Assembly: GCF_003018235.1 (NCBI RefSeq) | Contig: NZ_CP027437.1 | Strand: one strand, 5' to 3' | Source: Escherichia coli | GTDB taxonomy: Bacteria > Pseudomonadota > Gammaproteobacteria > Enterobacterales > Enterobacteriaceae | DNA length: 64,000 nt | Part shown: positions 1-64,000 of the stretch, piece by piece | Layout of the letters: every line of letters starts with the position of its first letter | Position numbering within the stretch: the stretch's first letter is position 1 | The notes under the pieces: generated by a model | What the model was told of the DNA's origin: nothing | Databases searched by the model: none | Seen by the model: the letters and a program-made list of their open reading frames with translations, nothing else | Translations under genes and position numbers: made by a program

Positions 1-12178: not shown

Positions 12179-13567
12179 ATGGCACTGCAAAATGAGAAAA
12201 CTAGTCGTTATCTTTTGCGCGACTGGAAACCAGAAAATCCGGCCTTCTGGGAAAATAAAGGAAAACATATTGCTCGAAGAAACCTCTGGATATCAGTCAG
12301 TTGTCTACTTCTTGCCTTCTGTGTCTGGATGCTATTTAGCGCAGTTACTGTTAATCTCAATAAAATCGGTTTTAATTTCACTACCGATCAACTCTTTTTA
12401 TTAACCGCATTACCCTCCGTTTCTGGCGCATTATTGCGTGTCCCCTACTCCTTTATGGTGCCTATATTTGGTGGACGCCGATGGACGGTTTTTAGTACTG
12501 CAATCCTGATTATTCCTTGCGTCTGGCTCGGAATTGCCGTGCAGAATCCGAATACTCCTTTTGGGATATTTATCGTTATCGCTTTGCTATGCGGTTTTGC
12601 AGGTGCGAACTTTGCTTCGAGCATGGGCAATATCAGTTTCTTCTTCCCAAAAGCCAAACAAGGGAGCGCACTTGGGATTAATGGCGGATTAGGAAACTTA
12701 GGTGTAAGTGTGATGCAGCTGGTTGCACCGCTGGTCATTTTTGTACCCGTATTTGCCTTTCTCGGCGTCAATGGCGTACCGCAGGCCGACGGTTCGGTGA
12801 TGTCGCTGGCGAATGCCGCATGGATTTGGGTGCCATTACTGGCGATTGCCACGATCGCCGCCTGGTCAGGGATGAATGATATCGCCAGTTCACGCGCGTC
12901 AATTGCCGACCAGCTGCCAGTGTTACAACGCCTGCATCTCTGGCTGCTGAGCCTGCTTTACCTTGCCACCTTCGGTTCGTTTATCGGTTTTTCTGCGGGT
13001 TTTGCCATGCTGGCGAAAACTCAGTTCCCTGATGTGAATATTCTGCGCCTGGCGTTCTTTGGCCCATTTATTGGTGCCATCGCGCGGTCGGTTGGTGGTG
13101 CTATTTCAGATAAATTCGGCGGAGTGCGGGTGACGTTGATCAACTTCATTTTTATGGCGATTTTCAGCGCCCTGCTGTTCCTTACCTTACCGGGCACAGG
13201 CTCCGGTAATTTCATCGCATTTTACGCCGTATTTATGGGGTTGTTTCTGACCGCAGGTCTGGGAAGTGGTTCTACTTTCCAGATGATCGCCGTCATCTTT
13301 CGCCAGATAACCATTTATCGGGTGAAGATGAAAGGCGGTAGTGATGAGCAAGCTCAGAGAGAAGCCGTCACCGAAACGGCGGCGGCTCTGGGCTTTATCT
13401 CAGCCATTGGCGCAGTGGGCGGCTTTTTCATTCCGCAGGCGTTTGGCATGTCGCTCAATATGACCGGCTCTCCGGTAGGCGCGATGAAAGTGTTTTTAAT
13501 CTTCTACATCGTTTGTGTGCTGCTGACCTGGCTGGTTTATGGTCGGCGGAAGTTCAGCCAAAAATAA
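12179..13567 (+). CDS. narU: Nitrate/nitrite MFS transporter (462 aa)
   Basis: ATG at 12179 after GAGGAA; MALQNEKTSRYLLRDW...; 12 TM MFS. Confidence 0.92.
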   Translation: MALQNEKTSRYLLRDWKPENPAFWENKGKHIARRNLWISVSCLLLAFCVWMLFSAVTVNLNKIGFNFTTDQLFLLTALPSVSGALLRVPYSFMVPIFGGRRWTVFSTAILIIPCVWLGIAVQNPNTPFGIFIVIALLCGFAGANFASSMGNISFFFPKAKQGSALGINGGLGNLGVSVMQLVAPLVIFVPVFAFLGVNGVPQADGSVMSLANAAWIWVPLLAIATIAAWSGMNDIASSRASIADQLPVLQRLHLWLLSLLYLATFGSFIGFSAGFAMLAKTQFPDVNILRLAFFGPFIGAIARSVGGAISDKFGGVRVTLINFIFMAIFSALLFLTLPGTGSGNFIAFYAVFMGLFLTAGLGSGSTFQMIAVIFRQITIYRVKMKGGSDEQAQREAVTETAAALGFISAIGAVGGFFIPQAFGMSLNMTGSPVGAMKVFLIFYIVCVLLTWLVYGRRKFSQK

Positions 13568-13661
13568 GAGATCGATGCCTGACACGTCTTATCAGGCTAC
13601 AACCGTGTCGCACCCGACAAGGCATCAGATCCCAATTCATTCCTGGAGCAGGAGTTATGTC

Positions 13662-16600
13662 ATGAGTAAACTTTTGGATCGCTTTCGCTATTTCAAACAA
13701 AAGGGCGAAACCTTTGCCGATGGTCACGGACAGGTGATGCATAGCAACCGCGACTGGGAGGACAGCTATCGCCAGCGTTGGCAATTCGACAAAATCGTGC
13801 GTTCCACCCACGGTGTTAACTGTACAGGCTCCTGTAGCTGGAAAATCTACGTTAAAAATGGTCTGGTGACCTGGGAAATCCAACAGACCGACTACCCGCG
13901 CACTCGCCCTGACCTGCCCAATCATGAACCTCGCGGCTGCCCGCGTGGCGCAAGTTACTCCTGGTATCTTTACAGCGCTAACCGCCTGAAATACCCGCTC
14001 ATTCGCAAACGACTGATTGAACTGTGGCGCGAAGCCCTCAAACAACACAGCGATCCGGTACTGGCGTGGGCATCGATTATGAACGATCCGCAAAAGTGCC
14101 TGAGCTACAAACAAGTGCGTGGGCGCGGCGGGTTTATCCGCTCCAACTGGCAGGAACTAAACCAGCTGATTGCCGCCGCTAACGTCTGGACCATCAAAAC
14201 CTACGGCCCGGATCGCGTTGCCGGTTTCTCGCCGATCCCGGCGATGTCGATGGTTTCTTACGCCGCCGGAACACGTTATCTTTCACTATTAGGTGGTACC
14301 TGTTTAAGCTTCTACGACTGGTATTGCGACCTGCCGCCCGCCTCGCCGATGACCTGGGGCGAGCAAACCGACGTGCCAGAATCTGCCGACTGGTATAACT
14401 CCAGCTACATCATCGCCTGGGGGTCTAACGTACCGCAGACACGTACGCCGGACGCACACTTCTTTACCGAAGTACGCTACAAAGGCACTAAAACCATCGC
14501 CATTACCCCTGACTACTCTGAAGTGGCCAAATTGTGCGACCAGTGGCTGGCACCGAAACAAGGCACTGATAGCGCCCTGGCGATGGCAATGGGCCATGTG
14601 ATTTTAAAAGAGTTTCATCTCGATAATCCCAGCGACTATTTTATCAACTACTGCCGCCGCTACAGCGACATGCCGATGCTGGTAATGCTGGAACCTCGCG
14701 ACGATGGTAGCTACGTTCCCGGGCGCATGATCCGCGCGTCTGACCTGGTAGATGGACTGGGCGAAAGCAACAATCCGCAGTGGAAAACCGTAGCAGTTAA
14801 TACAGCAGGTGAACTGGTGGTGCCGAACGGTTCGATTGGTTTTCGCTGGGGAGAAAAAGGCAAATGGAATCTGGAATCTATTGCCGCCGGTACGGAAACC
14901 GAATTGTCGTTAACTCTGCTCGGTCAACATGATGCCGTTGCAGGCGTGGCCTTCCCCTACTTTGGCGGCATTGAAAATCCGCATTTTCGCAGCGTAAAAC
15001 ACAATCCGGTCCTGGTGCGCCAATTGCCCGTTAAAAACCTGACATTAGCCGATGGCAACACCTGTCCGGTCGTCAGCGTTTATGATTTGGTACTGGCGAA
15101 TTATGGCCTCGATCGCGGGCTGGAAGATGAAAACAGCGCGAAAGATTACGCTGAAATCAAACCGTACACCCCAGCCTGGGGTGAGCAAATTACCGGCGTG
15201 CCGCGCCAGTATATTGAAACCATCGCCCGTGAATTTGCCGATACCGCCCATAAAACGCATGGGCGCTCGATGATTATCCTCGGTGCTGGCGTCAACCATT
15301 GGTATCACATGGACATGAACTACCGTGGGATGATCAACATGCTGATCTTCTGCGGTTGTGTCGGGCAAAGCGGTGGCGGCTGGGCACACTATGTCGGTCA
15401 GGAAAAACTGCGCCCGCAAACCGGCTGGTTGCCGCTGGCCTTTGCGCTCGACTGGAACCGCCCACCGCGCCAGATGAACAGCACCTCGTTTTTCTACAAT
15501 CATTCCAGCCAATGGCGCTATGAAAAAGTCTCTGCTCAGGAGTTACTTTCACCGCTCGCCGATGCCAGTAAGTACAGCGGTCATCTGATTGATTTCAACG
15601 TTCGCGCCGAACGTATGGGCTGGCTACCTTCTGCGCCGCAGCTGGGGCGTAACCCGCTCGGGATTAAAGCTGAAGCCGACAAGGCCGGATTATCCCCCAC
15701 AGAATTTACCGCCCAGGCGCTGAAATCGGGCGATTTACGCATGGCCTGCGAACAACCAGATAGCGGCAGCAATCATCCGCGTAATTTGTTTGTCTGGCGT
15801 TCTAACCTGCTTGGCTCCTCCGGCAAAGGCCACGAGTATATGCAGAAGTATCTGCTGGGAACCGAAAGTGGGATTCAGGGTCAGGAACTCGGTGCCAGCG
15901 ACGGGATCAAACCGGAAGAAGTCGAGTGGCAAACTGCGGCGATTGAAGGTAAGCTCGACCTGCTGGTGACGCTCGACTTCCGTATGTCCAGTACCTGCCT
16001 GTTCTCCGATATCGTTCTGCCCACCGCCACCTGGTACGAAAAAGACGATATGAACACCTCGGATATGCATCCGTTTATTCATCCCCTATCTGCGGCGGTC
16101 GATCCGGCGTGGGAATCACGCAGCGACTGGGAAATCTACAAAGGTATTGCCAAAGCCTTTTCGCAAGTGTGCGTGGGCCATCTTGGCAAAGAAACCGACG
16201 TGGTATTACAACCACTGCTGCATGACTCTCCGGCAGAACTCTCACAGCCGTGTGAAGTGCTCGACTGGCGCAAAGGCGAATGCGATCTGATTCCAGGTAA
16301 AACTGCGCCCAATATTGTGGCGGTGGAACGCGACTACCCTGCTACCTATGAACGCTTTACCTCGCTCGGGCCATTGATGGACAAACTTGGCAACGGCGTT
16401 AAAGGGATTTCGTGGAATACCCAGGATGAAATCGATTTCCTCGGCAAACTCAACTACACCAAGCGTGAAGGCCCGGCACAGGGGCGTCCGCTGATTGACA
16501 CCGCCATTGACGCATCAGAAGTGATTCTGGCTCTTGCACCTGAAACCAATGGTCATGTTGCAGTCAAAGCGTGGCAGGCGCTGGGCGAGATCACCGGACG

Positions 16601-17402
16601 CGAACATACCCATCTGGCGCTGCACAAAGAGGACGAGAAGATTCGCTTTCGCGATATTCAGGCGCAGCCACGTAAAATTATCTCCAGCCCCACATGGTCC
16701 GGTCTGGAAAGCGATCACGTTTCCTATAACGCGGGATACACCAACGTTCATGAGTTAATTCCGTGGCGCACGCTGTCGGGACGCCAGCAGCTCTATCAGG
16801 ATCATCCGTGGATGCGTGCTTTTGGTGAAAGCCTGGTGGCTTATCGCCCGCCTATCGACACCCGTAGCGTCAGTGAAATGCGCCAGATACCGCCAAACGG
16901 CTTCCCGGAAAAAGCACTTAACTTCCTGACGCCGCATCAGAAATGGGGCATTCACTCAACCTACAGTGAAAACCTGCTAATGCTGACGCTCTCTCGCGGT
17001 GGACCGATTGTCTGGATTAGCGAAACCGATGCCCGTGAACTGACCATTGTCGATAACGACTGGGTGGAAGTGTTTAACGCCAACGGCGCGCTGACTGCCC
17101 GCGCGGTGGTCAGCCAACGTGTACCGCCGGGTATGACCATGATGTATCACGCTCAGGAACGCATTATGAATATCCCGGGCTCGGAAGTGACCGGAATGCG
17201 CGGCGGCATTCATAACTCGGTCACCCGCGTTTGTCCGAAACCAACGCATATGATTGGCGGTTACGCGCAGCTGGCCTGGGGCTTTAATTACTACGGCACC
17301 GTCGGCTCGAACCGTGACGAATTCATCATGATCCGCAAGATGAAGAACGTTAACTGGCTGGATGATGAAGGTCGCGATCAGGTACAGGAGGCGAAAAAAT
17401 GA
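13662..17402 (+). CDS. narZ: Respiratory nitrate reductase Z alpha subunit (1246 aa)
   Basis: ATG at 13662 after GGAGCAGGAG; MSKLLDRFRYFKQKGETF...; molybdopterin oxidoreductase motifs. Confidence 0.93.
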   Translation: MSKLLDRFRYFKQKGETFADGHGQVMHSNRDWEDSYRQRWQFDKIVRSTHGVNCTGSCSWKIYVKNGLVTWEIQQTDYPRTRPDLPNHEPRGCPRGASYSWYLYSANRLKYPLIRKRLIELWREALKQHSDPVLAWASIMNDPQKCLSYKQVRGRGGFIRSNWQELNQLIAAANVWTIKTYGPDRVAGFSPIPAMSMVSYAAGTRYLSLLGGTCLSFYDWYCDLPPASPMTWGEQTDVPESADWYNSSYIIAWGSNVPQTRTPDAHFFTEVRYKGTKTIAITPDYSEVAKLCDQWLAPKQGTDSALAMAMGHVILKEFHLDNPSDYFINYCRRYSDMPMLVMLEPRDDGSYVPGRMIRASDLVDGLGESNNPQWKTVAVNTAGELVVPNGSIGFRWGEKGKWNLESIAAGTETELSLTLLGQHDAVAGVAFPYFGGIENPHFRSVKHNPVLVRQLPVKNLTLADGNTCPVVSVYDLVLANYGLDRGLEDENSAKDYAEIKPYTPAWGEQITGVPRQYIETIAREFADTAHKTHGRSMIILGAGVNHWYHMDMNYRGMINMLIFCGCVGQSGGGWAHYVGQEKLRPQTGWLPLAFALDWNRPPRQMNSTSFFYNHSSQWRYEKVSAQELLSPLADASKYSGHLIDFNVRAERMGWLPSAPQLGRNPLGIKAEADKAGLSPTEFTAQALKSGDLRMACEQPDSGSNHPRNLFVWRSNLLGSSGKGHEYMQKYLLGTESGIQGQELGASDGIKPEEVEWQTAAIEGKLDLLVTLDFRMSSTCLFSDIVLPTATWYEKDDMNTSDMHPFIHPLSAAVDPAWESRSDWEIYKGIAKAFSQVCVGHLGKETDVVLQPLLHDSPAELSQPCEVLDWRKGECDLIPGKTAPNIVAVERDYPATYERFTSLGPLMDKLGNGVKGISWNTQDEIDFLGKLNYTKREGPAQGRPLIDTAIDASEVILALAPETNGHVAVKAWQALGEITGREHTHLALHKEDEKIRFRDIQAQPRKIISSPTWSGLESDHVSYNAGYTNVHELIPWRTLSGRQQLYQDHPWMRAFGESLVAYRPPIDTRSVSEMRQIPPNGFPEKALNFLTPHQKWGIHSTYSENLLMLTLSRGGPIVWISETDARELTIVDNDWVEVFNANGALTARAVVSQRVPPGMTMMYHAQERIMNIPGSEVTGMRGGIHNSVTRVCPKPTHMIGGYAQLAWGFNYYGTVGSNRDEFIMIRKMKNVNWLDDEGRDQVQEAKK

Positions 17403-18943
17403 AAATACGTTCGCAAGTCGGCATGGTGCTTAACCTCGATAAATGTATCGGCTGCCATACCTGTTCGGTGACCTGTAAAAACGTCTGGACCGGACGCGAA
17501 GGCATGGAGTACGCATGGTTTAACAACGTCGAAACCAAACCGGGCATTGGTTATCCAAAAAACTGGGAAGATCAGGAAGAGTGGCAAGGCGGCTGGGTGC
17601 GTGATGTGAATGGCAAGATCCGCCCGCGTCTGGGCGGCAAGATGGGCGTAATAACCAAAATCTTCGCCAACCCGGTGGTGCCGCAGATTGATGATTACTA
17701 CGAACCTTTCACCTTCGACTACGAACATTTGCATAGCGCACCGGAAGGCAAACATATCCCTACTGCTCGCCCGCGTTCACTGATTGACGGCAAACGGATG
17801 GACAAAGTGATCTGGGGGCCAAACTGGGAAGAATTGTTGGGCGGCGAATTCGAAAAACGCGCCCGTGACCGCAACTTCGAGGCCATGCAAAAGGAGATGT
17901 ACGGGCAGTTTGAAAACACCTTCATGATGTACCTGCCGCGCCTGTGCGAACACTGCCTCAATCCCAGTTGCGTGGCGACCTGCCCAAGCGGCGCTATCTA
18001 CAAACGCGAAGAAGACGGCATTGTGCTGATCGATCAGGATAAATGCCGTGGCTGGCGTTTGTGCATTAGCGGTTGTCCGTACAAAAAAATCTACTTCAAC
18101 TGGAAAAGCGGCAAGTCAGAAAAATGTATCTTCTGTTACCCACGAATTGAGTCAGGCCAACCCACCGTGTGCTCAGAAACCTGCGTGGGTCGCATCCGGT
18201 ATCTGGGCGTGCTGCTTTACGACGCCGACCGCATCGAGGAAGCGGCGAGCACCGAGCGCGAAGTTGACCTCTATGAACGCCAGTGCGAAGTGTTCCTCGA
18301 TCCGCACGATCCCTCAGTGATCGAAGAAGCCCTGAAACAAGGTATTCCACAAAACGTGATAGAAGCTGCCCAGCGTTCGCCAGTCTACAAAATGGCGATG
18401 GACTGGAAACTGGCGCTACCGCTGCACCCTGAATATCGCACCCTGCCGATGGTCTGGTACGTTCCTCCGCTGTCACCGATTCAGTCCTACGCTGATGCGG
18501 GCGGCTTGCCGAAAAGCGAAGGCGTGCTGCCCGCCATCGAAAGCCTGCGTATTCCTGTGCAATATCTCGCCAATATGTTAAGTGCTGGCGATACCGGTCC
18601 GGTACTGCGGGCGCTAAAACGGATGATGGCGATGCGCCACTATATGCGTTCACAAACCGTGGAAGGCGTTATCGATACCCGCGCCATTGACGAAGTAGGC
18701 CTGAGCGTCGCCCAGGTCGAAGAGATGTATCGCTACCTCGCCATTGCCAACTATGAAGACCGTTTTGTCATTCCAACCAGTCATCGGGAAATGGCGGGCG
18801 ATGCCTTCGCAGAACGCAATGGCTGCGGTTTTACCTTTGGCGACGGTTGCCACGGCTCGGACAGCAAATTCAACCTGTTCAACAGTAGCCGTATCGATGC
18901 CATCAACATCACCGAAGTGCGCGACAAAGCGGAGGGCGAATAA
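17399..18943 (+). CDS. narY: Nitrate reductase Z beta subunit (Fe-S, 514 aa)
   Basis: ATGA overlap with narZ stop; four Cys clusters. Confidence 0.93.
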   Translation: MKIRSQVGMVLNLDKCIGCHTCSVTCKNVWTGREGMEYAWFNNVETKPGIGYPKNWEDQEEWQGGWVRDVNGKIRPRLGGKMGVITKIFANPVVPQIDDYYEPFTFDYEHLHSAPEGKHIPTARPRSLIDGKRMDKVIWGPNWEELLGGEFEKRARDRNFEAMQKEMYGQFENTFMMYLPRLCEHCLNPSCVATCPSGAIYKREEDGIVLIDQDKCRGWRLCISGCPYKKIYFNWKSGKSEKCIFCYPRIESGQPTVCSETCVGRIRYLGVLLYDADRIEEAASTEREVDLYERQCEVFLDPHDPSVIEEALKQGIPQNVIEAAQRSPVYKMAMDWKLALPLHPEYRTLPMVWYVPPLSPIQSYADAGGLPKSEGVLPAIESLRIPVQYLANMLSAGDTGPVLRALKRMMAMRHYMRSQTVEGVIDTRAIDEVGLSVAQVEEMYRYLAIANYEDRFVIPTSHREMAGDAFAERNGCGFTFGDGCHGSDSKFNLFNSSRIDAINITEVRDKAEGE

Positions 18944-19638
18944 TGCAGATCCTCAAAGTGATCGGCCTGTTGATGGAGTATCCGGACGAGCTGTTGTGGG
19001 AATGTAAGGAGGACGCGCTGGCGTTGATCCGCCGCGACGCACCGATGCTTACGGATTTTACCCGCAACCTGCTTAACGCGCCGCTGCTGGATAAACAGGC
19101 CGAATGGTGCGAAGTGTTTGACCGTGGACGTACCACATCGCTGCTGCTGTTCGAACATGTTCATGCCGAGTCCCGCGATCGCGGCCAGGCAATGGTGGAC
19201 CTGCTGGCGGAGTATGAAAAGGTCGGCCTGCAGTTGGATTGTCGAGAACTGCCCGATTATCTGCCGCTGTATCTGGAGTACTTAAGCGTACTGCCGGACG
19301 ATCAGGCGAAAGAAGGCTTGCTCAACGTTGCGCCGATCCTCGCCCTGCTTGGCGGACGCTTAAAACAACGCGAGGCTCCGTGGTATTCGTTGTTTGACGC
19401 CCTGCTGCATCTGGCGGGAAGTACACTTTCAAGTGACAGTGTCACAAAACAAGTAAACAACGAGGAGCGCGATGACACCCGCCAGGCGCTTGATGCAGTG
19501 TGGGAAGAGGAGCAGGTGAAGTTTATTGAAGATAACGCCACGGCGTGTGACAGCTCGCCGCTTAATCAATATCAGCGACGCTTTAGCCAGGATGTCGCGC
19601 CGCAATATGTCGACATCAGTGCGGGAGGTGGGAAATGA
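18943..19638 (+). CDS. narW: Nitrate reductase Z assembly chaperone (231 aa)
   Basis: NarJ-family sequence; start overlaps narY stop. Confidence 0.9.
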
Positions 19639-20315
19639 TTCAGTATCTGAACGTCTTTTTTTATGATATCTACCCGTACATTTGTGCGACAGTGTTTTTC
19701 CTCGGCAGCTGGCTGCGCTACGACTACGGGCAGTATACCTGGCGCGCCTCCTCGAGTCAGATGCTCGATAAACGCGGGATGGTGATATGGTCGAATCTGT
19801 TCCATATCGGCATTTTGGGGATTTTCTTCGGGCACCTGTTCGGCATGTTAACGCCGCACTGGATGTACGCGTGGTTTTTGCCAGTGGCAGCGAAACAACT
19901 AATGGCGATGGTGCTCGGCGGTATTTGCGGTGTGTTGACGTTGATTGGCGGCGCAGGACTGCTGTGGCGCAGGCTGACTAATCAGCGTGTGCGTGCAACT
20001 TCCACTACGCCGGATATTATCATCATGAGCATTTTGCTGATCCAGTGTCTGCTGGGGCTAAGTACCATACCGTTTTCAGCACAGTATCCTGATGGTAGCG
20101 AAATGATGAAGCTGGTGGGTTGGGCGCAAAGCATTGTCACTTTCCGTGGTGGATCGTCAGAAATGCTTAACGGCGTAGCGTTCGTTTTCCGCCTGCATCT
20201 GGTATTGGGAATGACCATCTTCCTGCTCTTCCCGTTCACCCGACTGGTGCATGTGTGGAGCGCGCCGTTTGAGTACTTTACTCGTCGGTATCAGATTGTG
20301 CGTTCGCGGCGATAA
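19635..20315 (+). CDS. narV: Nitrate reductase Z gamma subunit (cytochrome b, 226 aa)
   Basis: NarI-family membrane protein; overlaps narW stop. Confidence 0.9.
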
Positions 20316-20394
20316 TTTTCACCCTGGCCGGATAGCCCTTCGCTCTCCGGCCACTTGCAGGCTATGATAGTTCTCCAGCCACAGGAGAACGTTA

Positions 20395-21288
20395 ATGAAA
20401 CCGCAGGTGTACCACGTCGATGCTTTTACCTCTCAACCATTTCGCGGCAATTCTGCCGGTGTTGTTTTCCCCGCCGATAATCTCAGTGAAGCGCAAATGC
20501 AGCTTATCGCCCGCGAATTAGGTCATTCCGAAACTGCTTTTCTGCTGCACAGCGACGACAGCGATGTGCGCATCCGCTACTTTACGCCAACAGTTGAAGT
20601 GCCGATTTGTGGTCACGCGACGGTAGCAGCGCATTATGTACGTTCGAAGGTATTAGGTTTGGGAAATTGCACGGTCTGGCAAACATCGCTGGCAGGAAAA
20701 CACCGCGTGACTATAGAAAAGCAAAATGATGATTATCGTATTTCGCTGGAACAAGGTACTCCTGGCTTTGAGCCACCACTGACAGGTGAAACACGAGCGG
20801 CAATTATCAACGCGCTTCATCTCACTGAAGACGATATTCTGCCAGGCTTGCCAATTCAGGTGGCTACCACAGGACACTCAAAAGTGATGATTCCACTGAA
20901 GCCGGAAGTGGATATCGACGCCCTTTCGCCTGACCTTAATGTGCTGACCGCTATCAGCAAACAGATTGGCTGCAATGGTTTCTTCCCGTTCCAGATCCGC
21001 CCAGGCAAAAACGAAACCGATGGTCGCATGTTCTCGCCTGCGATTGGTATTGTGGAAGATCCGGTGACCGGCAATGCCAATGGCCCGATGGGTGCATGGT
21101 TGGTACATCACAACGTATTGCCCCACGATGGCAACGTGTTGCGCGTTAAAGGCCATCAGGGGCGCGCATTGGGGCGTGACGGCGTGATTGAAGTGACGGT
21201 GACAATTCGTGATAACCAACCGGAGAAAGTCACCATTTCTGGCACGGCGGTGATTTTGTTTCATGCCGAATGGGCAATTGAATTCTGA
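20395..21288 (+). CDS. yddE: PhzF-family isomerase-like protein (297 aa)
   Basis: MKPQVYHVDAFTSQPFRGNSAGVVF... PhzF/DapF fold signature. Confidence 0.88.
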   Translation: MKPQVYHVDAFTSQPFRGNSAGVVFPADNLSEAQMQLIARELGHSETAFLLHSDDSDVRIRYFTPTVEVPICGHATVAAHYVRSKVLGLGNCTVWQTSLAGKHRVTIEKQNDDYRISLEQGTPGFEPPLTGETRAAIINALHLTEDDILPGLPIQVATTGHSKVMIPLKPEVDIDALSPDLNVLTAISKQIGCNGFFPFQIRPGKNETDGRMFSPAIGIVEDPVTGNANGPMGAWLVHHNVLPHDGNVLRVKGHQGRALGRDGVIEVTVTIRDNQPEKVTISGTAVILFHAEWAIEF

Positions 21289-21295
21289 AACCGTT

Positions 21296-21346
21296 GCCTG
21301 ATGCGCTTCGCTTATCAGGTCTATGTATGCCGGATAAGGCGTTTAC
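21296..21346. repeat. REP/BIME: one complete palindromic unit plus the left half of a second unit that is split by the IS; right half resumes at 22779-22797
   Basis: gcctgatgcgcttcgcttatcaggtc and gccggataaggcgtttac | ... | gtttacgccgcatccggca; joining the flanks restores a canonical REP palindrome. Confidence 0.8.
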
Positions 21347-21876
21347 TGAACTGCACCCCAAATGTTGGACACAATCTGACATCTGAAGGTGCAGTTTATG
21401 AAACATTCATTTGAAGTAAAACTTGCCGCTGTAAATCATTACCTGGCCGGTCATGCAGGCATCATTTCTACGGCAAAACTCTTTCAACTTTCTCACACCA
21501 GCCTCTCACACTGGATTAATCTTTTTCTTCTTCACGGTCCTCAGGCACTGGATTGCAGACACAAGCGTAGCTATTCTCCTGAAGATAAACTTTGCGTGGT
21601 TCTTTATGCTCTCGGGCATTCTGAGTCTCTACCCCGGGTAGCTGCCCGGTTTAACATTCCCAGCCACAACACGGTTAAAAACTGGATAAAAGGCTACCGC
21701 AAATCTGGTAATGAGGCCTTTATCAGGCGCAGGAAGGAGAAAAGCATGACCCGTTCTGATGATACCCATGAAAACGAGGCAAACATGACGCCGGAAGAGA
21801 TGAAGAATGAGCTGCGTTATCTTCGCGCAGAAAATGCATATCTGAAAGCCATGCAGGAGCATCTCCTGGAAAAAAA

Positions 21877-22778
<902 letters not shown>

Positions 22779-22809
22779 GTTTACGCCGCATCCGGCAACC
22801 TGACATAAA

Positions 22810-23655
22810 TTATTTTCCCGCCTCCGGGTGCGTATCAAACGCCGCCATCACCAGCGCTAACTCATCCACAGTAAAGCCATGTTTCACATCATCTACGCCC
22901 AGACCAAACTGTTCCTGCATCACGGCATATAACGACGCCACATCTGGTAGATTTCGCTGCTCAACTGCGTGCCCATTTTCATAATGGGTAAAATGAAAAT
23001 TGGTCAGCGTTAGCTTGCCACCGTCCGGCAAATGGCGACACATCAGCAAATGATGGCGAAAATGCGACTGCGGCCAATGCGCCGACCAGAAATTGCCCAT
23101 CACATAATCGCTTTGTTGCTGCTCGCAGAGATCAAAACGGTACATCGACTGCCAGTGCTGATGATGATTAAACTGCAACACCCAATCATCACCCTCTTGC
23201 AACAACCGATACTCTCCGTGTGGCGTGGTTTGCATGATATCCGGCATTAAACGAATCGGCGCGGTTAGCGTCTGCCCACCGAAACCGACATCAGCAATCC
23301 ATTTTTCCCCTTCCAGTTCCACCAACAGCAAACGATGGGTGCGCGGCGGTAATGCTGGCGGATTTGATAACACTACGCGCCCTAACAAGCTGCGAACGTT
23401 AAACCCCAGCTCGCGTAACACACGCTCAAACACGCCATTCTGCTCAAAACAGTAACCGCCACGACGGGCTATCACCAGTTTCTCTTCCAGCGATTGATCA
23501 TCAAGCTGTATTTCCCTCGGCAGCAAAACGTCGAGATTTTCAAACGGAATGGTGCAATTGTGTTTCAGGTGCAATGCACGCAGCGTATCAATATTGGCCG
23601 CAGCAGCTCCCAACCAGTTAATACGAGCAAAATAGTGATTCAGAATGGGCGTCAT
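22810..23655 (-). CDS. nhoA: Arylamine N-acetyltransferase / N-hydroxyarylamine O-acetyltransferase (281 aa)
   Basis: NAT family with catalytic Cys in RRGGYCFEQNG motif. Confidence 0.9.
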   Translation of the reverse strand: MTPILNHYFARINWLGAAAANIDTLRALHLKHNCTIPFENLDVLLPREIQLDDQSLEEKLVIARRGGYCFEQNGVFERVLRELGFNVRSLLGRVVLSNPPALPPRTHRLLLVELEGEKWIADVGFGGQTLTAPIRLMPDIMQTTPHGEYRLLQEGDDWVLQFNHHQHWQSMYRFDLCEQQQSDYVMGNFWSAHWPQSHFRHHLLMCRHLPDGGKLTLTNFHFTHYENGHAVEQRNLPDVASLYAVMQEQFGLGVDDVKHGFTVDELALVMAAFDTHPEAGK

Positions 23656-23829
23656 CAGGCGTTTCCCTTAGTGGTTTTCTCAACTTATAACCTGAAATAG
23701 ACGCCGCACTGGCTATTTTGTGCGATCGCGGACATGCATCACGTTCGCAAATCGCCAATCCCGTTAATTTCGTTACTTATTGCGTTACGAGCTACGCTTT
23801 TAAAACACCCTTCATAGCGAGGCGATATC

Positions 23830-24399
23830 GTGAGCCAATTCATTCCCGTCGAATTACACCATGCCAGCCGTCTGTTAAATCATGGCCCAACAGTCATGAT
23901 CACCAGTTTCGATGAGCAATCCCAGCGGCGTAACATTATGGCTGCAGCCTGGTCGATGCCGGTGGAGTTTAAACCTCCACGCGTCGCGATTGTGGTAGAT
24001 AAGTCGACATGGACCAGGGAGTTGATTGAGCGTAACGGTAAATTTGGCATCGTTATCCCAGGCGTTGCAGCGACTAACTGGACGTGGGCAGTGGGAAGTG
24101 TATCTGGGCGTGAAGAGGATAAATTTAATTGCTATGGCATTCCGGTGGTGAAAGGTCCGGTGCTTGGTTTGCCACTTGTTGAAGAGAAATGTCTGGCGTG
24201 GATGGAGTGCCGATTGCTACCAGCGACTTCCGCGCAAGAGAAATACGACACGCTGTTTGGCGAAGTGGTATCAGCAGCGGCAGACGCACGGGTATTTGTC
24301 GAAGGCCGCTGGCAGTTTGATGATGATAAGCTCAATACGTTGCATCATTTAGGCGCTGGCACGTTTGTTACCAGCGGCAAGCGAGTCACCGCTGGCTAA
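23830..24399 (+). CDS. yddH: Flavin reductase-like domain protein (189 aa), GTG start
   Basis: GTG at 23830; flavin reductase-like sequence. Confidence 0.85.
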   Translation: MSQFIPVELHHASRLLNHGPTVMITSFDEQSQRRNIMAAAWSMPVEFKPPRVAIVVDKSTWTRELIERNGKFGIVIPGVAATNWTWAVGSVSGREEDKFNCYGIPVVKGPVLGLPLVEEKCLAWMECRLLPATSAQEKYDTLFGEVVSAAADARVFVEGRWQFDDDKLNTLHHLGAGTFVTSGKRVTAG

Positions 24400-24465
24400 A
24401 GAATCATATGCAGCAACGAAGTTGCGTAAGCAATGTTTCAATATGAGTTAAAAGCATATTTTATT

Positions 24466-25029
24466 TCACGATTGCATATTTTTAGTGAAGATTAATTTAT
24501 CCTCACCAACATCATAGTAATTGCGTATTATAGCTTCATTGATAAAGCCCTGTTTTGTATAAAATGCGCGGGTGGCACTAAAATCGACATAGCTGGAGGT
24601 CTCTACTAAAAGTAGTCTTGCGCAGGGAAAGGAGAACGCACTAATGACATGAATCGCTCCCCTGCGGCGACTCTTGTCATAAGAATGCCGGAGCGTTTTT
24701 CCATCAATTGCAATAACGTCTTTATCATCTGAAGAATGGCAGTCACGCATCCAGTTAATAAAGCACTCGTGAAATTTTGCAGGACTGATACAGGATACAA
24801 CTCTGGCAATGGTATCGTGAACAGAAATACCATTTTCAAAATCACCATATTGCTTCAAAAAATCGAGATGTGTTTCCCCAAAATCCTCTATATCTTCCCA
24901 GCCTTCTGCACCAGAAACAACGGCACAAATAGTCAACAGTAGAATATCAGACAATTTATATTCCACTTTCCAGGCTTGTCTGTAATCGGGGATAATAGAA
25001 ATATGTTCCATCAATTTTTTAAGTTCCAT
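24466..25029 (-). pseudogene. Truncated H-repeat (ISAs1-family) transposase N-terminus (~137 codons, 24619-25029) fused in frame to an unrelated ~50-codon 3' remnant
   Basis: [50 protein letters not shown]... matches H-rpt proteins up to ...AIHVISAFS, then diverges to ...[15 protein letters not shown]... (GNAT-like C-terminus). Confidence 0.75.
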
Positions 25030-25236
25030 TTTGTTCTCCTTAATTATGTAAGGAGTATTTGATCATGTATACGCAATAAAAAACAGCTTCAGGTAATGAG
25101 GAATATCTCAATTTTTAAACATAAAATGCGAATTATTTAGTACAAAAAATCAGCGTTACGTAATCTTTCCCTGATTAAACAGGTGGTTAAAGGAATGAAG
25201 GTGGGGATATCCGGCGTATTGAAAGAAGCATAAAAA

Positions 25237-25270
25237 TGAAAGCCGGGAAGTTCTAATTTTCTTCCCGGCT
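25237..25270 (-). terminator. Rho-independent terminator downstream of the orphan immunity gene
   Basis: aaagccgggaag ... cttcccggcttt with flanking T-run on the minus strand. Confidence 0.65.
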
Positions 25271-25274
25271 TTCA

Positions 25275-25559
25275 TTAGACTTCTTCTATTTCATATTTTA
25301 TAGACAATTCATGAAAGGCAGTAAATACCAGTGAAAATAATTTATCTCTATCACTTCCATTTAAATTATTTACAATGAAAAAACCATCCTCATGATCTTC
25401 TATTGAAAAATCAATCCAGTTTGAATAACTAGATGGAATCCAAAGTGAACCATCAGTATTAATCCGAGAGGATGGTTGATTTTCTTTTATTCTCTCGACA
25501 ATAAAAGAAAGTAAATTATCTACTTTATCATCAACATGTATAATATATTCAACACTCAT
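25275..25559 (-). CDS. Putative immunity protein for the orphan Rhs toxin tip (94 aa)
   Basis: Small AT-rich ORF 12 nt downstream of the orphan rhs-CT; no recognisable domain. Confidence 0.55.
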   Translation of the reverse strand: MSVEYIIHVDDKVDNLLSFIVERIKENQPSSRINTDGSLWIPSSYSNWIDFSIEDHEDGFFIVNNLNGSDRDKLFSLVFTAFHELSIKYEIEEV

Positions 25560-25571
25560 TAATTTCTTGCC

Positions 25572-26024
25572 TTATGCGCCGCACCCATGGGCTCGCCCTC
25601 GTTTTGTAGGATAATCATTTGGATTCCTGATCCCTATGTGTGTTTCATTCGGATTAGTACTCGGAATGCCTCTGTCATTCAGAGGTACCTCACCGGGATC
25701 ATATTTATGCACATGTGCGTTAGCCCCAGACTTAGGTAATGGATCACCGTTTTTCATCGTCATACTTTGATTTCCATAGGGATCGACACGAACTTTAGAG
25801 CCATCAGCGTGACTCCATGTCTGATTCCCGGTACTTGTTTGTTTATCCAAATTGAATCCATTATCAGTAAGAATAGAACCTATTGCCCCTGGGGATCTTC
25901 CTTTTAATTGAGGCAAATCAGAGGCGGCACTTAATCCAAGAGGATCTATCCATCCAAGAGGGTTAGGCGCATAAGCATACAGGTTTAACCCACCCGCCAG
26001 CCCTATCGGATCAGTACACAGATA
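25572..26024 (-). other. Orphan rhs C-terminal cassette: core-end remnant (DPIGLAGGLNLYAYAPNPLGWIDPLGL) plus a distinct ~115-aa toxin tip; no canonical start codon
   Basis: Frame is open from the stop at 26027-26025; 25931-26010 is nucleotide-homologous to 27001-27080 of the main rhs; track ORF start is a non-ATG (TTG) codon. Confidence 0.75.
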
Positions 26025-26138
26025 TTACCACGTCTCGCAATCATAGTACCGGAACCGATGATAGTACAGTCCCGCGTCATGCTATTAAAGACAATGTAGT
26101 GCGATGATATGTGTCATCCCTCAATTATTTTTATAAAA

Positions 26139-26645
26139 TCATATATTATCTTCCTGTTGCAGGAATTGATTATAAAAAGATAGTTTTTTATCTAAAAATA
26201 AAAAGTGATACCCAACCGACTTTAGATCATTATTTATGACAGATAATAACTTATTCCATTCATAGATATATTTATATTTATTTACAAGCAATACACTTTT
26301 ACTAGAATTTAAATTAAAAAGTTCATCCGTGTTTATGGAGATCCATTTTGAAAAAATTTCAATATTCTTTTTATCTATTTTAACATCTAATAATACCGTA
26401 AAGGATTCACATAAGAAATTGCATTCAAAGTTAAACCCGGAGATGATACCATCAAGCATTTTGATAATATCATCAATGATTTCACTCAGGCTATTAAGTG
26501 TTAGTGAAATATGAACGCCATTCCAGTTTATATAAAAACACCCGGATGATATGGGATATGCGGAAAATATAGCCTCCGATAAATTAATATCCTCTTCATC
26601 CATGAGGCCTTTTTGATAAGTATCATCAATTTCTATTTTGAACAT
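26139..26645 (-). CDS. Putative Rhs immunity protein (168 aa from ATG at 26645)
   Basis: ATG lies 1 nt after the rhs TAA stop (TAATATG); AT-rich; position typical of rhsI. Confidence 0.65.
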   Translation of the reverse strand: MFKIEIDDTYQKGLMDEEDINLSEAIFSAYPISSGCFYINWNGVHISLTLNSLSEIIDDIIKMLDGIISGFNFECNFLCESFTVLLDVKIDKKNIEIFSKWISINTDELFNLNSSKSVLLVNKYKYIYEWNKLLSVINNDLKSVGYHFLFLDKKLSFYNQFLQQEDNI

Positions 26646-26646
26646 A

Positions 26647-29600
26647 TTACTTACCCTTTTCATAAATGGGGCCTGCTGTCGATGAATCAATTGGGAAACC
26701 GTGAAAAGTCCCATCCCCATTATTTCTGACCCGAATTTTATCCGGTTTAATAGGTACTCCATTTCCTCCGGGAATATAAACTTCACTCTTACTATTTTGA
26801 TTTATAGGAAAATCTTTCATCTCATCCGGTTTTAGCGTGGCAGCTTGTTCTCCAGCATATTTCAGATCATCCTTGCTTCTCCAAACTCCATGAGGATTCT
26901 TTTCTTTATCTGCAATTGCTTGAGCTGCGTTAGGATGTAGTTTCATCCCATGCCTTTTCCCTCTTGAGTAACCATTCTCGGCTTTTAAGCAGGTGGGATT
27001 TAATCCAAGAGGATCGATCCAACTTAAAGGATTCGGCGCATAAGCGTACAGGTTTAACCCGCCTCTCAGCCCTATCGGGTCCGTTACCATGAACCGCCCG
27101 ACATCCGGATCATAGTACCTGTGCAGATTGTAGTGCAGCCCCGTTTCCCTGTCGAGGTACTGTCCCTGGTAGCGCAGGTTCTGCTCCACCCCGCCGTGGT
27201 CCTTCTCCTGTATCGTGTTACCCCAGACCTGATACCCCGTCTCCCACACGATTTTCCCGTCACTGTCCGTCATCTCTTCCGGCGCGCCGTTCACATCCGT
27301 GTGAAAATACAGTATCCGGTTCAGGCCCTCTTTACCCACCTTATCCACCCGCGCCAGCGGTTCATAACTCCCCGGGTCGCTGTAGATATACAGGCTGCTT
27401 ATTCCCTCCGGCCTGCTCTCCTGCGCCAGCCGCATTCCGTCCCATAAAAATGTCGTCCGGTTGTACGGTTTACCGTCAGGGCTGATGTGCTGTTTTTCCG
27501 TCCGCCTCCCCAGCGCATCGTACACATACCGGTACGTTCCCCGCGCTGTCGTCACTTCCACCATCCGGTGTTCCGCATCATAACGGTAACTCTGCGTGCC
27601 GCTCCGGCCCTCCTTTTCCACCGCACGGCCAAATTCGTCGTAACGGTAGTGCACACCACGGTAAGACATCAGCCGGTTGAACGGCACCACGCTGTTTTCT
27701 GCCGTGGCCCTTTCCCCCGCGCGCCGCGCCAGCAGGTTTCCCGCCGCGTCGTACTCCCAGCTCGCCAGATACCCCTCATCCTCCGAGCGGCACGCCGTGA
27801 TGCGCCCCGTGGGGTCGTAGAAGTAATCCGTTTCCCCCCGCCGGCTGTGCCGCGTCTTCAGCAGTTCATCCTCGCCGCTGTAGCTGTACTGCCGGTCCGT
27901 GAACGTCTCCGGTACCACCCCGCGCATCCCGCTGTATGTCTCCCTGCGCTTCAGCCGCCCGGCGGGGTCATAAAGCTGCCGCGTGCTCAGTCGCCCCTGA
28001 CTTCTGAGCACTTCCCGGTGCAGGGCGTCACGTGTGAACTCGCTGATGACCTCCCGGTCCAGATTTATCTGCTGGAGATGGCCGCTGCCGTAGTACAGAT
28101 GACGCTGCGTTCTGCCGTCCGGAAAGGTGGTGGCTGTCCGGTTGCTGAGTTCATCGTACTGATGGGTCAGGACGCCCTGCGCCGTCTCCTCAGTCAGCAT
28201 CCGCCCCAGTCTGTCGTAACTGAAGCGGATAATCTCCGGTGCGTCCATTTCCCCGGCATCCGACCGTCGGCGGCGGATTTCCAGTAGCTGGTCTGCCGCA
28301 TCATGGACGTATTCCGTACGGCTATCGGCTGTCTCCTTTGCCGTGAGCCGGCCCGCCGCATCACGTGCCAGCCGGTGGCGGATTTCACCGCCCCGGTCCC
28401 CTGTGAACACCACTTCCGTGACCGCGTTCAGCACGTTGTAACGGTACGTCTGGCGGCAGCCGTCCGGATTTATCTGCTCCGCCAGACGGTCCAGCACATC
28501 ATGGCGGAACCGGTAGTTTTCTCCGTTCTCGTTCGTGAGCGTGACCAGACGCCCGTAAGCATCGTACCCGAACGCCGTCCTGCGCCCCGTCGCGTCTGTC
28601 CGGCTGCGCACCCGGCCCTGCCCGTCCCGCTGCCAGCGCGTTATCCTCCCCATCGGGCTGGTGTACTTCACGAGCCTGCCCGCCGCGTCCGACTGGTAAT
28701 TCACCGTGCGGCCGTCCGCCAGTATCACCTCCGTCAGGTGGCCGCTGTCGTCATACCCGTAGCGCGTGCTGTGGCTCTGCGCGTCTGTCATCCGTATCAG
28801 CCGCGTGCGTTCGTCGTAGAACCAGGCCGTCTGCGAGCCGGAACAGTCCGTGTGCCGCATGAGCTGTCCGTCTTCGTTCCACTGAAGGTATTTATTCCCC
28901 CCGCGCGCATCCGTTATCTGCACCACCTGACCGTGGCGGTCATACTGATACCGGGTGTTCTGCTGCAGCGGGTCGGTCACCGCAAGAAGATTGCCGCGTT
29001 CATCGTACTCACAGCACCAGCTGTTCCCCGCCGCGTCCACCTCCGTTTCCGGCTGGTGCCACACCGGGTGCCACTGTGTCTGTGCCACCCGCCCCAGCGG
29101 GTCGTGCGTCTCCGTGATATGCCCCTGCCGGTCATACACATAGCGCCATTTGCCGCCCTGCGCATCGGTCATTCCCAGTAACAGCCGTTCTTCGTCGCTC
29201 CAGCGGAACGTCGTCACCTGCCCGGCTTCGTCCTGGTACGCCGTCACCTGGTTCTGCGCGTCCCACTGATGATAACGCGTGCGCCCCAGCCCGTCCGTCA
29301 CGCACAGCCTGCGTGCCGCGAGGCTCCACGCCAGCCGGTACTGTTCACCGCTGTCCGTGTGGTGCCCCGTCACCCGCCACGCTGCGTCATCCGGGCCTTC
29401 ATACCAGCCCCACTGGTAATAATACCCTTCGCCGCCCGGCTGGCGGTGCAGGGTCATGCAGTGGTTTTCGTCGTAAGCAAACTCGCGCAGCAGGTGCCCC
29501 GTGCTGTCGTACACGCCGTTCAGGTCGCCGGCCTCGTCATAGCGGTAACGACGCAGCAGTAAAGGAGCCGTCTCAGGGAAATGCTGATAAATCTGTGTCA

Positions 29601-31311
29601 CCCGCCGGGGATGCGCCGCCAGTTCATAATGCAGACGGATGCACGGACGCTGCTGTTCACCGCTGATTTGCGTGATGCGTCCCCGGTCGTCGTAGTACAG
29701 ATTCAGACAGTTGCTGTTGCGGTCGCCCAGCATTTTCAGCCGCTGGCGCTGCGGGTGACGCGGGTCGGCCTCAAACAGAAAAAACTGCCCGTCATCGCTG
29801 CTGATAAGCCAGTGCCCCTGCTCACCCCGCCGTACTGCCAGTCCTTCGCCGGGGCTGTAAAACCCGCTCCCCGGCAGCACGGCCTCCATATCCAGACGTC
29901 GTCCCATGCCCGACACAAAGGTCATACAGTTTTCGTCAGCAGTACCCGGCGTGCGCTCGAGGCTGACTTCATACATCACGCTCCAGCCCTGCCCGAACAT
30001 CCCTTCCGTGCGGTCGTCACGACTGCTGTACACGCGCTGCCAGTCCAGCGGAAAGTGGCCCGGCAGACTGAAATCGAAGTCATCGTCATCCGCCAGATAT
30101 TTGGCTCCGGTGGCGGCATTGACCGGATGCGGAAGGGCACTGATGGCCTTCTGCGTCATCACCCCCATCCCGACACTGGCAGCAAAACAGGCGATTTTAG
30201 AAAGCATTTTGCCCGGGCGAAGAAACATCAGCGCCACGGTTGCCACCAGGGTTATCTGCGACCTGCCGCTTCTGATATCCCTGACCACCAGTAACGGACC
30301 GCCAATGCGGACATCCGGTGACACAAACGCCCCGTTCCCCGGCTCATTCACCACCCTGGCCTCGCAGGTACAGCGTGCCCCGCTGCGCGCCGCCGGCTGG
30401 CTGTTGATACGCACATCCCGCGCGCCTTCCGCGATATATTCCGCTGCGGGCGGTTCATCATCGCCTTTGAACAGATTACTGATGCTGCCAATAACCGCAT
30501 TCACTCCCTGAAAGGCGGTTTCCAGCATACCGCCCGGACTCAGCAGGTTAAGGGCCGTTCCCAGAGGGTCATCCAGAAAGGCGGCTTTTTTTTGTGCGAG
30601 AAACTGCGTCAGTGAGGAGGGATGTTTATGGCAGTCGATTTTATCGTCAGGGGTCGGGGTGGAGCCCGGGGCCGCACTGGCCACGGTGGGCTGCCATAGT
30701 TCCGACACAAAATGTGTCACGCCATCCACCATTTCAGAACGCCCTTCTTCCGTACTGAGCTGGTCATGCAGCGCCCGGGACATCAGCACAGGCCCTGTCA
30801 CCGGGTTAACCGCCAGGGCTATGGCCCCCGCCATTTCCAGATATTCCCCGGCCACATCCCGGAACGTTCTGGCGTCCTCCTGACGCTGCGCTTCTTCCTG
30901 TTCCGCCTTCGCCTGTGCCTCCTGCGCCTCAATGTCCTGCCGCGATGCCGCAGTCGCCGCGGCCCGCGCGGCAGGTTTGCTGTTGATCCATGTGTCGCCA
31001 GAGCCGGTGAGGATGTAACCTTCAATCTGAGGCGGGAAAAGCCAGTTCGCCAGTTGCTCACTTTCCCTACTGATTCGGTCATTCCAGCCCTGATACGACA
31101 TAAATACCGCTGTTGCTATACCGATCGCTAAAATGGTTGAGCAGCCCAGCGTTGCCACTTCAACTCCGCCCAGCGCCGCCATGGTTCCGACAACCAGAAC
31201 ATCCACCAGGGCTGTGGCGGCAACCTCTACAACTGCCCCCAGCACATCTGCCATAAACGACGTATGCAGCAGGGCATCACCCTGCCTTGCCGCCCAGAAT
31301 GCCTCTTCCAT
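26647..31311 (-). CDS. Rhs-family polymorphic toxin / T6SS effector (1554 aa): prePAAR motif, N-terminal TM region, PAAR region, YD-repeat shell, PxxxxDPxGL, ~110-aa C-terminal toxin tip of unassigned family
   Basis: N-terminal AARQGDALLH motif; hydrophobic segment ADVLGAVVEVAATALVDVLVVGTMAALGG...; two PAAR tetrapeptides; numerous YD repeats; DPIGLRGGLNLYAYAPNPLSWIDPLGL before the tip. Confidence 0.9.
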   Translation of the reverse strand: MEEAFWAARQGDALLHTSFMADVLGAVVEVAATALVDVLVVGTMAALGGVEVATLGCSTILAIGIATAVFMSYQGWNDRISRESEQLANWLFPPQIEGYILTGSGDTWINSKPAARAAATAASRQDIEAQEAQAKAEQEEAQRQEDARTFRDVAGEYLEMAGAIALAVNPVTGPVLMSRALHDQLSTEEGRSEMVDGVTHFVSELWQPTVASAAPGSTPTPDDKIDCHKHPSSLTQFLAQKKAAFLDDPLGTALNLLSPGGMLETAFQGVNAVIGSISNLFKGDDEPPAAEYIAEGARDVRINSQPAARSGARCTCEARVVNEPGNGAFVSPDVRIGGPLLVVRDIRSGRSQITLVATVALMFLRPGKMLSKIACFAASVGMGVMTQKAISALPHPVNAATGAKYLADDDDFDFSLPGHFPLDWQRVYSSRDDRTEGMFGQGWSVMYEVSLERTPGTADENCMTFVSGMGRRLDMEAVLPGSGFYSPGEGLAVRRGEQGHWLISSDDGQFFLFEADPRHPQRQRLKMLGDRNSNCLNLYYDDRGRITQISGEQQRPCIRLHYELAAHPRRVTQIYQHFPETAPLLLRRYRYDEAGDLNGVYDSTGHLLREFAYDENHCMTLHRQPGGEGYYYQWGWYEGPDDAAWRVTGHHTDSGEQYRLAWSLAARRLCVTDGLGRTRYHQWDAQNQVTAYQDEAGQVTTFRWSDEERLLLGMTDAQGGKWRYVYDRQGHITETHDPLGRVAQTQWHPVWHQPETEVDAAGNSWCCEYDERGNLLAVTDPLQQNTRYQYDRHGQVVQITDARGGNKYLQWNEDGQLMRHTDCSGSQTAWFYDERTRLIRMTDAQSHSTRYGYDDSGHLTEVILADGRTVNYQSDAAGRLVKYTSPMGRITRWQRDGQGRVRSRTDATGRRTAFGYDAYGRLVTLTNENGENYRFRHDVLDRLAEQINPDGCRQTYRYNVLNAVTEVVFTGDRGGEIRHRLARDAAGRLTAKETADSRTEYVHDAADQLLEIRRRRSDAGEMDAPEIIRFSYDRLGRMLTEETAQGVLTHQYDELSNRTATTFPDGRTQRHLYYGSGHLQQINLDREVISEFTRDALHREVLRSQGRLSTRQLYDPAGRLKRRETYSGMRGVVPETFTDRQYSYSGEDELLKTRHSRRGETDYFYDPTGRITACRSEDEGYLASWEYDAAGNLLARRAGERATAENSVVPFNRLMSYRGVHYRYDEFGRAVEKEGRSGTQSYRYDAEHRMVEVTTARGTYRYVYDALGRRTEKQHISPDGKPYNRTTFLWDGMRLAQESRPEGISSLYIYSDPGSYEPLARVDKVGKEGLNRILYFHTDVNGAPEEMTDSDGKIVWETGYQVWGNTIQEKDHGGVEQNLRYQGQYLDRETGLHYNLHRYYDPDVGRFMVTDPIGLRGGLNLYAYAPNPLSWIDPLGLNPTCLKAENGYSRGKRHGMKLHPNAAQAIADKEKNPHGVWRSKDDLKYAGEQAATLKPDEMKDFPINQNSKSEVYIPGGNGVPIKPDKIRVRNNGDGTFHGFPIDSSTAGPIYEKGK

Positions 31312-31329
31312 GTCCCGTTCCCTGTGTGA

Positions 31330-31782
31330 TTAATTCGTCCCGGCTTCCTGCCGCATCCTGAAGCGCAGATTCTTTTTAATTTCAGCCCAGCGCGTCATAT
31401 CTGCCGGGGTCAGCGGTGTGGTTCTGGCGTAGGTGAAGGCCATCATGACCCGCTCACCCGGCAATACAAATGCCACCTGACACTGGTACACCTGCTCGTT
31501 ACCCCGGAGAAACTGGCTCTGTATTTCCAGTCCTTCTTCACCGTCATTAATCCCCACCCGTGTTACCTGAACGGGCGTGTAGTGAAGATCCTTTACCTGT
31601 TTCTCCAGTTTTTTCATTTGCTGTTCAATCTGGGAGGCTAATTCGTCTCCTTCCTGCATCTGGCCCCGGCTGATAATGAGTGCAGCGTCGGGATCGCTGA
31701 GGCGCAGCATATTAATAGTACTGTCCTGAATAATATTCCCGGAAAAAGTTACAACAGTTTCATTGAGATAATACTCCGTCAT
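31330..31782 (-). CDS. DUF1795/Eag-family chaperone for the prePAAR effector TM domain (150 aa)
   Basis: Size and position between vgrG and the prePAAR rhs match Eag chaperones; family assignment is by context and recall, not by search. Confidence 0.65.
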   Translation of the reverse strand: MTEYYLNETVVTFSGNIIQDSTINMLRLSDPDAALIISRGQMQEGDELASQIEQQMKKLEKQVKDLHYTPVQVTRVGINDGEEGLEIQSQFLRGNEQVYQCQVAFVLPGERVMMAFTYARTTPLTPADMTRWAEIKKNLRFRMRQEAGTN

Positions 31783-33763
31783 AATGATATGAGTCCTTTT
31801 AAATTAATAAATTATTTAATGATGGTTTTTGTTTATTTTTTAGTCATGAAGGCGACATCTATCGCCAATTGAAGGGCTGTTTTTTCCGATGTTCCAGGCG
31901 GAAGTATATCTGCCGCCCTGTTATTCATATTTAAATCAAGCTGACCTGATTGTGTATTTATCTTTCCATTTTCTGTTGCAGTAATATTAAAATTCTTACA
32001 GGTTATATTAAATATTCCGTCACTGGTCATTTGCAGGATAGTGTTCCCACAACTAAGAATTATGGAATCTCCCGCAGCAAGGCGTAAATTCTGTACGGCC
32101 TGAATCGTTTTATTTTGTCCGGCAAGGGAGGTATCATCCATCTGAACTGTAAGAGAACGTTCCTCACCAATTATCGCTGTTTCTGTTTTATCAATGACTT
32201 TAAGGCGATTATTGCCCACCCAGTGGCTTTCATTATTATTTACTTCAATCCGCTGATCTTTTTCGGCATGTAGCCAGACCTCTTCACCGCCAGGTTTATC
32301 CTCAAAACGTAGTGCGTTGGCATTGGTTGGGCCGCCGCCGATAGTGTGACTGTAAAATCCGCTTTGCGTCGCTGCGCCCGGTAGTCCCCACGGTGGCATG
32401 GTGTCCTGGTTGTAGGTACGCCCAACAATTATCGGTAAATCCGGATCACCGTTTTTGAAATCCACCAGTACTTCCTGACCAATGCGCGGGATCTGAATGC
32501 CACCGAATCCTTTACCCGCCCACGGATAACTGACACGGACCCAGCAGGAACTATTTTCGTCATTCTTACCGTAACGATCCCAGCCAAACTGAACTTTCAC
32601 CCGGCCATATTTATCTGTCCAGATTTCCTGCCCTGCCGGGCCGGTGACGATGGCGCTCTGCGGGCCTTTAGTGTGGGGTTTGCTCAGGGTTCGTTGTGGG
32701 CGGTAAACTTCGCTGGTGGGATGCAGTTCAAAGCTGGTTGAGTAAGAGAAATGCTGCTCCTGGCCGCTGTGTTGCGCATTGTCCTGTATAAATAGCGTGG
32801 TCTGTACCAGCAGATATTCCCGGTTCACTTCGGCTGTCGGATAGTTTTCCAGGATGAAGGTAAAACCTGTCATCAGGGTACGAATATTGCCGCTGCCCTG
32901 TACCCGACTACCTGGGCTACGCTGTTCTTCCATGCGAATGCGTGTCAGCATTTCACCTTCACTCTTTGTGAAGTAATCTCCCGGCCATTCGTAGTGCTCA
33001 TATTCAGCAAGGCCGGTTTCACGCGGATTAGCCACGGTGCTCTTCAGCAGTGAACGCGGCTTCATAAAGTCGAAATCATTCAGCACCCACTGTCCACTGC
33101 GCAGACTTTCATTTGCTGTGATGGTATGGATAAACTCCTTGTCCAGTTTCAGCCCTTTCTGGTAATAACACACCAGCGGCGAATCTGCGCATGCCTTGTG
33201 GACATTAATGGCATCAGCCAGCACTAACGTGTGACTGTTCTCGCTGTGCTCAAACCACCAGTAGATACCCCACTCCTGCATCAGGCGCTGAACAAAATCG
33301 AAATCTGTTTCACCGTACTGCACCTGCCAGGCGCGAGTCGGATAATTTTCCACCAGTCGTTTTTCCACTGGCCAGGGGTACTCATCCAGTACCTCATCCA
33401 GGATCTCCACCACGTTTTTATTCTGAAACGCTTTGTAGTCACTAGTGTGGGTCAGTATTTTTAACCACGGTTCGAGCCGCAGTTCATACACCACCGAACG
33501 TCCTTGATGACCAGCCACGCGTGCCGCCGTCACCAGCCCGCTGATATAACGTTTTCCGCCGCCATCCAATTCGATATTGACGCACAGATCTTTGCCCACC
33601 ATCGGTTTGAGCTGCAGGTTGGCTGCGGGGGAAACATAGCCCAGGTTCAGGATGTCAGGAGTTTTTAATTTAATAGAATAAGTAAATAGTTCCCCTACTG
33701 TTTCTGTACCCCCTAAGCTTGCAAACAGTAACATGATCCTACCCACGTAATGTGGACACGGCC

Positions 33764-34618
33764 CTAAGCGAGATTATGGTTTTCAAATTGTTCCGGGCTG
33801 AGACCGCCACAGGCACTGTGACGACGCCAGCGATTGTAATCACTCTCGATATAATTAAACACCGTTGCCCGCATTATTTCCCGGCTGCTAAAGCGTTCCC
33901 CGTGGATACATTCCACCTTCAGCGAATGAAAGAAGCTTTCCACACAGGCATTGTCATAACAGTAGCCTTTCGCACTCATACTGCCACGCAGGTTGTGTCG
34001 CTTCAGCATTGCCTGATAATCCCCTGAACAGTATTGACCACCACGGTCCGTATGAACAATGACGTTTTCCGGGCGTCTTCTCCGCCACAACGCCATTTGC
34101 AGTGCATCACAGGCCAGTTGTGCTGTCATTCGCGGTGACATCGACCAGCCAATGACGGCGCGTGACCACAGGTCGATGACTACTGCGAGATACAACCAGC
34201 CCTCATCGGTACGCAAGTACGTGATGTCACCCGCCCACTTCTGGTTCGGGCCACTGGCGCTGAAGTCCTGCTCCAGCAGATTCTCCAATACGGGCAGGCC
34301 ATGTGCACGGTAGCTGACCGGGCTGAACTTCCGGCTGGCTTTCGCCCGCAGCCCCTGACGACGCAGGCTGGCGGCAATGGTTTTAATATTGAACTCCGGC
34401 AGTTCGTCAGCAAGGCGGGGAGCACCGTATCGCTGCTTTGCCTCAAAGAATGCCTTATGGACAGCGGCATCGCAGGTGAGCCGAAACTGTTGGCGCAGGC
34501 TCATCTGGTGACGACGCCTGAGCCAGACATACCAGCCGCTGCGGGCAACCCGAAGTACACGACACATCGCTTTGATGCTGAACTCTGCCCGATGATTTTC
34601 GATGAAGACATACTTCAT
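33764..34618 (-). CDS. insF: IS3 transposase OrfB (DDE integrase core; made by -1 frameshift from OrfA)
   Basis: rve-domain sequence ...[34 protein letters not shown]...; overlaps orfA end. Confidence 0.9.
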
Positions 34619-34914
34619 TTCAGGCGCTTCGCGAAGTATGTCGCGGCCTTTTGGAGGATGGCCAGTTCCTCAGCCTGCTCCGCCAGTTGTCGTTTAAGGC
34701 GGACATTTTCAGCGGCCAGTTCGCTTTCGCGCTCTGACGAACTCATTTGTTGCTGCTGTTTACTGCGCCAGGCATAAAGCTGAGATTCATACAGGCTGAG
34801 TTCACGGGCTGCGGCGGCCACACCGATGCGTTCAGCGAGTTTCAGGGCTTCGTTACGAAATTCAGGCGTATGTTGTTTACGGGGCTTCTTGCTGATTGAT
34901 ACTGGTTTTGTCAT
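34615..34914 (-). CDS. insE: IS3 transposase OrfA (99 aa)
   Basis: [52 protein letters not shown]... Confidence 0.9.
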
Positions 34915-35295
34915 GAGTCACCTCTGGTTGAGAGTTTACTCACTTAGTCCTGTGTCCACTATTGGTGGGTAAGATCAACATTCCATCAGGAACTGCGCTG
35001 CCGCTCAAAGTCACGTTATGTGTACCCGATCCAGTTAGTGCGCCGGATGGATAATCTGTAGCTGCAAAACTCATAATTAATCCTTTTAACTAGAAATGGA
35101 TAAGTGCTAATAAGAAATCTTACAGAGAATAAAATATGCAATATATTCGTAGCTGGCATAAAACATCTCAATACTTATGCGTGCTACTGAAGATACTATC
35201 AACCATATATGCCTTGAAGAATGCACCGTCATGTTAACCTGGTGGAAACATTCACCTAAAGTACATTAATAAAACTAATAAAATTATTTAATTTG

Positions 35296-35652
35296 TTATT
35301 TGATATGATTATCATCAAGTCTTAAAATACGTTCTCCGGTTCTAATTATGTTAAAACCATAGTATTCTTTTTTACTTTCGGAAGAGAGCATATATTTCCC
35401 GATATACATAACATCTGAAGATAGCTCACTTATATCAATACATACGGGTTCGAACTGACCTGTCACTCTTTTCAACTTTATTGCATTGCCATATTTACCT
35501 TCATATAAAACATAATTTGAAATAATATTCCCATCGTCTGGTTTTGAACAAATCTGTCCGTCTTGCAAATATACACTACCGGGTAACAATGGGCGAACAT
35601 AATCACCAACAGTGCATCCCGACAAAAAGAAAAACAAAAAGAATCTCTTCAT
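35296..35652 (-). CDS. Predicted outer-membrane lipoprotein (118 aa); candidate immunity protein for the upstream HExxH protein
   Basis: Signal peptide plus lipobox MKRFFLFFFLSG-C; Thr at +2; ATGA overlap with the upstream gene. Confidence 0.7.
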   Translation of the reverse strand: MKRFFLFFFLSGCTVGDYVRPLLPGSVYLQDGQICSKPDDGNIISNYVLYEGKYGNAIKLKRVTGQFEPVCIDISELSSDVMYIGKYMLSSESKKEYYGFNIIRTGERILRLDDNHIK

Positions 35653-36218
35653 ATGACACCCGCAGGAAATAAATTAAGCACCTTTTTGTATTTTTCCGAT
35701 AGAGTGTTCACTGATTCAGTTGTATCACCTACATAGTTAACATTTGCCAAATCAGCCACCAGTCCATAGTTAATTAATAGCCAATAATCAGCAACTATAG
35801 ATGCTTGTTGTTCCATGGAATAAGAAGAAATTGACTGTAAATTAAGATCGTAATGATAATTTGCCGCCCAAGAAAATAAACCACGCAACTTAACTGCATA
35901 CCCTTTCTGATATTGCCAAACATGCATCATTTCATGAATAAACAAGTGAGAAGCACCTGCTACTGTTTCACGATCACCAGGCATTGCTTGCGATGAATAA
36001 TCTGAACTATAAACAGCATCAGGATAATACATTTCCCCGTTTGGGGTCATCGCTGTTCTTTCCCCTTGACCAGGCAAATATTTTTCATTGTGGATCCATA
36101 CCTTGCTATAATCAATTGTATTCTCAAAAATCGATCTGGCCAATGTTAATTCACCAGATGTCATTCTCCTTAATGACATATCCTTTCCCCTGGAAATAAT
36201 ATCTTTCAGATAAAACAC
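35649..36218 (-). CDS. DUF4157-like zincin metallopeptidase-fold protein with HExxH motif (189 aa); candidate antibacterial effector
   Basis: Motifs IDYSKVWIH ... GEMYYP ... SHLFIHEMMHVWQYQ; no signal peptide; translationally coupled to the lipoprotein ORF. Confidence 0.65.
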   Translation of the reverse strand: MFYLKDIISRGKDMSLRRMTSGELTLARSIFENTIDYSKVWIHNEKYLPGQGERTAMTPNGEMYYPDAVYSSDYSSQAMPGDRETVAGASHLFIHEMMHVWQYQKGYAVKLRGLFSWAANYHYDLNLQSISSYSMEQQASIVADYWLLINYGLVADLANVNYVGDTTESVNTLSEKYKKVLNLFPAGVI

Positions 36219-37116
36219 AAACGCCCTTTGATGTTCAATATTCCCACTTTATACAGTATTGATGACATCATATTCATAGAAAATAAAATCAAAGCAAGTT
36301 ATCAACGTTTCCCGTTATGATTTCTTAACATTAATTCTCAGCATTTTTATTAATCTATCTTCAATATCAATAACCGATGCAAATGATTACGCAGCTAACA
36401 TAATTCTCATCAATTGATTAATGTCTGTAAACGCTACCGCCCCACCCTGATATCTTAATCTGCACATAGCAATCTTAACGTTATGCCCCATACATTAGTA
36501 ATGTAAATTAAGAATTCGGAATATATCAAATTCACTTCATAAATTAATATCGGGAATGATATACACATTAATTATAATGAAGTAATGTTTTAAGAGTTGT
36601 AATGACCATGGAACAGGATTAATTCCAGAAGCTCCTGTTGGGCAATAGCGCGTTTATCATCCTACATGCCTCTTACATTTTTTAGCCTTTTCTTTAACGT
36701 CAGCAATTGGCTCATTTAATCAGCAATTGTATTGGTATTTGGCGTATTACCCCTGAAACCCGTCATGTGCTAGCACCTCACTATTCAATGAGCCAACCAC
36801 GCCAGTGTCCACTGCAACCACTGGCGTTCAGAGCGACGAACGAGTGGCGCAAGAGTAAGACTGCCGTCGGGCATCATCAAACCAATAGTGGTTGTTTCCG
36901 TCAAAATTTCATCAGGTTGCTATTTTGTTGCCGGCCGCCTTTATCCCCACATATTTATAGCGGGATTATTTTGCATCGTTACACGATAAAAGGTAGGATT
37001 CTGCGCCGACAGTTATACCCATAAAGAATAATGGTGAATCTTGTCATCGCCAGGATGAATAAACATTGTTCATGGCAACTTATATGACTTTTTCATTAAA
37101 GCAATCAGGGAGAGCA

Positions 37117-38616
37117 ATGAGTAAACACGACACCGACACTTCAGATCAACACGCCGCGAAACGCCGCTGGCTTAATGCCCACGAAGAGGGGTATCACAAA
37201 GCGATGGGCAATCGCCAGGTACAGATGATCGCCATTGGCGGCGCGATTGGTACGGGTTTGTTTTTAGGCGCGGGAGCCCGACTGCAAATGGCGGGGCCAG
37301 CACTGGCACTGGTCTATTTGATCTGCGGCCTGTTTTCATTTTTTATTCTGCGTGCATTGGGTGAGCTGGTGTTACACCGCCCTTCCAGTGGCAGTTTTGT
37401 CTCTTATGCCCGTGAGTTTTTAGGAGAGAAAGCCGCTTACGTTGCAGGCTGGATGTACTTCATCAACTGGGCGATGACGGGGATTGTCGATATTACCGCC
37501 GTCGCTCTGTATATGCATTACTGGGGTGCGTTTGGCGGCGTGCCGCAGTGGGTCTTTGCGCTCGCTGCGCTGACCATCGTTGGCACCATGAATATGATCG
37601 GTGTGAAATGGTTTGCCGAGATGGAGTTCTGGTTTGCGCTTATTAAAGTGCTCGCCATTGTTACCTTTTTGGTCGTGGGTACAGTGTTCCTCGGTAGTGG
37701 TCAGCCGCTGGATGGCAACACCACTGGTTTTCATTTAATTACCGATAACGGCGGCTTCTTCCCCCACGGTTTGCTGCCTGCGCTGGTGTTGATTCAGGGC
37801 GTAGTGTTTGCTTTTGCCTCCATTGAAATGGTGGGTACAGCTGCCGGAGAATGTAAAGATCCGCAGACCATGGTGCCTAAAGCCATTAACAGTGTGATTT
37901 GGCGTATTGGCCTGTTTTACGTCGGCTCCGTGGTGTTGCTGGTTATGTTATTGCCGTGGAGCGCATATCAGGCGGGGCAAAGTCCGTTCGTGACGTTTTT
38001 CTCTAAACTGGGTGTGCCATATATCGGCAGCATTATGAACATTGTGGTGCTGACCGCTGCCCTCTCCAGCCTGAACTCAGGTCTGTACTGCACCGGACGT
38101 ATTCTGCGCTCAATGGCGATGGGCGGTTCCGCACCGAGTTTTATGGCGAAAATGAGTCGTCAGCATGTGCCGTATGCCGGGATTCTGGCGACACTGGTTG
38201 TGTATGTCGTCGGCGTATTCCTCAACTATCTGGTGCCGTCGCGCGTATTTGAGATTGTGTTGAACTTCGCGTCGCTGGGAATCATCGCCTCATGGGCGTT
38301 TATCATCGTGTGCCAGATGCGCCTGCGTAAAGCGATTAAAGAAGGCAAAGCCGCGGATGTCAGTTTTAAACTGCCTGGCGCGCCCTTCACTTCCTGGCTG
38401 ACATTACTGTTTTTGCTGAGCGTCCTGGTGCTGATGGCGTTCGATTACCCGAACGGGACTTATACCATCGCGGCGCTGCCGATTATCGGTATTCTGCTGG
38501 TTATAGGCTGGTTTGGTGTGCGCAAACGCGTTGCTGAAATTCACAGCACTGCGCCAGTCGTCGAGGAAGATGAAGAACAACAGGAAATTGTGTTTAAGCC
38601 TGAAACGGCGAGTTAA
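37117..38616 (+). CDS. ansP: L-asparagine permease (APC family, 499 aa)
   Basis: ATG at 37117 after GGGAGAG; MSKHDTDTSDQHAAKRRWLNAHEEGYHKAMGNRQVQMIAIGGAIGTGLF... Confidence 0.92.
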   Translation: MSKHDTDTSDQHAAKRRWLNAHEEGYHKAMGNRQVQMIAIGGAIGTGLFLGAGARLQMAGPALALVYLICGLFSFFILRALGELVLHRPSSGSFVSYAREFLGEKAAYVAGWMYFINWAMTGIVDITAVALYMHYWGAFGGVPQWVFALAALTIVGTMNMIGVKWFAEMEFWFALIKVLAIVTFLVVGTVFLGSGQPLDGNTTGFHLITDNGGFFPHGLLPALVLIQGVVFAFASIEMVGTAAGECKDPQTMVPKAINSVIWRIGLFYVGSVVLLVMLLPWSAYQAGQSPFVTFFSKLGVPYIGSIMNIVVLTAALSSLNSGLYCTGRILRSMAMGGSAPSFMAKMSRQHVPYAGILATLVVYVVGVFLNYLVPSRVFEIVLNFASLGIIASWAFIIVCQMRLRKAIKEGKAADVSFKLPGAPFTSWLTLLFLLSVLVLMAFDYPNGTYTIAALPIIGILLVIGWFGVRKRVAEIHSTAPVVEEDEEQQEIVFKPETAS

Positions 38617-38624
38617 TTGCAAAA

Positions 38625-38647
38625 TTGCCCGGCTACGTGCCGGGCAA
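38625..38647. terminator. Hairpin terminator between convergent ansP and yncE
   Basis: ttgcccgg ctacgtg ccgggcaa then AATT-rich run. Confidence 0.55.
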
Positions 38648-38728
38648 ATTCAAATTACTGACGAAGGTGCCGGATACGGCGTGATAAAAGTCAGGCAAGT
38701 CTCACCGTTTTCACCCTCGCCATATCTA

Positions 38729-39790
38729 TTACAGCGCAATACGAATCACATCATCCGGCTGGGTTGCTTCCTGCTGTTTAGTGGATTTTTGTTTCACACT
38801 GACATACAGCGTTTTACCATCGGCAGACAGCGCCAGGCTGTTCGGATGAGTCGGCGTATCGAACGTTTTCACCACTTTATAGCTTTTCGCGTCAATCACA
38901 CTGACTTTACCTGCCTGACGATGCGTTACGTAGGCTTCATTACGCGCCGGGTTAAACAGCACAGCCAGTGATTCCGGTGCCGCAACCTTCGCCAGAATAT
39001 TGCCATTACGGGTATCGACCACTAACACTTCTGCGGCTTTAGAATCGGTGATAAATGCACGCTGCCTGGCGGTATCAAGGCTAATGTTGATAAAGAAGTG
39101 CTCTTTGCCGTCATCCAGCAGCTTTTTACGGCTGAGGATTTTATTGTCGGCGGTGTCGATGGTAATCAATTCGCCGTCAGCGTTAGTGGTGTAAAGACGT
39201 TTGCCTTTGCTATCCAGCGCCAGACCGGTACTCATTTTACCGGTGTTCTGGATGGCGGTTTTCAGTTTGATATTCTCGCCATCAACGACCCAAATCACGC
39301 TCTCTTTACCAATACCACTGATGTAAACGGTGTTCGTGGCATCATCAGCTACCAGCTCACGCGGTTGCAGCGGGCGCACCTCTTCCGTGCGCTTACGATC
39401 ATCCAGCACCAGACGGCCTTTCACTTCGCCCGTTTTGGCATCTATCGCCGTGACCGCGCTGTTTACAGTGTTACCAAACCACAACGTCTGAGTCGTGTTA
39501 TTGATGGTGGCACCAAACGGCTTGAGATCGTTATGGATCGCCTGCGTCACTTCCAGAGTAACCGGATCAAGACGATAAACCACGCCGCCTTTATCCAGTT
39601 TGCGGCTTTGCGAAGTGGCGAGCCACAGCGCGTTCTCCTGCTGGCTATAAGCCATTTCGTAGGCACCTTTACCTACCGCTTTACGCAGCATTTCTTCTGC
39701 AGCCTGCGTACTGAATGATGAAGCAACAAGCAATGAACCTAACAGTAATGAACCACGCAGGCGCGATGAAAACAGATGACGTAAATGCAT
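38729..39790 (-). CDS. yncE: Secreted seven-bladed beta-propeller protein (353 aa)
   Basis: Signal peptide and repeated beta-propeller blades; K-12 synteny. Confidence 0.88.
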   Translation of the reverse strand: MHLRHLFSSRLRGSLLLGSLLVASSFSTQAAEEMLRKAVGKGAYEMAYSQQENALWLATSQSRKLDKGGVVYRLDPVTLEVTQAIHNDLKPFGATINNTTQTLWFGNTVNSAVTAIDAKTGEVKGRLVLDDRKRTEEVRPLQPRELVADDATNTVYISGIGKESVIWVVDGENIKLKTAIQNTGKMSTGLALDSKGKRLYTTNADGELITIDTADNKILSRKKLLDDGKEHFFINISLDTARQRAFITDSKAAEVLVVDTRNGNILAKVAAPESLAVLFNPARNEAYVTHRQAGKVSVIDAKSYKVVKTFDTPTHPNSLALSADGKTLYVSVKQKSTKQQEATQPDDVIRIAL

Positions 39791-40031
39791 GACGACTCCC
39801 TTTGATGAACCGATATTTTTGCTGCTTCACAATGCTTCGCTAAGCGTAATCATCGTTACGCTCTTGTTATAAATGGGAATGGTAATCATTATTTTCTCAA
39901 ATGTGGAGCATTTCTTGCCGTTACGACTACAATTTTCTCAATTACTTAACGTATCGTGCCGTTTCGTTTTCCATATATTTACAATTTTATTACCATGGCG
40001 GCGTTTTCCCATTCTTAACCTGGCTTTTTTC

Positions 40032-42134
40032 ATGAAGATTTTTTCCGTCCGACAGACCGTTTTGCCCGCACTGCTTGTCCTTTCCCCCGTTGTTTTTGCC
40101 GCTGATGAACAGACCATGATTGTCAGTGCCGCACCGCAGGTGGTTTCAGAACTGGATACCCCAGCAGCCGTGAGCGTGGTGGATGGCGAGGAGATGCGCC
40201 TGGCAACACCGCGCATTAACTTGTCCGAATCACTGACCAGCGTGCCTGGTTTGCAGGTACAAAACCGGCAGAACTATGCGCAAGATTTACAGCTGTCGAT
40301 TCGCGGATTTGGCTCCCGCTCCACTTACGGAATTCGCGGTATTCGCCTGTATGTGGACGGTATTCCCGCCACCATGCCCGACGGACAAGGGCAAACATCC
40401 AACATCGATTTAAGCAGTGTACAAAATGTGGAAGTGCTGCGCGGCCCCTTCTCTGCTCTGTATGGCAACGCGTCTGGCGGTGTAATGAATGTCATCACCC
40501 AGACCGGACAACAGCCACCAACCATTGAAGCCAGTAGTTACTACGGCAGTTTTGGCAGCTGGCGCTATGGGCTGAAAGCAACAGGCGCAATGGGCGACGG
40601 CACTCAGCCTGGCGATGTCGATTACACCGTCTCAACCACGCGCTTTACGACCCACGGCTATCGTGATCATAGTGGCGCACAGAAAAATTTAGCCAATGCC
40701 AAACTGGGCGTACGCATTGATGACGCCAGCAAATTAAGCCTGATTTTCAATAGTGTGGATATCAAAGCAGATGACCCAGGTGGGCTAACCGAAGCAGAAT
40801 GGAAGGCGAATCCGCAACAAGCGCCACGCGCTGAACAGTACGACACGCGAAAAACCATCAAGCAAACTCAGGCTGGGTTGCGCTATGAACGTAGCCTGAG
40901 CGCACAAGATGATATGAGTGTGATGATGTATGCCGGGGAGCGAGAAACGACCCAGTACCAGTCAATCCCGATGGCACCACAACTTAACCCGTCGCATGCG
41001 GGCGGCGTGATTACTCTGCAACGCCATTATCAGGGGATAGACAGCCGCTGGACACACCGTGGCGAGCTGGGCGTTCCGCTCACGTTCACTACCGGCCTGA
41101 ACTACGAAAACATGAGTGAAAATCGCAAAGGCTACAATAACTTCCGCCTGAATAGCGGCGTGCCGGAATACGGGCAAAAAGGTGAGTTGCGCCGTGACGA
41201 ACGCAATCTGATGTGGAACGTCGATCCCTATTTGCAGACACAGTGGCAGCTGAGCGAAAAACTGTCGCTGGATGCTGGCGTGCGCTACAGCTCCGTATGG
41301 TTTGATTCCAACGACCATTACGTTACTCCGGGTAACGGCGATGACAGCGGTGATGCCAGTTATCACAAATGGCTACCTGCCGGTTCGTTAAAATATGCAA
41401 TGACCGATGCCTGGAATATCTATCTGGCAGCCGGGCGAGGTTTTGAAACGCCGACGATTAATGAGCTGTCTTATCGTGCTGACGGTCAAAGCGGTATGAA
41501 CTTTGGTTTAAAACCATCCACCAACGATACAATTGAGATCGGCAGTAAAACGCGTATTGGTGATGGGCTGCTTAGTCTCGCATTGTTCCAGACCGACACC
41601 GATGATGAAATTGTTGTCGATAGCAGTAGCGGTGGGCGTACGACTTACAAAAATGCCGGAAAGACCCGTCGTCAAGGCGCTGAGCTGGCATGGGATCAAC
41701 GTTTCGCGGGAGATTTTCGTGTAAAAGCGTCCTGGACCTGGCTCGATGCGACCTATCGCAGCAATGTTTGCAATGAACAGGATTGTAACGGTAACCGGAT
41801 GCCAGGGATCGCCCGTAATATGGGCTTTGCGTCGATAGGTTATGTACCGGAGGATGGCTGGTATGCAGGTACGGAAGCGCGTTATATGGGCGATATTATG
41901 GCAGATGATGAAAATACGGCCAAAGCGCCGTCTTATACTCTCGTCGGCTTATTCACCGGGTATAAATACAATTACCACAATTTAACTGTGGATTTATTTG
42001 GTCGTGTCGATAATTTATTCGATAAAGAATACGTTGGTTCTGTCATTGTCAATGAGTCAAACGGGCGATATTACGAACCTGCGCCCGGGCGAAATTATGG
42101 TGTCGGCATGAATATTGCATGGCGATTTGAGTAA
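40032..42134 (+). CDS. yncD: TonB-dependent outer-membrane receptor (700 aa)
   Basis: ATG at 40032 (MKIFSVRQTVLPALLVLSPVVFA/ADEQ); TonB box region; C-terminal ...AWRF. Confidence 0.9.
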   Translation: MKIFSVRQTVLPALLVLSPVVFAADEQTMIVSAAPQVVSELDTPAAVSVVDGEEMRLATPRINLSESLTSVPGLQVQNRQNYAQDLQLSIRGFGSRSTYGIRGIRLYVDGIPATMPDGQGQTSNIDLSSVQNVEVLRGPFSALYGNASGGVMNVITQTGQQPPTIEASSYYGSFGSWRYGLKATGAMGDGTQPGDVDYTVSTTRFTTHGYRDHSGAQKNLANAKLGVRIDDASKLSLIFNSVDIKADDPGGLTEAEWKANPQQAPRAEQYDTRKTIKQTQAGLRYERSLSAQDDMSVMMYAGERETTQYQSIPMAPQLNPSHAGGVITLQRHYQGIDSRWTHRGELGVPLTFTTGLNYENMSENRKGYNNFRLNSGVPEYGQKGELRRDERNLMWNVDPYLQTQWQLSEKLSLDAGVRYSSVWFDSNDHYVTPGNGDDSGDASYHKWLPAGSLKYAMTDAWNIYLAAGRGFETPTINELSYRADGQSGMNFGLKPSTNDTIEIGSKTRIGDGLLSLALFQTDTDDEIVVDSSSGGRTTYKNAGKTRRQGAELAWDQRFAGDFRVKASWTWLDATYRSNVCNEQDCNGNRMPGIARNMGFASIGYVPEDGWYAGTEARYMGDIMADDENTAKAPSYTLVGLFTGYKYNYHNLTVDLFGRVDNLFDKEYVGSVIVNESNGRYYEPAPGRNYGVGMNIAWRFE

Positions 42135-42169
42135 TTACCTTGATGCCCGGTATTTGCCGGGCATTTACT

Positions 42170-42835
42170 TTAACGATTGTATTGCTGGTATAAAATAGCA
42201 ATATTTTGTTGCATAATTTCAGCAAGACAATGTCTGCATCCCTCTTTGTCTTTTGCTTTTAACGCGGCGAGTAATAGACGATAGTTTTCTATACGCTCCC
42301 GTAATTCCGCTGGATTAATCGCTTCATAGAGATAATGTAAACCAGGTCCCATCCTGACCCACAGTTGCTCAATCATCTCACACAGGATGGGCATATTTGA
42401 ACGATGATAAATCGCTAAGCGAAATAGCCTGTTCGCATTAATGATTTGTTCCATGTCGCCCTTTTCTTGCGCCTGCTGTAATTTCTCGAGCAATTCCTCG
42501 AGTTCCGCCAGGTCTTGCGGGGTGAGGTTTTCAACAGCCAGAGTAACTGCCATTAATTCCAGCTCGTAGCGGATCCGATTGATTTCGTCTAATTGACGTT
42601 TCCCCACTTCCGGAACTGTAAATGCTTGCGCTGGTGCGACAGAAAGCGCATTCACCGAAACCAGACGTAATAATGCTTCACGCACAGGTGTAATACTCAT
42701 ACCTAATTGCTCCGCCAGATTTTTAGTAATCAGGCGTGCGCCAGGTTTTAGTGCGCCAATACTAAGCTGATGTTTCAGGTCATTCTCAACCTGCAGAGTC
42801 AAACTGACATGTTTCATTTTTTCCGTTCCAGGCAT
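42170..42835 (-). CDS. mcbR: GntR/FadR-family transcriptional regulator (221 aa)
   Basis: ATG at 42835 (MPGTEKMKHVSLTLQ...); N-terminal wHTH, FCD domain. Confidence 0.88.
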   Translation of the reverse strand: MPGTEKMKHVSLTLQVENDLKHQLSIGALKPGARLITKNLAEQLGMSITPVREALLRLVSVNALSVAPAQAFTVPEVGKRQLDEINRIRYELELMAVTLAVENLTPQDLAELEELLEKLQQAQEKGDMEQIINANRLFRLAIYHRSNMPILCEMIEQLWVRMGPGLHYLYEAINPAELRERIENYRLLLAALKAKDKEGCRHCLAEIMQQNIAILYQQYNR

Positions 42836-43032
42836 TTTAATTCCTTCGCGTGTTTTCTGTCCAACCCTGTCTGCATGGCAGAAGGAGTTCACCTGGGGTA
42901 TTAAAGTGAATAATCATAAACCACTCACCTTTGTTGTTATTAGCAGCAGAACAATGACGTGGTTAGTTAATTAAAGCTGAAAATAAGCTTTTTGCCTGGA
43001 TTTTTATGGCGGCTTACGCCGCCGTCGTATCT

Positions 43033-44070
43033 TTAATCATCACCCGCCACGCGGATCACCACTTTGCCGAAGTTTTTACCCTTCAGCAGGCCGATAAATG
43101 TCTGTGGCGCATTCTCTAAACCGTCAGTAATTTCTTCGCGGTAGTGGATTTTATCCTCTTTCACCCATTGCCCCATCTCCTTCTGAAACTCATGGATGCG
43201 GTGACCATAATCCTGAGCGATAATAAATCCTTGCAAGCGAATACGTTTTTTCAGCACCGTAGCCATCAGCAGAGGTAAACGATCCGGACCGGGTGGTAGC
43301 TCTGTAGCGTTATAGCTGCTCACTAAGCCGCAGACGGGAATGCGCGCAGATGTATTAAGTAAAGGTAGCACTGCATCAAATACCTTACCGCCCACGTTTT
43401 CATAATAGATATCAATACCTTTTGGGCACGCTTTCGCCAGTTGTTCGGCAAAATCATCCGCATGGTGATCAAGGCATACATCGAAGCCTAAAACCTCGGT
43501 AGCATGGCGGCATTTTTCCGCGCCACCGGCTATCCCCACCACCCTGCAACCTTTAAGTTTGCCGATTTGACCCACCGTCGCCCCCACTGGTCCTGTCGCC
43601 GCAGCTACCACCAGCGTTTCGCCCTCTTTGGGCTGACCGATATCCAGCAGCCCCATATAAGCGGTAAAGCCTGGCATCCCCAGCACACCCAGCGACCACG
43701 ATGGATTTTGCGGATGATCGCCAAGTTTCACCAGATCATCACCACTGGATATGTCATAGTCCTGCCATCCACTGTAGCCCAGCACCCAGTCGCCAGGCTG
43801 ATAATCAGGATGATTCGACTCCACGACACGGCTCACCGTGCCGCCGACCATCACGCCGCCAATATCAACCGGCGGCGAATAGGATGGCTCATCGCTCATG
43901 CGCCCGCGCATATACGGGTCCAGTGACAGATAAACAGTACGCAGTAACACCTGTCCTTCACCTGGAGTTGCGACGTCATCCTCTTCAAGACGGAAATTCT
44001 CGGGAATTGGCGCGCCATGCGGACGCGAGGCCAGAACCCAACGGCGGTTACGTTGCTTTTGTTGCCCCAT
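43033..44070 (-). CDS. curA: NADPH-dependent curcumin/dihydrocurcumin reductase (MDR family, 345 aa)
   Basis: ATG at 44070 (MGQQKQRNRRWVLASRPHG...); Rossmann motif AAATGPVGATVGQ. Confidence 0.9.
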   Translation of the reverse strand: MGQQKQRNRRWVLASRPHGAPIPENFRLEEDDVATPGEGQVLLRTVYLSLDPYMRGRMSDEPSYSPPVDIGGVMVGGTVSRVVESNHPDYQPGDWVLGYSGWQDYDISSGDDLVKLGDHPQNPSWSLGVLGMPGFTAYMGLLDIGQPKEGETLVVAAATGPVGATVGQIGKLKGCRVVGIAGGAEKCRHATEVLGFDVCLDHHADDFAEQLAKACPKGIDIYYENVGGKVFDAVLPLLNTSARIPVCGLVSSYNATELPPGPDRLPLLMATVLKKRIRLQGFIIAQDYGHRIHEFQKEMGQWVKEDKIHYREEITDGLENAPQTFIGLLKGKNFGKVVIRVAGDD

Positions 44071-44250
44071 AATGCTCTCCTGTGCTTTTGGCATGAATCG
44101 ATCAATAGTAGCAGGCTCACAGGATTGGTTTTGTTTGCAGCCGTCACATCCCCTCTGCAACACGCAATAATTTCATCGAGGAATCCGTTGCTTCGGGCTG
44201 TTTTCGATAGTATTGATAACGTCATCATCATTATTTAATCGAGGCCAAAC

Positions 44251-44766
44251 ATGTCCATCCGTTTTGCCCGCAAAGCCGACTGTGCTGCCATTGCGGAAAT
44301 TTATAACCACGCCGTGTTGTATACGGCGGCTATCTGGAATGACCAAACGGTGGATGCAGATAACCGCATTGCCTGGTTCGAAGCGCGGACTTTAGCAGGT
44401 TATCCAGTGCTGGTGAGCGAGGAAAACGGCGTAGTGACGGGATATGCCTCGTTTGGCGACTGGCGTAGTTTTGATGGTTTTCGCCATACCGTGGAACATT
44501 CGGTTTATGTCCATCCCGATCATCAGGGGAAAGGTCTGGGGCGTAAATTGTTAAGCCGATTGATTGATGAAGCGCGGGATTGCGGGAAGCATGTCATGGT
44601 CGCTGGGATCGAATCGCAAAACCAGGCTTCGCTGCATCTCCACCAGTCGCTGGGATTTGTCGTCACCGCGCAAATGCCGCAGGTAGGCACTAAATTTGGG
44701 CGCTGGCTGGATCTGACATTTATGCAGTTGCAACTCGACGAACGCAGTGAACCGGACGCAATCTGA
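44251..44766 (+). CDS. mnaT: GNAT L-amino acid N-acyltransferase (171 aa)
   Basis: GNAT motifs ...HQGKGLGRKLL... Confidence 0.88.
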   Translation: MSIRFARKADCAAIAEIYNHAVLYTAAIWNDQTVDADNRIAWFEARTLAGYPVLVSEENGVVTGYASFGDWRSFDGFRHTVEHSVYVHPDHQGKGLGRKLLSRLIDEARDCGKHVMVAGIESQNQASLHLHQSLGFVVTAQMPQVGTKFGRWLDLTFMQLQLDERSEPDAI

Positions 44767-45215
44767 TGAATCAGTCGCTTACCCTTGCTTTTTTGATTGC
44801 CGCCGGGATTGGTCTGGTAGTCCAAAACACGCTGATGGTGCGCATCACTCAGACCTCCTCAACCATTCTCATCGCCATGTTGCTGAACTCTTTGGTAGGA
44901 ATTGTGCTGTTCGTTTCTATTTTATGGTTTAAACAAGGCATGGCGGGGTTTGGCGAACTGGTGTCCAGCGTGCGCTGGTGGACACTTATACCTGGCTTGC
45001 TGGGATCGTTTTTTGTCTTCGCCAGTATCAGCGGATATCAGAATGTGGGAGCGGCGACAACTATTGCGGTACTGGTCGCCAGCCAGCTGATTGGCGGTCT
45101 GGTGCTGGATATCTTCCGCAGCCATGGCGTACCACTACGGGCGTTGATCGGCCCAATTTGTGGCGCAATTTTACTTGTGGTTGGTGCCTGGCTGGTGGCC
45201 AGGCGCACATTTTAA
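44766..45215 (+). CDS. ydcZ: DMT-superfamily inner membrane protein (DUF606, 149 aa)
   Basis: Four predicted TM helices; K-12 synteny. Confidence 0.85.
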   Translation: MNQSLTLAFLIAAGIGLVVQNTLMVRITQTSSTILIAMLLNSLVGIVLFVSILWFKQGMAGFGELVSSVRWWTLIPGLLGSFFVFASISGYQNVGAATTIAVLVASQLIGGLVLDIFRSHGVPLRALIGPICGAILLVVGAWLVARRTF

Positions 45216-45449
45216 TCAGAGGATGGTGCCACCTTTGGTTAACTGTTTGTGGCGCGCTTCCATATCTTCTTTATGCTTGCGACCGTGATGGGCGATCGCT
45301 GTGCGCAGACGCTGCTGCTGGGTGTAGCGATCTTCCCGACTTAACTCCGCGTCATCGCTCAGGGCGATTAATAATTCGTTCATATGGGCAATGACGCTTT
45401 CTTCAATCGCGGCATCCACGCGCGCGATGACTTCATCCAGATGCGACAT
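45216..45449 (-). CDS. ydcY: Small conserved protein (77 aa)
   Basis: MSHLDEVIARVDAAIEESVIAHMNELL... Confidence 0.85.
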   Translation of the reverse strand: MSHLDEVIARVDAAIEESVIAHMNELLIALSDDAELSREDRYTQQQRLRTAIAHHGRKHKEDMEARHKQLTKGGTIL

Positions 45450-45534
45450 ACTTTCTCCTTAGCCTCTTGTGAAATTTATCGATTAATCCAAATGATATAA
45501 GTCTGCGTGGTGCCGTCAAGCCAGTGCGTAAGAT

Positions 45535-45708
45535 TTAAAACAGTGAAAACAACAGCGCCACCGGGAAACTCATCGGCCATGTTGCCCCCACCAGAAAGGC
45601 GCTTAAGAAACGGATGCGTTTCTTATCGTGAGAAAGAAACCAGGTGATAAGAAATGCGATTGCTGCCATAACCGCATAAAAAACAAGCATGTGTTGATAG
45701 AGAGACAT
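45535..45708 (-). CDS. ortT: Orphan membrane toxin OrtT (57 aa)
   Basis: ATG at 45708 (MSLYQHMLVFYAVMAAIAFLITWFLSHDKKRIRFLSAFLVGATWPMSFPVALLFSLF). Confidence 0.85.
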   Translation of the reverse strand: MSLYQHMLVFYAVMAAIAFLITWFLSHDKKRIRFLSAFLVGATWPMSFPVALLFSLF

Positions 45709-45902
45709 GTACGGGCGTCCAGCCAGATGAATAAAACGCGCGCAAATATGCGTCATTTTTTGACGTACATCAAGTTTTTTAACCGGTTTGAGAAAAAAAC
45801 ATCAAACAGCAACTTGCCCTTATCCATCTTCAGAATGAGTATTATTGCGGATTTTCTTAACCCGTACTATACACATAGGGGCAATGATAAAAGGTGGCAA
45901 AA

Positions 45903-45998
45903 ATGAATGTTTCCAGTAGAACTGTAGTACTGATAAATGTCTTTGCTGCTGTTGGTTTGTTTACTCTTATCTCTATGAGATTTGGCTGGTTTATTTGA
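45903..45998 (+). CDS. yncL: Small membrane protein YncL (31 aa)
   Basis: MNVSSRTVVLINVFAAVGLFTLISMRFGWFI; below the 60-aa cutoff of the ORF track, found by direct reading. Confidence 0.7.
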   Translation: MNVSSRTVVLINVFAAVGLFTLISMRFGWFI

Positions 45999-46399
45999 TG
46001 TAGTGATTTTGCACGCAGCACGTACTGTCAGAGAAATCAGTGCTCTGACAGTACGCAAGATCATCTCATACTCTCCAGGTTTACAACATTATCCTTAATA
46101 TTTACTTCTTTTTGCTGACATCTACATTGAAATAAGTAGAAAACATCCCCCTACTGCCGTCTATACAGACAGCTTACTGATTCAAAGGGAACCTTGTTTT
46201 CACATTTTGCTATCATCAATACTTTAGACGCGCGGGAGTCTATAAATGCTTTATACTTTCAGGGAATAAAGTAAATATAAAAAGATGGCGTAAATTATAT
46301 GCATGGCAGGATGATTGCGACCTCCTTGATGACGCTGTCCCATTGAAATTGCAAACCCCGCACTGGTTATCTTGCCCATTTATCATGCAGAACAGACAA

Positions 46400-47209
46400 T
46401 TATAGGTCTCTGAATATCTCAGAAAGATTGAATTTTTTATAGTCCATCTCTTGAATATTTCCATTTGATATCAATCGATTCATCTCTTCAACAAAATAAT
46501 TTATATCATCACATTTGTTATTATCCGGAAGATATGAGTAATTATAATTCCACCACTTTATTCTCAACAATTCATCAATAACATTTGAATCAAATCTAAA
46601 TCTGATTATTTTTGCAGGAACTCCAGCAACTATGGCATATGGGGGCACATCTTTGGTAACAACAGAATTGGCAGCAATAACAGCACCATCACCTATTGCG
46701 ATGCCACCTTTCAATACAACATCATTTCCTATCCAGACATCATTTCCTATAATCGGATTTTCAGGTTTGGTAATGAATGGTTTCAATGTCCAGCTACGTT
46801 CAAACTCACTCTTAGCAAACTTATCAAATTCACCGTTATAAGTCATCATGTGAGTAGTAAAACGATTCAAAGGATGATTTCCACCCATTATTTTTACATT
46901 TGATGCAATACTACAAAATCGACCTATATGTATATTCCCTGTAAAATGACAGGTCGGGAATGAAAAAGCGCCGACACTGGAGAAATTTTTTACAGGCATT
47001 GTTGAATATTCTTCAGCAATAACATTATCTTCAATTGTTATCTTGTCACCTTTTGAGAAAAGAAATAAATTCCTTTCTTTATACGACTTCTTCCCCTTAT
47101 GATTTAAAAAGATTTTATTATCCATACAAAACTCAAAGTGTTTTTTCGTCCACCTGAAGGTAAGGGTTTTATTTTTATCTTCCGTGAATTTATACAATTG
47201 AACTTTCAT
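46400..47209 (-). CDS. XAT-family hexapeptide-repeat acetyltransferase (Vat/CatB-like, 269 aa), very AT-rich
   Basis: C-terminal ...NPIIGNDVWIGNDVVLKGGIAIGDGAVIAANSVVTKDVPPYAIVAGVPAKIIRFRF...LLRIKWWNY resembles type-B chloramphenicol and streptogramin A acetyltransferases; ~60-aa N-terminal extension. Confidence 0.8.
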   Translation of the reverse strand: MKVQLYKFTEDKNKTLTFRWTKKHFEFCMDNKIFLNHKGKKSYKERNLFLFSKGDKITIEDNVIAEEYSTMPVKNFSSVGAFSFPTCHFTGNIHIGRFCSIASNVKIMGGNHPLNRFTTHMMTYNGEFDKFAKSEFERSWTLKPFITKPENPIIGNDVWIGNDVVLKGGIAIGDGAVIAANSVVTKDVPPYAIVAGVPAKIIRFRFDSNVIDELLRIKWWNYNYSYLPDNNKCDDINYFVEEMNRLISNGNIQEMDYKKFNLSEIFRDL

Positions 47210-47431
47210 TGTTATTACTTCTACTTATAAATTATTAGGTTAATAACGATACTCTAAAGCCTTATGCGAATCAACTATGACAGGATGAAAAATCACCAAC
47301 ATACATTTAGATCATAATAACTGCCTAATTTTTCCGCTAGTTATTAATGTAATCATTCTGATACTTAATCACCATTACACTCAGAACCTAAAACGATAGT
47401 GGCCGCCCTATAACAGCCACTAACATTTAAC

Positions 47432-48856
47432 TTAATGTTTAACCATGACGTGGCGGACGACGGTGTAATCCTCCAGCCCATAAAGTGACATATCCTTGCC
47501 GTAACCAGAAAGTTTCTGCCCACCGTGCGGCATTTCACTTACCAGCATGAAATGGGTATTGACCCAGGTACAACCATATTGCAGCCGTGCGCTGACGCGA
47601 TGCGCCCTGCCCACATCTTTCGTCCATACCGAAGATGCAAGTCCGTACTGGCTGTCATTCGCCCAGTTTACCACCTGTTCTTCGTTGTCGAAGAGTGTAA
47701 CACTCACTACTGGACCAAATACCTCTTTTTGCACGATGGCATCGTCCTGTAATGCGCCAGCCAGCAGCGTCGGCGCATAGTAATAGCCATTACCCTTGCG
47801 CTTTTCACCGCCAGTGATCACTTTGATGTGCCCTGTCGCTTTCGCCTCTTCTACTGCCTTGCTGACGCGTTCGAGATGCGCCAGCGAGCTTAAAGGTCCA
47901 AGCTCCGTAGACTCGTCATCCGGCGCACCAGATTTTAACGTTGCCACCGCAGCACCCAGTTTTTCCACCAGCGTATCGTAAATGCCTTTTTGCGCGTAGA
48001 TCCGACAAGCCGCTGTACAATCCTGTCCGGCATTGTAATAGCCAAATGTACGTACACCTTCGACCACTGCTTCAATATCCGCATCATCAAAAACAATCAC
48101 TGGCGCTTTGCCACCAAGTTCCATATGAGTACGCTTAATGGACGGCGCAGTATGGCTGATGATGTGTTCCCCAGTGGCGATAGAGCCCGTCAGCGACACC
48201 ATCCGCACTTTAGGATGTCCGGTCAGCGGATCGCCCACCGTTTTGCCTCTGCCAAACAGTACGTTAATCACGCCTGCCGGGAAGATATCTTTCGCCAGCT
48301 CTGCCAACTTCAACGCTGTCAGCGGGGTAATTTCTGATGGTTTAAGCACTACGCAGTTCCCTGCCGCCAGCGCCGGAGCCAGTTTCCACGCAGCCATCAT
48401 CAGCGGATAATTCCACGGTGCGATAGAAGCCACGACCCCCAACGGATCGCGACGGATCATCGAAGTATGACCTTCAAGATATTCACCTGCCGCCAGACCA
48501 TTCAGACAGCGCGCCGCACCAGCGAAAAAGCGAAAGACATCAACAATCGCCGGGATTTCATCATTGAACGCACTATGCAGCGGTTTGCCACAGTTACGGG
48601 ACTCCAGTTCGGCTAAAACCTGACCATTTTCTTCGATAACATCAGCCAGTTTCAGCAGGCATTCCGCACGCGCTTTCGGCGTGGTTTGCCCCCATTCGGC
48701 AAATGCTGCATCTGCCGCGCGCACAGCAGCATCGACCTGCTCTGCGGATGCCTCGGCAATCTCCAGTAAAACGTCCCCCGTTGCCGGATTATAAACAGGC
48801 TGTTTTTCCCCTTCGCCGCTAACCAGTTCTCCGTTAATCAGTAACTTATGTTGCAT
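47432..48856 (-). CDS. patD: Gamma-aminobutyraldehyde dehydrogenase (474 aa)
   Basis: Aldehyde dehydrogenase family with catalytic Cys/Glu motifs; [30 protein letters not shown]... Confidence 0.92.
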
Positions 48857-48877
48857 AGCATATTCCTGTATCAGTGG

Positions 48878-49672
48878 TTATTGACCATTGTCGCCTTCGC
48901 GGGTTAGCCACCAGGCCCCCAGGATCGGCAAGGTTGTTACCAACATAACCAGCAGTGCCACCACGTTGGTTACCGGTACATCACGCGGTCGCCCAAGCTG
49001 ATTGAGCAACCACAACGGTAACGTTCGTTCATGACCTGCCGTAAAGGTCGTCACGATGATTTCATCGAACGACAAGGCAAACGCCAGCATTCCTCCTGCC
49101 AGTAGCGCCGAACTGAGATTCGGCAACACTACGTAGCGGAAGGTTTGCCAGCCATTGGCCCCAAGATCCATTGACGCCTCAACCAGACTCCACGAGGTGC
49201 GGCGAAAACGGGCGATGACATTGTTAAACACCACCACTACGCAAAAAGTCGCATGGCCGACCACGATGGTGAAAAATCCCGGCTCCAGATTGATGGTTTT
49301 AAAGGCGGTTAATAGCGCCAGACCAGTGACAATGCCCGGCAGCGCAATGGGCAGCAGCAGTAACAGCGAAATGGCATTTTTGCCGAAAAAGTCTCGTCGC
49401 CACAGCGCAGCAGCGGCCAGCGTCCCTAACACCAGCGCCATTAATGTCGCCAGCGCCGCCACTTTAAGTGACAGTGTCACGGCATCAAGAATATCACTAC
49501 GCTGTGCTGCCACGCTAAACCAGCGCAGCGTCAGGCCCTGCGGTGGAAAACTAAACGCCGCATCTTCAGTGTTAAACGCATAGGCGGCGATAATCAGGAT
49601 GGGAAAATGTAGGAAAACCACGCCGCCCCAGGCCGCCAGTTTGAGGAAAAACGGTGCGCGTTCAGAGTGCAT
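48878..49672 (-). CDS. ydcV: ABC transporter permease
   Basis: PotC-like permease with EAA loop. Confidence 0.88.
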
Positions 49673-50603
49673 CGAACGCTCCCAGACGTTTCACGAACGC
49701 CAGGTACAGTGCGATGAGAACAATCGGCACCAGGGTGAATGCCGCCGCCATCGGCATATTGCCAATCGCTCCCTGCTGGGAATAAACCATATTGCCGATA
49801 AAATATCCTGGCGGGCCAACCAGCTGCGGAACAATAAAATCGCCCAGTGTGAGTGAAAAGGTAAAGATAGAGCCAGCGGCAATACCAGGGATTGCCAGCG
49901 GCAGCACCACATAGCGAAAGGTTTGCCGTGGACGCGCGCCAAGATCAGCCGACGCCTGCAACAATGACGGCGGCAAACGCTCAAGCGCCGCCTGCACGGG
50001 CAGGATCATGAACGGCAGCCAGATATAGAGAAACACCAGAAAGCGCCCCAGCCCGGAAGTTGACAGCGTATTGCCGCCCACCGCAGGTAATGTAAGGAAC
50101 GCAGTCAGCAGTGGTTCCAGCCCAAGATGTTGTAAAAACCACTGAGCCACGCCATCTTTTGCCAGCAATAACGTCCAGGCATAGGCTTTAACAATGTAGC
50201 TCGCCCACATCGGCAACATTACCGCAATATAAAAAAACGCTTTCATTTTCCCGCTGGTATAGCGCGCCATATACCACGCCATTGGAAAAGCCAGAATGGC
50301 GCTGGCGATAGTGACTGCCACAGCCATAGTCAGCGTGCGGAGAATGATGTCGTAATTCGCCGGATTAAACAGCGCACGGATATTCGCCAGCGTCAGTTCC
50401 GGCGTTACCGACATGGTGAAATCGTCAAAGGTATAAAATCCCTGCCATAACAGTGTCAGCAGCGAGCCGAAATAGACAATGCCAAACCACATTAGCGGGC
50501 CAAGCAGCAGTAAAAACAGCCCCAGCCCCGGATTACGCCAGAAGAAACCGGACACCTTACCCAGACCTGGACGTGAAGGTGATTGCAATACATTCATCGC
50601 CAT
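49662..50603 (-). CDS. ydcU: ABC transporter permease
   Basis: PotB-like permease; overlaps ydcV start. Confidence 0.88.
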
Positions 50604-51617
50604 TCACCTCTCCTCAACCAGCGGCACCATCACATCACGCGACCAGGAAACCATCACCTGTTGTCCGGGCGTGAGCGTGGCAGGCAGTTCTTCGCCTGTC
50701 ATATTGGCCTGACTCACCAGCAGTTTTTCACCGCCGTTCAGTCTCAGTTCAAAACGAGTTGCCGCTCCCTGATATTGCACTGCCTGGATCGTGCCATTAG
50801 CCTGCACTTCGCCGGGGGTGTTGAAGCGGATATGTTCCGGTCGCAGGGCGAAGCTTCCCGTCATGCCACAAAGTTTCTCTGCCATCAGTCCATCAAAAAC
50901 ATTCGATGTACCAACGAACCCGGCAACAAACGGCGTGCGCGGGCGCATATAGAGATCGCGCGGGGAATCGACCTGCTCAATGCGTCCATTATTGAAAACC
51001 GCAACACGATCAGACATCGATAACGCTTCGCCCTGATCGTGGGTAACGAAGATAAAAGTGATACCGAGAGACTGTTGCAGCTTTTTTAGTTCCAGTTGCA
51101 TCTGCTCACGCAATTTGAGATCCAGTGCGCCGAGCGGTTCATCCAACAGCAATACGCGCGGTTCATTCACCAGTGCTCTGGCGATGGCGACTCGCTGGCG
51201 CTGACCACCAGAAAGTTGTGACGGTTTGCGTTGCTGAACAAAACCCAGCGCCACTTTCTCCAGCGCCTCTTGCGCCATCGCATGCCGCTGTTTTTTATTC
51301 ACGCCTTTGACCATCAGACCATAGGCGACGTTGTCAAGAATCGACATATGCGGAAATAGTGCGTAGTCCTGGAAGACAGTATTCACGTCCCGCTCCCACG
51401 GTGGCAGATTGCTGGCGGGTTTACCAAAGATAGAGATAGCCCCGCCGGAAAGCTGTTCGAAGCCAGCAATCAGGCGCAGGCAGGTGGTTTTGCCGGAGCC
51501 GGACGGCCCCAGCATAGAGAAGAACTCACCATCTTTTATCGCAATACTGACGCCATCTACTGCGCGAACGTCACCGTACAACCGCGAGACGTTGTCAAAC
51601 TCCACTGCGTACGTCAT
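50604..51617 (-). CDS. ydcT: ABC transporter ATP-binding protein
   Basis: Walker A GPSGSGKTT, signature LSGGQRQR, Walker B LLLDEP. Confidence 0.9.
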   Translation of the reverse strand: MTYAVEFDNVSRLYGDVRAVDGVSIAIKDGEFFSMLGPSGSGKTTCLRLIAGFEQLSGGAISIFGKPASNLPPWERDVNTVFQDYALFPHMSILDNVAYGLMVKGVNKKQRHAMAQEALEKVALGFVQQRKPSQLSGGQRQRVAIARALVNEPRVLLLDEPLGALDLKLREQMQLELKKLQQSLGITFIFVTHDQGEALSMSDRVAVFNNGRIEQVDSPRDLYMRPRTPFVAGFVGTSNVFDGLMAEKLCGMTGSFALRPEHIRFNTPGEVQANGTIQAVQYQGAATRFELRLNGGEKLLVSQANMTGEELPATLTPGQQVMVSWSRDVMVPLVEER

Positions 51618-51634
51618 AAAACACCCCAGCGAAG

Positions 51635-52780
51635 TTAGCGACCGCCCATAATGGCAATGTAATCCTGCGTCCAGCGACTGTAGGGAACAAACTTGCCCCC
51701 TTCTGCTATAGGCGTTTTCCAGAAGGCGATTTTATCGAAATAGTTAAAACCGTTGGTTTCACAACCTTTTTCGCCTAATAACGGACTGGCTTTACACCCT
51801 TCCGGCACTACCGGTAACGAGCCAAACCAGGCCGCCACATCGCCCTGCACTTTTGGCGTTAATGACCAGTTCATCCATTTGTAGGCGCAAACCGGATGTT
51901 TCGCTTCACTATGTAGCATGGTGGTGTCAGCCCAACCGGTAACGCCCTCTTTCGGGAATACGGTCGCGACAGGCTGGCCTTCGGCTTTCAGGGCGTTGGC
52001 CTGATAGGGCCATGCACTGGAAGCAACCACACCCTCGTTTTTGAAATCGCTCATTTGCACGGTAGTGTCATGCCAGTAGCGATGGATCAAACTATGTTGA
52101 TCGCGCAGCACTTTCAGCACCGCCTGGTACTGTTCTTCGGTGAGTTGATACGGATCGCTGATGCCCAACTGCGGCTGAATGGCTTTAACGAACAACGCAG
52201 CGTCCGCAATGTAGATAGGGCCATCATAAGCCTGAACGCGGCCTTTATTGCTCTTGCCGTCCGGCAGATTCTGCTCAACAAAAACCACTTGCCAGCTATC
52301 CGGCGGCGTCGGGAAGGTTTTAGTGTTGTACATCAGCAGGTTCGGTCCCCATTGGTAAGGTGTGCCGTAAACTTTGCCGCCAACGTTAAACCAGTCGCCT
52401 TTAACCACGCGCGGATCGAGCGCTTTCCAGTTGGGAATCAAGGCGGTATTAATCGGCTGCACGCGTTTGCCCATAATCAAACGCAGCGAGGCATCGCCAG
52501 ATGCCGTAACCAGATCGTAACCCCCTTTGGTCATCAGACTGACCATTTCATCGGAAGTCGCGGCGGTTTTCACATTCACCGCGCAGCCTGTCTCTTTTTC
52601 GAATTGCGTTACCCAGTCGTATTGTTTATCAGTTTGTCCGCGTTCGATGTATCCCGGCCAGGCGATAATATCCAGTCGCCCTTCCGGTTTATCTAAATTG
52701 GTAGGCGGTTCGGCGGCGTGAGCGGTCATTATTGTCATGGTGAGCGCACACAGGCTGCTGCGGGCAAATGTCTTGCTCAT
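51635..52780 (-). CDS. ydcS: Periplasmic substrate-binding protein (PotD/PotF-like)
   Basis: Signal peptide; solute-binding fold; first gene of ydcSTUV. Confidence 0.88.
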   Translation of the reverse strand: MSKTFARSSLCALTMTIMTAHAAEPPTNLDKPEGRLDIIAWPGYIERGQTDKQYDWVTQFEKETGCAVNVKTAATSDEMVSLMTKGGYDLVTASGDASLRLIMGKRVQPINTALIPNWKALDPRVVKGDWFNVGGKVYGTPYQWGPNLLMYNTKTFPTPPDSWQVVFVEQNLPDGKSNKGRVQAYDGPIYIADAALFVKAIQPQLGISDPYQLTEEQYQAVLKVLRDQHSLIHRYWHDTTVQMSDFKNEGVVASSAWPYQANALKAEGQPVATVFPKEGVTGWADTTMLHSEAKHPVCAYKWMNWSLTPKVQGDVAAWFGSLPVVPEGCKASPLLGEKGCETNGFNYFDKIAFWKTPIAEGGKFVPYSRWTQDYIAIMGGR

Positions 52781-53024
52781 AAGGTCTTACTCCTGTCGTA
52801 ATTAATTGTTCAGCCGCCGTGCCGTAAAAATATCTCCTTGTTTAACCATAGACGGCGGCTTGCAGGCACACCTTCGCCCCTGAGAAAATTTAATCAGGTT
52901 GTGAGCTACCGCGCATTATGCCGTCTGTAAGGTTATCTTCTGGAGTATAGACAAGGAGTTAGGAAATATGACTGCTATTCGAAATTCATATTACTTAACC
53001 TGAGAGGAATTAAATTAAACGCTA

Positions 53025-54431
53025 TTACAGTCGTTCTTGAATAAGTTTGCCTAATTGTTTAACCGCCTGTTCTTCGCGCTCGCCCCACTGCCACGCGGTA
53101 TTAAAACGGAAAAAACGTGACCAGTTTTCACCGGTAGAAAACATTTTACCCGGCGCAATACTGATATGATGCGCCAGTGCCGCCAGGCTTAATTCGCCCG
53201 CATCTAACGGTTCGGGAAGCTCCAGCCAGAGAAAATAACCGCTGTCATTATGATGAATTTTCACTTCCGCAGGCAGATAACGCAGCAGTGCTTGCCAGGC
53301 ACGTTGTTTACGTTCCGCAAGCTGGCGACGCAGGCGACGAAGATGGGCGTCGTATCGGCGCGTGGAAAGGTAATCCACCAGAGCAAGCTGCATCGGTGAG
53401 CTGGTGGAAAGCGTACTCATCAACTGCAAGCGTTGAATTTTACGTGCATGTTTTCCGGCGGCGACCCAACCAATACGAAAACCAGGCACCAGACATTTCG
53501 AAAACGAAGAGCAATGCAAAACACCATCGTGGTGATCCCACGCTTTCGCAGGCAGCGGTTTTTCCCGTCCAAAATAAAGTTCGCTGTAAACGTCATCTTC
53601 AATCAGCGTTACGTTGTACTGATTGAGCAACGCTACCAGCCGCGCTTTTTTCTGCGGCGTTAAGGTAAATCCGAGTGGATTCTGGCTATTAGTCATCAGC
53701 CAGCACGCTTTCACCGGATACTCCTGCAACGCCAGTTCCAGCGCCTTGAGATCAATCCCTTCTTTAACGTCCGTCGCCACCGATAACGCCTTCAGCCGTA
53801 ACCGCTCCAGCGCCTGCAACGCGCCGTAGAAACAAGGATTCTCTACTATCACCCAATCGCCCGGTTCAGTGACCGCTTGTAAACTGAGGTTTAATGCCTC
53901 TAACGCCCCGGCGGTAATGACAATTTCATCAGGAGAAATAGTGATGCCCTGTAAGGCATAGCGACGAGCAATAGCCTGACGCAGTTCTGCGTTTCCTGGC
54001 GGTAAGTTTTCAATCACGCTCATCGCCGTGGCGGTTTTGCTTACCTGCGCCAGCGAGCGGTTTAGTTGTTGGAGGGGGAAAAGTCGCGGGTCGGGAAAGG
54101 CCGAGGCAAACGGAACTACCGACGGATCGCGACTGGCCTGCAACATATCAAAAATATAGGTGTTGATATCGACTGCTTCATCTCGAGTGACAGGAATGAC
54201 TGGCGCTTTCGGCATTTTTATTGCCTGTGGCGCAACGTAATAACCCGATTGCGGTCGAGCGATAATATGTCCCTGACTTTCGAGCAACTGATAGGCATGG
54301 CTGACAGTCATAAAGCTCATGCCAGAAAGCGCCACCTGGTCACGCAACGAAGGCAAACGATCGCCAGGTTGCCAGATACCCGACGCAATCTGCTCGCGTA
54401 ATTGTTCTGCAAGCTGCTGGTATTTTTTCAT
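53025..54431 (-). CDS. ydcR: MocR/GntR-family regulator with aminotransferase-like domain (468 aa)
   Basis: N-terminal wHTH plus class-I aminotransferase fold. Confidence 0.88.
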   Translation of the reverse strand: MKKYQQLAEQLREQIASGIWQPGDRLPSLRDQVALSGMSFMTVSHAYQLLESQGHIIARPQSGYYVAPQAIKMPKAPVIPVTRDEAVDINTYIFDMLQASRDPSVVPFASAFPDPRLFPLQQLNRSLAQVSKTATAMSVIENLPPGNAELRQAIARRYALQGITISPDEIVITAGALEALNLSLQAVTEPGDWVIVENPCFYGALQALERLRLKALSVATDVKEGIDLKALELALQEYPVKACWLMTNSQNPLGFTLTPQKKARLVALLNQYNVTLIEDDVYSELYFGREKPLPAKAWDHHDGVLHCSSFSKCLVPGFRIGWVAAGKHARKIQRLQLMSTLSTSSPMQLALVDYLSTRRYDAHLRRLRRQLAERKQRAWQALLRYLPAEVKIHHNDSGYFLWLELPEPLDAGELSLAALAHHISIAPGKMFSTGENWSRFFRFNTAWQWGEREEQAVKQLGKLIQERL

Positions 54432-54509
54432 TATCGAATCGTAATTATGTGCAGATGATTCGGTAGTCTATATCAGTTGTTAAAAATGACAACTTTTCGT
54501 TAACTGTAA

Positions 54510-54926
<417 letters not shown>

Positions 54927-54971
54927 AATTTCGACTGTCTCTCGCATGTCATTAACCTTTTTAATTGGCGA

Positions 54972-55148
54972 TTAACTCAAACCGAGTTGCTTCAGGATTG
55001 CTTTACGCAATGGTTCTTTTATCTCATCACTGGGGTGACGCGGCATGACACTGCGTCGCCCTTGAAACCTGAGTTTCAAATGGTTGCTGCCATTCGCCAC
55101 ATCGACGCCCTGAGATTCGAGCCAACGTCTGAACTCGCTTTGTTTCAC
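54972..55148 (-). CDS. hicA: HicA mRNA-interferase toxin (58 aa, GTG start)
   Basis: Found by direct reading: VKQSEFRRWLESQGVDVANGSNHLKLRFQGRRSVMPRHPSDEIKEPLRKAILKQLGLS; below ORF-track cutoff. Confidence 0.85.
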   Translation of the reverse strand: MKQSEFRRWLESQGVDVANGSNHLKLRFQGRRSVMPRHPSDEIKEPLRKAILKQLGLS

Positions 55149-55369
55149 ATCGCCTCCCTGCCGCTGAGTATATCAACAAAGTAAACATTAGTGTTTACCT
55201 ATGTGTGTAATTTGCTCGAAAATAGCACTAAATCGCCGCAATGGCAGAATGCAATGCAAAATCAGGAAGGAAGATTCCATAATTTCTTTGCGCTAATTTG
55301 CAAAACTGAATAATAACCTCAAGAAACGATCGGCATCATAGCGGCAAAAGGTAAGAAAAAGGTGGCAGG

Positions 55370-55600
55370 ATGTTTACGAAGGCATTATCGGTTGTCTTAT
55401 TAACGTGTGCGCTATTCTCAGGACAACTCATGGCAGGGCACAAAGGACATGAATTTGTGTGGGTAAAGAATGTGGATCATCAGCTGCGTCATGAAGCGGA
55501 CAGCGATGAATTGCGTGCTGTGGCGGAAGAGTCGGCGGAAGGTTTGCGCGAGCATTTTTACTGGCAAAAATCGCGCAAACCAGAAGCGGGACAACGTTGA
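55370..55600 (+). CDS. yncJ: Small secreted protein (DUF2554, 76 aa)
   Basis: Signal peptide MFTKALSVVLLTCALFSGQLMA; K-12 synteny. Confidence 0.8.
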   Translation: MFTKALSVVLLTCALFSGQLMAGHKGHEFVWVKNVDHQLRHEADSDELRAVAEESAEGLREHFYWQKSRKPEAGQR

Positions 55601-55610
55601 GTCATTTATT

Positions 55611-55640
55611 GCCGGATGCGGCGTGACGCCTTACCCGGCC
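55611..55640. repeat. REP palindromic unit
   Basis: gccggatgcggcgtgacgccttacccggcc matches the REP consensus. Confidence 0.7.
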
Positions 55641-55691
55641 AACAATATCATGCAGATTCAATAAGTTGTGAGTAACCAGAAAACTGGCGTT

Positions 55692-64000: not shown

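Follow-up and report, generated by a model that had tools for sequence, protein, structure and literature searches.

Some REPs lying between cotranscribed genes, such as those of malE-malF and hisJ-hisQ, affect the mRNA that carries them; these are intact, very stable hairpins, often several at a site. REPs within ~15 nt of a stop codon can also stall terminating ribosomes, as Liang, Rudd and Deutscher are said to have reported in 2015. At yjdM-yjdN, REP325 has two roles, partial Rho-dependent termination and stabilisation (bioRxiv 10.64898/2026.03.23.713779). The REP hairpin itself, when single-stranded and bearing its GTAG tag and a bulge, is bound and cleaved by TnpA-REP (PMC8266576). Among the documented sources of intergenic polymorphism BIMEs are a major one (PMC3333891), and strains differ in their REP sites (bioRxiv 10.64898/2026.03.23.713779). 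The narU-narZ spacer of Escherichia coli described here carries an element of this known kind in the best-studied of bacteria, an ordinary, strain-variable relic. Coordinates refer to the window, meaning the whole 64-kb stretch of DNA that was analysed.

Results

The stop codon of narU and the start codon of narZ delimit a spacer of 94 bp (Table 1), and 494 bp around it are 100% identical to the corresponding DNA of E. coli strain 18KM2445. The narU-narZ locus was found in 5,402 of 5,426 complete E. coli genomes. In the initial annotation two segments of the spacer, gatgcctgacacgtcttatcaggctac and gtcgcacccgacaaggcatcag, had been read together as an imperfect palindrome resembling a degenerate REP unit. 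Both strings are present, at 13574-13600 and 13608-13629, respectively, and the partial dyad symmetry ascribed to them is real, although it resides in inverted repeats that are perfect but short. These comprise GCCTGA (13577-82) with TCAGGC (13592-97), 6 bp about a 9-nt loop; GACACG (13581-86) with CGTGTC (13604-09); and GATGCCT (13574-80) with AGGCATC (13620-26), 7 bp with 39 nt between the arms, the last of which extends, with one bulge, into an 11-bp outer stem. The narZ reading frame is also open in the 5' direction through the whole 94-bp spacer, as far as an ATG at 13539 within narU (window 13539-17402), giving an ORF of 1,287 aa as compared with the 1,246 aa annotated for narZ; this opening is probably incidental, the frame relationship being different in the 81-bp allele described below.

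Table 1. Features of the narU-narZ spacer and its borders, in window coordinates.
Feature	Position	Strand	Remarks
narU stop codon (TAA)	13565..13567	+	REP relic begins 8 nt 3' of the stop
narU-narZ intercistronic spacer, 94 bp, long allele	13568..13661	+	
Outer inverted repeat, left arm GATCGATGCCT	13570..13580	+	Shares 5 nt with the start of the z2 iREP
z2-type REP relic, iREP form on the mRNA strand	13576..13600	-	z2 HMM, shuffles, folding
BIME linker relic AACCGTGTCGC	13601..13611	+	Homologous to the E. albertii linker AACGGTGTCGCCTCC
Last 8 nt of y REP, ACCCGACA (K-12 ATCCGACA)	13612..13619	+	Escherichia alignments
Outer inverted repeat, right arm AGGCATCAGATC, one bulged A	13620..13631	+	
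narZ translation-initiation region	13639..13664	+	AGGAG 13650-13654, ATG 13662-13664

Profiles, one per type, were derived from 59 real K-12 REPs (26 y, 7 z1 and 26 z2) gathered by a pattern search of 335 kb. Across the window, the top match to the z2 profile falls in the spacer (13597-13573, minus strand; 16.0 bits, E=4.9e-4) and covers model positions 5-28 of 37, the second-ranked match (8.1 bits) being a genuine z1 REP. A score of 16.0 bits was reached in none of 100 dinucleotide-shuffled windows, whose best scores averaged 6.4 bits with a maximum of 12.8, and the suspected similarity to REP families thus clearly exceeds chance. The left half of the spacer conforms to the z2 consensus, GTAGGCCTGATAAGACGCG..CAGCGTCGCATCAGGCA; with slashes marking breaks, its minus strand is GTAG-CCTGATAAGACGtG/TCAGGCA where the canonical z2 sequence is GTAGGCCTGATAAGACGCGCCAGCGTCGCATCAGGCA, and its plus (mRNA) strand carries the iREP form TGCCTGA/CACGTCTTATCAGGC-TAC. 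On the minus strand, 24 of the 25 bases retained are identical to those of real z2 copies, while about 11 central nucleotides and one G are missing. The GTAG tag has been kept (13600-13597, appearing as CTAC on the plus strand), whereas the G that follows it in GTAGG is absent. The location, extragenic and 3' of a gene, is that of typical REPs. What has been lost is the hairpin: in place of an imperfect palindrome of ~37 nt, whose long stem carries a conserved AA/GC bulge, 25 nt are left, with a 6-bp stem and a 9-nt loop, and we therefore file the element as a relic rather than as an intact z2 REP. Judged by its sequence, the left half (13576-13600) is a real z2-type REP relic, and to this extent the proposed degenerate REP unit stands, now with a type and an orientation. 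It does not extend to the right segment, which in the long allele (that of the window) matches none of the REP profiles and in K-12 reaches only 5 bits (E about 2.5).

The RefSeq record of MG1655 (NC_000913.3) annotates no REP features, not even the known REP site at 5565-5669, so that its silence on narU-narZ is uninformative. In MG1655 numbering the region is bracketed by REP118 (1534884-1534958) and REP120 (1552072-1552168), and in this interval intergenic matches to the REP models occur only in the narZ-narU spacer; the K-12 relic may already have been catalogued as REP119. The yddE-nhoA REP pair (K-12 REP118) is also present in the window, at 21295-21346. One member is of z1 type (21323-21295, minus strand; E 2.6e-8); the other is a y unit whose loop is interrupted by IS1397, 1,432 bp long (21347-22778), with the remainder of the unit at 22779-22797. 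IS1397 targets REP loops. Copies annotated 'IS3-like element IS1397 family transposase' match the inserted one at 99.7-99.8% identity. The insertion at yddE-nhoA is absent from strain 18KM2445, whose narU-narZ spacer is identical, and the window therefore derives from another strain. Another REP, nearly complete and of y type (GTTGGCCGGGTAAGGCGTCACGCCGCATCCGGCA, 55610-55643, minus strand; 22.7 bits, E 4.6e-6), is situated just past the 3' end of a minus-strand ORF of 667 aa, in a region that differs from 18KM2445.

Orthologous spacers elsewhere in Escherichia retain much of what is missing in E. coli. In E. albertii the spacer is 126 bp long and reads GAGATCGA TGCCTGATGCGAC/TTATCAaaCCaAC AACGGTGTCGCCTCC GTAGGTCGGATAAGGCATTAACGCCGCATCCGACA AGGCATCAGATC..., comprising a z2 iREP that lacks its loop and, after a linker of 15 nt, a y REP that is complete (39.1 bits, E=6.8e-11); the whole unit is nearly a base-for-base match to the canonical K-12 BIME-2 at yabI-thiQ. 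Two metagenome contigs carry a spacer of the E. albertii type. Yet another form is found on metagenome contig OLSJ01000086.1 (L101), which over 8 kb shares 90% identity with E. coli and 88% with E. albertii; here only the 5' arm of z2 remains, with GTGTCGCACCC and then a y REP that is intact, representing a fifth pattern of deletion. The same contig aligns to window positions 5738-7752 and then directly to 11993 onward, and lacks the intervening ~4.2 kb upstream of narU (7752-11993), which in the window hold porin and leucine-rich-repeat genes (yddL/yddK region).

When all alleles are aligned, the right half of the E. coli spacer resolves into GTGTCGC, A(C/T)CCGACA and AGGCATCAG, corresponding to the linker, the last 8 nt of a y REP and the flank, respectively. 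The other ~27 nt of the y REP, complete in both E. albertii and L101, are gone from E. coli, where ~31 nt have been deleted between imperfect direct repeats of the form xCGCAyCCG, i.e. (T/C)CGCA(C/T)CCG. Point variants distinguish the remnants (ACCCG in the window, GTCCG in CE10, ATCCG in K-12 and E. albertii), differences that are consistent with drift. Two other descriptions of the right segment were considered and set aside: that of a second REP unit, given the lack of a profile match in the long allele and the different origin revealed by the E. albertii orthologue, and that of the second arm of one imperfect palindrome, given the derivation from linker and y REP seen in E. albertii and L101. 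The z2 unit, for its part, now reads TGCCTGATGCGAC/TTATC... in E. albertii, is reduced to its 5' arm in L101, and in E. coli has either the long form given above or a short one, TGCCTGATG/TAC; these internal deletions differ from lineage to lineage and are non-nested.

That intact or nearly intact parts survive in the orthologous spacers of E. albertii and of a third Escherichia lineage argues that the spacer represents one ancestral BIME-2. Later insertion of the E. albertii and L101 y REPs at the same point appears unlikely, since the linker and both flanks are collinear. The layout that defines a BIME-2, z2 and y units inverted about a short linker, is found in the E. albertii orthologue, while in the window the y unit amounts to 8 nt; the window element thus belongs to BIME-2 by descent. 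Tandem arrays of BIME-2 were not found, every allele examined holding a single unit.

Within E. coli, a 181-nt query of 5,401 genomes revealed two length alleles, with 1,858 long, 3,563 short and one other. Besides the window, CE10, 042 and ST131 carry the long allele (94 bp, ~34%), whereas K-12, REL606, ATCC 8739, O157:H7 and O55:H7 carry the short allele (81 bp, 13 bp less, ~66%). The two appear to track phylogroup, with ST131, CE10 and 042 on the long-allele side and K-12, REL606 and O157 on the short-allele side. A synthetic query with the full z2 unit restored found no such allele in 5,426 E. coli genomes, and among the 5,401 there was no 'TG' intermediate joining the long and short forms. 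The short allele may derive from the long one, through a 13-nt deletion plus two substitutions, or may descend separately from an ancestor that was more complete. In E. coli K99B (NZ_CM135133.1) narU and the spacer are absent altogether, and a truncated leucine-rich-repeat pseudogene adjoins a 5'-truncated narZ pseudogene, an arrangement indicating a deletion of narU together with the spacer and the 5' end of narZ.

Spacers from Salmonella and C. sedlakii were obtained by protein look-ups, and those of other genera came from the matches listed, in which the spacers are between 37 and 168 bp long. Complete BIMEs occupy this position in two Citrobacter genomes, in the opposite, head-to-head arrangement (38.5 and 28.5 bits), while other Citrobacter among the matches listed have spacers of 37-55 bp without a REP. 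Pluralibacter and K. michiganensis carry REP types of their own, and the Salmonella and C. sedlakii spacers hold REP-like debris that escapes detection by E. coli profiles. The narU-narZ spacer is thus a recurrent home for REP-type repeats, which come and go, as fits the polymorphism of BIMEs (PMC3333891) and the strain-variable positions of REPs (bioRxiv 10.64898/2026.03.23.713779). A different feature was noted in ten spacers from Lelliottia, Yokenella, Pluralibacter, Kluyvera, Pseudocitrobacter, Raoultella, Serratia and Leclercia, where the motif GAGCAGTGTAACCAC, a GC-rich hairpin and then GTCAGGAG lie directly 5' of the narZ start. This motif, absent from Escherichia, Citrobacter and Salmonella spacers, might serve narZ as a conserved leader or in its regulation.

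Folded as RNA, the whole spacer reaches -27.4 kcal/mol (z=-2.08), a value equalled in 5 of 200 shuffles, and a 62-nt core closed by GAUCGAUGCCU/AGGCAUCAGAUC reaches -19.4 kcal/mol (z=-2.58). The hairpin of the REP relic itself is weak, at -8.2 kcal/mol (z=-3.5) as opposed to -21.4 for an intact z2. With z values from -2.08 to -3.5, the evidence for a secondary structure is marginal to moderate by folding alone. A hairpin at the narZ Shine-Dalgarno sequence (13639-45 / 13649-55) is no better than shuffles (z=-0.68). Covariance models of Rfam 15 gave no match in the spacer, their only two hits being sub-threshold chance matches outside it. A scan for promoter and terminator consensus sequences found none in 13568-13661, two terminator-consensus matches lying inside narU, and the spacer contains no intrinsic terminator of the usual kind, a GC-rich hairpin followed by a U tract.

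Discussion

Descent from a single unit plus linker by repeated internal deletions offers the simplest reading of the Escherichia alignments. One BIME-2-type repeat, composed of a z2 iREP, a short linker and a y REP placed tail to tail, would have been in place before the species of Escherichia diverged, and each lineage would then have lost a different internal piece of it. The long allele would have arisen with the loss of some 11 central bases from z2 and with the truncation of y to its last 8 by the ~31-nt deletion, and K-12-type strains would have shed 13 bp more of z2, all presumably through the slippage that is usual at palindromes. The resulting narUZYWV mRNA could form either the weak 6-bp hairpin or a stem of moderate stability that the outer 11-bp repeat closes. 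A promoter-up mutation upstream of narU causes all five nar genes to respond together (PMC11417348), which implies that transcription passes through the spacer, at least in the strain of that study. The relic would, most likely, simply be read through, lacking any dedicated function and contributing at most some modest structure to the 3' end of narU. An influence of the element on the processing or stability of narU/narZ mRNA, as suggested in the initial annotation, is neither supported nor refuted by the weak hairpin, the lack of anything terminator-like, the joint response of the nar genes and the absence of narU/narZ 3' ends from the searchable supplement text of one K-12 mapping study (see below). 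We consider it probable, with good though not full confidence, that the spacer is a decayed BIME-2 relic, most likely functionless. Descent from a BIME, loss of the defining hairpin and the lack of terminator or promoter consensus are shown by the analysis; that the remnant is passive is what we infer as most likely.

The most serious competing explanation concerns not the relic but the outer stem (GAUCGAUGCCU / AGGCAUCAGAUC), which might be a selected, functional intercistronic RNA structure enclosing a decaying BIME as passenger. The 11-bp repeat that forms this stem lies largely outside the BIME and begins 3 nt past the narU stop; both of its arms are invariant in all five allele classes (among them the two E. 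coli forms, E. albertii and L101), even as the interior of the BIME has been deleted in five ways. The stalling of terminating ribosomes at REPs near a stop codon would also favour such a role. Folding of the outer stem is moreover better than in shuffles in the window (z=-2.6), in K-12 (-3.2) and most of all in E. albertii (-5.2), and REP325 in the yjdMN operon provides a precedent (bioRxiv 10.64898/2026.03.23.713779). By analogy with intact REPs elsewhere, such a stem could stabilise the 3' end of narU mRNA, act as a partial attenuator or modulate narZ translation, and the long and short alleles would then set different narU:narZ ratios.

Sequence conservation has a bearing on the same proposal. 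The 67 nt of non-BIME flank in the spacer differ from those of E. albertii at only one position in K-12 and three in the window, an identity of 95.5-98.5% between the two species that far exceeds the 86-88% of the adjacent coding DNA; 97.1% identity is reached by only 1.75% of 70-nt coding windows in this comparison. These figures hint that some part of the spacer is constrained. The flanks were chosen post hoc, and they include both outer-stem arms as well as the narZ leader, so that the conserved stretch is in part the narZ ribosome-binding region; its conservation could reflect selection on the stem-loop together with that leader, or no more than the ribosome-binding region plus chance. There is no covariation in the outer stem, since its pairs never vary across alleles, and this is neutral either way. 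The right arm recalls a z REP head (GCATCAG), a resemblance supported by no REP profile.

Several observations weigh against a functional stem. Citrobacter, Salmonella and other genera lack it, and the nar genes are all induced together across the spacer (PMC11417348). One K-12 3'-end mapping study records no narU or narZ 3' end in the searchable part of its supplement text (eLife 62438), which is weak evidence, the operon being poorly expressed in standard conditions. On balance we regard selection for the outer stem as unlikely. The more specific proposal, that a selected stem-loop tunes narU mRNA stability or narZ translation and that the alleles confer heritable differences in NarU:NRZ, we hold to be somewhat less likely still; if true, both the alleles and the much more stable version of E. 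albertii would alter NarU:NRZ in nitrate respiration during stationary phase or starvation.

Far less probable is a REP that is still active, whether as a substrate of TnpA-REP, as a BIME bound by gyrase or IHF, or as a terminator of narU. The retention of GTAG and the extragenic position 3' of a gene would suit such an element. The G after GTAG is missing, however, and the bulged stem that TnpA-REP needs (PMC8266576) has given way to one of 6 bp; since that bulged stem is gone, the relic is presumably a TnpA-REP substrate no longer, and binding or cleavage by TnpA-REP (RAYT) is predicted to be negative. Termination, likewise, is difficult to reconcile with the lack of a U tract and with the expression of narZ to narV together with narU. 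Least credible of all is a chance palindrome unrelated to REP, which could appeal to the modest length of the separate inverted repeats (6-7 bp), to the marginal fold of the whole spacer and to the right half, devoid of a significant REP match, but which is refuted by the z2 profile statistics, unmatched by shuffles, and by intact REP units, notably the y REP, in the corresponding spacers of E. albertii and L101.

Taken as a decayed BIME-2 relic, the locus matters little in itself, relics of REPs and BIMEs and their polymorphism among strains being already well described in E. coli. It does provide a tidy example of BIME erosion, with at least five internal deletions of one ancestral unit across Escherichia. 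Only if the outer stem proves functional would it bear on the balance of the poorly understood narUZYWV operon.

Comparison with described systems

The closest relatives of the narU-narZ element are the z2 REPs and BIME-2 units, with which it shares its family and the order of its parts, namely a z2 iREP, CTAC, a linker of ~15 nt, and GTAG with a y REP. The BIME between yabI and thiQ in K-12 (L009 22133-22226) resembles it further in being extragenic and just 3' of a gene. It departs from BIME-2 in that the z2 unit of the window lacks its centre and bulged stem, the y unit consists of 8 nt, and a single unit replaces the tandem array; in addition, an 11-bp inverted repeat lies outside the BIME. 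Like REP325 of yjdM-yjdN, the relic is situated between cotranscribed genes, immediately past the upstream stop codon; unlike REP325, with its intact, very stable hairpins, 12 in a row, it is single and folds at a mere -8.2 kcal/mol. Variation between strains in the presence and length of BIME sequence at the locus recalls the BIME polymorphism of Bachellier et al. (1997), as represented by its citation in PMC3333891. That polymorphism is one of copy number, whereas the variation at narU-narZ takes the form of erosion inside single units.

Follow-up and report, generated by a model that had tools for sequence, protein, structure and literature searches.

An ISEc1 transposase fragment reading into a GNAT acetyltransferase remnant beside yddH, at the edge of an Escherichia coli Rhs island

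In the stretch of Escherichia coli DNA analysed here (64,000 nucleotides; the window), an open reading frame of 187 codons lies between yddH and an Rhs/type VI secretion (vgrG) island, at the yddH-proximal edge of this island. As judged from alignments of its two parts, the reading frame is a chimera of a 5' fragment of an H-repeat (ISAs1-family, ISEc1) transposase gene and a 3' remnant of a GNAT acetyltransferase gene. It is very probably a non-functional scar of two dead genes that was formed stepwise, by abutment of an IS end and by an internal deletion of the IS. H-repeats (ISEc1) are the usual companions of Rhs elements, and the features of the locus are given below.

23830-24399, plus strand: yddH, flavin reductase family (Pfam Flavin_Reduct), a conserved core gene bounding the island
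24400-24465: 66-bp spacer that separates the convergent stops of yddH and GNAT remnant and belongs to the GNAT-type haplotype (homology to K-12 ends at 24399)
24466-25029, minus strand: chimeric reading frame, 187 codons plus stop (ATG to TGA); residues 1-133 from the ydcC homologue, residues 134-136 F-P-C, residues 137-187 from the GNAT gene
24466-24621, minus strand: 3' remnant of the GNAT acetyltransferase gene (codons 105-155 plus stop), by homology to intact GNATs
24622, minus strand: single C between the right repeat tip and the GNAT homology, shared with the EC1-type allele; G in intact GNAT genes
24623-24631, minus strand: tip (9 nt) of the right inverted repeat of ISEc1 (CTTTCCCTG in gene orientation), an exact inverted copy of 25165-25173
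24632-25029, minus strand: first 398 nt of the gene for the ISEc1 transposase, a ydcC homologue (codons 1-132 and two further nt); the blastn match to K-12 ydcC stops at 24632
25030-25173, minus strand: ISEc1 left end by homology to other copies, with terminal inverted repeat CAGGGAAAGATTACG... (outermost base 25173), 144-nt leader and Shine-Dalgarno AAGGAG (25036-25041)
25275-25559, minus strand: putative immunity ORF of 94 aa, downstream of the orphan Rhs tip
25572-26050, minus strand: orphan Rhs C-terminal tip (degenerate core end with stops, 114-aa toxin-like tail), immediately upstream of the IS left end
26647-31311, minus strand: PAAR-DUF6531-RHS gene (Pfam)
31330-31782, minus strand: DcrB-family gene
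31833-33746, minus strand: vgrG

Anatomy and homologies of the reading frame

The first 133 residues are identical to residues 1-133 of K-12 YdcC (378 aa) at 127 of 133 positions (95%; BLASTP), and BLASTP gave no match between the reading frame and YdcC past residue 133. The domain DDE_Tnp_1_assoc (PF13808) is complete at residues 8-94 (E=6e-32, profile positions 2-88 of 88), whereas residues 29-134 cover only positions 1-106 of the 314 positions of the NCBIfam ISAs1 transposase profile NF033564, which full-length K-12 YdcC covers completely (1-314/314). The full ISAs1 catalytic region is missing from the reading frame, and PF01609 was unmatched when the reading frame was searched against Pfam and NCBIfam.

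Residues 137-187 align with residues 105-154 of an intact GNAT from Salmonella (P0012; 39/50 identical, 78%, E=1e-25) and with the same residues of an intact GNAT from E. coli R32_14_1F (45/50, 90%, E=1e-29). On its own, the 54-aa tail had no Pfam match and only a weak NCBIfam match to rimI (E=0.017), and its GNAT ancestry is hence established through longer, near-identical relatives and through the intact homologues. A search with these last 54 residues returned short E. coli proteins, some of which reach further upstream with GNAT Pfam domains, and these longer relatives pass the gathering scores of PF13508 and PF00583; together with the identities of 78% and 90% over 50 aa, this identifies the tail as homologous to GNATs. 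In the relatives P0003, P0008 and L007, the acetyl-CoA-binding motif A (QRQGVG) is encoded upstream of the breakpoint, and the window remnant lacks it. The original prediction had proposed about 137 H-repeat residues and a GNAT C-terminus of about 50, close to the 133 residues plus three junction residues and the 51 residues found by alignment to YdcC and to intact GNATs, and these alignments separate two unrelated parts with breakpoints that can be placed in the DNA: ydcC homology ends at 24632 and GNAT homology begins at 24621.

Between these breakpoints lies the end of the IS. In gene orientation, the junction reads ...GCGTTCTC, followed by CTTTCCCTG, a single C and GCAAGACTACTTTTAG..., and the 9 nt at 24623-24631 are all that is left of the 3' 749 nt of ISEc1. 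The tip of the left repeat, CAGGGAAAG, is found in the 64-kb window only at 24623 (plus) and 25173 (minus) when both strands are counted, and a repeat finder independently reported the 24623/25173 pair (inverted repeat I8). The same right repeat tip variant ends full-length ISEc1 copies on two other contigs (L001, position 5431; L015, position 841), and on the left side homology to the ISEc1 copies of K-12, LR-28, Rb-23 and 18KM2445 runs out at 25173-25179. Terminal repeats of this family start with CAGGG and lie about 1.3 kb apart; here the left repeat is complete at 25173, the right one is reduced to its outer 9 nt, and the two span 551 bp (24623-25173) as compared with 1291 bp for the ISEc1 of K-12 (L004, 7673-8963). 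The internal deletion is thus 740 bp, its junction has no microhomology, and the reading frame crosses the repeat tip as F-P-C and is by chance in phase with the GNAT remnant. Judged from its ends, the element is an ISEc1 with both extremities still in place, shortened internally by 740 of its 1291 bp and lying against a GNAT gene that was already truncated.

Compared with the K-12 ISEc1/H-repeat (ydcC, b1460, RhsE element), the left repeat (CAGGGAAAGAT...), leader and ribosome-binding site match, and both copies sit at the same place, on the yddH side of the island that lies between yddH and ansP. In contrast to the K-12 copy, the 551-bp window copy lacks codons 134-378 as well as the right repeat beyond 9 nt, and reads into foreign DNA.

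Three perfect 9-nt inverted repeats were found in the surrounding 1.1-kb stretch, and the argument from the right repeat tip consequently rests on its position and identity and not on its bare existence. The junction sequence GTTCTCCTT (24629-24637) is also perfectly complementary to the ribosome-binding region AAGGAGAAC of the reading frame (25033-25041). Chance alone would give about two 9-nt inverted repeats of this kind per 1.1 kb, so this complementarity is probably meaningless.

The GNAT gene and its place beside yddH

The GNAT 3' remnant with the 66-bp spacer is present in 660 of 5426 complete E. coli genomes, where it is nearly always unannotated. About two thirds of these genomes (90-95% identity band; e.g. 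Nissle 1917 and UM146) carry a nearly full-length GNAT pseudogene, and in about one third (95-99% band; e.g. EC1) the allele breaks off where that of the window does, with unrelated DNA upstream. The E. coli assembly L007 has a GNAT gene of 155 codons with one in-frame stop, convergent with yddH. With this stop read as Trp, the protein passes the gathering scores of PF13508, PF00583, PF13673 and PF08445, and the reconstructed protein matches at least 30 intact GNATs of 154-157 aa from Salmonella, Enterobacter, Phytobacter, Kluyvera, Citrobacter, Serratia and others. Relative to such RimI-like N-acetyltransferases of 154-157 aa (Salmonella enterica P0012; R32_14_1F WP_422112259.1), the window remnant is without the first 104 codons, including motif A.

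In L015-type genomes, the DNA found upstream of the EC1 breakpoint is the natural spacer ahead of the GNAT gene, indicating that the EC1 allele is a deletion of about 465 bp from this spacer into codon 105; a relationship of this upstream DNA to the DNA of the window was considered and rejected for the same sequence. The window tail is 97.5-97.8% identical to the EC1-type allele as compared with 93-94% to the near-complete pseudogene allele, and we infer from these identities that the IS-stub allele arose within the EC1-type lineage. At the breakpoint (24613-24626; about 4086-4097 in L007), the GNAT gene has GGCAAGACTAC, which matches the ISEc1 right repeat GGCAAGATTAC at 10 of 11 positions and lies exactly where the EC1-type deletion and the IS end both fall. 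This sequence might be an inverted repeat-like target or hotspot; its score was equalled somewhere in the GNAT gene in 48 of 500 shuffles, and for this post hoc observation the position alone is striking.

Intact GNAT genes were found at places other than yddH. In R32_14_1F (L012, 4689-5347), the gene lies beside flgN, lysine-N-methylase and glycosyltransferase genes and is followed by ISAs1 fragments, and in Salmonella (L013, 5001-5468) it lies in an integrase/AlpA/CbtA-CbeA island. Since intact copies occupy these other loci, the GNAT gene appears to be a mobile accessory gene.

The absence of pptA, which the original prediction had noted and placed next to the scar, was borne out by tblastn and blastn searches that covered the whole 64-kb window. 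Among the 5426 complete E. coli genomes, 4653 have pptA (4084 at ≥80% coverage), always beside yddH; some 570 genomes have a partial match only. Because the counts of 4653 and 660 are roughly complementary, the GNAT gene and pptA look like alternative haplotypes beside yddH. Hence the lack of pptA was correctly seen, but its loss would not be the work of the scar: as the genome counts indicate, it is a common alternative haplotype. A related arrangement is found in E. coli of the Rb-23 type (L002, 4101-4170), in which the right end of ISEc1 abuts a pptA 3' remnant (about 60 nt, ending ...EIAPQMETLIKKPGYSM and a stop) beside yddH. In Rb-23, which has the other haplotype, a full-length IS is inserted into pptA and pptA is the truncated gene, whereas in the window the IS is internally deleted and the truncated gene is GNAT.

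Distribution of the junction and variability of its flanks

Comparison with other E. coli genomes recovered the exact junction twice among the 5426 complete ones, namely in LR-28 and E7-1N7. Draft and metagenome assemblies added a protein cluster of 17 members, and five further contigs, originating from different samples, carry the junction as well. All carriers share the same F-P-C junction, which indicates that it arose once. Over the reading frame, nucleotide identity to the window is 97.7% in LR-28 and 94.7% in E7-1N7. Two copies are decayed: in E7-1N7 the frame shifts at about codon 21, a stop comes prematurely and codon 2 is changed from GAA to GTA (E2V), and P0067 is frameshifted at the junction. 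RefSeq/PGAP annotates the copies in LR-28 (AABJ59_RS11735) and E7-1N7 (RMO93_RS12845), which have the same junction beside yddH, as 'ISAs1 family transposase, incomplete, missing C-terminus', labelling the transposase part only and leaving the GNAT tail and the right repeat tip unannotated, and GenBank lists the LR-28 copy as a hypothetical protein (BEA35780.1).

On the other side of the stub, the DNA past the IS left end differs between LR-28, E7-1N7 and the window. The left flank is the orphan Rhs tip in the window and in the contigs L019 and L020, an IS1 fragment with small ORFs in LR-28 and L017, an IS3 fragment followed by a DUF4123/VgrG/PAAR module in E7-1N7, a full ISEc1 in L016, and gnd with glycosyltransferase genes in L018. 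In L018, the DNA may really have been rearranged, or the assembly may be misjoined across the IS. A shared stub with variable cargo suggests that cargo exchange may occur at the IS, which would agree with the association of H-repeats with Rhs tips (PMC3032704).

The IS fragment (24623-25173) lies downstream of the Rhs gene and the orphan tip, the position typical of an H-repeat, these repeats being a component of Rhs element tips (PMC3032704). Neither the 114-aa toxin-like tail nor the 94-aa ORF matched a Pfam or NCBIfam family, and the orphan-tip DNA (25275-26138) is rare, with partial matches in only two of the 5426 complete E. coli genomes. Homology to K-12 stops at the yddH stop (24399) and resumes only at 24632-25173 (ydcC) and then at ansP (about 36962); K-12 yncG and yncH were unmatched in the window, and narZ of the window is 98.7% identical to that of many E. 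coli strains. No Rfam match was obtained between 21000 and 27000.

Further mobile DNA lies on both sides of the locus. An IS3-family element in the yddE-nhoA intergenic region (21328-22797) is 98.8% identical to IS1397 of EC1 and sits at the same site as in EC1 in opposite orientation, and overlapping matches of 35-44 bp at each end suggest flanking palindromic repeats. Directly past vgrG lies an IS3-family transposase ORF with rve domains (33764-34618), unrelated to the IS1397-like copy, and a 189-aa ORF without a family match precedes ansP (35649-36218).

Origin of the scar and possible function of its product

The order of events and the absence of function that we infer are the following. 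A GNAT gene of 155 codons, which survives as a nearly complete pseudogene in some E. coli, would once have been convergent with yddH; its codons 1-104 would then have disappeared from one E. coli lineage. An ISEc1 of 1291 bp would have come to lie with its right terminal repeat directly on the GNAT truncation point, and a deletion of 740 bp inside it would have removed transposase codons 134-378 and the right repeat except for its last 9 nt. The frame would since run on from the leader and ribosome-binding site of the IS through F-P-C into the GNAT remnant, giving an ORF of 187 codons. Its predicted product would combine the transposase N-terminal domain, without the ISAs1 catalytic region past profile position 106, with a GNAT C-terminus from which the acetyl-CoA-binding motif is missing; lacking both, it should be able neither to transpose nor to acetylate. 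A synthetic query for a full-length ISEc1 with its right end on the same GNAT breakpoint (CTTTCCCTG joined to CGCAAGAC) found none in the 5426 complete genomes, and two apparent full-coverage matches to this query came from an unrelated locus, in which an intact GNAT is followed by an ISAs1 fragment. Two observations count against this account. No more than 1-2 nt separate the IS end from the deletion junction of the much commoner, IS-free EC1-type allele, which has to be taken as a coincidence. Most recovered copies keep the 187-codon frame open, and among seven intact copies the apparent omega is about 0.28, below what would be expected of a neutral pseudogene.

The junction might instead have formed in one step, if a single deletion or illegitimate recombination had joined ydcC codon 133 to the GNAT gene, the 10 intervening bases being filler or diverged flank. 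The EC1-type allele does have CCTGTCCC 14 nt upstream of the same GNAT breakpoint, resembling CCTTTCCC of the window, and perfect 9-nt inverted repeats are, as counted above, not rare in this stretch. However, the 9-mer matches the element's own repeat tip at all nine positions and exactly at the junction (a given 9-mer at a given position has a chance of about 4e-6), it has no other occurrence in the 64 kb, the same tip variant is the natural right end of full-length copies, and derivation from the EC1 flank would take both a substitution and an indel where the rest of the region is 97.8% identical. With the right repeat tip lying between the transposase and GNAT parts, we consider a one-step origin by a single fusion deletion unlikely. 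A deletion or recombination scar at the Rhs edge next to yddH, as originally proposed, was thus found, but in all probability not as one direct joining deletion. Two readings that would do away with a scar altogether have next to no probability. If the C-terminal segment were a normal part of some H-repeat protein, there would be no chimera, but full-length YdcC aligns over residues 1-133 only and has nothing resembling the tail, which itself aligns end to end with the C-termini of intact GNATs that lack a transposase part; nothing in favour of such a natural tail turned up, and it was ruled out on these alignments. An assembly misjoin across the repeated IS is just as improbable. It draws some support from the metagenome contig L018 (ERZ1310784, 1-4564), in which the IS left end of the ORF meets gnd and O-antigen glycosyltransferase genes and which may be misjoined, but the right-hand junction of IS fragment, GNAT remnant and yddH is identical in two independently finished genomes and in the five further contigs, ruling out an artefact at this junction.

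By analogy with other IS families, in which truncated transposases act as trans regulators or inhibitors, the chimeric ORF could be expressed and useful, its presumed DNA-binding N-domain acting in trans as a regulator or inhibitor of other ISEc1 copies. In support of this, the IS left end has stayed intact together with the ATG and its ribosome-binding site AAGGAG, the N-terminal domain is complete (profile positions 2-88 of 88), at least 12 distinct variants keep an open frame, and omega is apparently low. Against it stand the broken frames of E7-1N7 and P0067, the rarity of the junction (2/5426 complete genomes) and scans for promoters and terminators that gave nothing above chance. Among seven intact copies, 15 synonymous and 16 non-synonymous changes segregate, and substitution analysis of these copies gave no convincing sign of selection for the product. 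The H-repeat part has 22 variable sites, 11 of which carry alleles that are also seen in six full-length IS copies, and this sharing points to gene conversion from functional IS copies; the other 11 sites are private, seven of them non-synonymous and four synonymous. As a test of function, dN/dS is confounded by gene conversion with other IS copies and rests on very few sites, and counts of open frames are biased because protein databases take in open frames only, so that the low omega may be explained by gene conversion together with the ascertainment of open frames. An expressed and useful product is in our judgement very unlikely. We give similarly little credence to the conjectures that the 187-aa product is kept as a trans-repressor of ISEc1/H-repeats or that the IS stub persists because it anchors recombination by which Rhs/T6SS effector cargo is exchanged exactly at its left end.

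In summary, the ORF is real, very probably non-functional and an ordinary pseudogene of already known kinds, and its H-repeat part is already known from RefSeq, where it is annotated as a partial ISAs1 transposase pseudogene. For annotation, it is better labelled as a pseudogene, a truncated ISEc1 transposase reading into a GNAT remnant, than as a hypothetical protein. Beyond annotation its import is small: the ORF neatly marks the edge of the variable Rhs/vgrG island on its yddH side, and a shared right junction with differing DNA past the IS left end is in keeping with the long-standing view that H-repeat elements are involved in Rhs reshuffling.

Follow-up and report, generated by a model that had tools for sequence, protein, structure and literature searches.

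In a 64,000-nt stretch of Escherichia coli DNA (hereafter the window), five independent lines of sequence evidence support a start of the immunity gene downstream of rhs at the ATG at positions 26645–26643, giving a protein of 168 aa and not of 215 aa. [quoted passage not shown] We consider it very probable that this end of the operon encodes a toxin of 117 aa, most likely an RNase, followed by the 168-aa immunity protein initiated at ATG 26645. All features described below are located on the minus strand.

Start codon of the immunity gene

The mechanical ORF list contains rhs as a frame of 1554 aa (26647..31311) and, overlapping its 3' end, a frame of 215 aa with a GTG start (26139..26786). 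Read on the minus strand, the border between both genes is ...GAA AAG GGT AAG TAA T ATG TTC AAA..., i.e. the rhs stop codon TAA (26647..26649) is separated by a single T at position 26646 from the ATG at 26645–26643, which opens a frame of 168 codons closing with the TGA at 26141–26139 (immunity gene, 26139..26645). An earlier note on this DNA had described exactly this arrangement, and every coordinate checks out. It had also pointed out that the 215-aa ORF opens inside the rhs coding region, as is indeed the case for GTG 26786, and that the immunity gene is AT-rich in comparison to the rhs core. The GC content is 0.615 in the N-terminus and core of rhs, 0.413 in the toxin tip and 0.276 in the immunity gene, the value for the whole window being 0.493. 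Its further proposal that the 215-aa ORF is too long is borne out by homologue lengths together with conservation of Phe2, the N-termini of more distant homologues, the substitution pattern, the Shine-Dalgarno (SD) sequence and public records, which all favor ATG 26645.

When all 1.84 billion representatives were scanned with HMMER, 102 relatives of the immunity protein were found, which mostly comprise 150–180 aa (median 171) and in most cases align with their residue 1 to residue 1 of the 168-aa form. The family N-terminus reads MF(K/E)I: Phe2 is at least 90% conserved, 45 of 104 family sequences start with 'MF' and several others carry the Phe one residue later (M-x-F). Among the close homologues, all three 90%-identity clusters are 168 aa in length and align with no more than the C-terminal 78% of the 215-aa query. 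More distant homologues share the N-terminus although their junctions differ: locus L010, which has a spacer of 26 nt, offers only 16 open codons upstream of the N-terminus MFKMEI, and locus L013 offers only 7 upstream of MFKII.

No stop codon interrupts the extension frame in close relatives: E. coli, Salmonella and the metagenome contig L009 each show 52 open codons. Therefore, codon-position substitution analysis and the more distant homologues were used instead, and these settled the start. The overlap under study comprises the 141 nt shared by the rhs 3' end and the 47-codon extension (26646..26786), which runs in the +1 frame of rhs, the third codon position of rhs being the second position of the immunity frame. 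Substitutions were found predominantly at the third rhs position (10 of 13 in the comparison with Salmonella, P = 0.0016; 25 of 36 with L009, P = 1e-5), i.e. changes concentrate on the second codon position of the extension. Identity in the toxin frame amounts to 44/46 (Salmonella) and 36/46 (L009), whereas it drops to 33/47 and 21/47, respectively, in the extension frame. These substitutions and frame identities, together with the missing SD sequence and the missing coverage by homologues, mark the extension as spurious and noncoding in that frame. The 215-aa ORF arises solely because a mechanical caller takes whichever start codon comes first behind a stop.

The remaining evidence is in agreement with this assignment. 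An SD-like AAGGG (26654..26658), contained in the final rhs codons for Lys-Gly, precedes ATG 26645 by 8 nt and has a calculated anti-SD pairing energy of -4.5 kcal/mol, as compared to +0.7 kcal/mol for GTG 26786, which lacks an SD sequence. This AAGGG is retained in the Salmonella and E. coli orphan copies, and L009 carries AAAGG in its place. Public records contain the exact 168-aa protein on 39 contigs but nowhere the 215-aa form. In the predicted structure of the immunity protein (pLDDT 95.8), residues 2–6 form a β-strand of the fold.

Two rival starts have to be weighed. Initiation at the in-frame ATG 26663, located 6 codons upstream of 26645, would produce a protein of 174 aa (MKRVSNMFKIE...) overlapping the rhs end by 17 nt. 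This ATG is preceded by a weak CAGG (-3.4 kcal/mol), and the 174-aa protein has been called from it in two GenBank records. However, the codon is TTG in the Salmonella and E. coli orphan copies and TTA, which is not a start codon, in L009; moreover, the MF(K/E)I terminus of the family begins at the downstream ATG and substitutions over these codons track the rhs frame. We regard this start as improbable, although its product could be a minor alternative in the source strain. Still less credible is a genuine long form of 215 aa (GTG 26786) or 207 aa (ATG 26762) overlapping the last 120–140 nt of rhs: the 52 open codons shared by all close homologues, a chance of merely 2.8% for an open frame of such length in nucleotide shuffles and a GGAGG ahead of ATG 26762 speak for it, but the shuffle figure is misleading because such a frame arises in 29–44% of synonymous re-codings that keep the toxin amino-acid sequence fixed, ATG 26762 is forced by Asn-Gly codons of the toxin with only 2 nt between GGAGG and ATG, and neither L010 and L013 nor any other homologue covers the extension.

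Assignment of ATG 26645 is an ordinary gene-start correction and concerns ordinary biology. The 168-aa protein is the right version for any expression or rescue experiment; as public pipelines already call this form, nothing has to be corrected in public annotation.

Conserved junction between rhs and the immunity gene

A single stop-N-ATG arrangement, taken alone, is no proof of anything. The order stop-T-ATG was detected in four independent contexts, namely with TAA in E. coli as well as the metagenome contig L009, with TGA in Salmonella and with TAG in Chryseobacterium oryctis. Given this recurrence behind three different stop codons, the 1-nt junction must be considered conserved rather than a product of chance. 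The position of the start close to the stop is thus kept among relatives, with a 1-nt spacer in four lineages; exceptions are L017 with 4 nt and L010 with 26 nt.

This geometry suggests that translation of rhs and the immunity gene is coupled. The AAGGG within the last rhs codons would serve the immunity start, and the ATG beside the rhs stop would allow ribosomes that terminate on rhs to re-initiate. According to such a re-initiation model, the immunity protein would always be made when the toxin is made. The arrangement resembles that of coupled adjacent genes in bacterial operons, in which the downstream start coincides with the upstream stop or lies only a few nt away from it: here, the gap between stop and start is 1 nt and the SD sequence lies within the last codons of the upstream gene. 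Unlike in those cases, some homologues of the present pair have spacers of 4 or 26 nt, and the argument for coupling is one of geometry.

Alternatively, the immunity gene may start at ATG 26645 and yet be translated independently, using its own SD sequence, possibly on a transcript that begins at a promoter internal to rhs, with the 1-nt junction reflecting mere compact packing. We consider this reading rather unlikely, but it can draw on several observations. The immunity gene does possess an SD sequence of its own, the spacers in L017 and L010 are wider, with a separate AAAGGTG in the case of L010, and the Chryseobacterium copy lacks any SD sequence. In addition, a consensus scan detected a promoter-like sequence, TCGACA-17-TACAAT (27127..27155), which lies in the rhs core a short distance ahead of the DPxGL region. 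It could be an internal promoter from which the toxin tip and the immunity gene are transcribed; if it were active, the immunity gene would not need to depend on rhs translation. The combined promoter and terminator scan reported no more sites in the region than in shuffled sequence, and the candidate is thus only a positional lead. The legend of the S6 figure in Starsta et al. 2020 (PMC7043789) annotates P2, an internal promoter of Salmonella rhs, alongside the PxxxDPxGL motif, and the E. coli site would lie about where P2 is expected by analogy. In that paper, internal promoters are documented in Salmonella that drive the toxin tip and the immunity gene apart from the main rhs promoter.

Against independent translation stands the retention of the 1-nt junction in four lineages, even across phyla, despite the variable stop codon. 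Coupling and independent initiation are, however, not mutually exclusive, because an internal transcript would still be translated through the toxin tip ORF directly upstream of the immunity gene. Whichever applies, the conserved junction is a handy natural case for asking whether the toxin and its immunity protein are synthesized in stoichiometric coupling.

Effector operon and predicted activity of the toxin tip

The upstream part of the operon comprises vgrG, coding for the type VI secretion spike protein of 637 aa (31833..33746; Pfam Phage_GPD 3e-97, Gp5_trimer_C and Phage_base_V), and a gene for a 150-aa protein of the DUF1795/DcrB family (31330..31782; PF08786 DcrB, 9e-19). Judged by its family and position, the latter is probably the Eag-type chaperone of the PAAR-Rhs effector. 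The full-length rhs gene (26647..31311) encodes 1554 aa plus stop, with matches to PAAR_motif (3.7e-8), DUF6531 (3e-19), RHS_repeat (2.9e-78; 12 stretches) and RHS (1e-14), and the exact protein is recorded as WP_249926946.1 of E. coli. The DPxG...DPxGL motif marks the border between core and toxin and is a self-cleavage site in characterized Rhs proteins. In the present protein, the core ends with DPIG-x18-DPLGL (aa 1411–1437; 27001..27081), DPIG starting at aa 1411 and DPLGL occupying aa 1433–1437 with 18 residues in between, and thereafter the GC content declines to that of the toxin tip. Features of a T6SS PAAR-Rhs effector are thus present: PAAR and RHS core in one protein, the core motif, and vgrG and the DUF1795 gene upstream.

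In this organization the locus is similar to the Rhs/RhsI modules of Enterobacteriaceae (Poole et al. 2011, PMC3150448; Koskiniemi et al. 2014, PMC3967940; Starsta et al. 2020, PMC7043789). Shared are the GC-rich PAAR-Rhs core ending with DPxG-x18-DPxGL, the variable toxin tip of lower GC content, a short, AT-rich immunity gene that follows directly in the same orientation, vgrG and the DUF1795 gene upstream, and an orphan toxin/immunity module further downstream; the present toxin/immunity module is likewise found as an orphan in Salmonella. In contrast to those modules, both the present toxin tip and its immunity protein are unstudied and fall outside all annotated families. They represent one more Rhs toxin-immunity pair in a very large known class.

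The toxin tip (Rhs-CT; 26650..27000) comprises 117 aa and is predicted to have an RNase A/EndoU-like fold. Judging from the model, RNase activity is most likely, and the immunity protein would neutralize the toxin. A barnase/RNase Sa type, our first guess from an R-x-R...H motif, was not supported by the fold search, which pointed to RNase A-like toxins. In Pfam and NCBIfam, neither the toxin tip nor the immunity protein has a match even at E = 10, and the 68 immunity family members inspected share no consistent Pfam family. Sequence and profile searches against the PDB gave no meaningful hit for either protein; in particular, a profile search of all PDB sequences retrieved no chain related to the toxin tip, and the bacterial RNase A family (PF18431; PDB 5e3e) has no sequence match to the toxin tip.

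A different target of the toxin has to be considered, in which case the resemblance in fold would be superficial. The missing sequence-level matches fit this possibility, as do the Foldseek E-value of 0.25, which is not significant, and an identity of only 9–13% to 5e3e_B. In view of the predicted fold, we consider a non-RNase doubtful and retain RNase activity as the preferred reading.

Comparison with CdiA-CT/CdiI of Yersinia kristensenii (PDB 5e3e; PF18431) reveals differences beyond the lack of detectable sequence similarity. The residues of CdiA-CT taken for comparison are His175, Thr276 and Tyr278. In the toxin alignment, H18 is near-invariant and H23 is not, i.e. the toxin does not maintain the N-proximal His pair that has been proposed for the bacterial RNase A family; T99 and H101 are invariant. 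In an alignment made by eye, the T-x-Y/F of the C-terminal strand of CdiA-CT corresponds to T-F-H with an invariant His in the present family. CdiI comprises ~100 aa, whereas the present immunity protein is an unrelated α/β protein of 168 aa. It is conceivable, although we lean slightly against it, that both proteins constitute an undescribed toxin-immunity family. Its toxin would combine RNase activity and the RNase A/EndoU fold with one His in the N-proximal segment and one in the C-terminal strand, reminiscent of the His...His arrangement of vertebrate RNase A and unlike CdiA-CT of Y. kristensenii; its immunity protein would have a fold without solved relative, and the pair would be exchanged between Enterobacteriaceae and Flavobacteriia as a cassette that keeps even the 1-nt junction. 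The toxin may add a data point on the arrangement of catalytic residues in bacterial toxins of the RNase A/EndoU fold.

Linkage of toxin and immunity genes and the downstream module

A toxin homologue and an ORF of the immunity family were found side by side at the main rhs gene of E. coli, in the Salmonella orphan copies (L001–L004) and at metagenome Rhs loci (L009, L010). The same holds true for Chryseobacterium (L016), where the ORF beside the toxin homologue matches the immunity family HMM with E = 5e-52. This conserved linkage to homologous toxins in different contexts suggests that the 168-aa ORF is the cognate immunity gene. A 125-aa gene following the immunity homologue in L013 was considered as a toxin in reversed order and rejected; it resembles a further member of an immunity-gene array. 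None of the 5,426 complete E. coli genomes searched carries the toxin-immunity pair, their matches being confined to the end of the rhs core and to the remnant further downstream; in contrast, the module is present in draft genomes.

The orphan module downstream of the immunity gene (25275..26090) consists of a degenerate remnant of the rhs core with an in-frame TAA, followed by DPIGL...DPLGL. Its toxin tip of ~120 aa extends to 25572, differs from the main toxin tip and has a GC content of 0.445. It is followed by a 94-aa AT-rich ORF (25559..25275; GC 0.274). No match to Pfam or NCBIfam was obtained for this module. After this ORF there is a hairpin with a T-run, which appears terminator-like by eye but was missing from the output of the terminator scan.

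The rhs locus and its surroundings

The large Rhs protein comprises PAAR, DUF6531, twelve RHS-repeat stretches and an RHS core as assigned by Pfam; the core ends with DPIG-x18-DPLGL (aa 1411-1437), and the 117 residues beyond it form the variable toxin tip. Directly upstream of rhs lies a gene for a DcrB/DUF1795 protein (31330..31782), followed by vgrG (31833..33746), both recognized by Pfam. The locus represents a standard type VI secretion system module made up of vgrG, chaperone, PAAR-Rhs and immunity genes and occupies the E. coli rhsE site, as it is flanked by narV, yddE, nhoA and yddH. Public E. coli records include identical copies of both the Rhs protein (WP_249926946.1) and the 168-aa protein. 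A search of 5,426 complete E. coli genomes found the toxin-immunity pair in none, and the housekeeping flanks share no more than 97.6% identity with any of them. Rhs toxin-immunity systems in general are already well known; this pair is uncharacterised and rare.

An IS3-family element upstream of vgrG (33764-34914, minus strand; a 99-aa ORF and an rve integrase ORF of 284 aa) comes to within 18 nt of the vgrG start and may have cut off the operon of vgrG and rhs from its native promoter. Between yddE and nhoA, two ORFs of 176 and 240 aa in overlapping frames (21389-22746, plus strand) probably represent an IS1397 element, as matching E. coli records carry an annotated IS3-like IS1397 transposase under this region. 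A 187-aa ORF (24466-25029, minus strand) with a DDE_Tnp_1_assoc domain, the N-terminus of H-repeat/ISAs1-type transposases, appears truncated and sits at the distal end of the rhs locus. A transposase remnant in this position is the classic arrangement for rhs elements.

Start of the immunity gene

At the junction the minus strand reads ...GAA AAG GGT AAG TAA T ATG TTC AAA ATA GAA.... As described in the earlier note, whose sequence statements were all correct, the TAA at 26649-26647 terminates rhs and one nucleotide further the ATG at 26645-26643 opens 168 codons. The TAA closes the 1554-aa ORF 26647..31311 (-), the intervening T is at 26646, and the 168-codon frame reaches to the TGA at 26141-26139. 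The marked AT-richness of this gene was likewise borne out: its GC content is 0.276, compared with 0.413 in the toxin tip, 0.615 in the N-terminal part of rhs plus its core, and 0.493 over the whole window. The 215-aa entry (26139..26786, minus strand, GTG start) stems from a mechanical ORF list, in which the start is the first ATG, GTG or TTG following a stop. The note's view that this ORF begins inside rhs and is too long is supported by homologues, substitutions and Shine-Dalgarno (SD) sequences, all favoring ATG 26645; the call is correct but routine, the public annotation of the start being already right.

When the 215-aa ORF was used as query, only three 90%-identity clusters (E. coli, Salmonella) were matched, all of 168 aa and covering just the last 78% of the query; the 215-aa form was not found in the public collection. 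With the 168-aa protein as query, HMMER was run over the full set of 1.84 billion representatives and yielded 102 relatives; most of them are 150-180 aa long, and in most the alignment begins at the first residue of both proteins. In an alignment of 68 sequences, Phe2 shows at least 90% conservation, 45 of 104 sequences begin with MF, and in the model built on this alignment (pLDDT 95.8) residues 2-6 form a β-strand of the fold. In L010, a full-length metagenome Rhs locus, the gene follows a 26-nt spacer with its own AAAGGTG, has only 16 open codons upstream and begins with MFKMEI; the homologue of the Bacteroidota locus L013 begins with MFKII after only 7 open codons. Alternatively, translation could start at ATG 26663, giving a 174-aa form that is called in two GenBank records, but the equivalent codon is TTG or TTA in relatives.

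The extension frame, read upstream from ATG 26645, stays open for 52 codons in close relatives; therefore, the substitution pattern was analysed instead. Within the overlap, 10 of 13 changes between Salmonella and the window fall on the rhs third position (P 0.0016), with 44/46 matching positions in the toxin frame and 33/47 in the extension frame. For the metagenome contig L009 the corresponding values are 25 of 36 (P 1e-5), 36/46 and 21/47. Since every rhs third position coincides with a second position of the extension frame, at which any change alters the amino acid, this concentration indicates selection on the toxin frame only. The open extension frame as such is unsurprising: upon resampling of codons with the toxin amino acids fixed, it was open for at least 47 codons in 29-44% of sequences, and in 2.8% after plain nucleotide shuffling. 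GTG 26786 lacks an SD (+0.7 kcal/mol), and AAGGG is located 8 nt 5' of ATG 26645 (-4.5 kcal/mol). A further ATG at 26762 is preceded by GGAGG with a spacing of only 2 nt and is dictated by Asn-Gly codons of the toxin.

The junction reads TAA-T-ATG in E. coli (window and orphan copies) and L009, TGA-T-ATG in Salmonella and TAG-T-ATG in Chryseobacterium oryctis; the spacers measure 4 nt in the Bacteroidota locus L017 and 26 nt in L010. In the enterobacterial copies the SD resides in the last Lys-Gly codons of the toxin. Judged from sequence, this geometry would fit termination/re-initiation coupling plus SD-led initiation. In L017 (3617-3670), an in-frame ATG 4 nt past the toxin stop lies 18 codons upstream of the annotated start and yields the family N-terminus MFEI...; the public record seems to give this homologue too short a reading frame.

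A promoter-like TCGACA-17-TACAAT is present at 27155-27127 (-) inside the rhs core, ~50 nt before the DPIGL motif; a promoter scan of the region detected sites no more numerous than in shuffled sequence. In Salmonella, the legend of figure S6 marks an internal promoter P2 along with a PxxxDPxGL motif (PMC7043789), and going by this legend the position of P2 may be about equal to that of the candidate site.

Toxin tip and immunity protein

Searches of Pfam and NCBIfam up to E = 10 returned no match for the toxin tip, and at the sequence level it did not qualify as a member of the Pfam bacterial RNase A family. Its homologues form only 11 clusters (Pectobacterium, Chryseobacterium, Flavobacterium and other Bacteroidota), in which the invariant residues include D64, R91, R93, T99 and H101, H18 is near-invariant and RVRNNGDGTFHGFPI is the signature motif. 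With the toxin model (pLDDT 89.4), Foldseek ranked two bacterial toxins at the top (TM 0.51-0.53; E-value 0.25, not significant). CdiA-CT of Yersinia kristensenii is a proven RNase with RNase A fold (PMC5435912) and has been linked to EndoU (PMC7297114). We infer that the toxin tip is a probable RNase, its residue equivalences being tentative.

The immunity protein bears no resemblance to CdiI of Y. kristensenii. No Pfam family was found with 68 members searched, and no relative among PDB sequences. Its role in immunity is putative, based on adjacency of the family to the same toxin, which is conserved in five different contexts.

Orphan copies and possible spread

Directly after the immunity gene follows a second, orphan Rhs module (25275-26090, minus strand). 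Its core remnant reads …GLYYHRFRYYDCETW, an in-frame TAA and YLCTDPIGL…WIDPLGL, and continues into an unrelated ~120-aa toxin tip and, 12 nt on, a 94-aa AT-rich ORF, both without Pfam or NCBIfam match. The module ends with a hairpin and T-run, terminator-like by eye and absent from the terminator scan output.

In the E. coli drafts L005 and L007, an orphan toxin copy just upstream of the immunity homologue carries a 90-nt in-frame deletion and thereby lacks the invariant RVRNNGDGTFHGFPI segment; neither the 168-aa immunity gene nor the TAATATG junction is affected. These loci have the makeup of a disabled toxin with its immunity gene kept. In L008, the core remnant is interrupted by a stop. 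In the Bacteroidota loci L013 and L016 (C. oryctis), immunity homologues are found among small unannotated genes, arranged in series resembling immunity-gene arrays, and those of L016 adjoin fragmented YD/Rhs-like pieces. The distribution suggests that the toxin-immunity cassette circulates in Flavobacteriia as well as in enterobacteria.

Follow-up and report, generated by a model that had tools for sequence, protein, structure and literature searches.

The rhs gene of the analysed window, a 64,000-nucleotide stretch of Escherichia coli DNA (contig NZ_CP027437.1), encodes a type VI secretion Rhs effector of 1554 residues whose C-terminal tip is probably (about 70% in our estimate) a small basic endoribonuclease, belonging to the RNase A-like/EndoU/Ntox50 branch of the BECR fold. 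We make this assignment because of the predicted fold of the tip and its conserved histidine motifs.

Architecture of the Rhs effector and its chaperone

The rhs ORF (26647..31311; like all features given below, on the minus strand) is intact and full length. The prePAAR motif, AARxxDxxxH as defined in PMC7773334, reads AARQGDALLH at Rhs residues 7-16 (31264..31293), within the first 20 or so residues. It is followed by a single N-terminal transmembrane (TM) region of two hydrophobic helices (residues 17-73; 31093..31263), in which the Kyte-Doolittle 19-residue mean reaches 2.3; in this hydropathy scan, which is not a dedicated TM predictor, it is the sole stretch above 1.5 within residues 1-460. 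According to Ahmad et al. 2020, class I prePAAR effectors have one TM region after the prePAAR motif and class II effectors have two. The PAAR domain (residues 97-321; 30349..31023) is recognised by Pfam PAAR_motif (PF05488) at residues 291-321 (E 2.2e-5), with a second weak match at 97-118; its tetrapeptides lie at residues 113 and 306, and an insert of about 170 residues splits the domain.

The plug region (DUF6531, residues 395-473; 29893..30129; Pfam E 7.3e-19) carries a putative class I N-terminal cleavage signature, read from the sequence as H395 and P396 flanking the cut, A403-K404 and D407-D410. The corresponding signature in RhsA is a cut between H304 and P305, A312, K313 and D318-D320 (PMC8765631). 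The YD-repeat shell with the Rhs-associated core (27001..29892) is covered by NCBIfam models RHS_core, YD_repeat_2x (11 YD repeats over the protein) and Rhs_assc_core (TIGR03696, residues 1360-1437), and it ends in DPIGL at 1411 followed by DPLGL at 1433-1437. Asp1411 and Asp1433 are predicted to form an aspartyl autoprotease pair, and their spacing of 22 residues is the same as that of D1324 and D1346 in RhsA (PMC8765631).

Located 18 bases upstream of rhs, between it and vgrG, is an intact ORF of 150 residues (31330..31782) that matches the Pfam family DcrB (PF08786, E 1.1e-18), which we take to be the former DUF1795, and is thus a predicted Eag-type chaperone. The protein is weakly similar to the SciW structures 6XRB and 6XRR (E 0.0025, residues 32-124 against 35-127, equal length). 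With a prePAAR motif, a single TM region, a PAAR domain, an Rhs cage and an adjacent eag gene, the 1554-residue protein is, judged by its sequence, a class I prePAAR-TMD-PAAR Rhs effector of textbook architecture. The original prediction had proposed just this class, with a TM-like stretch, two PAAR tetrapeptides, YD shell and DPLGL, and a DUF1795/Eag chaperone encoded upstream. Motifs, Pfam and NCBIfam bear it out, the chaperone through the profile search that had been named as a possible refutation. Rhs effectors with interchangeable tips are already well understood, and the architecture therefore brings no novelty.

The closest solved protein is RhsA of P. protegens (7Q97), which matches Rhs residues 287-1447 (E 0, PDB sequence search). 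The two have in common the prePAAR motif, one TM region, PAAR, the plug with its H-P...AK...DDD signature, the YD cocoon, the DPxGL aspartyl autoprotease with Asp residues 22 apart, an adjacent DUF1795 chaperone gene and an upstream vgrG. Unlike RhsA, the window protein has about 156 extra residues ahead of the alignable region and PAAR tetrapeptides about 190 residues apart, its tip and immunity protein differ, and its vgrG is interrupted.

Disruption of vgrG in the island

The locus is a vgrG-eag-rhs-immunity island between yddH/nhoA and ansP on an E. coli-type chromosome, a position that is presumably that of rhsE in K-12. The cognate vgrG directly upstream is split about 31 codons after its start by ISEc16, an IS3 family element (33734..34976) with TG...CA ends and a 3-bp ACA target duplication, the junctions being read against L001. 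The element matches NCBIfam transpos_IS3 (E 2.9e-96) and is 99% identical to annotated ISEc16 copies, and both its transposase ORFs (34615-34914 and 33764-34618) have the orientation of vgrG. The 5' stub (34977..35074; first 31-32 codons, MSFAATDYPSGALTGSGTHNVTLSGSAVPDGM) is severed from the remainder of the gene, and its translation agrees residue for residue with the beginning of the intact 664-residue VgrG from E. coli R32_14_1F. The 3' part (31833..33733) corresponds to residues 32-664 of the intact protein, matches TIGR03361 (VI_Rhs_Vgr, E 5.4e-167) and is 97% identical to the vgrG of L001; the listed vgrG ORF of 637 residues begins at a GTG inside the IS end. Because ISEc16 interrupts vgrG, the module is not complete, contrary to what had been proposed. 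That the cognate VgrG spike gene is broken concerns function in the strain and not the identity of rhs, and delivery in the strain is doubtful unless another VgrG substitutes.

It is possible, at somewhat less than even odds, that the module is stranded or decaying, the strain being unable to load Rhs onto a spike and fire it, and that the rhs-immunity pair persists only as a recombination reservoir or as immunity against kin. The position of ISEc16, 31 codons into vgrG and with a target duplication, favours this, as does the remaining vgrG ORF, which is without the first conserved strand (the TIGR03361 match begins at model position 12). An ISAs1 remnant and an orphan cassette also lie within the island, and no T6SS core genes were seen among the window's long ORFs, which are unannotated. 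But eag, rhs and the immunity gene all remain unbroken and full length, the transposase genes are co-oriented with the operon and may let transcription read through, the junction keeps an ATG in frame (Met32), and other VgrG paralogues may exist elsewhere in the genome. Such stranding concerns deployment rather than the identity of the tip, and it is therefore compatible with the RNase reading. More generally, a complete-looking module can be disabled by an IS in its spike gene, which matters for genome-based effector counts.

The toxin tip and immunity families

The tip (residues 1438-1554; 26650..27000; pI 9.35) begins right after DPLGL and comprises 117 residues, so that the earlier estimate of about 110 was approximately right. 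Pfam gave no match to the tip even at E <= 10, NCBIfam gave nothing beyond one chance match at 0.05, and phmmer gave no PDB sequence match. A profile of 55 family members searched against the PDB returned only alkaline phosphatase (E 0.25), which is noise, and two distant members searched singly against the PDB found nothing. The families PF14436, PF15542 and PF18431 were absent from Pfam scans of the tip, of 55 trimmed members (E <= 0.1) and of 110 full-length members, the last with 20 families listed. No papers were found in a literature search with motif strings such as TFHGFPI. Ntox1 (PF15500) matched 2 of the 110 members, and six outlier toxin domains with their neighbouring small ORFs, searched concatenated, gave no Ntox1 match. 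In the description by Zhang et al. 2012 Ntox1 carries a C, C, H, E signature and is delivered by PVC, and because of these differences the match is probably to a separate upstream domain.

The tip and its partner define a toxin family and an immunity family, respectively; the former comprises at least 173 sequence clusters (representatives at E <= 1e-3), of which 100 are reached at E <= 1e-10. The domain ends no more than 10 residues from the C-terminus in 149 of 157 matches, and the modules upstream of it in relatives include PT-HINT, RHS, eCIS core, DUF4280 and a T7SS signal, which are typical of polymorphic toxins. Of the complete E. coli genomes, 188 contain the query almost in full, and most of these show 95-99% identity in the Rhs core; the tip DNA occurs in none of 5426. 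We thus read the tip as a C-terminal polymorphic toxin that follows the processing motif and varies independently of the core.

The gene following rhs (26139..26645), with its ATG at 26645, two bases after the rhs stop, codes for an acidic protein of 168 residues (pI 4.55) with no signal peptide and no TM segment. This protein is predicted to be cytoplasmic; the toxin is basic. The toxin gene lies next to the immunity gene in another 6 loci of E. coli and Salmonella, and homologues of the second directly follow homologues of the first in Chryseobacterium, in a second Salmonella paralogue and in Enterococcus, the immunity family being observed in four genera and three phyla. From this recurring gene order in Salmonella, Chryseobacterium and Enterococcus, and from the homology, we identify the 168-residue protein as the cognate immunity protein, co-inherited with the toxin. 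Neither the toxin nor the immunity family is matched by Pfam or NCBIfam or has a solved structure by sequence.

Predicted fold and activity of the tip

The AlphaFold2 model of the tip (pLDDT 90.9, pTM 0.83), built on a 10-sequence alignment, consists of N-terminal helices followed by a beta-meander. In a Foldseek search against the PDB, chains of 5E3E and 9V8I rank top with weak support (E 0.25, TM 0.47), and the best structural matches are all RNases. Among the AFDB50 neighbours, those with 26-38% identity carry the names EndoU or toxin-50 domain protein, and one further away is called CdiA-CT RNase A; Enterococcus rotai ALS37732.1, one of these neighbours, is the tip-family member P0063. The conclusion of the original prediction that the tip matches no toxin family stands at the level of sequence profiles, but fold and motifs place the tip in the RNase A-like/EndoU/Ntox50 superfamily. 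Similarly, the toxic activity that had been called unknown still finds no sequence-level match to a characterised family, but fold and motif suggest an RNase. The result comes near to the refuting condition set in the original prediction, a high-confidence match to a well-characterised toxin domain, but it does so through fold and motif and not through such a match in sequence.

Conservation among the 55 members centres on His17 (53 members), His100 (54), Pro103 (54), Glu8 (51) and Asp45 (50), with K or R at tip position 16 in 47. The family motifs are K-[KR]-H-G in the N-proximal part and H-G-[FY]-P in the last strand, which in the window tip read K-R-H-G and H-G-F-P. His17 and His100 correspond to His1454 (codon 26950-26952) and His1537 (codon 26701-26703), the candidate catalytic pair; Lys1452, Arg1453, Arg1529, Glu1445 and Asp1482 are also conserved. 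Both of these near-invariant histidines appear to occupy the positions that the base and the acid take in RNase A-like and Ntox50 enzymes.

One comparison by motif is with Ntox50 (PF15542), represented by YxiD-CT of Bacillus subtilis (9V8I) and MafB2-CT of Neisseria meningitidis (8HHJ). According to Zhang et al. 2012, Ntox50 has one N-terminal histidine and a C-terminal one that lies within HxVP. In YxiD, K446-H447 to H528-I-V-P531 spans 81 residues, and H447A and H528A relieve toxicity (PMC12700104). The tip family has an N-terminal and a C-terminal His, the His17-His100 spacing being 83 in the tip compared with 81, and the motif is analogous but not identical, with HG[FY]P in place of HxVP. 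There is also no PF15542 match, and the third active-site histidine of Ntox50 (YxiD H521, MafB2 H402) was not found, the tip family having Asn instead: seven residues before His100, counted along the sequence and not by superposition, Asn occurs in 34 of 55 members.

The CdiA-CT of Yersinia kristensenii 33638 (5E3E; PF18431, bacterial RNase A-like toxin) shares the RNase A-like fold with the predicted model of the tip, but identity is 9% with no HMM match. CdiA-CT has Thr276 and Tyr278 where the tip family has the near-invariant His of H-G-[FY]-P, and it has paired N-proximal histidines (H170/H175, 5-6 residues apart); the window tip has H17 and H22, of which H22 is not conserved in the family, K, T or Q being commonest there. 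CdiA-CT is delivered by CDI (T5SS) and not by Rhs/T6SS, and the CdiA-CT immunity protein is, by published description, the all-helical CdiI. As for bacterial EndoU (PF14436), some relatives at 26-38% identity, including P0063, are named EndoU by UniProt, but PF14436 has no match in any scan of the tip family. EndoU and RNase A-like toxins have been placed in one superfamily (Mushegian et al.).

A parallel case is the PAAR-Rhs toxin of Salmonella bongori (8QJC), whose tip of about 110 residues has no Pfam family and gave an AlphaFold model that best matches 5E3E, from which the authors inferred an RNase (bioRxiv 10.1101/2024.02.26.582050). The window tip resembles it in being a Pfam-less Rhs tip with 5E3E as best structural match and RNase as the reading. 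The two are not the same toxin, their tips having no detectable similarity in sequence: the match of the whole Rhs to 8QJC stops at residue 1438, and the tip and profile searches miss it.

A different activity on an RNase-like scaffold, such as cleavage of DNA, degradation of a nucleotide or cofactor, or non-catalytic binding to the translation machinery, is in our assessment quite unlikely. It would be consistent with the lack of an RNase-family profile match and the missing third Ntox50 histidine, and the BECR-type Rhs toxin Rhs2 can also bind EF-Tu (bioRxiv 10.64898/2026.05.10.723254), but it is at odds with structural matches that are all RNases and with two near-invariant histidines at base and acid positions. 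It is very improbable that the similarity in fold is misleading and that the tip represents an entirely new type of toxin, as first supposed; in favour of this view are the lack of a Pfam, NCBIfam or PDB sequence match, a model resting on 10 aligned sequences and a Foldseek result against the PDB that is not significant.

For the endoribonuclease reading we infer a mechanism throughout, from delivery and cleavages to catalytic residues, RNase activity and substrate. By analogy with the RhsA and SciW-Rhs1 work, the Eag chaperone would shield residues 7-73, which hold the prePAAR motif and the TM region, and a VgrG spike would be capped by the PAAR domain. Two self-cleavages would leave the tip enclosed in the YD-repeat cocoon, the first of them falling behind Leu1437 and using Asp1411 and Asp1433, and the second lying between His395 and Pro396. 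After firing, the TM region may help the tip get into the target cytoplasm. There His1454 would act as the general base and His1537 as the general acid, and the tip would cut tRNA, rRNA or mRNA so that translation stops. The 168-residue protein would neutralise the tip, probably by covering its RNA-binding face.

A tip that appeared blank can thus be assigned, with an RNase in which His1454 and His1537 are catalytic as a hypothesis testable by mutation. Whether the family goes further, and is a widespread bacterial RNase clade with a true RNase A-type histidine pair, is a speculative proposal that we consider unlikely at present; in such a clade one His would lie before the first strand and the other in the last strand beside an aromatic-Pro. 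If true, the family would come closer than Y. kristensenii CdiA-CT does to the catalytic layout of vertebrate RNase A, there would be a new toxin-immunity family to add to Pfam, and the tip together with its cross-phylum immunity family would provide a helpful connection in the debate on whether RNase A arose in bacteria.

Architecture of the Rhs effector and its chaperone

The rhs ORF (26647-31311, minus strand, 1554 residues) encodes a textbook class I prePAAR effector, a class whose defining features are one TM region, an Rhs cage and a cognate Eag chaperone (PMC7773334). Its N-terminus (MEEAFWAARQGDALLH) carries the prePAAR motif AARxxDxxxH at residues 7-16, and residues 17-73 are the sole strongly hydrophobic stretch within the first 460 residues. 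PAAR tetrapeptides lie at residues 113 and 306, DPIGL at 1411 and DPLGL at 1433. Pfam placed PAAR_motif at 291-321 (E 2.2e-5), with a second, weak match at 97-118, and DUF6531 at 395-473, while NCBIfam models identified 11 YD repeats, RHS_core and Rhs_assc_core (1360-1437). Every element described in the original prediction was found where it had been placed. This includes the chaperone: the 150-aa ORF located 18 bases upstream of rhs had been read as DUF1795/Eag-like, and it matches Pfam DcrB PF08786 (E 1.1e-18), formerly DUF1795, and shows weak similarity to the Eag chaperone SciW (6XRB/6XRR; E 0.0025) with an equal matching span.

Among solved proteins, P. protegens RhsA (7Q97) comes closest; it aligns with residues 287-1447 (E 0) and is about 156 residues shorter ahead of the alignable region. 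The two PAAR motifs of our protein are separated by about 170 residues (Rhs ~120-290, window ~30440-30950), which include a coil rich in acidic residues and glutamine (AQEAQAKAEQEEAQRQEDA) as well as a segment of moderate hydrophobicity. The N-terminal cleavage signature of RhsA (cleavage between H304 and P305, with A312, K313 and D318-D320; PMC8765631) recurs as H395 and P396, A403, K404 and D407-D410, and the catalytic D1324 and D1346 of its C-terminal autoprotease correspond to D1411 and D1433, with a spacing of 22 in both proteins. By analogy, we infer that the Rhs protein would cleave itself at both signatures.

Interrupted vgrG and neighbouring ORFs

The module had been described as complete, but its vgrG is broken. 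The upstream vgrG ORF (TIGR03361, E 5.4e-167) starts 31 codons late, and comparison with an intact locus revealed a 1243-bp ISEc16 element (IS3 family; 33734-34976) with TG...CA ends and a 3-bp ACA target duplication, followed by a stub of the first 31-32 codons (34977-35074). The spike protein from the broken gene is without its first conserved strand, and no T6SS core gene is apparent among the long, unannotated ORFs of the window, so it is doubtful that this strain can deliver the effector. The eag-rhs-immunity genes may still be transcribed, since the IS genes are co-oriented with the operon. Many E. coli genomes carry copies with 99% identity to this element; megablast matches to copies elsewhere, e.g., in strain 536, run 15 bases into the vgrG-side flank, and thus the same insertion in a vgrG gene may occur elsewhere.

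Two small ORFs upstream of vgrG (35296-36218, minus strand; 118 and 189 aa) may form another effector-immunity pair of the island, the 118-aa ORF matching NF045617 ('putative T6SS immunity periplasmic lipoprotein') weakly (32 bits, cut-off 43) and the 189-aa ORF being unassigned. An orphan rhs-CT cassette (25275-26075) comprises a core remnant, which includes GLYYHRFRYYD and has an in-frame stop, plus a basic tip ORF (25572-25916, 114 aa, pI 8.8) and an acidic ORF (25275-25559, 94 aa, pI 4.4). As neither ORF matches Pfam or NCBIfam, the cassette represents a putative second toxin-immunity pair without family assignment. Nearby is a remnant of an ISAs1-family (ISEc1/H-repeat) transposase (24466-25029), in which the family match covers only some 134 residues from the start, joined to an unrelated C-terminal tail; the element is unbroken in the reference locus.

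Immunity gene and exchange of the tip cassette

Only two bases separate the rhs stop from the start of the 168-aa ORF. Its product is acidic (pI 4.55, versus 9.35 for the tip) and contains no hydrophobic segment, in keeping with an inhibitor that acts in the cytoplasm on a basic nucleic-acid enzyme. Close homologues of this protein are confined to E. coli and Salmonella; each of the six loci inspected has one directly behind a copy of the window toxin, mostly as an orphan cassette. The ORFs directly following distant toxin homologues (of similar length, 163-179 aa; from Chryseobacterium oryctis, a second Salmonella paralogue and Enterococcus rotai) are also homologous to it. Toxin and immunity gene are thus inherited together across phyla, strong evidence that this ORF encodes the cognate immunity protein.

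Nearly the whole query region is present in 188 of 5426 complete E. coli genomes, mostly at 95-99% identity, flanked by yddH/nhoA on one side and ansP on the other, an interval that is presumably the K-12 rhsE position. The similarity ends precisely with the final base of the DPLGL codons (27001), where GC drops from 0.56-0.65 to 0.30-0.39. None of the 5426 genomes contains the tip and immunity DNA, the sole trace being a fragment with 70% identity within a different Rhs gene, of strain AR_0077. A conserved core with an exchanged tip cassette is the usual Rhs pattern. Three Salmonella enterica loci with SPI-6-type Rhs arrays and three E. coli loci have the pair behind other Rhs genes, as an orphan cassette (toxin 95-97% and immunity 80-89% identical to the window); at two of the E. 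coli loci, similarity to the toxin ends at residue 79 and the immunity gene is intact. In the window, the cassette is joined to the main Rhs core, which illustrates tip displacement through recombination.

A predicted RNase A-like toxin tip

Consistent with the earlier statement that the tip resembles no recognisable toxin family, residues 1438-1554 matched nothing in Pfam even at E <= 10, and no NCBIfam model or PDB chain sequence. A word-indexed search retrieved 9 relatives, and a profile search of 1.84 billion representatives retrieved 173 at E <= 1e-3 (100 of these at E <= 1e-10). The family is spread over Proteobacteria, Bacteroidota and Firmicutes, among others. In 149 of the 157 relatives retrieved, no more than 10 residues lie between the end of the domain and the C-terminus. 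The carriers are up to 3635 residues long and have PT-HINT, RHS, eCIS core, DUF4280 and T7SS-signal domains in their upstream parts. With relatives this numerous, a C-terminal location and typical upstream toxin modules, this is a bona fide polymorphic-toxin tip family. When 110 relatives were scanned at full length, two gave a match to Pfam Ntox1 PF15500 (E 4e-7) somewhere in the protein.

The AlphaFold2 model of the tip, built from a 10-sequence alignment, is confident (pLDDT 90.9, pTM 0.83; all five models 87-91) and has the topology helix, helix, short strand, helix, four-strand meander. Foldseek against the PDB ranked chains of 5E3E and 9V8I first, at non-significant scores (E 0.25-0.37, TM about 0.47). 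The three top PDB matches are RNases by experiment: CdiA-CT of Y. kristensenii, the first bacterial protein reported with an RNase A fold (PMC5435912), MafB2-CT, whose toxicity needs H335, H402 and H409 (PMC9970974), and YxiD-CT, a tRNase with active site K446-H447, H521, K524 and H528 in HxVP (PMC12700104). AFDB50 gave 38 matches at E < 1e-3. Neighbours sharing 26-38% identity carry the names 'Bacterial EndoU nuclease domain' or 'Bacterial toxin 50 domain', and a more distant one is labelled 'Bacterial CdiA-CT RNAse A domain'.

Among 55 diverse members, the near-invariant polar residues (tip numbering) are Glu8 (51), His17 (53), Asp45 (50), Arg/Lys92 (51) and His100 (54), with Pro103 kept in 54 and K/R ahead of His17. 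The resulting signature, K-[KR]-H-G, 83 residues, H-G-[FY]-P, with the second motif lying between a few and about 18 residues before the C-terminus, parallels the arrangement of H12 and H119 in RNase A, the Ntox50 layout of an N-terminal His paired with a C-terminal one in HxVP (Zhang et al.; YxiD H447-H528 spacing 81 versus 83 here), and the aromatic-Pro strand-6 motif of the RNase A/EndoU superfamily (Mushegian et al.). The third Ntox50 histidine is not conserved; seven residues before His100, as counted along the sequence, most members have Asn. By position and conservation, His1454 and His1537 (His17 and His100) are the candidate catalytic pair.

The current Pfam HMMs EndoU_bacteria, Ntox50 and CdiA-CT RNase A matched neither the tip nor any of the 55 trimmed or 110 full-length members. 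This includes an Enterococcus rotai member (ALS37732.1) that UniProt labels an EndoU domain protein. We therefore file the tip under none of the three families and regard it as an undescribed sister family within the EndoU/Ntox50/CdiA-CT RNase A fold superfamily; much the same has been reported for an unrelated S. bongori PAAR-Rhs tip.

Overall, this is a type of system already known, in which a class I prePAAR Rhs effector is accompanied by an Eag chaperone and a downstream immunity gene. The original prediction stands in its observations, effector class and chaperone, and fails on completeness because of the broken vgrG. It had left the toxic activity unassigned, which holds for Pfam and NCBIfam, but fold and conserved histidines predict, with a probability of roughly 0.7, an RNase A-like/BECR ribonuclease. 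What this chiefly contributes is a specific, testable annotation for a toxin-immunity pair that is widespread yet unannotated.

Follow-up and report, generated by a model that had tools for sequence, protein, structure and literature searches.

Does the window (the whole stretch of 64,000 nucleotides of Escherichia coli DNA that was analysed, from contig NZ_CP027437.1) carry a working vgrG spike gene ahead of its Rhs toxin, or a broken one? A sequence-only reading had proposed that vgrG is split here by an IS3 insertion flanked by a 3-bp target duplication, and the split is borne out by the two ACA copies, the TG...CA ends of the element and the uninterrupted alleles of other strains. The parts of the interrupted gene and of the element are as follows:

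31833 to 33733, minus strand: body of vgrG, codons 33-664 plus stop, with gp27-like and gp5-like domains (TIGR03361, 556 bits)
33731 to 33733: left copy of the target-site duplication, ACA on the plus strand, TGT in the vgrG sense
33734 to 34977, minus strand: complete ISEc16 (IS3 family, IS3 group), 1244 bp, co-oriented with vgrG
~33734-33772 (IRR) and ~34939-34977 (IRL): terminal repeats of ISEc16, with ends 5'-TG...CA-3'
33764 to 34618, minus strand: IS orfB, 284 aa counted from its first ATG; encodes the DDE transposase part and overlaps orfA in the -1 frame
34615 to 34914, minus strand: IS orfA, 99 aa, taken from the ORF list, corresponding to the N-terminal part of NF033516
34978 to 34980: right copy of the target-site duplication, ACA, where intact alleles have a single ACA
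34979 to 35074, minus strand: 5' fragment of vgrG, codons 1-32 (MSFAATDYPSGALTGSGTHNVTLSGSAVPDGM)

Where exactly does the element end? Of the 39 outermost positions, 30 agree between its terminal inverted repeats, and its end sequences read TGATCC... and ...AAGATCA; the copies in E. coli 536 and 95-3322 part from the window exactly outside TGATCC...AAGATCA. The empty site in uninterrupted alleles reads ...CAAACAGTA-ACA-TTCCATC..., with one ACA only. The other element copies and this single ACA therefore fix the boundaries independently. They leave the left end at 33734, as had been proposed, and move the right end by one base, from 34976 to 34977; likewise the left ACA (33731-33733) stands, while the triplet at 34977-34979 is AAC and the true right copy lies at 34978-34980. 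The upstream ATG is real as well, and is the complement of 35072-35074, with its start at 35074 rather than 35073. Deletion of 33734-34979 (1246 bp), the interval that follows from the original coordinates, produces a frameshift with a stop after 52 codons, and deletion of 33734-34976 also shifts the frame, whereas deletion of 33734-34980 (the IS plus one ACA, 1247 bp) joins the two parts in frame and gives 664 open codons. A longer element was also considered, as 15 bases past the end could be aligned to ISEc16 copies (microcin island; 536 and 95-3322); it was ruled out, the likeness of the flanks being due to chance (CAAACAGTAACA versus CATACAGGTAATA) and the element stopping at TG.

A 3-bp repeat by itself has a chance of 1/64, and it is the comparison with the empty site that puts the insertion, on this alignment evidence, beyond chance. 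Without the IS and one ACA, the gene aligns as a single ungapped piece of 2095 nt, at 100.0% identity, with the uninterrupted vgrG annotated in strain HCP5S3_I2 (NZ_CM149870.1), where the intact allele encodes 664 aa (WP_059341537.1). Restored in this way, the window's gene is thus nucleotide-identical to an intact 664-aa allele, and the claim that it can be recovered at ~664 aa holds. Its protein differs from WP_000006344.1 (664 versus 664 aa) by 3 substitutions and 0 indels, the vgrG of strain 13P477T differs from the restored one by 3 residues, and the restored 1200-nt junction is found at 99.8% identity, in single pieces, in many genomes. The alignment of the window to an intact locus is interrupted precisely at the IS, where its two parts overlap by 5 bases. 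The restored protein scores about 557 bits against TIGR03361 (cut-off 186) and 417 bits against TIGR01646 (cut-off 122), and is homologous to the solved VgrG chains 9mlp, 7q5p, 4mtk and 8qja, with 9mlp_A the closest.

In the window itself the frame is split after codon 32, so that there is no intact translatable vgrG ORF, and the gene is a pseudogene. Its ATG at 35074 has a good ribosome-binding site upstream (AAGGA, 6 nt spacing), and the ORF that starts there runs for 12 codons into the IS to a stop at 34940-34942, making 44 aa in total. The body of the gene lacks its own start codon and ribosome-binding site. The 637-aa ORF beginning MGRIM (31833-33746) was rightly regarded as an artefact, with codons 1-4 and the A of codon 5 contributed by the IS terminus.

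The element belongs to the IS3 family on account of its length (within the 1.2-1.55 kb class), its TG...CA ends, its overlapping orfA and orfB and its 3-bp duplication (3-4 bp class). OrfB scores 322.9 bits against the IS3-family transposase model NF033516 (cut-off 160). The end region of orfA, within the orfA/orfB overlap, reads ...CTC CAA AAG GCC... and contains the A AAA G -1 frameshift motif; the term 'programmed frameshift' comes from the annotation of equivalent copies of the IS in other genomes. IS isoforms are by convention at least about 90-95% identical. The element is not IS3 itself because it shows only 81.3% DNA identity, with 9 gap openings, to IS3A of K-12; at the protein level OrfA matches K-12 IS3 at 83/100 positions (~83%) and OrfB at 250/289 (~87%, InsF). 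In contrast, many E. coli copies named by PGAP 'IS3-like element ISEc16 family transposase' match it at 99.4% identity over its full length (1-1244), and the copy in E. coli 536 differs from it by 9 mismatches and 0 indels. The assignment to ISEc16, an IS3-family element distinct from IS3 and no isoform of it, is thus a matter of sequence likeness to PGAP-annotated copies. ISEc16-like sequence recurs within E. coli genomes (median, 3 places each), and this is also the one point in favour of a repeated IS having been misplaced into vgrG by the assembler. We consider such an artefact exceedingly improbable: an exact 3-bp duplication, precise TG...CA ends and seamless restoration to a known allele are the signature of transposition and not of a mis-join.

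The interrupted gene sits in an accessory T6SS island at the ansP / RhsE position of E. coli. Its neighbours are:

26647 to 31311, minus strand: class I prePAAR Rhs effector, 1554 aa
31330 to 31782, minus strand: Eag-family (DcrB/DUF1795) chaperone gene, eagR (PF08786, E=1.1e-18)
35296 to 36218, minus strand: upstream gene pair in the same orientation (6h56_A, E=1e-20; NF045617, 32 bits, below its cut-off of 43)
35649 to 36218, minus strand: HExxH protein of that pair, 189 aa, a relative of the metallopeptidase effector domain of P. aeruginosa VgrG2b
35296 to 35652, minus strand: lipoprotein, 118 aa, the second gene of that pair

The chaperone gene, called 'DcrB-related protein' by PGAP in the intact loci, lies 50 bp downstream of vgrG, and a gap of 18 bp separates it from rhs. 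Inspection of the Rhs translation shows AARQGDALLH at residues 7-16 and N-terminal hydrophobic helices, followed by PAAR (PF05488, E=1.7e-5), DUF6531, YD repeats, the RHS core and the DPLGL motif. The protein is placed in class I of the prePAAR Rhs effectors, as defined by the AARxxDxxxH motif (PMC7773334), by this motif together with the TM region, PAAR, YD/Rhs core and adjacent DUF1795 gene. Effectors of this type depend on an Eag chaperone and interact with the VgrG spike (PMC7773334). The C-terminal toxin (~117 aa) had no significant match in Pfam or PDB sequence searches. The 118-aa lipoprotein is likely to be an immunity protein. No T6SS core genes are found within the window.

Is the ATG at 35074 the true start of vgrG? 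The insertion falls exactly at an ATG, that of Met32, and the N-termini of Pseudomonas VgrG1 chains are 11-14 residues shorter than the one we use. If translation normally began at Met32, the IS would lie in the 5' untranslated region and a 633-aa coding sequence would remain intact, separated only from its promoter. Several observations make this very improbable. The ATG at 35074 has its AAGGA at 6 nt, against CCTGATGGA with no spacing before Met32 in the intact allele, and all the intact loci inspected carry a 664-aa PGAP annotation. The TIGR03361 alignment opens at model position 9, corresponding to residue 30, and therefore the domain begins upstream of Met32. The closest solved chain, 9mlp_A, aligns from residue 10, with HNVT(L/V)SGSAVP conserved and residues 10-31 conserved at the protein level, and even the Pseudomonas VgrG1 chains retain 14-17 residues N-terminal to the residue-29 position. 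The ribosome-binding site, the annotation and the conserved N-terminus were the grounds for rejecting Met32, and the 32-codon upstream segment assigned to the gene from the outset is one that intact homologues do carry. Codons 1-40 do not vary at all in the 95.5%-identical PapRG-06-5 allele, so that a comparison of synonymous and non-synonymous changes speaks for neither start.

How old and how widespread is the insertion? The island vgrG is present in 234 of 5426 complete E. coli genomes (195 of them with at least 80% coverage), and in the same 5426 genomes no place covers at least 80% of the junction query. In 60 rows drawn from across the 234 genomes with a match, no other IS-split copy was seen; the non-intact copies there are truncations or deletions, as in E2348/69. 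HCP5S3_I2 was considered as a close relative, since its vgrG is identical, but its flanks are only 98.1-98.7% identical and therefore it is not a sister strain. Because 234 of the 5426 genomes carry vgrG and none the junction, the event is strain-specific and private to its lineage; it is probably recent, as had been suggested, since nothing else in the gene has decayed and all these genomes lack the junction.

On the strength of these comparisons we favour, with a probability of roughly 0.88, a reading in which a complete ISEc16 transposed into codon 32/33 of the island vgrG and the function of the spike was thereby lost. ISEc16 is a copy-out/paste-in IS, and the element here has orfA, orfB and both ends intact; no observation runs against this structural part of the reading. 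The native start would then yield only the 44-aa peptide, made of 32 VgrG residues and 12 encoded by the IS, and the other 632 codons, having no usable start site and missing a conserved N-terminal segment, would give no functional spike. Loss of the spike encoded by this gene is very likely on the sequence arguments. The prePAAR Rhs toxin would be deprived of its vehicle, because it is built to ride on the island VgrG, and the VgrG2b-like metallopeptidase encoded upstream probably loses its vehicle too.

Could the insertion have rewired the island instead? The IS points the same way as vgrG, and no terminator-like site was found inside it on that strand. Across the junction the sequence is ...GTGGGTAGGATC-ATG-TTA-CTG..., which rebuilds the Met32 codon in frame (33734-33732; the A comes from the IS end and the TG from the duplication, with GGGTAGGATC preceding). 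Transcripts from the transposase gene or through the IS might then be translated from this ATG, or from GTG 33746, into an N-terminally truncated but usable VgrG, with eagR and rhs still expressed. IS3 was reportedly described as a mobile promoter by Charlier et al. in 1982, and this was counted in favour of such rewiring. However, the AGGA lies only 2 nt before the ATG, too close for normal Shine-Dalgarno spacing, and the GTG has no purine-rich tract upstream. A consensus scan of the vgrG strand found no promoter directed outward from the IS end, nor a hybrid one there, which is weak negative evidence. The 31 missing residues include the segment conserved in the Salmonella-type 9mlp, as well as TIGR03361 positions 1-8; by analogy with gp27-like domains, this would be the first beta-strand of the Hcp-facing domain. 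We regard this course of events as quite improbable, and the stronger statement that the island is not silenced, with truncated VgrG and eagR/rhs under IS control, as a shade more so. If true, it would amount to an IS-driven regulatory change of a toxin island. Apart from that, the rebuilt Met32 ATG might allow low-level synthesis of a truncated VgrG that lacks residues 1-31.

The effect on the downstream genes is a separate matter from loss of the spike. Long untranslated mRNA favours Rho-dependent termination. With the ~1.9 kb of untranslated vgrG ahead of eagR and the tight gaps of 50 bp and 18 bp, transcription of eagR and rhs is probably reduced by Rho-dependent polarity. Nevertheless, the same type of consensus scan found no intrinsic terminator within or at the IS on the minus strand; this is again weak negative evidence, and if no such site exists, read-through into eagR/rhs could be considerable, with little polarity. 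Transcripts reading out of the co-oriented IS may preserve some expression of these genes. There is a further variant, in which the knockout of vgrG is real, eagR and rhs are hardly affected and Rhs is loaded on another VgrG encoded elsewhere. Besides the lack of a terminator in the IS, it draws on the intact eagR and rhs ORFs, on a weak promoter-like site inside the 3' part of vgrG (32088-32059, 9/12 matches) and on the second matching place for vgrG that exists in many of the genomes carrying the gene. We find this variant doubtful, given the tight gaps, the untranslated stretch and the absence of a good promoter ahead of eagR, and a PAAR/Rhs effector usually pairs only with the VgrG encoded alongside it. 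Taken as a whole, the sequence arguments favour inactivation of the spike strongly and polarity moderately, and a polar effect on eagR and rhs is best described as plausible.

What follows from the ISEc16 knockout of vgrG? The right annotation for the 637-aa 'VgrG' ORF is the 3' part of an ISEc16-interrupted pseudogene, not an intact spike gene, and this island probably does not allow the strain to fire either the Rhs toxin encoded next to vgrG or the VgrG2b-like metallopeptidase encoded upstream. The event is an ordinary IS knockout; it is a textbook-clean and apparently recent case with a perfect empty-site reference, and the insertion could be used to mark the lineage, or the strain to provide a natural vgrG-null control. 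Its main relevance lies in annotation and strain phenotype, and it raises no new question for T6SS or transposition biology.

Among known elements, the closest to that in the window are the ISEc16 copies of E. coli 536 and O157:H16 Santai. Aligned along the full 1244 bp they show 99.3-99.4% identity, and they agree with it in their ends, in the arrangement of orfA and orfB and in the programmed -1 frameshift; 7-9 point differences separate the window element from the copies compared. K-12 IS3 (IS3A, insE1/insF1) shares with it the family, the organisation, the 3-bp target duplication and related terminal repeats (TGATC(T/C)TACCCA...), and is longer, at 1255-1258 bp against 1244 bp.

The island itself is known in intact form from HCP5S3_I2 and 13P477T, with the same gene order (metallopeptidase-like protein, lipoprotein, vgrG, DcrB/Eag, rhs, H-repeat/ISAs1) and, as in the window, ansP, yncE and pqqU as neighbours. 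Their vgrG is identical or nearly so to that of the window once the IS is removed; only the window's is interrupted. Strains differ in the C-terminal toxin of Rhs and in the immunity region downstream of it, and the alignments end at 27004-27005 of the window. The rhsE locus of EHEC EDL933 is likewise a vgrG island (PMC7216683). Class I prePAAR Rhs systems have been described as SciW-Rhs1 in Salmonella Typhimurium and EagR1-RhsA-VgrG1 in P. protegens (PMC7773334, PMC8765631). The window shares with both the Eag/DcrB chaperone and an Rhs protein with AARxxDxxxH, TM and PAAR, and its VgrG, related to 7q5p (E=5.5e-139) and 9mlp, adds to the likeness to prePAAR Rhs systems. These two systems are functional by experiment, while the island in the window is known from its sequence and has a broken spike gene. 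Disruption of vgrG or other T6SS genes by an IS is reported from other bacteria, for example Acinetobacter baumannii (PMC4256060, PMC7827689); the kind of event is the same as here, an IS inactivating a T6SS spike gene, while the species, the IS and the gene differ.

Deleting an insertion sequence and one copy of its target duplication (33734-34980) opens a 664-codon vgrG frame, as the sequence-only reading had predicted (~664 aa). A 1200-nt junction from which the IS and one ACA had been removed gave one ungapped match (99.8%) in many complete E. coli genomes, and restored vgrG plus flanking sequence (2095 nt in all) matches an unbroken stretch of E. coli HCP5S3_I2 at 100.0% identity; the intact allele there bears the annotation 'type VI secretion system Vgr family protein' (664 aa, WP_059341537.1). 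The restored protein and that of strain 13P477T are equal in length and differ at three residues. When the window is aligned pairwise with each of these two intact loci, the alignment breaks off precisely at the ends of the IS. We regard the empty-site match as decisive evidence that the insertion is real; an assembly artefact would not yield both a target duplication and seamless restoration. The proposed split of vgrG by an IS3-family element with a 3-bp duplication is borne out by ACA on both sides and a single ACA in intact alleles (...CAAACAGTA-ACA-TTCCATC...). The features at the insertion are:

33734-34977, IS element, 1244 bp, with TG...CA termini, beginning TGATCCTACCCAC... and finishing ...GTGGGTAAGATCA
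34914-34615, minus strand, IS orfA, 99 codons
34618-33764, minus strand, IS orfB, 284 codons, in the -1 frame and overlapping orfA
33731-33733 and 34978-34980, target duplication ACA, flanking the IS on both sides

Three right-hand numbers of the earlier reading were one base low: the last base of the IS is 34977 (not 34976), 34977-34979 read AAC rather than the right ACA, and the first base of the upstream ATG is 35074 (not 35073). Deletion by the earlier numbers produces a frameshift.

The element had been called IS3, which is right for the family and wrong for the name. Since full-length identity is 99.4% to many copies that PGAP names 'IS3-like element ISEc16 family transposase', and only 81.3%, with nine gap openings, to K-12 IS3A, we identify the element as ISEc16, a member of the IS3 family, and not IS3. 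OrfA and OrfB are ~83% and ~87% identical to the K-12 IS3A proteins; OrfB scores 322.9 bits against the NCBIfam IS3-family transposase model (cut-off 160), a slippery site CAA AAG (A AAA G-type) lies within the orfA/orfB overlap, and the terminal repeats agree at 30 of the first 39 positions. IS3 has a closely similar layout and termini, but sequence identity sets ISEc16 apart. Divergence of the ISEc16 copies in E. coli 536 and 95-3322 from the window starts directly outside TG...CA. A longer IS was rejected, as the 15-base alignment extension past its end in the junction search reflects chance likeness of the flanks. No further ISEc16 copy or fragment was found within the window.

A second IS3-family element unrelated to ISEc16, IS1397, lies between yddE and nhoA (21328-22797, element ~21347-22778), within a REP/PU palindrome; the sequences on either side of it are TGCCGGATAAGGCGTTTAC and GTTTACGCCGCATCCGGCA. 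Its identity to copies so named by PGAP is 98.6-99.3%, and the equivalent site of HCP5S3_I2 lacks it. IS1397 habitually inserts into REP sequences. At 3600-6647 (minus), two ORFs of 195 and 803 aa with an in-frame TGA between them were assigned, by gene order and ORF lengths only, to fdnG (formate dehydrogenase-N alpha subunit), where we take the TGA to be the expected selenocysteine codon and not a disruption.

The restored protein easily passes curated VgrG/TssI models (TIGR03361, 557 bits; cut-off 186), and among solved structures it is closest to 9mlp_A (E=0) and the VgrG1 proteins of P. protegens (7q5p) and P. aeruginosa (4mtk). Four signals argue that the 32-codon upstream segment is truly coding. 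A good ribosome-binding site (AAGGA, 6 nt) stands before the ATG at 35074, and the intact allele offers none ahead of Met32, the codon at the insertion point; PGAP annotates a 664-aa product at each of the three intact loci inspected; the 9mlp_A alignment begins at residue 10, with HNVT(L/V)SGSAVP conserved; and TIGR03361 model position 9 falls at residue 30, so that the family domain begins before Met32. The intact loci and 9mlp_A thus carry the segment whose absence from intact homologues would have spoken against the restored frame. Pseudomonas VgrG1 has a shorter N-terminus, but still 14-17 residues before the equivalent of residue 29. A paralogous vgrG-eag-rhs island in E. coli LHM10-1 (NZ_CP037903.1, 1021-3234) encodes a 737-aa VgrG with a core ~83% identical (DNA) to window vgrG and a much longer Ala/Gly-rich N-terminal extension, unrelated to the 32-residue segment.

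The gene is part of an accessory island that adjoins ansP, yncE and pqqU and in which the HExxH and lipoprotein genes are followed by vgrG, eagR and rhs, all on the minus strand; the ORFs 3' of rhs are listed after them:

35649-36218, minus strand, HExxH protein, 189 aa, homologous to the VgrG2b metallopeptidase effector domain (P. aeruginosa; 6h56_A, E=1e-20)
35296-35652, minus strand, lipoprotein, 118 aa, below cut-off on the 'putative T6SS immunity periplasmic lipoprotein' model
50 bp 3' of vgrG, minus strand, eagR, DcrB/DUF1795 (Eag) chaperone gene
18 bp beyond eagR, minus strand, rhs, encoding a 1554-aa Rhs protein
26139-26786, minus strand, candidate immunity ORF after the Rhs C-terminus
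25572-25916 and 25275-25559, minus strand, two small ORFs resembling an orphan toxin-tip and immunity module
24466-25029, minus strand, truncated ISAs1 (H-repeat) transposase, last in the downstream region

Neither Pfam nor NCBIfam has a match for the stand-alone HExxH protein; together with the lipoprotein (35296-36218) it probably forms a pair of cargo effector and immunity protein served by the broken VgrG. Rhs combines a hydrophobic N-terminus, AARQGDALLH at residues 7-16, PAAR, DUF6531, YD repeats and an RHS core, the architecture of a class I prePAAR effector as defined by Ahmad et al. (PMC7773334). Its C-terminal ~117 aa after DPLGL have no Pfam or PDB sequence match, and the region 3' of rhs (24466-27004, minus) differs from that of both intact reference loci.

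From its native start vgrG now encodes a 44-aa peptide, 32 VgrG residues followed by LILPTNSGHRTK from the IS, with the stop at 34940-34942. The 637-aa ORF starting MGRIM was rightly called an artefact, as its GTG and next three codons derive from the IS terminus. The junction also recreates the Met32 ATG: its A is the final base of the IS, and TG comes from the duplication. Because the sole purine-rich tract at this ATG is AGGA, 2 nt away, and the GTG lacks any, efficient initiation at either is unlikely, and any product would miss the conserved N-terminal segment; on both counts the allele is very likely null or near-null. ISEc16 and vgrG are co-oriented, and a consensus scan of the IS on the vgrG strand revealed neither a terminator-like site nor an outward promoter, so that some read-through transcription is possible. 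That the IS drives expression of a shortened spike along with the toxin genes behind it is improbable. With ~1.9 kb of untranslated vgrG now ahead of eagR and rhs, and no convincing promoter of their own (the single candidate, at 32088-32059, agrees at 9 of 12 positions), Rho-dependent polarity on both genes is plausible. Even if they were transcribed, the Rhs toxin would be without its cognate spike, and so, probably, would the upstream metallopeptidase. We infer, on good grounds, both the loss of vgrG function and the possible polarity proposed earlier.

This vgrG is present in 234 of 5426 complete E. coli genomes; in 195 of these the match spans at least 80% of the query, and truncated remnants occur in several of the others (e.g. 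E2348/69). The vgrG::ISEc16 junction occurs in none of the 5426. This fits the recency claimed by the sequence-only reading, and the identity of both halves to an extant intact allele, the perfect duplication and the still open eagR and rhs frames point to a recent, lineage-private insertion. HCP5S3_I2 is not closely related to the source strain overall, to judge by flanks that share only 98.1-98.7% identity with the window. The earlier interpretation is essentially right, with the IS name and three coordinates corrected.

The result is of use for annotation (a pseudogene split by ISEc16) and for strain-phenotype prediction; it is otherwise ordinary, an event of a sort already known. The island occupies the site of the defective RhsE element of K-12, and 'vgr' genes were first named from Rhs elements of the RhsE kind. 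It is found uninterrupted at the equivalent chromosomal place in other E. coli. For EHEC, the rhsE locus is on record as a vgrG island (PMC7216683). Both partners, ISEc16 and the ansP-linked vgrG-eag-rhs island, are already known, and there are reports from other bacteria of insertion sequences that disrupt vgrG or further T6SS genes.

Follow-up and report, generated by a model that had tools for sequence, protein, structure and literature searches.

A stand-alone VgrG2b-type metallopeptidase and its lipoprotein partner beside an interrupted vgrG in Escherichia coli: a probable T6SS effector-immunity module

Described VgrG2b-Type Effectors and Their Immunity Proteins

The C-terminal domain of VgrG2b from P. 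aeruginosa is a metallopeptidase fused to the VgrG spike via DUF2345 and TTR modules. For the VgrG2b/PA0261 pair, zinc binding, T6SS-dependent delivery, periplasmic toxicity depending on the catalytic Glu, binding to PA0261 and DsbA dependence have been demonstrated, the zinc site being formed by H935/E936/H939 together with E983 (Wood et al., 2019; PMC6899460). VgrG2b was first reported to promote internalisation into epithelial cells (PMC4453011). The same 2019 study noted the family as a whole, including stand-alone forms in Enterobacteriaceae with lipoprotein immunity proteins and homologues in Sphingomonadaceae, where T6SS is rare; it also found the immunity protein SARI_02726 to be enriched in the outer membrane (PMC6899460). 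In 2026, a pelB fusion of the corresponding toxin, SARI_02727 from Salmonella enterica subsp. arizonae, was reported to be toxic, with partial rescue by SARI_02726; competition assays accompanied these results (PMC12992299).

The gene pair considered here was found in a window of 64,000 nucleotides of E. coli DNA (contig NZ_CP027437.1) and had been put forward in an earlier note as undescribed. Since its toxin is homologous to the VgrG2b C-terminal domain, and stand-alone forms with lipoprotein immunity have been known since 2019, this description can no longer be kept, and the assays that the note had suggested, of pelB-targeted toxicity, rescue by the lipoprotein and competition, are already published for the S. 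arizonae homologue. What is new is an E. coli member of a known effector-immunity family, not a new kind of system. The RefSeq accessions of both proteins are unmentioned in the literature searched, in which no paper describing the E. coli proteins was found.

A Stand-Alone Metallopeptidase of the VgrG2b Family

The effector gene lies on the minus strand at 35649..36179. In its longest form (36218..35649) the open reading frame begins with a GTG and would encode 189 aa; the ATG at 36179 is the start in RefSeq (WP_000058705.1) and in all close homologues, giving a protein of 176 aa (MSLRR...). A hydrophobic N-terminal segment is absent, in agreement with the earlier claim of a toxin without signal peptide. 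The HExxH motif, here HEMMH (H82, E83, and H86; codons at 35922..35936), is followed by E123 in an MEQQ motif (35811..35813), the predicted third zinc ligand, and these four residues are invariant in an alignment of 22 effector homologues. In the phmmer alignment, HEMMH pairs with the HEMTH of VgrG2b and E123 with the glutamate of its IEQQ.

The relationship to VgrG2b is supported by both sequence and predicted fold. Compared with the solved effector domain of VgrG2b (PDB 6H56_A), query residues 4-138 are matched by phmmer with an E-value of 1.9e-20 (76.6 bits). The AF2 model of the effector has a pLDDT of 90.6 and a pTM of 0.89, and in a Foldseek search of the PDB its only matches at E<=0.001 are 6h56_A/B (E 1.1e-8, probability 1.00, TM 0.63), aligned over 161 columns with 31% identity. 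The two proteins are homologous and have the same H-E-H plus E zinc site, whereas the E. coli toxin is free-standing and the VgrG2b domain is part of a spike protein. Both architectures are found among the 1455 cluster representatives recovered with a VgrG2b-type family profile at E<=1e-10, which include stand-alone as well as fused proteins (about 1000-1280 aa). SARI_02727 is likewise stand-alone and of about 180 aa; it is 44% identical to the E. coli toxin (E 3e-48) and keeps the HExxH motif and the downstream Glu. However, the Lys/Asp-rich N-terminal tail of SARI_02727 is missing from the E. coli toxin, in which the loop before the HExxH helix is about 8 residues longer. The closest relative outside E. 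coli is found in Citrobacter farmeri (P0014 in locus L083), with 68% identity.

A DUF4157 assignment had been proposed for the toxin, and its relatives are sometimes annotated in this way (PMC6899460). The profile searches do not bear this out: Pfam gave no match with the effector even at E<=10, PF13699 (eCIS_core, formerly DUF4157) included, NCBIfam gave none either, and none of the 22 homologues matches PF13699 at E<=0.001. Faint PF13699 matches (E<=0.1, best E 4.9e-3) do occur in 13 of these 22 relatives, and faint DUF6782 matches in 6. The resemblance to PF13699, a short similarity centered on HExxH, is to judge from these profiles one of zincin superfamily level and not of family membership. 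It could nonetheless be argued from the faint matches, and from the Sphingomonadaceae homologues, that the protein is not secreted at all: it would be a DUF4157/eCIS-core type of zincin, cytoplasmic or self-acting, and the lipoprotein gene beside it would be unrelated. Such an interpretation is highly improbable in view of how strongly and specifically both sequence and fold match the effector domain of VgrG2b, the failure of the E. coli toxin itself to match PF13699, and the conservation across genera of a lipoprotein partner that belongs to the cognate immunity family. PADLOC also gave no match for either protein, so that neither is tied to an anti-phage system already known.

The Lipoprotein Encoded Downstream

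The immunity gene (35296..35652, minus strand) starts within the stop of the effector gene, the two overlapping by an ATGA (35649..35652), and encodes a lipoprotein of 118 aa. A lipobox, L-S-G-C, ends at Cys13 (35614..35625) and is followed at +2 by Thr, a residue that does not cause retention in the inner membrane; an outer-membrane location may thus be predicted. The coupled arrangement of the two reading frames on the minus strand, the lipobox with its Thr and the HExxH motif were all read in the sequence as the earlier note had given them.

Homology to lipoproteins of other genera is less easily recognized. A word-indexed search with the lipoprotein returned E. coli alleles only, and the comparison was therefore built from sequences collected by synteny. 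An HMM made from 50 lipoproteins encoded downstream of related effectors scores the E. coli lipoprotein at 35 bits (E 1.3e-9), whereas none of 2000 shuffles exceeds 7.2 bits; without the signal peptide the score is 17 bits (E 5e-4), which is above all 2000 shuffles. Comparison by hhalign of the E. coli alleles with 24 family members gives a probability of 97.6% and an E-value of 4.6e-12 over 108 columns (residues 5-116), and aligns C13, C35, and C71 with the three invariant cysteines of the family. The model NF045617 ("putative T6SS immunity periplasmic lipoprotein") matches residues 5-96 with an E-value of 1.1e-7, its 32 bits falling short of the curated cutoff of 43 bits, whereas SARI_02726 reaches 90.8 bits. 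Pfam, including DUF7480 (PF24295), shows no match to the E. coli lipoprotein at E<=10, while DUF7480 is matched by SARI_02726 and, overall, by 13 of the 24 immunity-family members of other genera. On this profile evidence, the E. coli lipoprotein belongs, as a divergent member, to the PA0261/SARI_02726 immunity family.

The E. coli lipoprotein is shorter than SARI_02726 (118 versus 154 aa) and pairwise the two are unrecognizable as relatives (BLASTP E 3.7), their relatedness appearing at the profile level; the 126-aa orthologue from C. farmeri is 49% identical. The pair shares with VgrG2b/PA0261 a small, periplasm-facing immunity gene downstream and conserved cysteines, although PA0261 is not a lipoprotein; it carries a type I signal peptide and is soluble in the periplasm (PMC6899460). 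As for binding of the two E. coli proteins, an AF2 model of a toxin-linker-lipoprotein fusion, calculated on a paired alignment, has a pTM of 0.73, a value given without interface metrics, and weakly supports complex formation. For the Salmonella pair, an ipTM of 0.87 has been reported.

Neighboring Genes and an Interrupted vgrG

The pair is located just upstream of a vgrG-eagR-rhs module, all on the minus strand. In this window vgrG is not continuous. It had been suggested that an IS3 insertion separates the pair from vgrG, but the element actually lies inside vgrG, after codon 32. Alignment to an intact locus (L002), in which vgrG encodes 664 aa, places codons 1-32 at 34978..35074 and the remainder, codons 33-664, at 31833..33733 (TIGR03361 VgrG, E 5e-167). 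Between them stands an IS3-family element of 1244 bp (33734..34977), defined by its junctions, its inverted repeats and an NF033516 IS3 transposase, with a 3-bp target duplication (TGT) and with orfA at 34615-34914 and orfB at 33764-34618. None of the complete E. coli genomes has this element at the site. Since vgrG is split at codon 32, delivery via this particular spike has probably been lost in this strain; the pair itself is intact.

Further downstream, a DcrB-related (EagR-type) protein is encoded at 31330..31782, as annotated by RefSeq at an identical locus and as indicated by PF08786 on the C. farmeri counterpart. This gene belongs to the vgrG-rhs module and stands outside the metallopeptidase pair. 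It is followed by a Rhs toxin gene (26647..31311; 1554 aa) with an RHS core, YD repeats and a Rhs-associated core. A search upstream of the effector (36180-37100) for clpV or vgrG remnants, which could account for the origin of the cassette, found none, the only vgrG match being the known 5' fragment downstream of the pair. No RNA family was detected by Rfam over 24000-38000, and promoters and terminators predicted near the pair did not stand out from shuffled sequence.

Distribution and Gene Order

The pair is present in 230 of 5426 complete E. coli genomes (about 4%), with a DNA identity of 90-99.8%. RefSeq names both products "hypothetical protein," the toxin being sometimes mislabelled "type IV secretion protein Rhs." Among related loci, mostly enterobacterial (L003-L059), a lipobox ORF directly follows the effector in 50 of 56, with an overlap of 4 nt in 21 and of 7 nt in 11 of these 50. 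The recurrence of the pair in E. coli, the match to a solved structure and this conserved downstream ORF show that the two reading frames have not arisen by chance.

Carriers include the EPEC strain E2348/69 and the mouse commensal MP1; E. coli K-12 lacks the pair. The occurrence of the pair in pathogenic E. coli of humans, pigs and poultry, together with the internalisation first reported for VgrG2b, might evoke an anti-eukaryotic or dual-kingdom effector, as once proposed for VgrG2b in microtubule-dependent invasion, with the lipoprotein being incidental. This is improbable: a dedicated lipoprotein that faces the periplasm, is translationally coupled and has conserved cysteines marks an antibacterial toxin acting in the periplasm, the stand-alone protein consists of the metallopeptidase domain only, and the closest characterized homologue is antibacterial (PMC12992299).

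Gene order links the pair to T6SS in several genera. In intact E. coli loci, the toxin and lipoprotein genes are followed after 221 bp by vgrG, DcrB/EagR, and Rhs, in an island adjoining ansP; strains HCP5S3_I2 and ETEC1738 are examples with such an island. The S. arizonae pair likewise directly precedes a vgrG of the same strand, and its lipoprotein gene also overlaps the toxin stop; however, this pair is part of a T6SS core cluster on SPI-20, where clpV and vgrG flank it (tssL, ompA-like, clpV, toxin, lipoprotein, vgrG), whereas the E. coli pair belongs to an orphan vgrG-eagR-rhs island. In C. farmeri, the pair is found within the main T6SS cluster, with tssM and tagF upstream, between a duplicated 326-aa vgrG 5' fragment, of which E. 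coli has no upstream equivalent, and a vgrG-eagR-PAAR-Rhs module matching the vgrG-DcrB/EagR-Rhs order of E. coli. The T6SS linkage that characterizes the VgrG2b family thus appears, from gene order, to extend to the E. coli pair through the adjacent vgrG-EagR-Rhs genes and through the C. farmeri and S. arizonae clusters. Vicinity to vgrG is not universal, given that, in other genera, most related loci are surrounded by housekeeping genes and lack a vgrG at a distance of 6 kb or less.

These arrangements bear on how the toxin would be loaded. It may be that the same effector travels in the Hcp tube and not on the neighboring VgrG spike, vgrG adjacency reflecting the exchange of cassettes by recombination. 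Such a route, which is possible without being the likelier one, would suit a compact single-domain toxin of about 20 kDa with no recognizable adaptor or MIX/PAAR/TTR module. It would also suit a VgrG that is encoded here with EagR and Rhs, in a module carrying a PAAR domain in C. farmeri, where the duplicated vgrG fragment flanking the cassette resembles a recombination scar; moreover, many pairs adjoin no vgrG. On the other hand, other lineages have this domain as a covalent part of a VgrG or PAAR protein (PMC6899460), with fusion to VgrG in 4 of the loci compared here, which shows that spike delivery works for this domain. In addition, the order of pair then vgrG recurs in E. coli, Citrobacter and Salmonella and, on the same strand, in 13 further stand-alone loci.

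Signs of decay are also found among the E. coli loci. In strains 2014C-3338 and E2348/69 the pair has outlasted vgrG and rhs, both of which are pseudogenes. Reduced toxin alleles are known, namely a 135-aa form on 49 contigs and an allele with a 12-aa deletion, and E2348/69 has a W88G substitution in the toxin. Together with the vgrG split by the IS element in the window, and with the many orphan pairs of other genera far from any vgrG, this could mean that the pair no longer serves for attack here and in many E. coli. The lipoprotein would then be kept as a defense against the VgrG2b-type metallopeptidases of relatives, with the toxin gene being carried along or slowly decaying. There is perhaps one chance in a handful, or slightly better, that such a defensive or vestigial role applies. 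The frameshift of E2348/69, however, hits the lipoprotein gene, which fits poorly with selection for immunity, both ORFs are intact in the present strain with all catalytic residues in place, and the toxin could still be carried by other VgrG or Hcp proteins, encoded at further loci of the genome.

Proposed Mode of Action

The pair is very probably a T6SS effector-immunity module of the VgrG2b C-terminal metallopeptidase/PA0261 family. The earlier reading of a T6SS metallopeptidase acting in the periplasm, with a lipoprotein immunity protein beside vgrG, finds strong support in the homology to VgrG2b/PA0261 and to the experimentally validated SARI_02727/SARI_02726. The 176-aa toxin would be a thermolysin-like gluzincin in which H82, H86, and E123 coordinate the zinc while E83 acts as the catalytic base. 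Being produced in the cytoplasm and lacking a signal peptide, it would be exported as T6SS cargo and would become toxic only upon arrival in the periplasm of a rival. By analogy with VgrG2b, it may then disturb envelope and division processes. A peptidoglycan target, which had been envisaged, is not established even for VgrG2b, for which the data favor a perturbation of cell division and lipoproteins. The product of the translationally coupled gene would be a lipoprotein of the Sec/SPII route. Its anchor is probably in the outer membrane, and a C35-C71 disulfide probably stabilizes it; facing the periplasm, it would there bind and neutralize toxin arriving from sister cells.

Significance

With its longer loop before the HExxH helix and a short lipoprotein whose divergence hides it from curated models, the E. 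coli/Citrobacter clade might represent a functionally distinct branch with its own substrate or immunity specificity. Its repeated placement directly ahead of a vgrG with an EagR-Rhs cargo might also indicate that one spike carries two effectors with no adaptor. This proposal is speculative and rather unlikely to be correct; if true, such adaptor-free loading of two effectors would be a mode not yet described for the VgrG2b-type family. Both genes can now be named in the 230 complete E. coli genomes, out of 5426, that carry them. A metallopeptidase predicted to act in the periplasm would thereby be added to the known T6SS arsenal of E. coli, in the vgrG-rhs island on the ansP side, and E. coli offers a genetically tractable host for tracing which substrate these toxins attack and how the stand-alone ones are loaded.

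The toxin and lipoprotein genes

Both open reading frames (ORFs) are found on the minus strand, exactly at the coordinates that the earlier note had assigned to them. In its long form (189 aa) the toxin ORF starts with a GTG at 36218 and ends with the TGA at 35649, while the ATG at 36179 is the start in RefSeq (WP_000058705.1, 176 aa, beginning MSLRR) and in all close homologs; its HEMMH codons occupy 35922-35936. The lipoprotein ORF (35652..35296, minus strand, 118 aa) overlaps it in an ATGA, where the toxin TGA shares bases with the ATG of the second gene, and its product begins with MKRFFLFFFLSGC-T, a lipobox with Thr at +2. Since the pair is found in 230 of 5426 complete E. coli genomes, at 90-99.8% DNA identity and on the chromosome in every case, and toxin homologs are plentiful in Enterobacterales, both ORFs are real rather than chance ones. 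The AT-richness of the pair (33-37% G+C; the window has 49%, the Rhs core 60-65%) suggests a mobile cassette.

Identity of the toxin

No match to the toxin exists in NCBIfam, PADLOC, or Pfam, the last being where the earlier note had expected an identification. A PDB sequence search returns a single clear match, the effector domain of VgrG2b from P. aeruginosa (6H56; E 1.9e-20, residues 4-138), in which HEMTHVWQ and NIEQQ stand opposite HEMMHVWQ and SMEQQ of the E. coli protein. H82, E83, H86, and E123, at positions corresponding to VgrG2b motif residues, are invariant across a 22-homolog alignment, from which a confident AlphaFold2 model was obtained (pLDDT 90.6, pTM 0.89). With Foldseek against the PDB, 6h56 is the sole significant match to this model (E 1.1e-8, TM 0.63, 161 columns), the subsequent ranks being insignificant and for the most part M1 aminopeptidases. 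The toxin is also 44% identical to its S. arizonae homolog SARI_02727.

Among 1.84 billion representative proteins, 1455 relatives match a profile of the family at E<=1e-10; they are either stand-alone (~165-250 aa) or C-terminal in proteins of ~300-450 or ~1000-1280 aa. In four of the loci fetched from other genomes the domain is located at the end of VgrG, one architecture described by Wood et al. (PMC6899460).

Identity of the lipoprotein

The lipoprotein has no Pfam match, reaches NCBIfam NF045617 ("putative T6SS immunity periplasmic lipoprotein") with 32 bits (E 1.1e-7), below the cutoff of 43, and retrieves E. coli alleles only (84-97% identity) in a word-indexed search. Downstream ORFs were therefore collected by synteny: 80 loci with toxin homologs were gathered, one genome per species, and the ORF directly 3' of each toxin was extracted. 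A lipobox protein of ~113-162 aa directly follows the toxin in 50 of 56 loci (L003-L059, nearly all Enterobacterales), with a 4-nt overlap at the toxin stop in 21 cases and a 7-nt overlap in 11. Against an HMM of this set of 50, the E. coli lipoprotein reaches 35 bits (E 1.3e-9; best of 2000 shuffles, 7.2 bits) and, once the signal peptide is removed, 17 bits (E 5e-4), still exceeding all shuffles. When the profile of the E. coli alleles is compared with that of 24 family members, SARI_02726 (the S. arizonae lipoprotein) first among them, the match covers residues 5-116 at 97.6% probability (E 4.6e-12). Since Pfam DUF7480 is present in 13 of the 24 members, the E. coli lipoprotein is placed by these profiles in a divergent short branch of this family; it is 49% identical to its Citrobacter farmeri ortholog. 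The lipobox Cys together with C35 and C71 of the mature region align with the three invariant Cys columns of the comparison, and a candidate C35-C71 disulfide fits the dependence of PA0261, the P. aeruginosa counterpart, on DsbA for its stability (PMC6899460).

Probable mode of action and characterized homologs

The best-supported reading is that the pair encodes a T6SS cargo effector and a periplasm-facing lipoprotein immunity partner. The toxin would be harmless in the cytoplasm of the producer, would be exported as T6SS cargo, loaded either on VgrG or in Hcp, and would act as a zinc metallopeptidase once in the periplasm of the recipient; the lipoprotein, facing the periplasm, would bind it. 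This function had been correctly predicted in the earlier note, as the match to the VgrG2b effector domain/PA0261 family indicates. The VgrG2b domain, the structure of which was solved by Wood et al., binds zinc, is toxic in the periplasm only, and has the product of the downstream gene PA0261 as its immunity protein (PMC6899460). Its effects include changed cell morphology and division and the depletion of several lipoproteins from membranes, with the substrate left undefined (PMC6899460), so that the peptidoglycan-directed activity suggested earlier is no more than a candidate.

The experiments proposed in the earlier note had already appeared in 2026 for the Salmonella homolog (PMC12992299). 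The pelB-targeted S. arizonae toxin is toxic in E. coli and is partially counteracted by its lipoprotein, and a mutant deleted for the pair loses fitness vs. the wild type but not vs. the toxin mutant (PMC12992299). [quoted passage not shown] An AlphaFold2 model of the E. coli toxin and lipoprotein fused by a linker, made with a paired alignment (pTM 0.73), would fit a defined complex without proving one.

Nor is the pair "undescribed" as a type: the toxin family, its occurrence as putative cargo effectors in "many members of the Enterobacteriaceae", and the lipoprotein nature of enterobacterial immunity proteins were published in 2019 (PMC6899460). No paper was found on the E. coli proteins themselves, which RefSeq lists as "hypothetical protein" or mislabels as "type IV secretion protein Rhs". 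The E. coli pair is thus an uncharacterized, somewhat divergent member of a known effector-immunity family, from which it differs mainly in lying in an orphan vgrG-rhs island, in having a short lipoprotein that falls under curated thresholds, and in a toxin loop ~8 residues longer ahead of the catalytic helix.

Genomic neighborhoods

The order pair-then-vgrG is recurrent. In S. arizonae SPI-20 it reads tssL - ompA-like - clpV - SARI_02727 - SARI_02726 - vgrG; in C. farmeri the orthologous pair lies between a duplicated 326-aa vgrG 5' fragment and vgrG - DcrB - PAAR-Rhs, in a cluster including tssM and tagF; and vgrG is downstream on the same strand in 13 other stand-alone loci. The C. farmeri fragment (locus L083, 7000-7980), directly before the toxin gene, shares 77% identity with the N-terminus of the complete vgrG located 1.1 kb farther downstream and looks like a scar left when vgrG genes recombined and exchanged a cassette. 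Upstream in this locus (4470-6975), two further two-gene cassettes (233+128 aa and 244+122 aa), with no Pfam matches on record, encode larger proteins with HEVGH/HELGH motifs and smaller, mutually similar ones with hydrophobic N-termini; each cassette may be another effector-immunity pair of the metallopeptidase type.

Many pairs of other genera are orphans amid housekeeping genes. Several genomes of Rosenbergiella and Serratia (loci L003, L011, L013) carry the cassette in two or three copies, many of them amid housekeeping genes (e.g., by recO-pdxJ) with vgrG absent within 6 kb.

Within E. coli, the module of EPEC E2348/69 (locus L086, 7001-7883) is decaying: the poly-T tract in the signal-peptide part of the lipoprotein gene carries a frameshift, the toxin reads HEMMHIGQ, with W88G, where HVWQ is nearly invariant, and the downstream vgrG and rhs are pseudogenes. 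Other E. coli toxin alleles (proteins P0009, P0012) are shortened: some lack 12 residues, YWLLINYGLVAD, just past the zinc-ligand helix, and others end at 135 aa (87 member sequences, 49 contigs); both forms are likely inactive.

The interrupted vgrG island

Intact E. coli islands (e.g., HCP5S3_I2) have the order ansP (opposite strand) - ~0.9 kb - toxin - lipoprotein - 221 bp - vgrG (664 aa) - DcrB-related/EagR - Rhs - small ORF. In the window, the ~0.9 kb between the toxin gene and ansP (36180-37065, 37.6% G+C) is AT-rich, apparently non-coding, and presumably contains the island's left boundary; remnants of clpV or vgrG and Rfam matches are absent from it, and its promoter-like sites do not exceed chance. 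On the far side of the Rhs gene (1554 aa), downstream of it, an AT-rich region within 24000-27000 (35-38% G+C) harbors an ISAs1 transposase fragment (24466-25029) and small minus-strand ORFs without NCBIfam match, which are candidates for Rhs immunity genes or orphan modules.

The IS3-family element (33734-34977, 1244 bp), with terminal inverted repeats, ends TGATCTTACCCAC / TGATCCTACCCAC, and a 3-bp duplication TGT, had been taken to lie merely between the pair and vgrG. It is instead inserted inside vgrG after codon 32, leaving fragments at 34978-35074 and 31833-33733, so that the spike gene is split and not just set apart from the pair; a 637-aa ORF restarts at a GTG within the IS end. Found in none of the 5426 complete E. 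coli genomes, the insertion is probably recent. With its neighboring spike gene broken, the module may be silent as a weapon in this strain, yet may still confer immunity.

Follow-up and report, generated by a model that had tools for sequence, protein, structure and literature searches.

A conserved stem-loop lacking a U-tract downstream of yncL in Escherichia coli, probably a protective mRNA 3′ end

The small-protein gene yncL lies, within the window (the whole 64,000-nucleotide stretch of Escherichia coli DNA that was analysed), in the gene order ortT (- strand), yncL (+), a hairpin, an acetyltransferase gene (-) and patD (-), and the segment 45700-47600 is 100% identical to E. coli strain 746. 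On the basis of the open reading frame list and RefSeq annotation, yncL occupies 45903-45998 on the + strand and encodes a 31-aa small membrane stress protein, named "stress response membrane protein YncL" by RefSeq in the 100%-identical strain 746 and in other genomes; its TGA stop codon ends at 45998. Residue 13 (window 45939) is Val here and in most E. coli (…LINVFAA…) and Phe in the aligned K-12-like strain (…LINFFAA…); apart from this substitution the window matches the strain throughout yncL and on to 46074. In E. coli genomes free of the acetyltransferase islet, yncL and patD are convergent and 96 bp apart, and the hairpin is the sole strong structure within the spacer between them. In the window strain the spacer is interrupted by the islet (46100-47436), ~1.3 kb of AT-rich DNA with a GC content of 26-40%, which carries the acetyltransferase gene (46400-47209, - strand; 269 aa, hexapeptide-repeat; "CatB-related O-acetyltransferase" in RefSeq).

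Between the yncL stop codon and the stem there is a 22-nt spacer in the 3′ UTR (45999-46020, + strand), the same in K-12-like, BL21, ST131 and C3 genomes. The inverted repeat at 46021-46055 reads CGTACTGTCAGAG-AAATCAGTG-CTCTGACAGTACG, i.e. on the + strand a 5′ arm CGTACTGTCAGAG at 46021-46033, a 9-nt loop AAATCAGTG at 46034-46042 and a 3′ arm CTCTGACAGTACG at 46043-46055, the 13-nt arms being 100% complementary in a repeat search. The first-pass annotation had described a perfect 13-bp stem with a 9-nt loop 23 nt after the yncL stop, and both points are borne out by the repeat search and the sequence: with the stop ending at 45998 and 22 nt intervening, the repeat starts at the 23rd base. The repeat is real and not a product of chance. 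In 200 dinucleotide-preserving shuffles of the window, perfect inverted repeats with arms of at least 13 nt and loops of 3-20 nt arose at a mean of 0.015 per shuffled window, and any at all in only 2 of the 200. The predicted RNA fold is -22.5 kcal/mol on the + strand (z = -4.4) and -22.8 kcal/mol on the - strand (z = -3.5), and on neither strand was a shuffled sequence as stable. The only other perfect inverted repeat of at least 13 nt in the window, AAATGAAAGCCGGGAAG / CTTCCCGGCTTTCATT at 25235-25280, stands directly after a TAA codon and looks like an ordinary terminator-type hairpin.

The + strand tail that follows the stem reads CAAGATCATCTC, with one T among its first 8 nt. There is no T-run after the stem on this strand and no A-run before it, so the reverse strand also has no T-run after the hairpin; a consensus terminator scan did not flag the site at 46021-46055. 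The earlier description of the element as not a typical intrinsic terminator thus stands. A promoter scan gave a 9/12 promoter-like match at 46045-46072, which is chance level (6 sites found against 8.1 expected). The first 60 nt past the stem (46056-46115, + strand) form a C-rich, G-poor tract, 15 C and 4 G, that is a putative rut region on compositional grounds. GC skew is negative from 46000 onward, and in the window strain the tail enters AT-rich islet sequence in which C also exceeds G.

The hairpin is part of the core genome and is not an islet scar: genomes free of the islet carry it unchanged, and 44 bp separate it from the point of insertion. A 53-nt query around the hairpin found it in 5411 of 5426 complete E. 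coli genomes; the acetyltransferase segment is present in 1154 of the 5426 (21%). The query matched two places per genome, which local BLAST resolved as both strands of one palindromic site, i.e. a single copy. No second copy was found within the window, and an Rfam scan of 44000-48000 at E≤1 gave no match. K-12-like, BL21 and ST131 genomes, all islet-free, carry the identical hairpin. Sequence identity with K-12 continues through 46074 and allelic divergence begins at 46075; the islet is inserted at 46099/46100, after ...ATTATCCTTAAT, which leaves 44 bp between stem and insertion. An imperfect 20-nt direct repeat of its own flanks the islet, AACATTATCCTTAATATTTA at 46085-46104 and AACATTTAACTTAATGTTTA at 47422-47441 (16/20 identical), and the empty site in K-12, BL21, ST131 and E69 holds one copy of the repeat, terminating precisely at the patD stop codon. 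Neither a mobility gene nor a terminal inverted repeat was seen in the islet. A terminator-like hairpin of its own (47422-47397, - strand), TAGTGGCTGTTATAGGGCGGCCACTA followed by TCGTTTTAGG, stands immediately after the patD stop; patD thus no longer abuts the yncL hairpin in islet-bearing strains.

Two main alleles of the hairpin occur in E. coli: the K-12 type, with a 13-bp stem and 9-nt loop, and a loop variant, GTG→ACT (...AACT), with a 14-bp stem and 7-nt loop, which is probably the form behind the ~1091 genomes that match at 90-95% identity and occurs in islet-bearing (C3) as well as islet-free (T43) strains. In strain E29 two outer-stem substitutions yield a U·G pair and a terminal mismatch.

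Outside E. coli the hairpin was followed in 80 loci from a scan anchored on ortT, with each species represented by one genome. Escherichia, Citrobacter, Salmonella and Intestinirhabdus have yncL, and a Pluralibacter MAG has a divergent version of it; Enterobacter, Kosakonia, Leclercia and others lack the gene. In each of the Escherichia, Citrobacter and Salmonella loci the yncL stop is followed at 19-33 nt by a 10-16-bp hairpin with the shared core GNCAGAG(AG)/(CT)CTCTGNC. Arm sequences differ by genus (TGTCAGAG, TGGCAGAGAG, TGGCGGGGAGG) with complementarity kept, and the loops are 3 to 9 nt long. Covariation of the 5′ arm with the 3′ arm is evident in a 23-sequence alignment (A2): 10 of 17 pairs have double-sided changes, 82% of cells are paired as against 74% in shuffles (0/500 reach 82%), and the covariation score is 0.237 as against 0.121 in shuffles (0/500). 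Controls with slid partners are only 36-50% paired, and the RNAalifold consensus retains a core of 9 bp, with compensatory changes at 3 of its pairs. None of the 23 orthologs has a U-tract right behind the stem or an A-tract ahead of it (at most 4 T per 8 nt after and at most 3 A per 8 nt before), and the first 60 nt past the stem contain 12-22 C and 4-12 G, with C exceeding G in 24 of the 24 orthologs that have the hairpin.

The core pattern matched once in each yncL-bearing Escherichia or Citrobacter locus that it detected and in none of the remaining 59 loci; yncL is missing from 52 of these, and 7 (Salmonella, Pluralibacter, Intestinirhabdus and three Citrobacter) bear yncL and were missed by an exact-match pattern. 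Genera that have patD beside ortT and no yncL show unrelated GC-rich hairpins following patD. Since the core tracks yncL, and patD alone has unrelated hairpins, the hairpin belongs with yncL and not with patD. A strand test on G·U versus A·C asymmetry gave 19 versus 20 cells, a perfect palindrome folding equally well on both strands; the assignment to the yncL strand derives from the co-occurrence with yncL and from a transcript end mapped in K-12.

That transcript end comes from published Term-seq of MG1655, in which the dominant 3′ end on the yncL strand is 1517039(-) (Adams et al. 2021, Supplementary file 1, PMC7815308). Mapped on NC_000913.3 this is the second A of a CAA overhang, 3 nt past the last stem pair (G 1517042), and the published 61-nt sequence for this entry includes the hairpin; by virtue of the sequence identity through 46074 it is carried over to window position 46058, with the overhang at 46056-46058 on the + strand. 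RNA 3′-end mapping had been proposed as a check on the element, and the published K-12 data place the dominant steady-state end 3 nt after the stem. For two T-run-followed hairpins in the 61-nt windows of the same table, the ends lie 5 and 7 nt after the stem. Reads at 1517039(-) number 75,265 at LB OD 0.4 and 536,300 at LB OD 2.0, the assignment to growth stage following the row order, a 7-fold increase in stationary phase (PMC7815308); neighbouring entries mostly have about 1,500-65,000 reads. The file has three tabs and contains the coordinate three times, so the end is taken as present under all three growth conditions. The entry is labelled only "antisense patD" (PMC7815308), the end being 60 nt past the yncL stop and beyond the 50-nt rule for "primary" ends in that study, and yncL is absent from its supplementary files. 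No discussion of the hairpin site was found in the papers that could be searched.

A Rho termination region is reported from data with and without bicyclomycin (BCM) at 1516753(-), 286 nt downstream of the 3′ end (PMC7815308). Reads upstream and downstream are 220/9 untreated and 106/72 with bicyclomycin, and the Rho score of 16.6 (p=5e-21; PMC7815308) is computed from DirectRNA-seq ±BCM in 800-nt windows, for RNA that would originate in yncL. In the LB 0.4 and LB 2.0 tables of the same study no patD-sense 3′ end occurs at the hairpin. Other published data concern the same transcript: ExcludonFinder has patD-yncL among convergent pairs with overlapping transcripts, yncL mRNA, an RNA of ~190 nt, appears among the RIL-seq and TRIC-seq partners of the sRNAs RprA and KilS (PMC8175672; bioRxiv 10.1101/2025.09.11.675593), and a tiling-array study records altered yncL mRNA levels in an RNase E or RNase III mutant (PMC3082872).

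The likely explanation of these observations is that the U-tract-less stem-loop of yncL mRNA stops 3′→5′ exonucleases after Rho-dependent termination, as in the class described by Dar & Sorek 2018. RNA polymerase transcribing yncL would not be stopped efficiently by the hairpin, because it is without a U-tract, and would run on into C-rich, G-poor untranslated RNA, antisense to patD in K-12 and within the AT-rich islet here. Rho would load on the C-rich tail and terminate downstream at scattered positions, and the 3′→5′ exonucleases PNPase and RNase II would then trim the tail back until blocked by a stem of about -21 kcal/mol. The outcome would be a precise end 3 nt beyond the stem and a stable short mRNA. 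The idea of protection by stem-loops is said to go back to Peters and co-workers in 2012. Dar & Sorek 2018 (NAR) found that Rho-dependent transcripts end precisely after stable stem-loops without U-rich tails, with C exceeding G and rut sites downstream, the ends arising by PNPase and RNase II trimming back to the stem. The features of this class recur at yncL: a stem-loop just before the dominant 3′ end, no U-tract or A-tract, C in excess of G downstream, and, in K-12 data at the resolution of an 800-nt window, downstream read-through that increases upon Rho inhibition. The suggestion of an RNA stability element, one of several made in the first-pass annotation, is thus supported by the Term-seq end at +3 nt, the cross-genus helix covariation and the rut-like, Rho-sensitive context.

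Formation of the end at +3 by exonucleases is an inference, and the BCM-induced downstream RNA would come from yncL read-through if the pathway operates as proposed; it could instead come from antisense promoters inside patD. All of the transcript evidence is from K-12, and the window strain differs beyond 46074 and soon enters the islet, where the same 3′-end processing would be expected. Compared with the class, the yncL element has an exceptionally long stem, a perfect palindrome of 13-16 bp, with an exonuclease role that is presumed here, and it sits in a convergent spacer, where it could also fold in a patD 3′ UTR.

The main competing explanation is that the hairpin itself stops polymerase, as a U-tract-less or bidirectional terminator serving yncL and the convergent patD, perhaps by way of head-on collisions. 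That the 96-bp spacer of islet-free E. coli holds no other strong structure speaks for such a role, as do the extended stem and U-run of the Salmonella ortholog and the canonical terminator at the same place in the Pluralibacter MAG. Little RNA is found far downstream without BCM (220 versus 9 reads), and weak intrinsic termination with Rho as back-up is considered possible by Dar & Sorek 2018. However, the Escherichia and Citrobacter hairpins have no U-tract on either strand and the terminator scan was negative, the RNA end is at +3 nt and not at the 5 and 7 nt seen at the two T-run hairpins, and BCM raises read-through 16.6-fold. As for the patD side, no patD-sense 3′ end lies at the hairpin in the LB 0.4 and LB 2.0 tables, the hairpin tracks yncL, and in the window strain the islet both separates patD from it and brings its own terminator-like hairpin at 47422-47397. 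A terminator of this kind is therefore judged unlikely. The canonical intrinsic terminator is rejected as such, there being no 7-8 nt U-rich tract on either strand and the RNA end being at +3; the element resembles one in having a stem-loop of similar size and stability just past a stop codon, and in its U-run-bearing Salmonella ortholog, but the Escherichia and Citrobacter forms differ in lacking the U-tract and in an end that does not fall within a U-tract 7-9 nt past the stem.

Two other explanations take the palindrome as a DNA element. A dimeric regulator might bind it, as the first-pass annotation had proposed in calling it a possible protein-binding palindrome; it is a perfect intergenic palindrome whose outer bases, TACTGT...ACAGTA, resemble the CTGT/ACAG half-sites of LexA. 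In the LexA box CTGT and ACAG are spaced 8 nt apart, whereas here the spacing is 19 nt, and the LexA-type operator is rejected on this spacing and on lack of conservation. More generally the arms change between genera yet stay complementary, the loop, which would set the half-site spacing, varies from 3 to 9 nt and leaves no fixed half-site geometry, and the site lies downstream of both flanking genes and in no promoter position, so that regulator binding is very improbable. It is still harder to credit that the repeat marks islet recombination, as a scar or an attachment site, or that it belongs to a dispersed REP-like family, even though the islet is 44 bp away and hairpins are common in REP elements. 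Its earlier placement at the islet junction does not hold, since divergence starts at 46075 and insertion follows 46099, 44 bp beyond the stem; the same hairpin is present in the islet-free K-12-like, BL21 and ST131 genomes and in 5411 of 5426 genomes as against 1154 for the islet, which has its own imperfect 20-nt direct repeat. Of the checks proposed at the outset, the search for other genomic copies gave one site per genome in 5411 genomes, and the comparison with K-12 gave an identical hairpin at the same position without the islet. With one site per genome, no copy in the window and no Rfam family, the scar and REP readings are refuted, and the repeat is not a member of a known repeat family of the REP type.

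The best reading of the inverted repeat is therefore as a conserved and functional-looking but ordinary mRNA 3′-end stem-loop, individually undescribed, of a known class and involving no new mechanism. On this reading the very abundant "antisense patD" Term-seq peak becomes assignable to the small-protein gene yncL, and the 3′ boundary of yncL mRNA is defined by a 60-nt 3′ UTR. As an mRNA 3′ stem-loop it shares with the REP/BIME mRNA stabilisers an extragenic palindrome, an RNA fold and, as proposed here, a block to 3′→5′ exonucleases; unlike these it is single-copy, is inherited with one gene, yncL, and shows no REP resemblance by eye. A closer relative is Salmonella STnc1110, the yncL transcript there, first catalogued as a σS-dependent RNA ("coding sRNA") and seen as a discrete 195-nt band. 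This size fits a short 5′ UTR, the 96-nt ORF and a ~60-75-nt 3′ UTR that ends at the hairpin. The transcript is orthologous and its 3′ region contains the homologous hairpin; in contrast to that of E. coli, the STnc1110 hairpin has a 4-nt loop, an outer helix and a U-run, and is closer to an intrinsic terminator.

In the two Salmonella loci inspected, one from Salmonella enterica subsp. diarizonae and one from subsp. arizonae, the hairpin GTTGGCGGGGAGG/CCTCTCCGCCGAC lies about 20-75 nt past the yncL stop, with the 4-nt loop, two G·U pairs and an extended outer helix that is followed by CUAUUUUUU. To judge from its sequence it may act as a true intrinsic terminator, and the Salmonella version may be a natural case of switching between Rho-type and intrinsic 3′ ends. 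In the Pluralibacter MAG a canonical A-tract/hairpin/T-tract terminator occupies the same place. The series, without a U-run in Escherichia and Citrobacter, with one in Salmonella and canonical in the Pluralibacter MAG, provides a small comparative example for the suggestion of Dar & Sorek 2018 that a stem-loop of the protective Rho type could become an intrinsic terminator through gain or loss of a U-run.

A further proposal, put forward tentatively and considered doubtful, is that yncL and patD form an excludon in which the hairpin and the Rho-dependent tail are the control point, Rho setting the extent to which yncL silences patD, and the islet uncoupling the two. If so, strong transcription of yncL under σS in stationary phase would, where it gets past the U-tract-less hairpin, continue antisense into patD, a gene of putrescine catabolism, and the islet, present in 21% of E. 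coli, would uncouple yncL from patD by 1.3 kb of DNA and a new patD terminator.

A separate structure lies on the other side of yncL. The divergent ortT-yncL spacer contains at 45736-45753 a GC-rich hairpin, ACGCGCGCAAATATGCGT, with T-rich tails CATTTTTTGA (+) and TTTATT (-). A Term-seq 3′ end published for K-12 coincides with it, at 1517357(+) and 32 nt ahead of the ortT ORF; the intrinsic-terminator score there is 3.18, and the hairpin may attenuate ortT, an orphan toxin gene.
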